Source: Chrysomallon squamiferum
Lineage: Eukaryota > Animalia > Mollusca
Assembly (NCBI GenBank): GCA_012295275.1
Contig: CM022670.1
Span: forward strand, 23,808,001-23,872,000
Reading direction: 5' to 3'
Length of the DNA: 64,000 nucleotides
Part shown: one piece after another, positions 1 to 64,000 of the stretch
Numbering within the stretch: position 1 is the stretch's first letter
Layout of the letters: every line of letters begins with the position of its first letter
Program-made: the position numbers and the translations under genes
The notes under the pieces: generated by a model
The model's database searches: none
Told to the model about the DNA's origin: nothing
Seen by the model: the letters and a program-made list of their open reading frames with translations, nothing else

Positions 1-1967
1 TTTAATATTCTTTCTTGTTCTTGGTTCTCTTTTGAGACTTTTGGTGTAGAGTTGAAAGCTTACCAGGTGACACCTGGCATAATATGCCACAATTTGTCTG
101 TTTCTAATATCAAAAACCACTGTTCCATTCTGAACAGACCAGAGAAGGTGCTTTTCTGCCTGTGTAAAGGTTTATGTAAAGGATTACTGGTAGGAGTCTG
201 TTTTCTAATAGTTGCAGGTTTCAAGATCTAGTTTAGTTACAGGACAGTTTGTACATACCACAGGGTTTGTGTTTTATCTACCAGCCTCAGAACACTAACA
301 CAGAAGAGTCATCTTAATTTAGACACAGACATAACTTCAACATAGATGAGAAACATTAATTTGTTTCTATGAGTTAATCTACTCAGTTAGTGGTCTCACT
401 TCGTGCCAGTAAAAGCACAATGAAATAATTAAGTCAGTAATATTAGGAATTAAACAGTTGGAGATCTTTAAAAACTAGGTCACTGGGAGAGATCTGATAG
501 TGAAAGATGTCGGTTATAAATTCGACAAAAGGGACAGCTTTGTTTTGACTTCAGTAACTTAATAAAGAAATGTATTTTATGTTTCTGTAGTATTTTACTG
601 CATGTCTTCCTGAAAGTTCTTTTTTTTTTTTTTTTAAAACCATTTCATTAAAAATAAATAAAAAAGCAGTTCACTAGATTCAGATAATTAGTTCTGGGCT
701 TTATTTCAGTTGTCATAATTGTTCAACATCTGATAACATTTAATAATAAATGTTGTTTTGCAAATCATATCAGAAAAAGAAAAAAAAAAAAAAAAAAAAA
801 AAAAAACACCAAAAATACCAAGAAATTTTTGTTATGGCTTATTTTTATTGTTATTATATTTCTTTTAATAATGTATCATTTTTTTTTTTTTTTTTTTTTG
901 ATCAAGTTTAGAATTAAGTAGAGGTGAATGATATCCCTCTTACAAACTCAGAAAATTTTCCTATCAGATTGGAAGTCTTGAACAATTTACTTCACTGTCT
1001 ACAACATCTGTGTGTTTATTTTTAAGACTTTGATTCCTTGCTGTAACACACTTGTGTGGGTTACCTGTTCAGCTTGTTTTCAGACACGAGACAGTGTATG
1101 TGTCACTGATTTGTAACAGGCTCAGCGTACAGCCATTAGTCTACTTTAACACCGAGAACAATAAAACCAGAAAACCAAGACACTTCATTTTTGATTCACT
1201 GCCAGAGAAATAAAATATTAAAATAAAAAAAATCTGCAACTTTTTTTTTTTTTTTTTTTTTATATAACCTGGCATGTGACACATTTGTTAGTTTATCCTT
1301 TTCCACACTTAAGTATATTTTTATTTTATTTATTTATTTATTTATTTATTATTATTATTGTTATTTATGTTATTATTATTATTGTTATTTTATTATTATT
1401 TCTTTTATTTTACAAATGTAGCTTTCTTGTTATTTTTCATTTATTTTCTGTTTTCACAACAGTTGATTTTTTATTTATTTTTTTTTTTTTTTTTTTTTTT
1501 TATGTTAAATATTCTTTTGTGGGATATATTAAAAAAAAAATTCAGTTGTAGAAATGGTTTCATATTTCATGCAGTAATTTTTATAGTAATAACCTAAAAC
1601 CATGTTAAGAAAATAATATGTCTGTTTTGTTTAAATATATATACAGTGCAAAATAACAATAATAAATAAGAAGATGTAAAAATAATTCTTTAAAATCATT
1701 AAATAAATAGTATTAGTAAAATATAAAATAATAATGAAAAGATAATAAATAAAACAAAAACAACAAAAAGGCTGAAAAGTCAATCTTAAAAATATAATTC
1801 ATGATTTGAGAAAATTATTTTTGAAAATAGCAAGGGAGTCAGTCATTTGGTTCGTAATTAAAATTATTGATTTGGTGACTAAATTTATCTTTAACAGAAA
1901 AAGATCAATACTTGAAAAAGATGAGCATCTTGGCTGACAAAATTCAAAGATTTTTTGGGATGACATT

Positions 1968-1971
<4 letters not shown>

Positions 1972-2023
<52 letters not shown>
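1972..2023. repeat. (TG)n microsatellite
   Basis: Direct reading of about 26 TG units. Confidence 0.95.
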
Positions 2024-2024
<1 letters not shown>

Positions 2025-3148
2025 TATACTATGTGTGTTTGTCTACCCACCCACATACATAACATACACATCTTTTTATACACTTTAACTTTTTCATTAA
2101 CGATAATTATTCTCTTTCTGTTCCTTTACTTGCAAATTGAAATCTTCCGATATCAGCTATTTTAGGCTTTTATTTGCTTTGTTCTTGAGTCTTGTTCAAT
2201 CAGTTTTTTATTTTTTTTATTATTTTTTTTAAACTTAAACAATGACCAATGACTTCAACTTCGTTTTCAATTACAGTTCATCCCAAAGGTATTTAAATTG
2301 GTCTGAATTTGCTTGTTTGTTTCTTAGACTACACAGACACTAAATTATCTTAGTTTAGATCCCGAGTTAAACTGTTGGTATAAGACAGTTGTAAGAGCCA
2401 TGCTCTGTTCCTATATTAAAGTCACTGCCATAGAAATTGATAAAAATTTAAATACTCAAATGCCATTAGGTGAAGATTTAATTTAAGATAAACATTTTTG
2501 TTTGAATAGCGATGTGTCCATTACTTGAAGTGCTAACGATCATGTTGTATATTTTAAAAGTGTTCAAGGTTATGAGATTACAAGTCTAAATTTTGGGTTG
2601 TCAGTTGAATATCAGTGAGAGATTTTTATTTTTTTATTTTATTTTTTTAATTTTAATAAATGGCATTTTAAAAAAATGAAATGTTAAAAATATTCTAAAA
2701 TCTAATTTATCGTTCATTTGAAACATTTTTAAAGTTTTAACTGATTTAAAAAAATATAATTTAATCTGTTCACTTTCAGTGATTTTAAAACAATTCATAC
2801 ACAATTACCATTAATACTGATTTAAAATCTTAACCAATGTAAACAGAAATACGTATTGTCTGCTGGTTTTAGTCATTATATTAAATCATGAAACATGAAA
2901 TACATTATGTAATGAAATTATTACTTAATTTGAAACTATTCTGTTTAGAACATATGAATGTACAGCAGCACATACAGATATTCAGAAAAGGAGATAAACG
3001 GACATTACAGTGTTTAATGACTTCTAAGATGAATTAATTTAATTTTTTAAGAAACAGTGCATTCTGGATGATGTTTTCTTCTCTCTCTGTGTGTTTGCCA
3101 GTGAATCAAGTAACACTGAATATTTTATTCTGTTTGTTTATTTTCTAG

Positions 3149-3451
3149 GATTCCAGTGATGAGAAGGGTCTCCTCAGCAACCCCACTAGGAATCGAGGAT
3201 GTACTGATTGTCTCACCTTGATTATCTTCATTCTCTTCTGGGCTGGGATGGTATGTTAATTTAAATTATTAAAGTACTGTTCATTTTTAAAAAAAAAAAA
3301 AAAAAAGAAAAAACCATTTTATAACAAACAAAAAAAACAAACCCAAAACCCCAGTCAAATAGCAGTAAATTAAGTGAACATCAAAAATAAATCAAAAATG
3401 AAAAATCAACTTTGTGATAAGTAACAAATACAATTATTATTATTATTGTTG

Positions 3452-3487
<36 letters not shown>

Positions 3488-4088
3488 TTTGGGTGGTTTT
3501 TTTTTTTTTTTGTGTTAAGTAAAAAGTACAAAATTTTTATTAATACTTCTTTAAAGATTATGTTTAAAATAAAAACAGAACAGAACAGCATCAATTACTG
3601 TTAAGGTTTTAAAACAGTGAACTCTGATGTACTTAATCAGACTAGTTACAAGCAAGCAGACTGGTTACATTAATAATAATTAAGTTTCTAATTCACAGAT
3701 GTGCAGTGCTAACAAATTAATCATTTACTTCAATTTTTTGTTTTTTTTGTTGTTTTTTTGTTGTTGTTTTGTTTCTATTTTACTTTTTTGCTTCTAAAAC
3801 ATCTAAAGCATTTAAATTGCTTTTTAAATATTTGTTTTATGTATATCATTTTATTTGTTTAATTATTTTTAATATATTCTACATCATACTAATTGATGAT
3901 GGACTAAATTAACCTTGTCCTTATATAGTTAAAAAAACTGCAGATAGTGTACATTTAAAGATTTATTTTTATACCTTTTTTTTATTGTACCGTATAAAAT
4001 ATATTACCATTGCTAATTTTAATAAACTTCAGACAATTTCATTTTTAGTAACCTGATCATAATTTTTTTAATGAAATGATGTAAATGT

Positions 4089-4125
<37 letters not shown>

Positions 4126-7100
4126 AAATAAATAAATAAATATAAAAATAAAGAAAATATATATAAACAGGATTAAAAAATAAATGTAATAAACAATAAA
4201 CCCCACCATAAATGCTGAAAGGAAGAGAAAAGCTAGGACAGAAATAAACTGCCCCACATTCAAAGTGAAATGCTTTATTCTCTTGTATTTCAGATCTTCA
4301 TTGCAGCATTTTCAATTGGAAAAGGAGATGCGTTCCGTCTCATTTATGGTTACGATAGTTTTGGCAACACATGTGATGAAAATAATGAGGGAAATGCCAT
4401 CCCCAATATTTCACTGTCTGGACTTAACATGAAAGGCAGATCGTGAGTATTCAACTTGTAAATTGCTTTCCTCGATTCGCTAAAAACAATTCATAAGTGT
4501 TGAACAAAAAATTATGTTTGAAGACTTTTTTTTGTCATTTAAATATTGTTTTGGTGTTTTTTTTGCTTTTTTTCTATTTTTTTAAAATTTTATTCTTTTT
4601 TTTTTTTTTCTCAAATAGTTTTAAAAAAAATATAAAATCATTGAAAATATTTTTTTTTTTCCAATTTAAAAATGTTGATCATCTTTTCATTTTATTTTTA
4701 AATTAATTTTTTTTTATATATATATACATGACTAAAAGCTGCTTCCTGATGAAAAAGAATTATTTAGAATGTTGTCTTTTTCCCTTTAATAATTAAAATT
4801 AATTATCTGAGAATGGAAATATATGTAATCATTTATTCATTGAATTAGTTTTTACTATTTTGATTTCGTTATTATTTGCCATGTGGTGTGATTACTGAAG
4901 AACTTGACTTTTTTCTGTGTGTTGGAAGATAATAATTATATTACTTTTGTATCAGTTTAATTTTTTAAACTCTGTAACTGAAGAAAAAAGAAAAAAACAT
5001 TTTTTCCCAAAATGGCGAAAGAGAAAGAATCATATATATAATTTTAAATAAAACATTTTTGATCAGAAATGTAGAACAACATGACCTTAGTGCAACCACA
5101 CATACCAGTGTAAGTATAGCTTAAAAGCAGGGACTCTACTGATTCTACCTTAGTAACATGATTTAATTAGGTATTGACAGAATATGGAGGATTAGAAGGT
5201 TGATTCTGTTACTGGTAGATCCATATTTCTTCACTTTCTGAATGCTTCTTAGAATAACATTTCCATTAAACCTCTTATTAGCTTATCTCAAATACAGTAT
5301 ATGTGGAATAATTATATTTATTAATGGACCATCCCAAGTATGTCGGGTTTTTTTTTTTTTACATGCCAAAGAACTAAACAGAGGCTAAATTGGAAATTAA
5401 GAAATTCTTTTGATTAGGTTTAATAATGTTAATAATGATATAATATGGCAATGTTTATTCTGAATTATTATTATTATTATTTTTTTTATCATACAGATTT
5501 TGTTAGTTGGCACTTTATGTACAGTGCAGTGTAATAATCTTTATTTACTGCTGAACCTCAATTTCACGGATCAGATGTGGAAAAATCACAAAATGTGAAA
5601 CCGTTTGTTAGATACAGAGCCCAGTAACTCATCAAGTGTCTGATAGATATCAGTTGGCATGTTGTAAATATTTGTTACTGGAGCAGCACCACAATATTTT
5701 CATTATTACAATTACCAAAATACTGTTTGTGACTAGCAATGGTTTCTATGGTTTCCAGAGGAAGAAGTGAGGAAAGTAAAAAGGTGCATCTTAGTCTTGT
5801 TCGGAAGTTAGAAATGATACAACTTCTTAAATCGGGGGGGGGGGCTCTGCATGCTGTTCTTACATTATTGTATTACTGTATTACATGGCTCTTATTGGTA
5901 TTACAGTTTAATGTTGCAGTAAATTTTAGAGTTAATGTTTACATTCACGATTTTCCCAGACTTTAGCTTTTTCCAGACCGGTGTTCCCCTCTATTAGTCT
6001 GTGAAATCGAGGGTCAACAGTGTAGGTAAATGAATAAAATTAATTAGTGACAGCTGTTGCTGCAGCATGGGAGCTGCCAATGACTGTATATTATTTTGTA
6101 ATTATTATATTTATAAATGTTATTATCTGTAATATACTCGTTCATCTTTGATTATTAAAAAGCATGCCGATATGTATTTTTATTGTTTTAATTTTATTTA
6201 GTTCTGCTCAAATCATATGTATTCACACAGTTTATTAAAATCAGAAAATAATATATATAATTATAATTATACATTAATATACATACACATATTTATTTCA
6301 TTTCTGTGGCTTTTGTTTTAAGCAGGTTATCAGTTTTCGTAGACATGTGCATTCAGTTTGTCACTAACAAGCTGAGTATGTTATATGTTATTTAGAGAAG
6401 TTGGTTTTTGCTAGAAAATGAACCTTTGATAGTTACTTCTGCTTATCATTGCTAACTTGACTTTCATTGGCTTTCTCCAATTTAGAACATCACACACATG
6501 ATGGAGATTGTATCCAGCCATTTATGCTCTTTGTCTGCACTGGCACTCACACTGTTCTATAATGAAAGACATGTATACAAATGTTGATGTAAATAATTGA
6601 ATAATGTAAACAGAGAGAGATAAAAAGAATGGCTAAATTGCTGCCAGTGTTATGTCAGAATTTTAGAATAATACACAATTCATTTCTGAGGATAATGTGG
6701 GTCTTTGTTTTCCTATGTAGGAATAGTTTGCTCTGACTGTAATAACATGGCCATGATTGCTTTGTTGCAGGTTATAGAAAATAAGTGGCTTAAAGGTAGC
6801 TTATGAATATGTGCATTTGAATATCACATTTGGTCTATCAGCAGTATAAAATTAAAAATATTTCAGTATGTCAGAATAGCCTTTTAATGGGGTAAACATA
6901 TTCAACTTTCAAAAATGAAAAATAGAATGTTTTAAAAAAAAATTTCAGGCATTTTGTGTCATGTTTTTCTTTTAAATAAAAAATAACAAAATGTTATGTT
7001 CTCATCCCAACATCTGATTTAATTGAAGGGTTTTTTGTGTATTTTTTAATGTTTTAAAATATATACTTGTATATTCTTAATTAATTCATAATATATACTG

Positions 7101-10100
7101 ACTTACAGTTATGATCTCATTATAAACAATCTAATCTGCAATTTAAAAATTAATACAATTACCACTATTCAGTATAACTCTTTTTCAGCCATTTTTTCTT
7201 CTTATTTTGGTGGGAAGAAATTAAATTCATGTTCTTCAAAAACATCACCTCATTTTTCTATATTATAGAGAAAAAATTAAATTTTTCAGATATGTATTTT
7301 TCATGGACATTACAAAGCCAAAAGAATCGATGGTGATATGTGTCAACAAATGCCCTGACAAAGACTTTAACAACATCTATGACATCTACGCTTTCACTGA
7401 GAGAAGTGGCTCATATCTGTGTAGATATGACATCAAAATGGAGGATTACCAAAAACAGAAACAAAGTCTGCATGGACCATGTCCTGTTTCACCTGTCAGA
7501 CAAAGGTAACTAGACTTAAAAAAACAGTAGTTACAGGAAAACAATCTTCAAATATAATTATGCTCATGACAATTAGGGATAATTTCAATGGTTGTGATAG
7601 TGCAATGGGGAATTTGTTTAGAAACTTTGATGATGCCTACACCTAATCCAGTTTATTTCAATTATCTTCATTTGGCAGACTAAAGTTAAAAATTATATTA
7701 AATTAATGAACATTAAAGTATCTCCTTTTTGGCATATCAATGAATACCATTTTAAACAGGCTAGATAAATACTGTTTTGACATCAATTTTACCATGTCAA
7801 ATAAAATGCCATACAAAAGTATGTGGTTTATAAACTAAATATATCTTATAATGACAATTTGGCTCTGCCATGTAAAACTAAAGAAGCATTTCTAGATAAT
7901 GCTATTTATGCATATTTCAACATTAGTAGAATTTTGACCTAGAAAAGATGGTGTGTCTGGCACAAATCACAGCACTGTTTGGATTCAAAACACAACTTTT
8001 GTCCTCACACTGAGTAATCAGAACATATCAAATATTGCCTTTATGAACAAGTGCCCTTGAAAAAAAATAAAATAATAAAATAAAAATATAGCATAAAAAA
8101 ATAAAGGTTTATTTTAACTGTATAACAAGAACCCATATATATCTTAATGGTTACAAATAACATGTTTTAATTACTGTTTTCAGTGAGCCTTTACTTAATC
8201 GATGTGTGCCAAAGGATCTGATGAGTCTGCCAGCAGGAATACCAAACAGTGTTATCAGCTTTCTCAACGAAAGTCATCTCTTCCAGAAGGTTCTTGCTGA
8301 CCTCTACAGTAGCTGGAAGGAGATGCTCTGTCTTTGTTTTGTAGCCCTGGGTAAGTCTGTTCACTAAAACACTGTTGTGGTAGTGGTTCAAGCAAATGTG
8401 TAATGGGTCATATGATGAATCTTCCTTTGTTTTTTTGTGCCCATCTGGCCATTTCCTATTGTTGTAAGTCCCCCAAGTCTCATTTGATTAAGGTTGATTT
8501 AGTTAAAGATCTGTTTTGTAAACTGTATGGAGGACAGAGGCTTAGTGTTTATTGCAAGATAGGTCTAAAGACCTAAAGATTCCTTAGCATACCCATTTGA
8601 ACATTATGTTTCAGCCTGTGTCTTCCAAGTGTTTCATTTAACAGAATATTTAATGGTGATAGTTTATAAACTGAGAGCATAATAAGGTTTTGTTTTATGT
8701 TTGATAAAAAAAAAAACTGTTACAAATTAATTAAAAACAGATCTTGATGTCTACACAAAAAACTCAGAGGCAAGTCACAGATATACAGCTGTCTAAACAG
8801 ACCATGATTTTGTTTTCTATGTTGTATAAGGATGTTGGATATTTCCTTCAGTTCTGTGGTAAAACACACACAATATGGTTAAGGACACACACACACATAT
8901 TTGTAAGAATGGATAAACACACACACACATTGATTGTTGCTAGAATTTTTAAAAGTTTCTTTGATTATTATTTTATTTTTATAGCCAGGATGCAAAAGAG
9001 TAATTTCAGGATTTAGATAAAAAGAAATCTAAATATGAATTATTCATATTAGTAATATGAGAGGAGAGGAAATGTTTTGTTTTAATTTACAGTTTTTAGT
9101 TTTTAATTATTATAGAACAGTCATCATCAGGTTTCCAGGAATTTTGATTCATAATTCATACTGATTAAATAAAGTATTGTATTTTTTTTTTTTTTTTTTA
9201 ATTTTTTACTATTTCTTTTAAGATAAACATAACCAAATTATAAAATAAAAACTGCTATTATGACATGTTCTGTTTTTATAGCACAAACTTTAGCTATGTA
9301 ACAAAAAACATTATATGATTAGTCTTATGTTCAGTTTATTACCATGTTACAAGAAAAGCAAAATGTGACTGTTGTACTCAGTTTAATATAGACATATTAT
9401 TTTAAATGTTTAGAAAGCTGATCATTAATGATGCTGTTTTCAGAATATTTATGTTTTAAAGTTTTAAAAACATCTTGCTCCTCTCATTTAAATATAACTT
9501 CAGTTAGGAACAGAGATACTTTTTCTACAGAGTGACATAGCATCAAAATTATTTCACAAACTTTGCATTATTTTTATTTATTTATATATTTATTTTTGTA
9601 TTTTTATTTTTAAAATTACTTCTCTAGTATGTTGTTTGGTTTATTGATTCAGTAATTTTTTTTTTTATAGATTTCCCAGAACTGTTATCCATTTTTCCTT
9701 TTTTCTTTTGTTGTTAGGCACGTTTTTGTTGTTTGAAACTAGTAACACATTATGTTGTCATTTGTCTTAGCACTTGTCACAAAGATGTTTGAATCCTGCC
9801 GTTTACACACATGCTATTTAGCACTTACGTTAATCTTTAAGAGATTCATTTCCTATTAAGTAAAGTGCAAGTTTGAACTCTTGTGTAATTGCACCATCAT
9901 TACCTTAAATTGCTCCGTTATTTGAATTAACTCGTCCACTGGAATTCTATGTTTTGGGGGAAATTGCTGTCCAGCCAAAACAGTCTGTGACATTCTGAGC
10001 GGAAATCTGTGTGGATTTATTGCCCTCATAGTTAAGTGTGTTTTGTCATTGCCTTTCAGGTTTCGCTGTCTTAATGGTTCTGCTGATCCGGTTCCTCGCC

Positions 10101-10503
10101 TCCGTTATTGTCTGGCTTATTGTGGCGTTTGCGGTCATCGCTAGTATAGGTAAGTTAATCTTATTGGCATTTCTACCCCACCATTCATCTGAATGTGAAT
10201 GTGTTTTCTAATCTGCAGGAGGAAGTGAAATTAGGATGTTTTCTGCTGTTCCTTTCTCTTGTTGTGTGTAGAGAGTGAAATAAAATGTATGGTAAATGTA
10301 TATATTTCAGACATTTTCTATTGTCGTTTCAGTTTAGATTGTCTGTCTGTCTGATGTCTTTATTTTTATATCAGAACTGGTTGCTTACAAGTGCTTACAA
10401 AGTGTTGTGTTGCTTTGAAAGATAACATAAATTAACTAAACATGTCTTCCCAAAGAGTAAATAAAAAATATAAAAAAATGTTAAAAAAATGTTTATAATG
10501 ATA

Positions 10504-10537
<34 letters not shown>

Positions 10538-13500
10538 TAAAATAATTTTAACAAAATATATATACACACAGAGTAAACTCTTTAATTTAAAATCTTGAAA
10601 GTCATTTTCTCAAACAACACTACATCTCAAAACAAGCAGTAGATCCTGTCTGTTTCTTTGCATAAACATATAACTAGATTAATTTTGAGATTAAAATAAA
10701 CATGATATCCTGAATGTCTTGTATGGTCCATGATGAAATATTTTATATATTACATGTACATTTTTGTATTTGATAAAGATGAACTTGTATTGAATCCAAT
10801 GAGTTCTTAATTAATAAAAAAAATACATGTATGTTACTGCAAAAAAAATTGTTTTTCATTTGCCTTTTGTATGTTTAAGTATCTCAGATGTAATGATATC
10901 TTGAACTTGATTCCAATTCACTGCAACTTTGAGACTGAAAGAGTTTATATTTCTTTCTGTTTTTTTTTTCAGTTTAAGAACATCGTTCATAGATTAATAC
11001 TTTTTCAGTAAGGGAGTTTAATCAATACCAGTCACAAACAATAAATAAAAAACTGAACAATGCCTTTTAATGTTGCTGTGGTTTTTTGTAAAAAAAAAAA
11101 ATTCAGTATTTAATATCCTACATGCTATAGAAACAGCACTGTTAAACTTATGCTTTTCAGATAAAAAAAAAAAATATGGCAAAGGCTTGTCAATATTTTT
11201 TTTGTCTTGGTTTACATTTTGAAAAGGTATGATATTTATTGCAGTTTCAGAAGTTAATTGAAGATAATTTCAGTTGGAAGTAATTTTGGTATCAGTTGTC
11301 AGGTTTTCATTGTCATATTTCTTTTTATCTCAGAGGTTTGTTTGTGGCACAGTTTTTTTGTAGGATGAGCTGATAATCTCTGTTTTGGTAATTGTAAGAT
11401 GTACCTGCAGTTTATATTTCTTCAAGAAAACTCTTTACACAAAGGAGTAGTGGGCATAAATGCATGTATTTCTGAAATCTGCGTTCCTGTTCACACTTCC
11501 ACCAAATTCTGCAGATGTGATATGATTCAGTTAGTATTTTAAGTGATTTAAAACAGAAAAACATACCAATATTTCTGAACACTTTGATAAATGAGAAATG
11601 TTTTTAAAAAATGTCTATATTTTTTTGGTTTCTTCTTACTGAATGATTCAAACAAAAAATTAAAGTACTGTTGCTAATTACAAATAATTTGTAATGATTT
11701 ATTAATGTGTTGAGAGGAAAAATGTTTTTCTGATTTTTGAAGGATTTTTTTTATGGTTTGTTTTTCATGACTCATTTATTTACAACAGAAGCTAAAAGTA
11801 AAAAGAAAATTTATGGCTTTTCATAAATCCTAAATAGACCACAGAAAACTGAGTTGCACCATTTGTACAAACTAAATAAATAAATAAATTAAATGAAAAA
11901 AAAACAAAAAACAGTGTAAAATGAAACTTGTAACATTTTAGATAACATTTAAAAAAAAAAAAAAAACCCAGTAAATCATAAAAAATAATACTGACAGAAA
12001 ATAAAATCACATCATTTTTTAAAAATAAAATAATAAAAAGTAGTAATAAATAAAATTCAAAACAATACACACTGAAAACTTCATTTGTTTGAAATATAAT
12101 ATTAAATGAATAAAATAACAAATGATGTTGTGATTTGATAGGAAATCAAATTCCATGTTATTTCATGGGACAACAAAATCCAGTAAACACAAATGAAAAG
12201 AAAAATTATATGTTTCAGGTTGTTCTTTTTTCTCTCCATCTTTCTCTCCTCCCACATTTTTTTTTTTTTTTTTTTTTATCCAGACAGCAATTTACTGAGA
12301 TCAGAACTAATGGTGACATTAATCAAATTAATTCTTCATTTGACATGGGCTAACAAATAGGTCAGATGTGCTGATTGGAATTAAAAGTTTGAAATCCTCG
12401 CCATTTAGAAGCTCGGGCAGATGAATGCTGTTGGCCACCAATGTGAAATCATGTTTCTCATGAAGCAGAATTAATCTTTCACAAACTCATCTAGCCACTG
12501 ACCCTGCTGTGCAGTCCCCACATTCACGTTCTTGGTGTGGAATAAAAAATCAGCTGTTGGCTGACCTTCCTGCCATAAAATACGAAGAATGGAATTGATC
12601 TGGCATTATTCTGTAACAGAACCATTCAAGATGAAAAATTTTATCAATACTCCTCAAGCTGATAGTGAATATGCAAAGCTCGGCTTGCATGCAAAAGAAT
12701 ACACAATGAGACTTGTAAGTGGATGGTTTTTCAGTGCAGGTTGTATTTTCTTACAAATGCAAGAAGAAGAATTCCAAAGCACCATTATAATTTTGGGGGT
12801 TTTGTTGTTGTTATTAGATTTTTGCAAAACCTAACTTTGGATTAATCATTCTTATTAATGGACAGTTTAAATATAAAAACTGATAAATATATATATCTTA
12901 ATACTGATTCTTTAAGACAGTCAGTTTATATTTTTAAGCAAAATTTGGTGATTTAGAAAATTCAGTTCATTAGTTTGGTATCTTTAATGTTCTGCAATCA
13001 TATAGTGTTAAATAAAAATACAGAAGTGTTATATACAGCTGTTGCAAATATGAAACAGCCTAACAGGTCCTAAAAGATTTTACATAACAGCAAATCTTTC
13101 CCTATTACATGTTTGTTTTTAAACTGTGTGCTGTTTTATTTTCACTAATCTTGAATCAGAGTTTTTATGACTTTTTATCTACATTTAACATGTTTGTCTG
13201 CTATCATCTACTTTTATATGATCAACACCTGTTAACACAACAATTTGCTGTTCAAGCTAAAAGCATGTCTGGGATTTTACAGGCATTTATCATTACATAT
13301 TGTCTCAGACAAAACAAACAAAAAATATTGGATGTTAGCAATCCTCTAAGTAAAAATCATGAGATTTGAAAATAATATCATCGTCAGTTGTCTTTCCCTA
13401 ACAGCACATTCACATGTGTACACTCTTCCTGTTGATATTCAAAGGTATTTCTCACATATGTCTTGGTTTGTTCAAGCAGAATATATATTTTTTTCATTTC

Positions 13501-16500
13501 ATACCGTGTCCATTGCACTGTTATTGTTTGATATTATGACAGCTGGTGATTGCCACTCTCTGTGTTTCTGCTCTGCTGTTTTTCAGCACTGACATTTGTC
13601 TGTGCATGTCTCCAGAAACAGAGCGATGCAGCTAATGTGTTGTCTTAGAATATGTTCAGAAATAAATCTTAGTTCATTCTGATAAGACTGAATGGAATGA
13701 AGATGTTCTTGGCTTTTATGGTTTTTCTTCAGTTATTATTTTTATGTTTTCTTGTACTTTCAAAGTGTATTCTACAGTTTTTTAAATGTAAATAACCAAT
13801 GTTTTATTATAATATACATTAATTTAATATAAATAGATTAAAGATTTTGACTGAAGATTAACTGAAATGATATGATTCATTTTAATATTTAAAATATTGA
13901 TATAGCCATTTAATTCAAAGAAAAGATTAAATATACTGAAAAAGAAGATAAAATAATTATTTAAATACAGATTTAAAGCTAGTAATTGTTAAGCTTAATG
14001 CTAACTATGTGACATATTTTGAAGTATATTGTTCCAATTTCACAAAATTAACACCATCACATGATAAATCTTTAAAGCAGTGGTTGCCAGACTTCTTACA
14101 TGAATGATCATTTTGATGATGCCTTAAAAATCCAGAACCAGTTTATCCCATTTTTTTAATAGGTCATTTATATTGGGCTGACGATTTAAAAGCTTTAATC
14201 TTAAATCTCCTTTTTCTTCCAAGTTCACTTTGTTTCACTGCTTAATTTTAATCGCAAATAAAGTGGAGAATGCTAAAATAAAAGTTAGTACACTGGCCAA
14301 ATTTTTGGACATCAAGTATTAATTACTTCATTTCCTCAAAATAGTCTTATTTTCAACAATACTTTTGTTTGAAAATCAACAATCATATCAATAAGTTCAT
14401 CAGAAATGTCTTGGTTTTTATTTTTCACAATATGCAAATTCTGGGAAATTTTAGATTTTGTTTCCTTTTCTATTGAATATTATAATTTCTGATACCAAAA
14501 AAAAAAAAAAGACCCTTTTATATCTTTGTGACCCCCCTAACAGTGCTTCTGTTCTAATCTACCTCCTGAGAGGTGTTGTTGGCCACTTTGGCAATCCCAG
14601 CTTTAAACAGAGTTCTTGATTTACACCTGACATTTACCTGCTGTGAGATATATTTCTATAACTAATATCCCAACACCTGGAGCCAGATTATTAGATTATT
14701 TACTAAAGTGATCTTCTTGATAATTGATAAAACAGTTCATATGATAAGAGCATAGGTATGATAAACATACAGAAAAAAAAAAAAAAATTTAAAACTGTTT
14801 TGTTTTGTTTTGTGTATTTTACCTGAACCTACTTATCCCATATTTTTCTCTCATGTTTTTGTTTTTTTTAATAAAGTTTGAATAATCACAAAAAGATTGC
14901 ATGAACACTACGTGAAGCACAACATAAAAACACCAAAAAAAAAAAAAATGGCTACCACAGTAGAATGAGTCTTAATCCTTGCTTTGCTAAACTGCATGCT
15001 CTATGACAATATGTTGAGCCTATTTGTCTGATCAACATCAGAATCAGCGCCAGTGTTATCATCAGTGGAGATCATAATATTGGCATGATGAGCTTCTCTC
15101 TGATGAATTCCATTTCCATTTAAACAATGCTGATGCTCAGTTGTGGGTGTAGCTTAGGCATGGAGAACATTAACCAGACAACTGCGTTGTTCAGACAGAT
15201 TGATGGGGTGGACGGAGTGTCATGGCATATTTGCCAAAGCCCAATAAATACCTTGGATAATGTCTTGCAAAATCATGTCATTCCCTTCTTTCATCAGCGT
15301 CAGGATATACACAGCTTTCAGCAAGTAAACTCTGAGCATTCACAGCACTTTGCAACAAACAGCATCTAGCAAACAAGATGTGCTTTTGCTTGAATGGCCG
15401 GCACTGTCCTCTGATATATTGCCAACAGGGCATCTTTGATGTTACCTTGGTCAGACTGTTCTCAAATAACTAAAAAAAAAAACCTTAGAGAACTTGGAGA
15501 ACTGAAAAATGCATTACAGCAGGAATTGAATGCTATACCCGAGAACACTATTGACAGACAGACTTGTCAAGTGAGTGAGGAAATTTTACATGGCAGGCAC
15601 GTGCTGGTTATAAAGCACTAATGAGTTTTCACTGTGACCCCATTGGTCTCGCAAATTAGTTGAATTAAAACATGTCCGTGCATCCTTTTTTTTTTGTCTG
15701 TTGTCATCAGTATACTCCAAAATATATCACACAGTCAGCATTAAGCTTAACAATTCCCTGCTTTTGAATATAATATTAAATAAGAAAAATTAAATTTGAA
15801 TTCCTGTTAATGTCATTAAAAAAAGTATTTTAAAATAGTTTTTCTAGATGAACATATTTGTATGTTATATTTTATTAAGGATGTTTAAATAGTTACAGCA
15901 AAATAATTTTTTTTTTTTTTAACATATTCATTATATATTCTGCATTAAAATATTATTTTACTTATTTAATGTGTCTGTGCATGTGTGTGTATGTGTGTGT
16001 TTGTTTATTTGTTTGTTTATTTTGAAGCTATTTAATTTTAAACAAACTGATAGGAAAATTTTATGTTTTTATTCCAGAAAGTTAACCTGTGGATATACAG
16101 ATTGGAAAACAGTTCCGAATATGATTTAAGTTGAAAATTTATTTTTTCTTTAACCTTTTTTTCAGCTGCGACTGCATTCCTGTGGTGGACATATGCGTCA
16201 ATAAAATTCAAACTGGATGAAGAAACAAAATTAAAAATTCCATTACTGGATGTGGATATCAGCAGTGAATCCGCATTTCTTACATTTTCAATTATTGCTT
16301 CAATTTTGACGGTATGTTTTTCATTTACAAAACATAATTTTATGGATGTTTTCTAAACATTACAATACAACAGAAAAATGAAATAAAAAAGAAAAAAGTA
16401 ATTAAAATTTTTTTTTAGAGAGTAATTTTAAAAACATTCTGAGAATATGATGTGTAATACAATTTTTGTTTTTATTATTCAAAAAGAAACAAAACAGCAA

Positions 16501-18520
16501 AAACTTTTTCTCCATTAGTTTTAACACGAAAATCAATTATTTGCTTGTTACACATATTTCAATAACTGAACGTACATTTTCATTTCAGTTGATTTTGTTG
16601 CTGGTCATTCTGATAATGAGAAAACGTTTTTCACTTGTGGTAGCATTATTTCATGAGGCTGGGAACTGCGTGGGTGACATGCCCTGTTTGTTACTCCAAC
16701 CTGTCTGGACTTTCTTCATACTTATAATTTTCTTTGTCTACTGGGTTATTATTCTGGCTTACCTTAGTACAGCAGGTAAGTCTTTTTATTATACCTGTGG
16801 CCAAGAGAAACTTTACCACTGTAAAACTGAAATTTCAGAATAACTGAAAAACAAGTTGAAACTGTATCAGTGTAAACAATATAGCCCAAAAATCGCGTAT
16901 GCAGAAAATGATAGCCATCCACAGCATGGTTGGATTTTTTGGAGATATATGTGAAACATTTAAAAGCACATTACTAATGAAATAGCACAACTACACATGC
17001 AGCTAGAGTATAAATCAGTTTATATAGCATATCACATATCCACAGTATCACGAAACCTTATATCTGCAACAATTACCTTAGATCGGTAAGGCTAGTTTAT
17101 AGACAGTGGCCAGGCATCGATAGAAGATGGATCCTGACTTTTAAAGGTGATGGGAAAGCATGCCTATGATATAATTTTTCAGCATGATATTGCCGCACAC
17201 CATACAGCCAGAATCGTAAAAAGCATCTTTGGAAGCAACAAATTCAACATTTTGCCATGGCCTGTGTGCTTATACTGAACAGAACCCCTGTGGGATGTCA
17301 TGGATGGTTGTGTTCTAGAACATGCGCACCCTTCAGTCAAGCAACAAAAACTTGATTCTGTCTGTCCAGACAGAATGACTACATATTCCACATCATCTCA
17401 TCACATGACTGAGATTAGCTTTTGCCTGCACAGAGACAAGGGCTGCTTGTACATGCTGATAATCTGCCTTGTTACTGACATTGATGTGTGCTTGACATCC
17501 TGAAATTTAATGTTTTGGTTTTCTGGTATCCCACATCACTTAGTTAATTCCGATGTTATTACAGGATGTTGTATGGTTGTTATTTCCAGTGTTTATTATG
17601 TTGATATACTGATATTTTAATTCATTTTATTTCATGCATTTATCTTTTGTTGTTTTTCAATTAGAGTTATTTAAAATTATGGTAAAGTTTCTTCCAGCCT
17701 TGGGTATATTGTTTTATTTGTCAAATGTTAGTAAGAGATCTTTTATTTGCATGTTTTATTCTTGATAACATACTGATACTACTACTGTCACAACTACTAT
17801 TATTTTACTAATACCTCTGTCATTACCAGTAATACTATTACTATTATTTGTATGCTTTGAATACAAGTATATATTATTCCTGTGTTTGTAAGTAATCACT
17901 TACTTGTAAAAGCTTTGATGCAAAAAAACGTTTGAAAACTGTGTCTAGTGAACTTATTTCAATTTAGTATTTATATAAACAAAAATAATAATTAGACAGA
18001 ATCAATAGCGCACTTAATAACATACTGCTTAATAATTTTCTCTTTTATAATTTATAATTATTTTTTTTTTCACCCTCATCGTATTACCATTATCTCAGAA
18101 ATGACTTCATAAATTAGTCATGTTTAGATGACTAAGTAATTTGTTTTCAGCTTCCTTCATAAACTGATAAGAAATTTGCACCATACAGATCTTTTGAAAA
18201 CTACAAATGTCAGTGATAATTGTTTTGGTTTTTTCGTTTACTTTATTATTAAAAGATTGTGTTAGCATCATTTGAAAAAGGTTAACAGTTCTGTTTGAGT
18301 TATAGGATACTGAATAATTAGTTTTGTTGGTATTGTTTTGAATCTGATACCTGTACTAAGTGCTTTGATGTTTTATATTCAAGAGGAATTAGTATTCATT
18401 AAAAATTTATAAGCATTTTCTGTTTACTTTTCTCTTGTACTGGAGAGTTTATGGTGGCTGGGGTTTGTCATTTTTAAATTTTTTTCGGAATCTTTTTTTT
18501 TCTTTTTTTTTTTTTTATTA

Positions 18521-18552
<32 letters not shown>

Positions 18553-19587
18553 TCATATTTATTTATTTATTTATTTTTTTATTGTCAAAATTAATATAAA
18601 TATTAAATTTGTTCTTCTGTTCCTTTATCCAAATGAAAATTCATGAAAATAAACATACATATATTCACTGTCAAATTAGTCAAAATAATTGTTGTTACTG
18701 TCATCCTACAGAGAGCAGTTTTGTTATTTACAGACTTGCATTTAGACATGTTTTCCCATGTAGAAGGGTTTTATCACATGTATCAACAATGAAATATAAG
18801 CAGTACATAAAATGACAAACATGTTCTACAAACTGAAAAATAAAAAATTAAATTATTAAATATTATATTCATGTTACGTTTTTGGTTGCCTAGACCCAAG
18901 ACAATTTATTTAACAAAACAGACAAAATTAAATGTTCAAAATAGATGTATTTTCTATTAGTCTAAGATATGTACATTATCAAAGCCAAAAAAGACTATAT
19001 AAAATAAGACTGAACTGTATATGTGCATGTTTTCTTTACTTGTATTCCAGAAACCCCAACAGTAAACAGGCAAACTGGGTTTGTCAAGTATGAACATTAC
19101 GAAATGGTGTCATATTTTTGGTGGTATCACCTGATAGGTCTTGTGTGGACGAGTGAATTCATCATTGCCTGTCAGCAGCTGGTCGTGTCAGGAGCTGTGG
19201 CAAAATGGTATTTCACAAGGTTTGTTTCTAACATTAACTGGTTATTCTAGAATATTGGTAAAGAATTAAACTTGATTGAATCATACACACTTCACAGGAT
19301 AAAGTGAAGTCACAGTGGACATAGTCTGCTACATTCTTTGATTAACATATCAATCCAATCAGTCGGTTATTTTAAAATTTATGTTATAAAATATGCATGT
19401 TACACACATTTACCTTATATTAATACTAAAAAATGTTTGAGTCTAAGTATGTATTTATTTACAATACATTTCTAAACTTTCTTAGATTTAATAAGTTTAA
19501 TTTACATGAAACCATGTTTTTAAATTTTCTGATAATCAGCATTTAAAATGTTAGGCAGATTTTTGATAATTACATATATGTATCATG

Positions 19588-19646
<59 letters not shown>

Positions 19647-20607
19647 GCACATTATGGAGTGTTTTTGTATGTGTTCACAAAAAGTTCTAAATTTTTTTAT
19701 TTTTTTATTTGCATGTGTAAGTGAGTGTGTGAATGCAAAGAATAAAAATACTCTCCAAATTTAGTCTACATGTTTATTTCATCAAATATTCTTTGATCAA
19801 TATTGCAGCTGTTGACTTAGATGTTTTTATGTCGTTTTTTTAAAGATGAAAATAACTGATTTCTTATCTCTAAATGAAGAGAAAACCAGACTCTATTAAT
19901 GTTTTTTTTTTTAAAAAAACAAATTTAATATAACTTTTTGTAATATACACATTTTTCTTTTACCTAAGCATGAAATGATTGTGTCAAAATTTGTTTTATC
20001 ACTCTGCTTTCCTGTTGAGTAATTATTCAGTCCATTGTTAATGTTATGTAGAAAACATTCTTCACTTGGCTCCATGTCTTAAACTGATAAAGAATTTTGT
20101 TTACCTATTTATTTTCTGTACTGCATAATTTATTTTATTTATTGTTTTGTTGAAATAAGATACTGTTTATAATATTTTTTTTTTACCGTTTTTCTTTTTT
20201 AATACTTTTTTTTTCAAATATTATTTTATTTTTACTATTTTTTTTTATTATTATTTTTTTTATATTTTCAGTTGTTTGTTTTGTTATTTTATTTTATGTT
20301 ATTACATTTATAATTTTATAAAATTGAGAAATTGGTATTTTGGGGGGTATTTGTAATATATGTATTTTCATTTATTTATAATGTATTTTAAACCCCATAA
20401 TTATTTTCATGTGAAAATTTTAAACCCCATGCCATTATTTTATTTTAAATTTAACATATATTTTTTTTGTTACATTTTATTAATTTAATTCATTTTTTTC
20501 TTTTATTTATTATGACTTAATATTTTGTTACAGGGTTGGGTTTTTTTTTTTTCTGTTTTTTGTGGGTTTTTTGCATGTGAGCGTATTTGATAAAAAAAAA
20601 AAAAACA

Positions 20608-20638
<31 letters not shown>

Positions 20639-23600
20639 ATTACAATCAATCTGTGAAACCAGTCATTATACATAATGCACAAATTGGTCATAGCCAGCCA
20701 TTATACAAAATGATTAAAGTGATTCAAGTCTTACTGTTAACACTTTTGGTATAGATTATACAATTTAAAATACTACTAAATATGAATAATTAATAATTAT
20801 AGCACAATTTTTGCTATAGTTTCAGATTAATGAATCTTATAGAAAATAAACTTAATAACACTTGAATATTATTAACAAAAAATTCTGGTAATTAATGTTT
20901 CTGTTGTGTATTCTTAAATGCTTTTTTAGAAATTGGATTTCACTGACTTAACTACTTTTATTTTATTAATTTTTTTTTTTTATTAATTTAACTTCGCTTA
21001 TTCTTTTATCTTCTATCTTTTAAACACTTTCATTTTGTTCTGTTTATTTACTATCTGTATTTGTTATATTTCAGAGACAAAGATCAAGCAAGCTGTCTTA
21101 TATGTGGATCAATTGGTGTTCTAGTTGTGTATCACTTGGGTAGTGTGGCACTTGGCTCACTGGTTATTGCTATTGTCAAACTTCCAAGATGGATACTTAT
21201 GTATTTAAATAAAAAGTGAGTGAATTATGATGAAATTCCACCTGTCTTTCAATTTAAGAAAAAAAAATTAAAATTAAAAAAATATATATATAATGAATAT
21301 GATATTTTGTTTCCTCACAAACATTTTATTTCAATATCAATATTTATTGTTTGCAAAGGCAGATTATATCATACAAAACTAATTAGGTTTAGATTATTTG
21401 TACATAATACTGAAGCTGTACATTGTTATTAAATTAGACTAGACTTAGTTTTTTTTAAATTAAAAAATTTATTGTAATAAATATATTGTAATAGGTGATT
21501 TTGTTTTTCTGCAGATTAAAAGGCTCAGAAAACCAGTGTGCCCGATATTGTATGAATTGTTGTATTTGCTGTTTGTGGTGTTTGGAGAGGTGCCTTAAGT
21601 ATTTAAATGCTAATGCTTATACAATAGTAGGTAAGTAAAATTTGTATACAGTGAAACCCTTGAAAACTAGACCATCAGTAAACCAGAATTCTCTTTAACA
21701 CCACCTGTATGATTTTTTTTTCTCAGCTGTATAATTTTTTTTTTCATCACTTTTTTATTTAAAAGAAAAAAAAAATACAAACAGACACACACACACACAC
21801 ACACACACACGCATGCATTCACACATATAAAAAAGGAAAAATAGTGTTTGAAGCAGTGGTTTTTAAATTATTGTATTTATACCATTTATTGCATAAGGGA
21901 GGTTACTCTATTTAACAGTTTATAATTTTAAATCTTTTGTTATAGTCATATATATATAGTAACATGTGTTGTATTTTAATACTGACTTTTGTATGTTTGT
22001 TTCAGCTATTAATGGTAAAAACTTTTGTACATCGGCTAAAAAGGTAGGTTTTATTTATTTATTTTTATTTATGTTTTTTTTTTTCTTAATTATTATTTAT
22101 AAGAAAACAAGGTTAATGTAATTTTATCTGGCAAATATAATTCAAATATCTCCATTAACTACTTTGTTGAAAAATAGTATTTTTAATTAATAATTAATAT
22201 TTATTTGCTTTTTAAAATAAACATTAAAAAACCAATAAAAAGAACCCACCTATCTTTAATTACTTTAATTTTAACATATAAAATTTTAAATGGGTTCTAA
22301 ATTAAATTATTGGAAATTTTTTGAAAAATTTCTTTTAAATGAAAAACTTCTTTAAAAGTTGTTACATTTTCATTTGTTTCTGTCTGTTTTGCTTTTGTTT
22401 TTCAGTTTTATCATTTATTTATTTTTTATTTATTTATTTTTTTTTTATTTCTATTCTAGGCCTTCACAATACTTGTAACAAATGCATTACGAGTGGCAGC
22501 TATAAACAGTATAGGAGATTTCATTCTCTTCCTGGGCAAGCTTGGAGTGATGGCTGCCACTGCTGCCTTAGGGATCATTTGGTTCAAGGCAGGTTTAATA
22601 AGTACACTCTAATACATATATTTTAAATATTTCTTACGTTTTATTTACTTTTTAAAGCAGACATTGGTTAGGATGCTTTCTATTAAATGAAACATTTTAA
22701 AAATAAAATTAAATACAGGTTTCACATATTTTTTTTCTATTTTAAAACAAAGATACAATATATGTTTTAATGTTTTGTACAGGTTTCAGCTAAAAGAAAC
22801 AGAAAAACACACAAATATTTAACTGCAAAATCAGTAATTTTTATTTTAAAAAATATTTTATTTTATATTTTCAGAACCGAAGTGATCTCCACTTCTTTGC
22901 CATTCCAGTGTTATTAGTTTGTGTCTTTGCATTTTTAATTGCTCACTGCTTTCTCTCTGTATACGAAGTAAGTAGCTGATGGATGAATAAATATGTTTTT
23001 TTTTTAACTTTTTGTATACTACATTGTAGAGATGAAACCAGTTATGGTCTGCTCTTATCTATTAATATGCACTTTATCAATAACAAGAACATATATTATG
23101 GTTTTTGATAAATATTCATGTGGCATTCACTGTAACTGAAAACAGCCCAGTGTCTAGATTTAGGAATGTTGATTTTATGGACATATTGCTATAGTAATAA
23201 TTGGTTCCTTTTTATTTAATATATTAAATTTCAAAACTTTTACAATGTCTGGAGAACACCACCAATTTGAAATAATTGTATGAATTACTTTAATTACAAA
23301 ATATTGCTACTTGCAGATGGTGATAGATGCCTTGTTTCTGTGTTTGTGTGAAGATCTTGATTTAAATGATGGGTCACCAGAACGAATGTATTATGGAAGC
23401 AAATCTTTACGGGTAATTGTATTTTTTTTTTTCTAAATACATAAAATTACAATAATTGGTGGACTGTCTAAAAGAGTTCATGCACCTTATTATTGTACAA
23501 CCAATACCTTTTTAGTGACCTAAGTTAAACATTACTTTTCCACATAAATATTTTTGTTAAAATATTATACATATGTAATTAAATACACACTGTTACAAAA

Positions 23601-23854
23601 ACATCATATAAAATACATTCATTTAAAAAAAATGTAAAAACAATTGTTGTTTTTATTACTGCTTTACCTTGACATAATAAAAAGTATAAATACATTTTCA
23701 GCTTGTGTCAGGAAGAGTTAGTACTTCAAATGAAGCTATTTCTTGAAACATTTTTATTTTATTGCAGAGCTATGTACATGATACCAGTAAAGAGCTGAAC
23801 AAACTGTCAAAGAAAAAAGGTGAAGGTGAGGCTGCTGAACCTGCTCACTTATAA
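3149..23854 (+). CDS. SLC44A1: Choline transporter-like protein (SLC44/CTL family, CTL1-like); 5'-partial, 15 coding exons in window
   Basis: Manually spliced exons: 3149-3250, 4294-4442, 7290-7505, 8184-8350, 10060-10149, 16166-16311, 16589-16775, 19051-19219, 21075-21215, 21515-21630, 22006-22043, 22460-22588, 22875-22967, 23317-23412, 23768-23854(TAA). Total 1926 nt, phases consistent. CTL hallmarks: [107 protein letters not shown]. The start exon is not in the window. Confidence 0.93.
4091..4122. repeat. (AC)n microsatellite
   Basis: Direct reading. Confidence 0.95.
5546..6022 (+). mobile_element. Non-autonomous pogo/Tigger-like DNA transposon remnant
   Basis: Imperfect terminal inverted repeats: tactgctgaacctcaatttcacgga and tctgtgaaatcgagggtcaacagtg followed by ta. 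The internal fragment [20 protein letters not shown] resembles the CENP-B/Tigger N-terminal HTH. Confidence 0.65.
10569..10950 (-). mobile_element. MITE / deletion derivative of the element at 40782-41720
   Basis: Ends are cagagtaaactc and gagttta. The reverse complement of 10790-10950 aligns by eye with 40782-40940, and 10640-10740 aligns with the reverse complement of 41540-41660. Confidence 0.6.
14078..14600. mobile_element. hAT (Charlie-like) non-autonomous element
   Basis: Termini are cagtggttgccagac and ctttggcaatcccag, flanked by a near-identical 8-bp target duplication ctttaaag (14070-14077) / ctttaaac (14601-14608). Confidence 0.65.
14880..15712 (+). mobile_element. Degenerate Tc1/mariner transposon
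   Basis: Decayed transposase pieces [22 protein letters not shown] (FQQDNARPH-like), [11 protein letters not shown] (WPxxSPDL-like) and [20 protein letters not shown]. Inverted ends aaaaagattgcatgaaca / tgtccgtgcatcctttttt. Confidence 0.75.
16794..17704 (+). mobile_element. Tc1/mariner deletion derivative with TIRs and TA target duplication
   Basis: ta|cctgtggccaagagaaactttacca ... tggtaaagtttcttccagccttggg|ta. Internal [38 protein letters not shown] is a decayed Tc1 catalytic region. Inserted 18 nt downstream of the exon donor at 16775. Confidence 0.8.
19592..19642. repeat. (TA)n microsatellite
   Basis: Direct reading. Confidence 0.95.
22589..22874 (+). other. GC-AG intron of the CTL gene
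   Basis: Only the AAG|GCAGGT donor keeps frame into AACCGAAGTGATCTCCAC ([11 protein letters not shown]). The GT donor 4 nt downstream gives an immediate TGA. Confidence 0.8.
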
Positions 23855-24940
23855 ATAATTCTGGAGTGATAACTGATTAGGGATAATCCATCTGCTGGAT
23901 AAGGAACAAATTCAAGAAGAAAAAAAAAAAAAAGAAATGAAAAGAAAGACAATATCAGGAACAATAACAAAATTTGAAACATATACTGACTAAGTGACAA
24001 ACTTTCTTTGTTTTTTTTTAACAAATGGTCTTCTCTTTAGATGCAGTTTTTGTTAATTTTGATCATGAAAGGTGATGAAGTTTATTTTTTTATTTTTTAT
24101 TTTTTTTTGAATCTGCAGTTATGAATTTCAGCTGAATGATAGGTGATGCAAACTGAATTGTAAAATGGACTGAAAAATAGGAAATTTTCTTTTATTTATA
24201 CTTTAGTTTATTCAATATATTATTGAATTCATGGAGATTTGTTTATTGTAATCTTATACAGTAATTACAATATCAAAACCGATAAAATAATATGAAAAGA
24301 TAAAGTTTACAAAACAATCATGAGTTACAATTAAAACTGTTAAAAACTGAAAAATTAAAATCATGTTATACCATCAGAATTAACAAATTAACTTAAACTA
24401 AACTAATGAAATAATAAATTTTAAAGATGGTAAAATAAAATGATAAAAAAAAAAAAAAAGTTTTAAAAATACATTCTGTAATCAGAATCATGAAATACAA
24501 TTAGTTTTATTGACATTTTGGAAATCATTTATATTTTTTAGTAATATTTTAAGCATAATAATATATATTCTAGAGCAATTCATTTTGTTTCTGTGGGTTT
24601 ATTCCACATTTATTTTTAGAAAAAATAATTAGTAATTTTTATAACTGCAGTTTGAAGATTTGCAAACCTGATCTTCATTCACATATACATTTCATTTGAT
24701 ATATGTACAAAATCTACTTGTTATTCTTGTATATCACATTTTCACATGCTAAGAAACTTTTAGGAAGCTGGCCATCACTTCAGATGCTCAAATGGCATAA
24801 TATCACTTGCATTTTAAAAAATGTTCATCTTTGTCATCACATTTGTATTATTAATTTATAGTCATTTAATGCATAACATTTTTGAAGGAGTGTTTTTCTT
24901 ATTATTGTTTTTCTTTTTATTTGTAGATACTTTATAACCC

Positions 24941-24982
<42 letters not shown>

Positions 24983-25446
24983 AAGAAAGAAAGAAAAGAA
25001 AAGAAAAAGGCAAAATTATTTCAATATTTCTTATTATTGTTATCACTCTTGTTTTTTTGGTAAATTTATCCTCCTTTTGTTAGAGTTTCAGTCATAAAGA
25101 CATCTATCACTGTATCCTTGTACATTATAGGCAAATATGTGATAATAATATCTGGGCAGACAGTTTAAACTATTCTAAAAACAATAAGAATATAGAATAT
25201 ATTTATTGCTTCTTTTTTTTTTATCTTTCTTTCTTGCTTTTTTTCTGATCTGTAATTTACATATGAAAATAAAAACGACCTATGGACCAATGAGAAAAAT
25301 AATAAATACAAACTACAACAGAATTATCTTTCAGTCTTACCAGAAATACATATACATGATTAATTGCATATTTTTTGCAATTATTTGCTATGATTGTTTG
25401 ATACATTTTATTTGAATTATTCATATTTTATATCTACACACACACA

Positions 25447-25511
<65 letters not shown>
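25447..25511. repeat. (CT)n microsatellite
   Basis: Direct reading, one interruption. Confidence 0.95.
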
Positions 25512-25513
<2 letters not shown>

Positions 25514-27820
25514 GGATGTATCTGTCTCATCCATCCTCCAGACTAACTCAAAATAAATTAACAAATGTACATAAAAGAAGAAAAGACAAAACATTGTGTA
25601 TATATTTCAGTTTGTCTTGTTCTGCTGCTGGTGCTGCAGTAAGTAATGTGTATGTATTTTCATTCTTACATTTTGATTTGTTTTGTTATTTCAAGCTTTT
25701 ACAGGTGAAGGTATAGTTTATGTTTTTGCTGAAAATTTATTACCCACTGTATGACATTGTAGTGTTTCTTTTTTTTTAAAAAGTAAATAAAAAAGAAAAA
25801 GAGATTTAATATTCATAACATTTCTCATTTTGTTTATGCAGGTTATTAAAATTTATAATTTACAGATTAAACACTAATGATTATATTTTTTTTAGAATTA
25901 TTTACACTTAAATTTAAAAAATATAACTGATAGTATATTTTATCTCAACTGATAACATTAAACTAAATTTATATAAAATTTATTTGTTTAATGGAGGATT
26001 GTAAAATAAAATAAAAAAATAAAAATAAAGAATTGTATGCTTTGTTTGGTACTTTCAGATAATAAAATAATTTTGAATTCAGTGCTACATTTTTAAAACA
26101 AATTTGAAATACACGTACTTGAAAAAAGAAAAAAGTATGAATTTGTTATGGCTAATTAGACAGTTTACTTATTATACTTGTTTTGTTTTCATTATTTTAA
26201 AAATGATAGTGAATTATTTATATAATTACAGCATTTTTTTTGTTTGTTTTTACTATTTATCAACTGTTGTTTCTGTTCATTAAATGTGGTAAAGTTGCTA
26301 GACTTTCCCCTTCCTTTTGTTTAGATATATGTTTATATTTTAATATAATTGTGCTCATAGAATATTACTTTCTGTTAAATCTTTTCTGTTAAATCATGTC
26401 ATGTTTGTCTATATAGAAAAATTCTGAATATTATTTTTAAAAATGTTGAATTTGAACAGTTGCTTCTACAATTCTATTTTTACACAACCTTGTATGCTTT
26501 TATCTGTATATTTTGATATTAAAAACGTTTTGTATATATTTTGATCATTTAATGAGGACTGAATCTCATAAAAATAAAATAATATTCCAGTTTTGATTAT
26601 TGTTATGTTGTCCTCCATTATGATACCTAAAAATGGTGATGAATTTGTTTGTTTTTTATGCTTTATTTTGATTCTTAGATTTTGGGTTTGATTTCTAACA
26701 TGGAAATAATATCATGCATAAAATTTTATTTTTATATATGAAGCTTGCTTTTTTGCTGATATATTACGATTATCACTGACAATAAAAATACAACAAATCT
26801 TTAAAAGATAAAATATATTTCTGATTAAATGACCTTTAGTTAAAAAATAATTAATATACACTAAAATGCATTTTTATATCCATTTGTATTGTTGATATCA
26901 GACACTTTATTTTGTTTAACTGACATCAATTAATATACTAGATGATTGATTAAGAGACAAGCAATGAATATACTACTAGTATATGAGTCTGATTGTTAAA
27001 ATAGTAATTTTGTATTTTTTTTTTTTTTAATCTAATTACAGCTATTAAACTCAGTAATTTAATGAATTTATAAAATTCTGCCTTTTTGCAGAAGCCAGAA
27101 CAAATGTAACATTCTATTTTTTTTTTTTTTAAAAATAATAGAGTATAACTATTTAATTTGATTTATTATTTTCTTGGACAATTTAAGAATGGTTTAGTCT
27201 GCTTATATATTAAAGTAAAGAAAGACACCTGAATAATTGCAGAGGATTTTACTGACATTCTGTTGCATATTAGCCAAACAGATGTTATTTTTCATTCATT
27301 CATTTTAAATAAAAGACAAAGCTTTGTAATAAATTTGTTTAATTTATGTCAGATATCATTTCTTTTTCCTTTGTTGTTCACAAAAGACTGATAAATTGTT
27401 GTTATGAGGTTAGATAGCATGCCTGCTTTATCATGTTGAATTTCATAGTTTATGGAAATGTATCAAATGAATCATTCATCTGGTTTTCTACATTTGTTTT
27501 TGTTTTTTTCCCTGTTGAATTTTTTTACATTTCTTATCTTGTAGATAAACTCCATTATCTGAATGAATACTTTCACTTTATGCTGTATGAAAATATGGAT
27601 ATATTTGTACTGACAATAAAATTGTCATCTTTATGTGTTGTTAATTTGTTATTTTAAACTTAATCTTTATAAGACACATATTAAACAGTTTCATTCCATG
27701 ATTTATACTGAATGTTGAATGTGGACTAAAGAATTACAGAAAGTTTCATTTAAAAGACTGTTTGCAACTTGTCAGTGACAATAATCATGGAATGGTTCCA
27801 AATTGATTTCTATCTCATTG

Positions 27821-27852
<32 letters not shown>

Positions 27853-27994
27853 AATATGAATTTGACAGTTAAAAACAACTGTTTTATCAAGATAAATAAA
27901 GGAGAGGTGGCTATGGATTTTACTAATAATTTATAAAATATTTAAAATATTTATGGATTTTAATATATTACAAAATGGGCCTAAATAAAACAGG

Positions 27995-28870
27995 TTACAT
28001 ATTGATGGAATTTAAGTGGAATTTCAGGCAGTTCTGGTCTGCTGTGATGTTCTGGCTTTGGATGTAGTCAGTGTGATTCCTCATCCATGCATTTACATTT
28101 ACTGTCACGTGGCTGAAGTAGGTAAACTTCTTCAGATGAAATTTTGTATTCCCAAAGTTAAGGATGCAGTCACTTTCATTCCAGTGCATGACATCAGTAG
28201 TTGTGGATTTCCCTTTGATGATTGCACTGGAACAGTCTTGCCACCAGAATGTCCAAATCACAGCCTGAAGGTCAAATGGTTCGTCATGCAATGGTGAGGC
28301 AAATGTTACATATTGTAAGCCATGAAAATCTTGCAGGATTCAGCATAATTTCACACTCTCATTATAGCTGAGTGAATACACAGGGTAGTGACACAAATAT
28401 ACTTCTTAATCAGTTATTAAGTATTTTGTTCATCAAAGTTTTGATTTTTTAAAGTATTTTCAACAAAGAGTATTTATTAAATGCATCAGAGCAAAGTCAC
28501 TACCTTCATCTATCAGTGACATGCATCTTTAATAAATTATCTGTAATTTTAAGATGAATTAGACAAAGTTGTTGTATTAATGCACTCTCCTTCCCAATAA
28601 GGTCCATTCCAACTAGCTCTAGTGGCTCAATCACCTTGTGTCTTGATCTTCTCATGTCACTGACAGCTGTTAAATGACTTTACAAAAGCACTGATGTATT
28701 CTCTTATTCCATGCCACTGTTAAGAAGTAGATACCTTTCTCAGACTACTCTTCATCCCATGTCAACCTACAGCGCTGTGTAACTTAAGAATGTTTTTAAC
28801 ATCATCTAGAACTTGAATCACCTGCTTCTTGACATTGTATGTCTATGTATAATTCAACAGTTTATAGAAA
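27995..28870 (-). mobile_element. Highly decayed Tc1-like transposase remnant
   Basis: Minus-strand fragments TAVSDMRRSRHKVI (similar to TGxVxDxPRSGRPRVT) and TDYIQSQNI...HLNSIN (similar to DYLxxxNI...DLNPIE). Boundaries are approximate. Confidence 0.45.
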
Positions 28871-29778
28871 TATCATTGTGTGCTTCAGTTATCTGGATAA
28901 AAATAATCAGAAAAATAATGTAAAAGTGGATAGTGATTGTAATGCATTTTGCATTTATATTTGTGTGTGTTTAATTATGTAGTTAAGTATTTAATTAACA
29001 GAAAATCTGATATGAACTGACATATTATCTGCCTCCGAATAATTTGTCTTTAGCAGATTATTGAAATGTCTTTCATCTAAGTTTGTCTTGAAATTACCCC
29101 GATATAACAGGGATGACATAACAAAGACATACTTCATCAAGTTCATGAAACAATAAATTTAATATTTTATACAGGCCATCAGAACAAATTATGAGAAAAC
29201 TGTTTACTGGTTTAGCAGTAATAGTAACAGTGTGGACATATGTCTGATCTATCCGAAAGAATGGATCAGAATGAAAATAACAAGAAATAAAAATTTAATA
29301 TTTATATTCAGATATTAATGTTTTATCTCCTTGATATTTGTAGCTATTCATTATCACTAAACCAATTGTAGGCATAAACATTATGCATGCTATTTGATAT
29401 CCTTTTTCTAATCTACTCTAATCATTAAACCGGGACAGAAGTTACAGGCACACGATTTTCTTTAATTGAGCCTAATGTCTTTAAGTTAGCAATATATGAA
29501 ATGTCAGTAAACGCAATTATAATGTATTATTATGTTTCACATACCTAGAACTACATGTTGATATTTTTGTAATTATATTTTATTTATTCATTTATTTATT
29601 TATTTTTAATTGTGTTTAAAGCAGAAACGAGTATGGTGAAAATATAAAATTGCCATTGCTTTCGCCATGTGCATTAGGCCTAACAAATCCATAATCAGTC
29701 AGAAAGCATAATAATGAGACAACTCTATTACCATCTAATCATCTACACTGGCTTAATGTCAAGGTCACTGTAGATAGA

Positions 29779-29807
29779 GCGCCAAAACTGAATGTGTATT
29801 TTGGCGC
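29779..29807. promoter_or_regulatory. Inverted pair of E2F-type sites in the ESCO promoter
   Basis: gcgccaaaa (29779-29787) and ttttggcgc (29799-29807), just upstream of a probable non-coding first exon ending tag|gtaagc at 29850, in a locally CpG-retaining region. Confidence 0.6.
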
Positions 29808-31223
29808 ATGTTCCGTCACATCGTTTGCAAACTAATAAACGTATGCAGTAGGTAAGCAACAAACCTATTTAGTATTTACAGCGGAAATGTTAACTCCATA
29901 GTCTTTACGATTTTCCGTACAAAAAGTAGTTGCATAATTTAGTTAAGTGACAAAAGCCGTCTCTGCGCTGCAGCTAAAGGTCGCCAAACTTTTGTAACTC
30001 CTTTAAACGGCTTTTAAATTTTGTTTTTAATACGTAATACTGTATTAGTGTATAGATTTAGAACTCATCAAAAGTTTTATTTTGATATATAATGTATGTA
30101 TGTTGGTTTGAAATTACATGAGGTATTCTGTTTTTCACTGTTAATAGTGTCAAATGACTGAAACGAATTGCAGTTTCTCGAGGAAAAATACCGGTGTCAG
30201 AAAATATTTCTGAATATTCCTCCCCCCACTCTGTGATTATTTTCAAGTGTAGTTCTGTATTCTAGTGGTGAGTGTGTGTCTATTGAAACTAAGTACCACT
30301 GCATAGAGAGATTCATAAAAATACATTTAAATTTATAGATAGGTGGAGAAATAACTGATGGAGACATTTCTGGGTTCTTGATGATTGATCACTACTCCCA
30401 TCTTTAAAAGGAATATTTTTCTCTTTCTTTTTCAAAATGAAGGTTAAAACATTCATCCCTAAATCCATTTATCATTGATAATTATTTTCAAACATGCTGC
30501 ATTGTGCTCCAGTCTTTTAATTAAAATGCTTTAATAACACTGCTTCTGATGTTTTCAACAAAATGTCAGGAACAGAATCACTTGTTTGAACATGAAATGT
30601 CAAAATAAGTCCACTGACAAGACACTTCATTTTGATAAACACTAATGATTATGATGAGGAGGTTTAACAGGGTTCCTAGCAAATGTGGCTGAAGGAATAT
30701 ACCCTGAGAATTACTAAAAAATGTTGGAAAAGAACTTTGCAAAGCAGCCCACCACAATTCATTAAAAGTCTGACTCCGACATTGTTATTCTGTTGACACT
30801 ACCCCAGTGTAAGTGGTCACAGTGTCACAGAAAGCCAAGATTCTGCTGTCTGTCCATGATGATGAGTTGCCAGTTGGACATTTTGCTTGGGACAAAATGT
30901 GGCAGAAGTTAAGGAGCCATTTAAATTAGTAGATCTGCAGTAACAGAATGAAAACAGGTTATTTATGCACTAATTAAACACAGTTCATTTTATATTACTT
31001 TTGAGGGAAACAAATAATCAGTATTGTGTGATGTATTGACAAAGTTACCTTCTGTGGTAACTGGTCAAAATTCCTCAGCTTGCAGAGTCAAAACTTCAGG
31101 TTGTACTAGTAGTAATAAGTAAATGGTTATCATCATTATTTTTGTTTTTCTTATATTTTTCATTTCATGCTACTGTTAAAAAGTTAATAAAAAGTAATAA
31201 ATGGAAAATCAATTTAGATCTTT

Positions 31224-31258
<35 letters not shown>

Positions 31259-31836
31259 CTATATCAGACAAATTTATGGTACTCTCTTTAATGTAAGTAG
31301 CCATGAAAAATAATTTGAAAAACTATGTGGCTTATCATTAATGTAAGTATTCTTGAACATCAGGGGACAACATTTCTTACTTCAAGACAAGTACATTTCA
31401 GAAGGAAAAATAAACTGCATTTGCAAAAAACACTCATCTTGTAAGACCTAATGCTGATTTTGATTGAATACTTTGATATAGTGATACTAGAATAAATGTG
31501 AATGGTGCATTTGTTAAAAACTCTTCAATATGTTATGAGTACTGCAGAAAAGGTTAACTGAAATAAAAACTTCCTCTATTCTGTAATTTTCAGTTGTGTA
31601 TTGCTTTAAATGTTTAAATGTTATCCATTTCCCTTTGATTCTGTGATGAGTCTCTCAAACTTTATTGTTGGGAATATTCTTCACTGCTGAAATTTGCATA
31701 TTATAGTAATGTATTCTGAACATACATTAATCATTATCTAGATTATCATTTAGAAAAATACTAAATCAAACTAGCTCTGGTATTACAGTTTTTGTCATGT
31801 ATACATCACTATTTATATTTTTTCAGGTAATTCAGA

Positions 31837-34800
31837 ATGGCATCTTACAATAACACATGTGAAAAATGCTGGGAATCTCCTGATGAAAAAAGAAAAAAGT
31901 GAGTTATTACAATAAAAAGGTGTTACACTATTTAATTGGAACACTTACTGATTTAGAAACATCAAAATCTGATTATTGTTAGTATGGATTTTGTTCTGTG
32001 ATAAATATATTTTGCCAGTGGTTTTTATAAAATATGGACTCTGTGATAAGTATTATGTATTTGAGATGACATTTAACATAGGTGAAAAATATTTCACTAT
32101 ATGTTCTTATTTTCAGTAGTACTGTAGAACTGTTTCTGTACAGTATATGATTTTTCTGAATTTGATCATTTTATTTTAGACAAAATTCTGTTTGTCGTAT
32201 GGAATACAATATATGATTTTGTCATTGAATCATCCAGATTGGAAAATAATGAAGAAAACACACCAATTACAAGGAAACGTTGGAAGACAGAGATTAGAAA
32301 AAAGACACCAGTGGAAAGTGGACAGATTAGTCCATTAAGCAACTCTGATAGTGAGGCACCTTCTTTTAACATCAAATCATTTTATGGGTCAACACCAGAC
32401 AGTAAAGTTTCAGCCTTGAGGAAGTCACCAAGGCTGATTTTGGAGAAATGCGATATGCAGCATAAGACCAGCAACACAGAATTCATGAGTTCGAGTATGA
32501 ATGGATTTACAAAATACCTAAGAAAAAAATCTGATACATCATCAGTTTCTGCTGTTGTGAATAAACAGAAGAATCGAAGGAAAATTTCATCAGGTAAAAA
32601 TTTGTGTGTTATCAGCAGAAAAAACCGAATTGTCACGAGCAAGTACAAAAGACTTCCATTTAATGTAGTCACATCTCGGAAGACAGATGAGAACATTTCA
32701 TATACACGGGAGAATATTTTTGTCACAAAAGATCCAGAGGGTGATTCGAGCCCAGCCACCTCTGAAAACAGAAAAAAATTCTTTAAAAACAGGTGTCCAT
32801 CATCATCCGCTGTATCACTAGGTAGCATCGTTATTAGAAAAGGTTTTGATTTGAAGTTCGTGCCTCACAGACTCAGTGGGAAATTTATGAAGGTGGGAAA
32901 GAAAGTGGCCAAGAAGGAACGACAGAGTCCAAAGAATTCAGGAAAGAAAATTATTAAAGATTTAATGGACTCTGAAAAACCCAGGTTCAGATTTGATTTA
33001 AAAAATCATATTCAGTCACCTGGTAACAGTGCAGCTGAATCAGACATTTTAGATTCATTGTCCAGTGAAAAAATTGCTACAGACGGGGAACTGATCAGCT
33101 GTTCTCCAGTATCTAGCATATCTTGGTTAAGTGAAATCCAGCCAAATGTGTCTCACTGTCATGAGATGACTACAGGGTCACAAGAACTTTTCAGTTCTGA
33201 TGGAAGATCAGAAGTGTCAGGCATCACAAATTCTTCTGAAAAGACTGATAATGATGGACAAACAACTGGAAAGAAACTTTTTCCAGTTTTTGATATTAAC
33301 TCTCGGACTTATAGGTAAGTTTTATAACATGAAAATAGAGGTTTTATATTTGCATAATTAATAAGATCAGTAAGTTATTTTTGATAGGTTCAGAATTACC
33401 AATTTATACTGTAAAGAGGTGGGTGGGTGTCTGTGCTTGGGGTTCAAACTTGACCTAAAAAATAAGAAGTGACTTCTCCCTCTAGACACAATAGTGAAGA
33501 GGAAATCAGACAAAACACCATATTTTTTTTATTTAAACACAATGCATATCTTTGTACACATCACTGAACATTTCAGTATTTCACTGTATTGTTCAGTTGT
33601 ATTCTCATGTTTATTTATGATTGCTTGCAGCCTACTAACATGTGTCTCAGACCCCTACTTGCATAATTTCATAGTAATATAATCTGTAATTATGTGCATC
33701 TCAGTTAATGAAATTTGTATACAAATTTTAAAGAACTCCACATTTCTGTCGGCTAACTGAATGGTGCGAGACAATTCATGTTTGTTGTTGTTAACATTTT
33801 TCTGTGAAACTGGCAGAGCAAACAAAGAAAGCCTGTTGATGATCTCTACACCATTTTCTGTGAAAGTGATGAAACTTAACGTGCTCGTGGTTTATTTATT
33901 CAGCCCTTTGCACAACAGATGTGGATGAGCAATACATTTTTTGTTTTTCTCTAATGATTTATAAATAGAAATAATTTAAGAGAAATAACTCAAGTATGCT
34001 AGCCAGTTGGAAAATAATGTCACAGGATCATTGACAAAAAAAGAGGCAAAATTTACTGAAAACAATCAAGATGACTTAGAATTTTTTGCCTTGTGTTAAT
34101 AGTATGCTGAAGTTTAGTGCAAAAGGACGAGTGTTTCGCCCTTGTCACTCTTTAGTGTAAAAGAAATGTTAAATAATGTACTGTTTATAAGTTACATTAT
34201 TCCCTAGAAATGATAATAAAATAACCAAATCAGACTACAAAATAATGAATGATATACTTAACTTCTTTCAAAAACTAATAGTTATAGAATTTGCACTAAT
34301 GAAGAAATCTTGCAGAAATAGTATTAATCCTTAATGATAGTAGATAAATCAAATCATTTAAGAATTTTAGCTGTTGAATTGGTTTAAAGTTATTAACATT
34401 GCTGCTTTTTTAATTTTATTTTATTATTATTATTATTTATTTTTTTTATCCTGTCAAATTATATCTTTATTTAATTGATTTTTCAGTCCTGAAACTTGTA
34501 AAATGATCCTGCGTTCTTCTACTCCAAAGATTCGTCCATTGGTCAGAGAAAAAGCAGGCATGGAGCAAATGATTCTAGTATGTTCAGTTTAATATATCTG
34601 AAGATAAAAAGTTGATAGACCATTTAAATTTATATAGTTATATGCAGATTTCATTTTTTTTTTTTAACAATCTGATTGTTACAAAAGAGTTTATTACCGA
34701 TTCTAAAACAGTGTGTTAATACCATAAAAATTAATAAATTGGATAATTTAATTTAAACTTCTTTTTTTTTCTTTTTTCTTTGTTGATTTGAAATATATTC

Positions 34801-37015
34801 AGGATGCGGGACAGAAGAAGTTTGGCGCTGCTCATTGTAACGTCTGCGGGATGGTGTACACACATGCTGATGCCACTGATGAAACAACTCATGCCAAGTT
34901 TCACCAGGGATTCTTAAACGCCCTGAAATTTCCTGTGAGTAGTAACTTAGTTATTAAATGAATCTGATTCCCCCCCCCAAAAAAAACCAGGTAAACCTTT
35001 ACTAATCCACATAATACTTAATGCTTATCTTTCATTATTATCCAGATTTTGTGATTTGTGTGATATTTAAAGGTGTGATGAAGTGGTTAGCTGTTGTTTA
35101 GAAGTGATCATCCAGAATGTTAAATATATTTATTAACACTGAAACAAAAAAAAAACATCTAGCTTTCTTTAGTAATGATTAGTTTTAAAAACCTATGTTT
35201 TATTAATTTTTGAACATTATACACTTAATAAATTGTTAGTGTTATTTTTAATATTTACATATATATGACTGAAATATTAAATGTTTTAAATGTTTAGGGC
35301 TGGAAGAAGGAACGGGTGGTGCAGGAGTTTCCTGTTGAAGGAAGTCGAGTGATAATGGTCTTGCATGATGATCCAAAATATGCAACTAAGAAGGTAATGA
35401 TTATTAATTGTTTTATTACTTTGTTTCTTTGTTTTTCAGTCCTTTTTTAAAAATTTTATTATTATTATTATTATTATTATGGAATAGTATAACAATAGAT
35501 ATTTAGAGCATGAAAGAAATTCTGAAAAGAAGTGATGCCTTTTCTTTTCTTTTTTTTCACTTTTTTTCTTAGATTGAAGAAATTAACAGAATCATGGGAC
35601 AGGAACTAGGATTTCCAGAGCAGACTTTAGCACTACGTCCAGCTTTCAAGGTGACGTCAAATTCTTTCATATGTTAAAAGCTGTTTCCAAATCCAGCCAA
35701 TATCCATGAGAGATTTATCAAATCCCATGATAAATGCTTTTCTGTATAAAATTTTATCAATAAGTTTAGACCAGTTAACTATTATTATCAGAATTTTAAA
35801 TATCCTTGCATAAATTCATTTATATATTCTTTGATTTTTTGTTTATTTTTTTGGTTTACAGGTTTGTTATTTATTTTATTATTATTATTTATATTTTTTT
35901 TTTCATTCTTTAAATTTCATTTCATTATTGCTCTATTTCTTTTATTATTATTATTTTAGGCTTTTCTCTATATATCAGATGAAAAGACAATAGATGGTTG
36001 CTGTATTGCTGAACCAATAACAGAGGTAACTTACATAATATTGAAGAATGATCTATTAAATTTTAATTTTTAAATCAAATATATATATATATCTTTTTTT
36101 TAATAAATCAAAAATTATCATTTTAACAGAATCATTTATTTATTATTTATAAAAAAAATTTAAATGGTAATTCGGGAGATCCTGACCTAATCTAGAAAAA
36201 TCACAAAATTTTAACTTAGTGCAATGTCTGTCCCACTTGGAACATCATCTCCATGAATTATTAAATAACATTAAACAAATAAATAAAATTATTTTTGTTA
36301 AAGAAGGAAGAAAACTAACCAAAAGCAGTTTTATATTTAAAATTGATATTGTTTCACTGGAATGTTTCAAATATTATTTTGCAACAGGGTTACAGGGTAA
36401 TTCCAGACATGGAAGCAAATTTTCAACATGGTGAACGAAGACCGTGGTGCTGTGAGACAGAACCAGAGCCAGCTGCAGTAGGAATCAGTCGAATCTGGGT
36501 TTGTGCTATGCAAAGACACAAAGGAATTGCAACCAGACTGGTCGACACTGTCAGGTGATATGAATAGACAAAAAGTTTTTTTTTTTAATTAATTGTAATA
36601 ATGTTGAATGGTGCATTTTTCTACAAGTGTTCTTTAAAGCAGATTTCAAAAACTTATTAGTATATTATTTTTTTTTATATTGTCAGAAATCCAGCAAACA
36701 CCTGCAAAATAAAAAAAATTCTCAGTATTGTTAAAATACCTCAAGCTTTAACATAATGTACTAATTTATTTTACAGTTAACCTTATATTTTTTAAATTTA
36801 TTTATTTATTGATTTTAACTGAAACTACTATAGTATTTGTTCTTAATTTTAGACAATGTTTTGAATATGGCATTCTTATTGAGAAAGAAAAAACTGCATT
36901 TTCTGACCCTACACCAGATGGAAGAGCTTTTGCTACGAGATATGTTGGTACAGAATCTTTCCTGGTTTACAAATACAGACCATCAAAGGAAATCAATTTC
37001 TCTCAAGAGTTATAA
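31837..37015 (+). CDS. ESCO2: Cohesin N-acetyltransferase ESCO1/2 (Eco1 family), about 643 aa, 9 coding exons
   Basis: Exons 31837-31898, 32238-33314, 34487-34577, 34803-34934, 35298-35393, 35573-35650, 35960-36025, 36388-36554, 36853-37015; 1932 nt, in frame. Long basic disordered N-terminus, PIP-like QMILDAGQK, C2H2 finger CNVCGMVY..DETTHAKFH, GWKKERVV, and acetyltransferase motifs GISRIWV..R.KGIATRLVD and AFSDPTPDG. ESCO1 versus ESCO2 orthology cannot be resolved from the sequence. Confidence 0.92.
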
Positions 37016-39213
37016 CTTCTGATTTAAAAACAGTGCTTTGATTTTTGTTAAAATTGTGAACTGTATTACTATTTGACTGTGTTAAAAAAAAAAAAAAAAT
37101 TCCCTTTCTTTTTAAAAAAACAAAAAAAAGAAAGATTGTTAATAATTTAAATAGCCAGCATTCAAAATATGAATTGTTTGGGAGAAAAAGATATTTTATT
37201 GTTTTACTTTTTAATAAAATACATCGTATATTAATTTTTAAATTGTGCTTACATACAAGCTTTTTTGTGTTAAAGTGTGTCATGGCCCAAGACTACATCT
37301 GAGCAGATGATAGGTCTCATAAATTAATGTAATACTCAAACATTATTATGGACAAAGGGCATTTAGATAAATACTCTACAGTTATGACACATTTATTCTA
37401 TCATGTGTATCTTTATTATTTCAAACAAGAAGCAATTTAGGTTATTTACATGGATGTAAATTACAGCCTGTAAAAAGAAATAACTTGATCATTTTGCATT
37501 GTCTTTCATTTTACTTATTAAAAATTATTTTTCCACAGCAGTGTAGACTCTACAGCAAATTTTAATGTAAAGTTAATGACTTGAGAAAATTGCAACTGCT
37601 TAAGTTGACATGCAGTGTTTAATATCACAAATTCACATTGTTTGGTTATCTTTTCAGTAACTGTTTGGTTTTGTTGTGAATAAATGTGATGTACACAATA
37701 AAAATATTGTTGCATTTTATTTCCTTTGTTTACATTCAGTGATGTAAAATATATTGAAAAATAGCTCCTGTTTGAATATATATATCTTCTGCCACTTTGA
37801 ACCTTTGTTGACACCAATACAAGTGGAATGCTCTGCTTTTGCACTGAACGATGATGTAGTAATTGTTTTTGAAATATTCAGCTAGAGAAGGGGACCATGC
37901 TATTGGAAAAGTACAATGATTGGCTTAAATATCGGCCTTAGTGAAAAGTTGTGACATAGAAAATATCAGCTTCGATGCACTGAGAAAAAACATGACAATA
38001 ACCCTGTCTTACTTTATTGTCTTTATTGATTTTTTTTTTTTTTTTTTTTTTTTTGTAGATATCTCAGCAGATTTCCAGTAAATCTTTTGAAATTTTCACA
38101 TTCTTCATGTTACAACAATATTGATAAGAAAAAAAAGCAAAGAAATATTTTATGAATCAAAAATGTTCATGTTATTTACAATTTTGTAAGAAATACATTC
38201 AAAAATTGTCAAAATCTCCTACAATAACAATAATAAAAAATAAAACTAGATAGAAAAACATGCATATGCGTTTTAACTGTTTACCAACAAAATGTGAATT
38301 CATTTTGACCTATCAGTTAAGGAGATCTAAAACAGTGAAATAAACTCAATCTGAGAGTCCAATATTTATTTATATTTATTTTTTAAATTAATATTATTAA
38401 TTATTTTATTTTTTTATTTTTTTGAATTTTTATATCTCTTCTAATATATGACTGACATTGTGTTAAAATGTCAGCAATTTTAAAAAACAGATTTCACCAC
38501 TTTGTCCCCTTGAGATACCTTGACTAGTAAAGGCAAAGTCCTGTATATAGTACATCACATGTCTAAACCATACATGGCAGTCTGAATTCAACTAAATAAT
38601 TGGTCCAAATATAAAAATGGAGAGAAAACAACAAAAAAAAGAAATTTCTATGGAATGACCATTAGTAACTATGATAAAATACATTTTAAATGATATGATG
38701 AAACTTCTAGATATTCCTTTAAAATTGCTAATTTTTTTGCTTAGAAAAACTATATAAATTATTTGGTCAACAGTTTCCAAATAACAATGAATTTATGTCT
38801 GGCTTTCAGAACACACCAGTATTCACTTTAAATAAACAAGGAAGAAAATGGGGAATAGTTGTTTTACTTTTGTTTGTTTGTTTTCAACAGTTTATTTGAA
38901 AACTTTATGGCAGTTTTGTTAACATTGGAAAATCAAGACATTTACTGAGACATGCTTTACAATAAATTACACCACAATATATTCAACATTTAACATGGTG
39001 CTTTTTAAAATAGACTCATGATTATACCATATAAATACAGATTAACATTTAAATTTAGATGAAACAAATTAACATTGACTTATTAATTTAATGTGTACCT
39101 AATTCTGAAGGATGTAAAATGGAAGACATCTGAAGTAGGAATTCACATGAACAAAAATGGACAAGTTGCAAATAAGTGCATTATATTTTAATATATATAT
39201 ATTGAGTCATTTT

Positions 39214-39269
39214 AATAAGTTATCCTGACAATATATATATATATATATATATTGTCAGGATAACTTATT
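39214..39269. repeat. Perfect 56-bp palindrome in the DDX43-like 3' UTR
   Basis: aataagttatcctgaca-(at)11-tgtcaggataacttatt. Confidence 0.95.
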
Positions 39270-39334
39270 TTTCTTTTTCATGATGAAGTTATAATCATGT
39301 TTAGTTTTTCTTTGGTATCACTGGAAATGTCGTA

Positions 39335-53867
<14,533 letters not shown>

Positions 53868-54016
53868 GGCTTTTGACAGAAACTCACTGAACTTCCGCTT
53901 TTTAACCATGTGAAAATAAAGAGATTGTAAATGCCTCGAGCATTTTTAACAAACAATTACGCAGCAGCTTTACATTTATCGACTGGTTTGATCATTTCAG
54001 TGGAAAAACAACGAGA

Positions 54017-54650
54017 GACAAAAGCTCCCCAGTGAGAAAAACATTAGGACAAAAGCTCCCCAGTGAAAAAAAAAATTAGGTAGGACAAAAGCTCACCCTA
54101 TACATAAAAACAAGGTAGTACAAAGGCACACCAACTTAAACAAAAACAAACAAAAACAAAACAAAATTATATCACTGTTTAATATAATCATGGAATTAAT
54201 ATAATTAGTTATTCGTTCAAGTTATCTAGTTGTGATCAGCTTTAATAACTAACTTTAAAAATAATCCATAAAGCCATGACATCTGGAGTTTTCATCAGTT
54301 TTTGTATTATTTTTTGAAATTATATTCAGTTCTGAAAAAGGCAGAATTTCTAAAACATACTGAGGTACGTTTTTTTCATTTCGCGAAATGTGATTGTGTG
54401 CTTTGAAGTCGGTTCTCTCATCAGATTGTATCCTTCATCTTAATTGTTATTATTTTCTGTTATTTCGTAGTAATTCATTATGTTGATCAAATAAACACAT
54501 TAAATTGACAATCATGCCATTATTAAACTTGTTTTGATAAATATATAAAGTATGCATGCTTTAATAAAGTTGTTGTTTGCAGTTTTCTTCATTCAAACAG
54601 TAAGTTCAGGGATTATACATATTGTTTAGTGGAGGGTTTTGAGGTTTTTT
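54017..54650 (+). mobile_element. Non-autonomous DNA element with subterminal GGACAAAAGCTCCCC repeats, adjacent to the DDX43-like promoter
   Basis: Three to four tandem gacaaaagctcc(c)cag units at 54017-54135; internal homology to 51690-51850. Confidence 0.55.
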
Positions 54651-56236
54651 TAGGGATTGCTGAAACTGGTTATCTTATTAACTTAGTAATAATAACATTA
54701 GCAACACAATTTTAATGCTGCCTTAACACCGTACAAATTATTTGCATAAACATTTGTGTATACTCTGGTTAGTCACTGTCACACTGCAATCAGGTTTTTG
54801 ATACTTAGTAAATTTACTTTAAAAAGCCATAATATGTTATTAATTATTTTCTATATTTAATTAATCTGATTATCTATTTAAAAAACAACAACAAACAAAA
54901 ACAAGCTTGTTTTTTTTCATCAAAGATAATCTAAACTGCCTAATTTGTATCATGCTTGAAAGAAGTGTAAAAACATTTATGTTAATATATATATATATAT
55001 ATATATATATACTGAGTTGATATAAATTATCAGGAGTGCACATTTTGCCACCTTCTTTCATGTTCAGTATCGCTATTAGGGCAATCTTTATCAGTCATGC
55101 ATAGATCATTCCAATAAAATAACAACGAACCATGACTTTAACTAAGAAATTGTAACACAGGAAATGAATGCAGATCAACATTTATATTTTTAACTTTATT
55201 AATATTGTGTAATAATATAACCATAAATTTTAAGCATTAGAAGAAATGAAATATTACTTTAACCTCTTTGGCCTATTCAGATCGGTTTTTTGTATTTGGC
55301 GAAAGACTGGAAATCAATGCATGGTGTTCACTTTTCTTCTGTATTTATTTTAAGCTCATAATTTTGTTTTTCAGTTTATGGTTCAGTTTTAATGCATGTG
55401 TTTATATATAGATTATAGTTATCAGATTACTAACCTTAACCCTTAATTTTTATGTTTTAGGTATATTTATTCGGAACATCACATTTTTTGCAGATCTGTA
55501 AAATTATCGGTATTATTTTCACTGGTAAAATAAAAACTACCCCAATTTATAAACAATACAACCCCCTTCCCTAAGTATTAATTATCGGTAACTTAACACC
55601 CTTTTGGATACATTTAAAGTACTTTTCTTTATTAGTAATAGAAGTAACATTAGGAGGGTGTTTCACTCACAATTTTACGCGAACAATCCAATGACAGAAC
55701 ATGACGAAATGCCATTTGAAATGTAAATTTGTTTTAAATACAAGTCTTCATAACCCTTAATATACGTTTGTTACTAAAATAAAAGTAAAAAATATAATTT
55801 TTTGCATAACCCATTCCAAGTATCAATATTTCAAGGATGATCTTGTAAGTGCTAGATGTCAATCAACTGTCACCAGTTTTAAGGTAGGTTATTTCTAAAA
55901 TGCATTAGAATATACCATTCGTTATAATTACAAGTGGAGAAAAAAACAATTAGCCAGCGTTATCAAATTTGAGGTAAATTTTCTGAAGTACAATCTTGGA
56001 AACTAAAAATAACAGCAACCTTATTTTGCCGATAAGCCATTGTCAACGAAATAAAAATTTAACTGTTATAAAGATAAACCATGTCTCACTGCAACAATTT
56101 ATTGTTAAAGATCAATTATCAGAAATTACATCACAAAATGTTCTCCATCTAAATAAGCTTTTTGTGTTTTCATTTACAAACGGCTTCAGAAACATTTTAA
56201 AATGAAAACGAACACTTCACTGAAGATACATTTGTT

Positions 56237-56242
56237 TTTATT
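56237..56242 (-). terminator. Poly(A) signal of the KH/CCHC gene
   Basis: AATAAA on the minus strand about 113 nt after the stop codon, followed by a GT/T-rich tract. Confidence 0.55.
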
Positions 56243-56354
56243 CGACATGATAAAACTGGTCTTCAAACCAGTGCACAATAAAGTCTAATCAATAGGTGAG
56301 TTGTTTGGACTGATGATAAATTTTTATCCAATCAATGAACAAAGTCTGCAAAGT

Positions 56355-59173
56355 CTAATAAGCATTGTCTGGACAATCGCGTGAAATGTGTCCCTCCTCT
56401 CCGCACTTGTAACAGGATCGGCTTCCTCCGCTACCACCACCACCACCACCGCTGCTGCCGCCCCCTACAATACACAATTTGAACAATGTCAACGTTTATG
56501 CTGAAAGACTTTTTTTTTTCAAGAAAACAGCTATATTGAATATGTCATTTAAATATGCATACTGGGCTTTTTGAAAATCAACTTACATACATCAACTATA
56601 AAGTTAAGGTGTGTACACCCATCCAATTCAGGAATCAAACGACATGTCCAATTTTATTAGAAACTTACCTCGGGAACCACCACCATCTGGACAATCTCTA
56701 GATATGTGTCCCTCTTCTCCACATTTGTAGCATGTTCGATTTCCGCCACCTGCTAAGAGCACAATATATATGTATGTATTATATATGTATATAGATATAT
56801 AAATAGATATAACATTTTATAAAATGCTCAACATCCATTACAAATTTTCCAGTCAATGTAAAATTAACAATTTCTTACCTCCTCCTCCTCCTCCTCCACG
56901 TCTACCAAAGCCACCTCCGCTGCCGCCACCTCTGTAAACAGAAATTGAAAGCACAATTAATATGAATTCTGACAATCTGAAATTGATTTCATCTAAAGAA
57001 AATATTTTGTTAATTTTTTTTTTTTTTTTTACACAAGATTAAAAAGAAAAATTCATATTATTCAGAGTGCTATTGTAACTAATATACTAACCTGTAATCA
57101 TCTCCATTACTGTAACCGTATCCTGAAAAGAAAAAAGACAAATGTAAGATTGTATTTATTTGTAGTTTAAATGGTGCAGACTCCGCACTTCAGAATTGTT
57201 TTGGCAAAAGCATGCTGTTCAGGTTACGTATTCCATGGAAGTTTACAATTTGTTTTTAAAAGAAAATTAAAATGTGCCAAATTTATACATCTACTAATGA
57301 AGTATTTTTACACCATTATAATAAAATGTCAGATCATCCAACTTGTTTGCAAATTACTTTAACAAAATTAGTAGACAATCATAAATTTGGCACTTCACTT
57401 TACAATTTTTGGTTAGTTCAAAAAAAAAGCCATCAGCTCTTGCGTTAACAGTGCTGAATGTTCTGGTGAACTGCAAAAACATGAGGTGCAACTTACCTCT
57501 ATATTATTAACATGCATGATCTTGAATCAAAAAAGGATAAAGGAAAAACAGCTTTTGATGCTGGCCAATAGTTTTCTGGAATAACTGGTCCCGCACTTTC
57601 TGCATCAAGCAGAGGCACTGCACTTGCTGGTCAAAAAAATGTAACTATCTATGTTATCTTCCAACTATTACAATGATTTAGTTTTAGAAGAAATACTGTG
57701 CAGACAAGGATTCAGTTTATGACAATTTGGTAAGGATTGTAATATTTAGTAACAAACAGGCTGTCTGCATTTACTTACTGCTCATGTCAGTAGTATCGGA
57801 GGTCTTTAATGGGCTGACATTTTACTCAAAGCTAAACAGTCAGCCGGAGTTAAACCCCACCACCCACAACAAGTTATGATACTATTAAATTTTAACCGTG
57901 CTCACTTTTTTCACAAACCAAAAAAGTGCAGACAGTTTTATTATTAGTAATTAATGTAGTAAATCTTTTAAAAGTTACCTCCTCCACGATCACCTCCATA
58001 TTGCCTGAAAATGGAAAAATATATTTTCAAGTTATATTCAAAAAGGTCATTTATTATATTAACATTTGAAGCTAGCATTAACGATTTGAAATTGATATTA
58101 ACAGGTCAAATTTTTTTTGTACATACCTGTCACCATATCCTTCACCTGAAAAATTAAATAAAATATGTTAATGTACAATTCATTTGAACTAATGACAGCA
58201 TTTTAGATTTTAAACTGGTTCAGCAATATCGAGGTTTTAACTGAATGTAAACTTGAATCACAACTACTTACTGTTAAGTGTAATATTTTCAATCAAATCT
58301 TTTGCTCTTATTTGTGAGTCTTGGTCGCCTGTGATTTCAACTTTGACTTGTTCACCTCGTTGAACATCTCTGCTGTATACCTGAAAAATCAGAAATATGT
58401 ATTTTACAACTGTTCAATGTACAGATTCAAATTCATAAAATTTTATGTCCCAGAAAGTTCCATTTAGACTTATTCCTACAATAAGCCAAGTAAAGTTTAA
58501 CTTCAATACATACTTTTATGTTGGCTCCACTTTCATTCTGTAAATCCCTTATTTTGGAACCACCTTTGCCTGAAAGTAAATTAAAACGATGAAATACATT
58601 TACAAACTTCGTTTAATTTAAAAAAAAAAAAAAAAATTAATTTTTTTTTAAACAAATTAAAAAAAGAAAAAGAAAAACTGAAGAGATTTTCTGTTTTAAT
58701 GAAATACATATACACATATAAAAATAATCGTTTCTCAAATCATGTAACAAAACCTGAAATTTTACCACCATTTTCAATTGATACACTGTGGTTCGTTTCG
58801 GTGAATGATAGGACCCAAAAGTACTATTACTAGTCGAGACAAAAGAAATTTGAAAATTACTTTTTTTCAAACAGTACAGGAATCCTTTATTGAACAGTTT
58901 TAATTAAAGAATTTTATTAATAAAAGTTTATATTCCACATGGAAAGATTTAAATGGAATAAAATAGAGATAAAAGAAAATATGGATCCAAATGTCCAAAA
59001 AATAAAATGGCGGAAATTTTACCTATAATTCTGCCAACATCTTTTTGTTCTATATAGAAAGATGTGGAATTGCCGGAGTCTCCTCCATATTCGCGCGAAC
59101 GCCAATCTGATCTTTCTGTACTAGTACCTCTTCCTCTTCCAGAAAAACCACCGGAGTAACCTCGGCCGTCCAT
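56355..59173 (-). CDS. Helicase-less DDX43 N-terminal paralogue: KH domain + Gly/RGG region + two CCHC zinc knuckles, 211 aa, 9 exons
   Basis: Exons (minus): 59173-59023, 58569-58514, 58380-58272, 58145-58127, 58004-57979, 57122-57092, 56931-56879, 56749-56669, 56464-56355(TAG). Total 636 nt, all GT-AG, open frame. Protein: [16 protein letters not shown]...[68 protein letters not shown]...[27 protein letters not shown]...[29 protein letters not shown] (minus strand) at 56242-56237. Confidence 0.88.
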
Positions 59174-59189
59174 AATTTTATGTGTGCGG

Positions 59190-59400
59190 GTACAGGCACG
59201 TGTGATCGGGACTGAGTAGTAAGTATGCAGAACAGAGAACTTGTTGTTGTGGCTCTTCTTCGTCTTAACACTGGTGGTTTCCTCCTAAGTAAACGGGGCT
59301 GATCCTTTAAATTTCACGTTGTAGTGATTAAGATTGTCATGTGACCTGAAAGCGGCTAAAATCATTGGTTCAGCTGATACACTTCAGAAAATCCGTGCAA
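59190..59400 (-). promoter_or_regulatory. Promoter/5' UTR of the KH/CCHC gene (divergent from MRGBP)
   Basis: CpG-retaining region with an E-box CACGTG at 59197-59202, GTCATGTGAC at 59336-59345, and CCAAT on the minus strand near 59364-59368. Confidence 0.45.
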
Positions 59401-60719
59401 TCAACAGAGGAGTTTCACTTGCCTTTGGTCATGCTCTTTATGTTTAATATTAAATCCACGCAGAGATGCAACTCATTGTTACATAGCTTATTATCTGAGT
59501 GGTAGTTTTTTGTTGTTGTTTTTTAACAGAAATTCAAAGGATAATATGTTTAATATACATTAATAATAATAGTAATAATATAAACAGATAATAGAAAATC
59601 AACACCAAAATATATAAATTTAAAGAAATTTCATAATCTAAAAGCAAAATAATTTTTTCATTGTTAATAACTGCACTGACAAATTCTTACCTGAACACAT
59701 TTTAAAATGTTAAATGTAGGTTGTCAAGCACGTGGATTATTGTATTTTAATTCTATATAGGCTTGTGTAGAACAATACAATTTTATTAGCCACTCGTTTC
59801 CATATTATTATTATTATTATTCAAAATTTTAGTTATTTTCATTTTTATTTATTCTTAAAGTGTTATGTTTAATAGAGTCGATCATCTATGCAATTAATTA
59901 ATTAATTAAATAAAAATATAATAAGTCGGTCGCGTTATTCGTGATATGTTGGGTATGTGAATAGTAATAATTGGCGTTTTTTTTTTTTTTTTTTTTTTTA
60001 AGTAATAGCACTGCTTATACTTTCAGACAAGGCTTGATAATACTCAAGGTTATATCGGTACTTCTTAAAATATATCATTGTCATTCACCTTCGAGTCTAT
60101 TACCGATTATCATTCGTGACTAGAAAAAAATTGTTTTAGTAATTTTCGTCATTTCCATGCAGTTCCATTAACTTTCCTTTATCTCTAAAATATGACTAAC
60201 AAAGTTAAACGACTAATAAAGTTTTAAATAATCCAGATTTTAAAATTAAATTGTCGATTTTCAGTCTGTACCACTGTCATTTTCAATTTTACAAAAATTG
60301 ACGTGAGACCAATTACAGGTAGTTTAAAACGTGCAGCTTATGGCAAGCATGCTGGAAATTGATTACAGTAAATTATTACGCTAACAATGTTTTTTAATAC
60401 AAATAATAATAATAATAATTGTCATCAAAAATCCAATATAAGGCGGTTTAAAATATTTAGGCTATACTCAATATATACCCTACGTAATAAAAGTTTACAC
60501 GGACCTTACCTTTATGAATACGTTTCTCCGATCCTAATGAATAACGAACGAACAAAGAAATAAAAACATTAAGTTTATTATGAATTAATAAGATAGTTAG
60601 CTGTATTTCCACCGGTCAAATATTAATATTTATAATTGACGAAATGGAGTAAATAAATGTATTCTGCTGAATATATATAATATAGTTAGTAGTTACATAT
60701 GAAAAAGTCCATTTGATAT

Positions 60720-60755
60720 CAAATCTGGTGCTGGGGTGACGTTAAACATTCATTG
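60720..60755 (+). mobile_element. Probable SINE 3' tail fragment
   Basis: ggtgctggggtgacgttaaacattcatt resembles the GTGxCGTTAAAC(ATTC)n end of invertebrate tRNA-derived SINEs. Recognised from memory, not searched. Confidence 0.35.
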
Positions 60756-60928
60756 ATAATAATATCAGTCTGATTTATGCGATACAAACGTAGAGTCATA
60801 TTTTATTAACATGGAATGCGATGGATATGCTTAAATGTTAAAGAAATTGATTTACTGATAGCTGAACTTAACAAAAAGCGGTGCTCCAAAAAAAGAGAAA
60901 ATATACTGAGAGAGAAGACGAAATCATC

Positions 60929-62984
60929 ATGGAGGAAACCCGGATAAATTGGAATGTAGATATGGAAGTAAATTTGTTTCATGCGATACGTCATCATAAA
61001 CCAGTTGGTAGGATGTTCTTAAAAATTGCACTAATGGTATAATTAGGTGCATTTAAGAAACTGATGCAAGGTTATATCAAAATAACGAAAATAATATAAA
61101 TAAAATTCACATATTCTTGATTATTGATATAATTAATAAATAAGATATATTATACAGTATTATACTCATACTGTATACTCTATAGAGTAGTATAGTCTAT
61201 GGAGTATCGACTGTAGTGATACTAATAGTAATACTATTAGTATGTAGATGCAGACACTGTCTGAGAATATCATTGTAAAGTCATTGTGCAATTTTAATTT
61301 TTATTTCTAACTATGGATATGATTCTAATATTCTAGAAATACATATTGTGACTGATTTTCAGTTGTACCCTAATGATTGGTCTTATTGAAAATTAGCACA
61401 AGGACGTTATAAAGACCATGTATCATATAAATCTATTAGCATTTACACCAAGATTATAGGCAGATCCTTGATATATGCATTACTGTTAAAACTAAAGGAT
61501 AAATGTTAGTGAAAATAGTATTTTTAAAATGTTGGCTATTTTTATAAAAGCTTGTTCAGTTGTTTGGTGTATTTAAGTCACTGTCAACAATAATGTCTTC
61601 TAAAGTTCATTTATGAGGAAATTACAGTTTTCCTTTTTGATTACATAACAACCACTGAATTAAACAGTAATAGGTACTGTAATTATCACTAAGAATTATC
61701 TTAATTTGTGTTATAATGTAAATAAAATTCTGAATTATTTTTTTACCTTTTTGCAGGTGTAAACAGATTTTTTCAGATGATTTTTATTCATGATAAATTA
61801 AATGCTGCACATAGTGGTTTAAAGACATTTACTTGCAAGCAGATTTGGGACCACTTGAGTGAAATGTATGACTTACAAGCATTAGTAAGTAATTTCATAT
61901 GTACAGTTTCTTAATTATAAAATTTAATTTGAGGATAAGGAATTTCTAACATTTTGAATAAGATAATAGTTTAGTGAAAAAAGAGATAAAGAAGTTAGTG
62001 TTCTCACTTAATCTCAGTAATGAACTGTTGTATTCATCGCAGACATTGCCCAGTACAAAACAGTGATTTTTCATTTCTGTATGCAGTGAGAAAATTTCCA
62101 TTATATATTTTAAAAAAATCCATCAGGAAACCTATATTAAAAGGTAACTATTTAGCAAATTTATGAATATTTTGCATAGAAGCCTAATTTTAACAGAACA
62201 GAACAATTTTTTGTGTGCTTAACCAGCAATAGTCCTAGATAATACTTTAAAAATGTACTGAACTTATATTCCTCTGGGTGAGTGCATTTTTTTAAATTTC
62301 TGTTTTGATACAACTTTTTCTTTTCAGAATGAATCTGAAAACTTCCCATTTCCAAACAAGTTGTCTGAATTCTCTTTACCTGACGAGTATTCTGCTCTGA
62401 TGCAAAAACCATTTCCTCGCCAAGAATGTTCAGGAGGACACCAAGATGATAAATCTGATTGTAAGAATGATCTTTGAAAACTTTTTTGTTGAAAATATAA
62501 TTCTTTGCCTTCTACCAGGCAACTGTTGTAATATTCAATTTGTTTGATGATGAATGGAGAAAAAAAGACCAAAAAACCCTGAATGTTTAACTGTCTTCAG
62601 CCACATTTTTACATTAATGATTATTATTATTTTTTTAAATTTTATTTTCCAGCAAAAAGCACAAAGTCTGAAGCAAAATCTAATGTGTCTTCACACGTAA
62701 CAAAAAATGAGTCCAAAGGTTCTTCCTCACAAAAAACTGACAGTAAATCTTCATCACAAAAGTCTGAGACAAAATCATCAAGTACATCACACTGTAAAGA
62801 ACATAAAAGTGGCTCTGTACAACACAGTAGTAAATCTGACTCTAAAACTGCTTCACTGGGACATTCTTCTACAGCCAACACACCTGACCCATCACCAAAG
62901 AGAAAGAGAACTCGTCAAACTCAGTCAGCCAGTGCCAGTCCAGCCACACCTGATCAGCCTACTTTAAAAAGAGGTCGAAGATGA
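60929..62984 (+). CDS. MRGBP: MRG/MORF4L-binding protein (Eaf7 family, NuA4/TIP60 subunit), 223 aa, 4 exons
   Basis: Exons 60929-61007, 61757-61884, 62328-62460, 62653-62984; 672 nt. [33 protein letters not shown]...[36 protein letters not shown] matches the Eaf7/MRGBP signature. A Ser/Lys-rich tail ends in PKRKRTR...KRGRR. Confidence 0.92.
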
Positions 62985-64000
62985 ATTCCAATGGTTTCAT
63001 TATAGTATGAAAGTGTGTGTGGTATAGATGAAGGAAATTCCTGTTTTAATTTAATAGGTAATTTAAGGCCACTGACGGATTACATTAAAATTTCTGTGAC
63101 AGCAAACAAGTGTAGTTGCAAATTTTGTAATTACCACAATTTATGTAATTATTTTTATTTTTGAAAAGGAAAGTAAAGTATCATTGCCACAGTATATTTT
63201 GTTTAAAAAAAAATAACAATAATAAAAAAAAAAGTGTAAAAAATTATAAACAAATTGATTTTGCTTCATTACTTTATTATTTTTAGTTTCATACAAATGT
63301 GACAAGTCTCTCGAACAAATGAAATTCTTTCAGTAAATTCATAACAAAGTAATATTGGACAGTATTTAAAAAACATTTTTTCTTTTTTTTTCTTGGTAGG
63401 TTTTCATGAACATGCAAAAAGAAAAAAAAAAATCTGATAATTTTAGTTTAAAAATAAAAACAAACAAAAATAAAGATAAATTGTTTTTGTGTTTTTAAAA
63501 TTTTTAAATGAATTTTGTATTTTCTTTCACTTTTTGTTATAAAATCAGAATGACTTTTTTTATTATTAATATTTATACATTACTTTTTTCTGTTATTTCT
63601 AAAAATCTTATTTTTGTCCTTACTTATAAAATTATTTTTGAAAACCACCAAGAAGAAGAAAAAAAAAGGTACACATGTTTACATATATACTATTACTCTT
63701 ATGGCTTTAAGGATATTATTTAACAATTCTATGTTTTTAAAATTTATATATACAACATGTAGAATATCAGAGCATAATGAAGTGAAAAACACGATGGTAT
63801 GCAATTAATGGACAAATGTGTAAAATACTGAAAGAATTTCATTGATAATACAATGATCTGTCTGCTAAGTGCAGTATTGTAACAAGTATGTATGGGTTTG
63901 ACACCACTCTTATTTACAATATAACTACAAACTCTGTGCATTTTATTTATAAAATAATTCTCCCCCTACAGTCAAATAATGACCAAAATAAGAGCTAGAA

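Follow-up and report, generated by a model that had tools for sequence, protein, structure and literature searches.

Can the RNA-binding front end of a DEAD-box helicase persist as a gene of its own, without its motor? The question is raised by a window (the whole stretch of DNA that was analysed) of 64,000 nucleotides from the mollusc Chrysomallon squamiferum (contig CM022670.1, positions 23,808,001 to 23,872,000), in which a short gene for a KH domain, a glycine-rich linker and two CCHC knuckles lies in tandem with the gene of a DDX43-type helicase. The initial annotation advanced the hypothesis that the two form a motor and motor-less partner pair, in which the short protein could compete with, recruit or regulate the helicase. 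The reading that we favour, with a probability of about 0.5, is that the short gene is transcribed alone and that its product inherited the RNA-binding task which the N-terminus of the ancestral DDX43 performed without the motor.

The short gene runs along the minus strand from 59173 to 56355. Spliced by coordinates, its nine exons give 636 nt (211 amino acids and a TAG), and GT-AG borders are found at 8/8 introns, which bears out the intact reading frame originally described. Its features are listed below, where P0005 denotes Gigantopelta aegis DDX43 (XP_041358597.1), the best named full-length match of the neighbouring helicase.

59023..59173, minus strand: exon 1, ATG, RG-rich leader and start of the KH (matches P0005 residues 20-53)
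58514..58569, minus strand: exon 2, KH GKGG loop and helix (95% to P0005)
58272..58380, minus strand: exon 3, remainder of the KH (84% to P0005)
58127..58145, minus strand: exon 4, 19-nt micro-exon, Gly/Tyr linker (coordinate splicing)
57979..58004, minus strand: exon 5, 26 nt, RGG linker (coordinate splicing)
57092..57122, minus strand: exon 6, 31 nt (z 5.1 to helicase exon 6)
56879..56931, minus strand: exon 7, Gly/RGG tract (coordinate splicing)
56669..56749, minus strand: exon 8, CCHC knuckle 1 (Pfam zf-CCHC, E 1e-10)
56355..56464, minus strand: exon 9, CCHC knuckle 2 and TAG, terminal (Pfam zf-CCHC, E 5e-10; splice-site scan)
55195..56242, minus strand: candidate 3' UTR with six AATAAA (56242, 56103, 55633, 55471, 55349, 55200)
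59336..59345, minus strand: E-box-like motif 5' of the short gene, in a CpG-retaining region (weak, picked by eye; 8/100 shuffles match somewhere in the window)

The protein opens with an RG-rich leader (38 amino acids), followed by a KH domain spanning exons 1-3, a Gly/Tyr/RGG linker made of four micro-exons and the two CCHC knuckles. Its composition is 28% Gly with 4 RGG, and it is without a DEAD core, the stop following knuckle 2. Both KH GxxG loops (GKGG, GRGG) are intact and an AATAAA does follow the gene (at 56242-56237; the last of five further copies is at 55200), as had been claimed. CpG is above the window average in the ATG regions of both the short gene and the helicase. Used alone as a query, short exon 1 returned no homolog among 8 candidates.

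The downstream neighbour had been called DDX43-like, and the homolog search and the comparison of its core with that of Gigantopelta now identify it as DDX43, a germline helicase. The gene has 26 exons (53867-39335, minus strand) and lies 2.5 kb downstream of the short gene.

48579..53867, minus strand: DDX43 exons 1-8, paralogous KH-Gly-1xCCHC module with a faster-evolving KH
39335..48170, minus strand: DDX43 exons 9-26, linker and DEAD-box core with all core motifs (85-90% to Gigantopelta DDX43)
44352..44494, minus strand: DDX43 exon 17, whose assembled sequence has a one-base frame break near 44395
53891..53898, minus strand: ETS-like motif immediately 5' of the helicase ATG (weak, picked by eye; 16/100 shuffles match)

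Searching with helicase exon 17 gave 47 proteins out of 84 candidates, and the named ones are nearly all mollusc DDX43/DDX53. Motifs Q, I, Ia, Ib, II, III, V and VI are kept together with the KH, and the core differs from P0005 at 39/439 positions. Judged by this similarity, the animal is most likely a gastropod related to Gigantopelta. The pair is flanked below by an ESCO1/2 acetyltransferase gene (Pfam) and above, at about 60929, by what we take to be an MRGBP-like first exon, whose 27 amino acids gave no Pfam match.

How the two genes are related can be read from their exons. The exon-by-exon match proposed at the outset holds for sizes (151/56/109/19/26/31/53/81/110 nt in the short gene and 142/56/109/22/29/31/23/72 in helicase exons 1-8) and for intron phases (1,0,1,2,1,2,1,1 in both). 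In terms of sequence, the alignment is far better than in shuffles for paired exons 1, 2, 3, 6 and 8 (z 5.1-14.4), weak for exons 4 and 5 (z 2.2 and 3.7) and no better than in shuffles for exon 7 (z 0.1). Exon 2 is identical at 16/18 amino acids, exactly as first reported, and at 48/56 nt. The introns had been described as lacking similarity, and 0/7 pairs do exceed shuffles (z -1.4 to 0.1). Over the 66 codons of the KH, pS is 0.65 and pN 0.09; the corresponding Nei-Gojobori values are dS 1.50, which is near saturation and imprecise, and dN 0.098. The resulting dN/dS is about 0.065 for the KH and 0.05 for KH plus knuckle (pN/pS 0.13, bootstrap 0.06-0.21), far from 1. Silent changes since the duplication amount to about 0.75 per site per branch. 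These comparisons support an old partial tandem duplication, with both copies under purifying selection, as the initial annotation had proposed. An assembly duplicate of one locus is ruled out by the unrelated introns and the dS of 1.5.

Simulation shows how quickly an unselected copy would decay. With an assumed indel rate, the probability that a neutral copy still has an unbroken frame and all its splice sites is 0.026 after 0.03 substitutions/site, and after 0.1 substitutions/site no copy was intact in 4000 trials. The short unit has been kept as coding sequence through nearly all its history.

The two copies have not diverged equally. Compared with the Gigantopelta KH, the short copy is identical at 60/66 positions and the helicase copy at 52/66; lineage-specific changes number 0 in the short copy, 8 in the helicase and 3 in Gigantopelta (short versus helicase, p 0.008). 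Put differently, the helicase KH differs from Gigantopelta at 14/66 positions and the helicase core at 39/439 (Fisher p 0.005); the short KH, at 6/66, differs at the core rate. On these counts the short copy appears to be the one that stayed nearer the ancestral KH and the helicase KH the one that drifted. With two abalone outgroups the helicase core is faster in the window lineage too (21 versus 6 and 18 versus 7), a difference that is absent with four other outgroups.

The placement of the duplication relative to the split from Gigantopelta bears on this asymmetry. The short, helicase and Gigantopelta KHs form one clade (support 100/99), within which the tree groups the helicase with Gigantopelta (86/89). 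In AU tests, a grouping of short and helicase KHs is not rejected (p-AU 0.26) and a clade of short and Gigantopelta KHs is rejected (p-AU 0.025). The duplication may have come before or after the split, so that the rate difference between short gene and helicase could partly reflect orthology. The best 120 of 223 matches hold no short counterpart from Gigantopelta; the short gene may therefore be confined to one lineage or be unannotated.

Gigantopelta DDX43 has three knuckles, the short protein two and the helicase one; their form is GEEGH in the short protein and Gigantopelta, and GQQGH in the helicase. Knuckle identity between the short protein and Gigantopelta DDX43 is 15-16/17. Describing exon 9 as private to the short gene was an overstatement: it is a paralog of exon 8 (79% identical over 62 nt) and its knuckle matches the repeated knuckles of Gigantopelta DDX43 at 16/17 amino acids. 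Given this double likeness, exon 9 is most simply explained as an ancestral knuckle exon, and it has probably turned terminal.

The N-terminus of mollusc DDX43 is modular. Among 30 long homologs, KH counts lie between 0 (two partial models) and 6; knuckles occur in 3/30, two of which have the order KH-2xCCHC-KH-DEAD (Littorina P0023, Mizuhopecten P0035). In these two, KH, Gly tract and two CCHC knuckles stand ahead of a second KH and the core; the Haliotis and Mytilus DDX43 likewise have repeated N-terminal modules. The difference is that the upstream module of these mollusc proteins belongs to one annotated chain, whereas the short gene has its own stop.

The same module also occurs free of the helicase. 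We looked for stand-alone proteins in one word-limited search (7983 candidates scored) and considered the best 120 of its 223 matches, 15 of which have the KH motif, 5 of them with knuckles as well. The helicase-less proteins share a DDX43-type KH, a Gly/RGG linker and the lack of a core. P0111 (199 amino acids, KH-Gly-2xCCHC) equals the short protein in domain order and size; P0115 and L001 are KH-Gly-CCHC, Priapulus XP_014679702.1 is 2xCCHC-2xKH, and 2xKH proteins are represented by Nucella KAL8597743.1, P0093, P0098, P0104 and L002/L010/L019. The initial annotation knew of no described gene with this KH, RGG and double-CCHC architecture linked to DDX43; the architecture is not unique, in view of the Littorina and Mizuhopecten proteins, P0111 and others. 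Across at least 52 metagenome loci, most of which encode other KH proteins, closed helicase-less frames were found at five (L001, L002, L010, L018, L019), each followed by 439-1822 non-coding bases and no DEAD core. Their occurrence as closed frames indicates that such products can persist. P0098 forms a cluster of 6 members and L018 one of 3; each of the single records P0111, P0115, L001 and Priapulus might be a DDX43 model that was split or cut short. P0111 gave no usable match in the ESM Atlas.

Do these proteins descend from one ancient stand-alone family? In AU tests on 67 columns and 27 rows, a single clade of them is rejected (p-AU 0.0002), which argues for separate origins, and helicase-less DDX43 offshoots seem to have arisen more than once. 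Grouping the short protein with the Nucella group (p-AU 5e-6) or with P0111 (p-AU 0.04) is rejected as well, so P0111 is not its ortholog. In the tree, the Nucella-type KH1 is placed with KH1 of Littorina DDX43. In Littorina DDX43, the KH nearest the core sits on a long branch (1.3), which may parallel the relaxed helicase KH of the window; two cases make no more than a lead.

Is the short unit then a separate gene, or a 5' module of the helicase? A splice-site scan, with a matrix trained on these same genes, found no donor after the exon 9 knuckle and no usable acceptor at helicase exon 1, where 20/20 AG sites score below 0 against 3.6-17.6 for 33 real acceptors in the same genes. For want of this donor and this acceptor, a fused KH-2xCCHC-KH-DEAD form cannot be encoded here, as far as splice-site scores tell. 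Between 56355 and 53867, tblastn at E 1 found no core-like sequence, and the interval between the two genes holds no relics of further helicase exons. Of 606 sampled words from 53500-59400, a fraction of 0.30-0.35 was present in four RNA runs of one study and 0.80 in one run of undefined kind. The contigs of these runs give neither strand nor transcript end and could include DNA, so we do not take the fractions as evidence of transcription. The expected fraction is 0.03-0.07 for helicase exon 1 alone, about 0.14 for a short mRNA ending near 56220 and about 0.32 for one ending near 55180.

One rival explanation starts from the intron phases. Here the whole would be a single DDX43 gene with a choice of two 5' modules: exon 8 (phase 1) would be spliced to a phase-1 acceptor of the helicase (exon 2, 4, 6, 8 or 9), exon 9 would be an alternative last exon, and the product would be a helicase with the conserved KH. 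The phases are compatible with such a splice, which would also explain the core-like constraint on the upstream KH. The number of KH repeats in mollusc DDX43 N-termini varies from 1 to 6, some have knuckles, the Littorina and Mizuhopecten proteins carry both modules in one chain, and abalone DDX43 has 7 listed isoforms. Against this, the two-KH form is not encodable, and splicing would need to bypass the conserved terminal exon, six AATAAA and another first exon. Moreover, the helicase has its own start, MTSCRGG, which resembles MTSFRGG of Gigantopelta, and a clade of short and Gigantopelta KHs is rejected, as given above. We regard this arrangement as unlikely.

If the short gene is instead a stand-alone gene for a motor-independent RNA binder, as we favour, its history and action might be as follows. 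The ancestor would have had a KH, two or three knuckles and a DEAD core, and a tandem duplication of its 5' module would have taken place in a lineage of gastropods near Gigantopelta. By subfunctionalisation, the ancestral KH and two knuckles would then have stayed with the short copy, leaving one knuckle and a relaxed KH in the helicase. In the short protein, the KH may grip single-stranded U-rich RNA in the manner of the human DDX43 KH. From what is known of these domain families, the knuckle pair is predicted to grip G-rich single strands and the Gly/RGG/Tyr linker to give multivalent granule contacts. By analogy, the protein would be an ATP-independent holder of single strands, or a scaffold, on the class of RNAs that DDX43 handles, and it would meet the helicase via shared RNA and not as a fixed subunit. 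Every functional step for the short protein is borrowed from work in other species. There, the isolated KH of human DDX43 was reported to bind single-stranded UUGU/TTGT and to dimerise, full-length DDX43 being monomeric, and the KH was proposed to behave like a built-in single-strand binding protein (PMC7949032). Bombyx DDX43 was reported to release cleaved RNA from Ago3-piRISC and to bind Ago3 through its core (PMC8025031). Nothing in the short protein corresponds to the Ago3- and ATP-binding part; what it retains are the single-strand-binding and low-affinity multivalent parts, which favours a motor-independent holder or scaffold.

The Bombyx work also suggests a second rival, in which the short KH docks on the core of DDX43 with one of two effects: it stimulates the ATPase, replacing the drifted attached KH, or it displaces the attached KH as a dominant-negative. 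The Bombyx KH is described as needed for RNA binding and for ATP hydrolysis by the core, the latter independently of RNA binding, and the free KH of the window is as conserved as the core, the attached KH less so. On the other hand, the published effect is one in cis, the available text of that report mentions no trans rescue (PMC8025031), and the full-length human protein is described as a monomer (PMC7949032). The attached KH, too, is still intact and under purifying selection. We therefore consider docking improbable. A solved structure with DDX43 KH and core was not among the best 60 of 188 matches.

A third rival takes the helicase to be truly broken at exon 17 and the short gene to be the surviving RNA-binding module. 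One extra base near 44395, missed in the initial annotation, does lead to a stop 9 codons later, and the N-terminal module of the helicase is the relaxed one. This is nevertheless the sole lesion in 26 exons, all DEAD-box motifs are kept, and the frame is open for 304 amino acids past the break, where identity to P0005 is 85% (90% before it). Single-base frame breaks are usually assembly errors, which is likely the case here, and a broken helicase is highly unlikely. Finally, that the short unit was long functional and is recently dead or unexpressed, as the absence of the short protein itself from the protein matches (8 exon 1 candidates; best 120 of 223) might suggest, is very improbable, given that zero short-only amino acid changes at about 157 replacement sites limit any neutral period to <0.02 substitutions/site, about 2.5% of the time since duplication.

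Where does the stand-alone short protein belong among known families? Compared with DDX43/DDX53 (HAGE), including the neighbouring helicase with which it has its exon structure in common, it is without DEAD or Helicase_C and ends in a terminal knuckle exon, with two knuckles versus three in Gigantopelta. SF1/BBP (Msl5) proteins combine a STAR-type KH-QUA2, one or more CCHC knuckles behind the KH and a U2AF-binding region at the N-terminus. The short protein shares their KH-then-CCHC order, but its KH is DDX43-type: the P0005 KH, to which it is 91% identical, passes Pfam KH_1 at 52.9 bits and scores 16.7 bits with PF22675 (cut-off 30). This, and an N-terminus that is a 38-aa RG leader, excludes SF1/BBP membership. 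LIN28, plant cold-shock 2xCCHC proteins and CNBP/GIS2 combine a single-strand binding domain with a Gly-rich linker and CCHC knuckles, using a cold-shock domain or knuckles only. Many of the best 120 of 223 matches were LIN28-like, plant CSD-2xCCHC and CNBP-like proteins. They resemble the short protein in working style alone, since it has two knuckles and a KH, and neither six or seven knuckles nor a cold-shock domain. Judged by its sequence, the short protein is a DDX43-derived KH-knuckle protein, and not a DDX43 (no core), SF1, CNBP or LIN28. On human 6q13, the KHDC1/DPPA5/OOEP cluster adjoins DDX43. DPPA5 and DDX43 are both on human chr6 (PMC5068768), and KHDC1, DPPA5, KHDC3 (FILIA) and OOEP are described as eutherian helicase-free KH proteins of oocytes and embryos (PMC3261892). 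Unlike the short protein, they have an atypical KH and no knuckles; PF16005 is weak on DDX43-type KHs (19.8 bits for P0005, cut-off 30). This mammalian family may be a precedent.

Partial duplication of an accessory domain is a familiar process, and the surprise is moderate until the function is known; asymmetry and recurrence make the short gene worth following. ATPase, unwinding and the release of RNA from Ago3-piRISC have been reported to depend on the DDX43 KH (PMC8025031, PMC7949032), which so far has been studied only in cis. Here a conserved KH-knuckle protein exists free beside a helicase whose own KH has drifted, and this natural split is a ready experiment for telling trans action from a motor-independent job. 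More broadly, and at long odds, DDX43 might repeatedly shed its KH module (with or without knuckles) as a free gene in animals, the freed module acting in trans, either on the helicase or on the RNAs it targets, and letting the attached KH relax. If so, Littorina would be a second case, given the long branch of its core-proximal KH and the conserved 2xKH protein that stands alone in its group. The cases that can be named are this gastropod lineage, caenogastropods, priapulids and others, and perhaps the mammalian KHDC1/DPPA5/OOEP cluster. The offshoots point to a recurrent and undescribed class; full-text literature gave no description of a helicase-less DDX43 paralog, and subscription papers and supplements might contain one. 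Annotation pipelines misname these offshoots, for example as 'far upstream element-binding protein 2-like'.

The reading frame of DDX43, the helicase gene downstream of the short helicase-less KH gene, is disrupted in exon 17 (44352-44494, minus strand) by one extra base near 44395. Because the remainder of DDX43 is intact and conserved, this extra base is likely an assembly error. At the N-terminus, mollusc DDX43 proteins (the search homologues P0005-P0047 and P0170-P0179) carry between one and six KH repeats, and in Haliotis and Mytilus the repeat number varies between isoforms.

The features surrounding the two genes are as follows.

Neighbouring genes and repeat copies in the window
16451-19250, plus strand, exons belonging to an SLC44 gene (choline transporter-like), Pfam PF04515
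32128-37015, plus strand, ESCO1/2 acetyltransferase gene, Pfam PF13880
51552-51851, copy of a 300-nt element, in DDX43 intron 1
54294-54588, copy of the same element, between the short gene and DDX43
60929-61009 and 62583-62984, plus strand, gene presumed to be MRGBP/Eaf7-like

DDX43 and the ESCO1/2 gene lie tail-to-tail, and the short gene is arranged head-to-head with the presumed MRGBP/Eaf7-like gene across a gap of about 1.7 kb. The tested pieces of the latter had no Pfam matches. The two copies of the 300-nt element are 75% identical, and it is probably a dispersed mobile element. DDX43 intron 1 also contains the window's CpG maximum (53300-53600, directly 3' of exon 1), perhaps part of a promoter, perhaps a short inserted sequence. 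The 3' UTR of DDX43 holds a 56-nt perfect palindrome (39214-39269) centred on an AT run.

Among helicase-less KH proteins elsewhere, stand-alone proteins with two KH domains end in Q-A/V/T-Y (metagenome loci L002:46-627, L010:67-666 and L019:128-703; homologues P0140 and P0054); the predicted protein of the short gene ends in N-A-Y. Two ENA records, P0089 and P0169, present KH-2xCCHC in an apparently in-frame fusion with retroelement-type aspartyl protease sequence; an insertion event or faulty gene calling may account for this.
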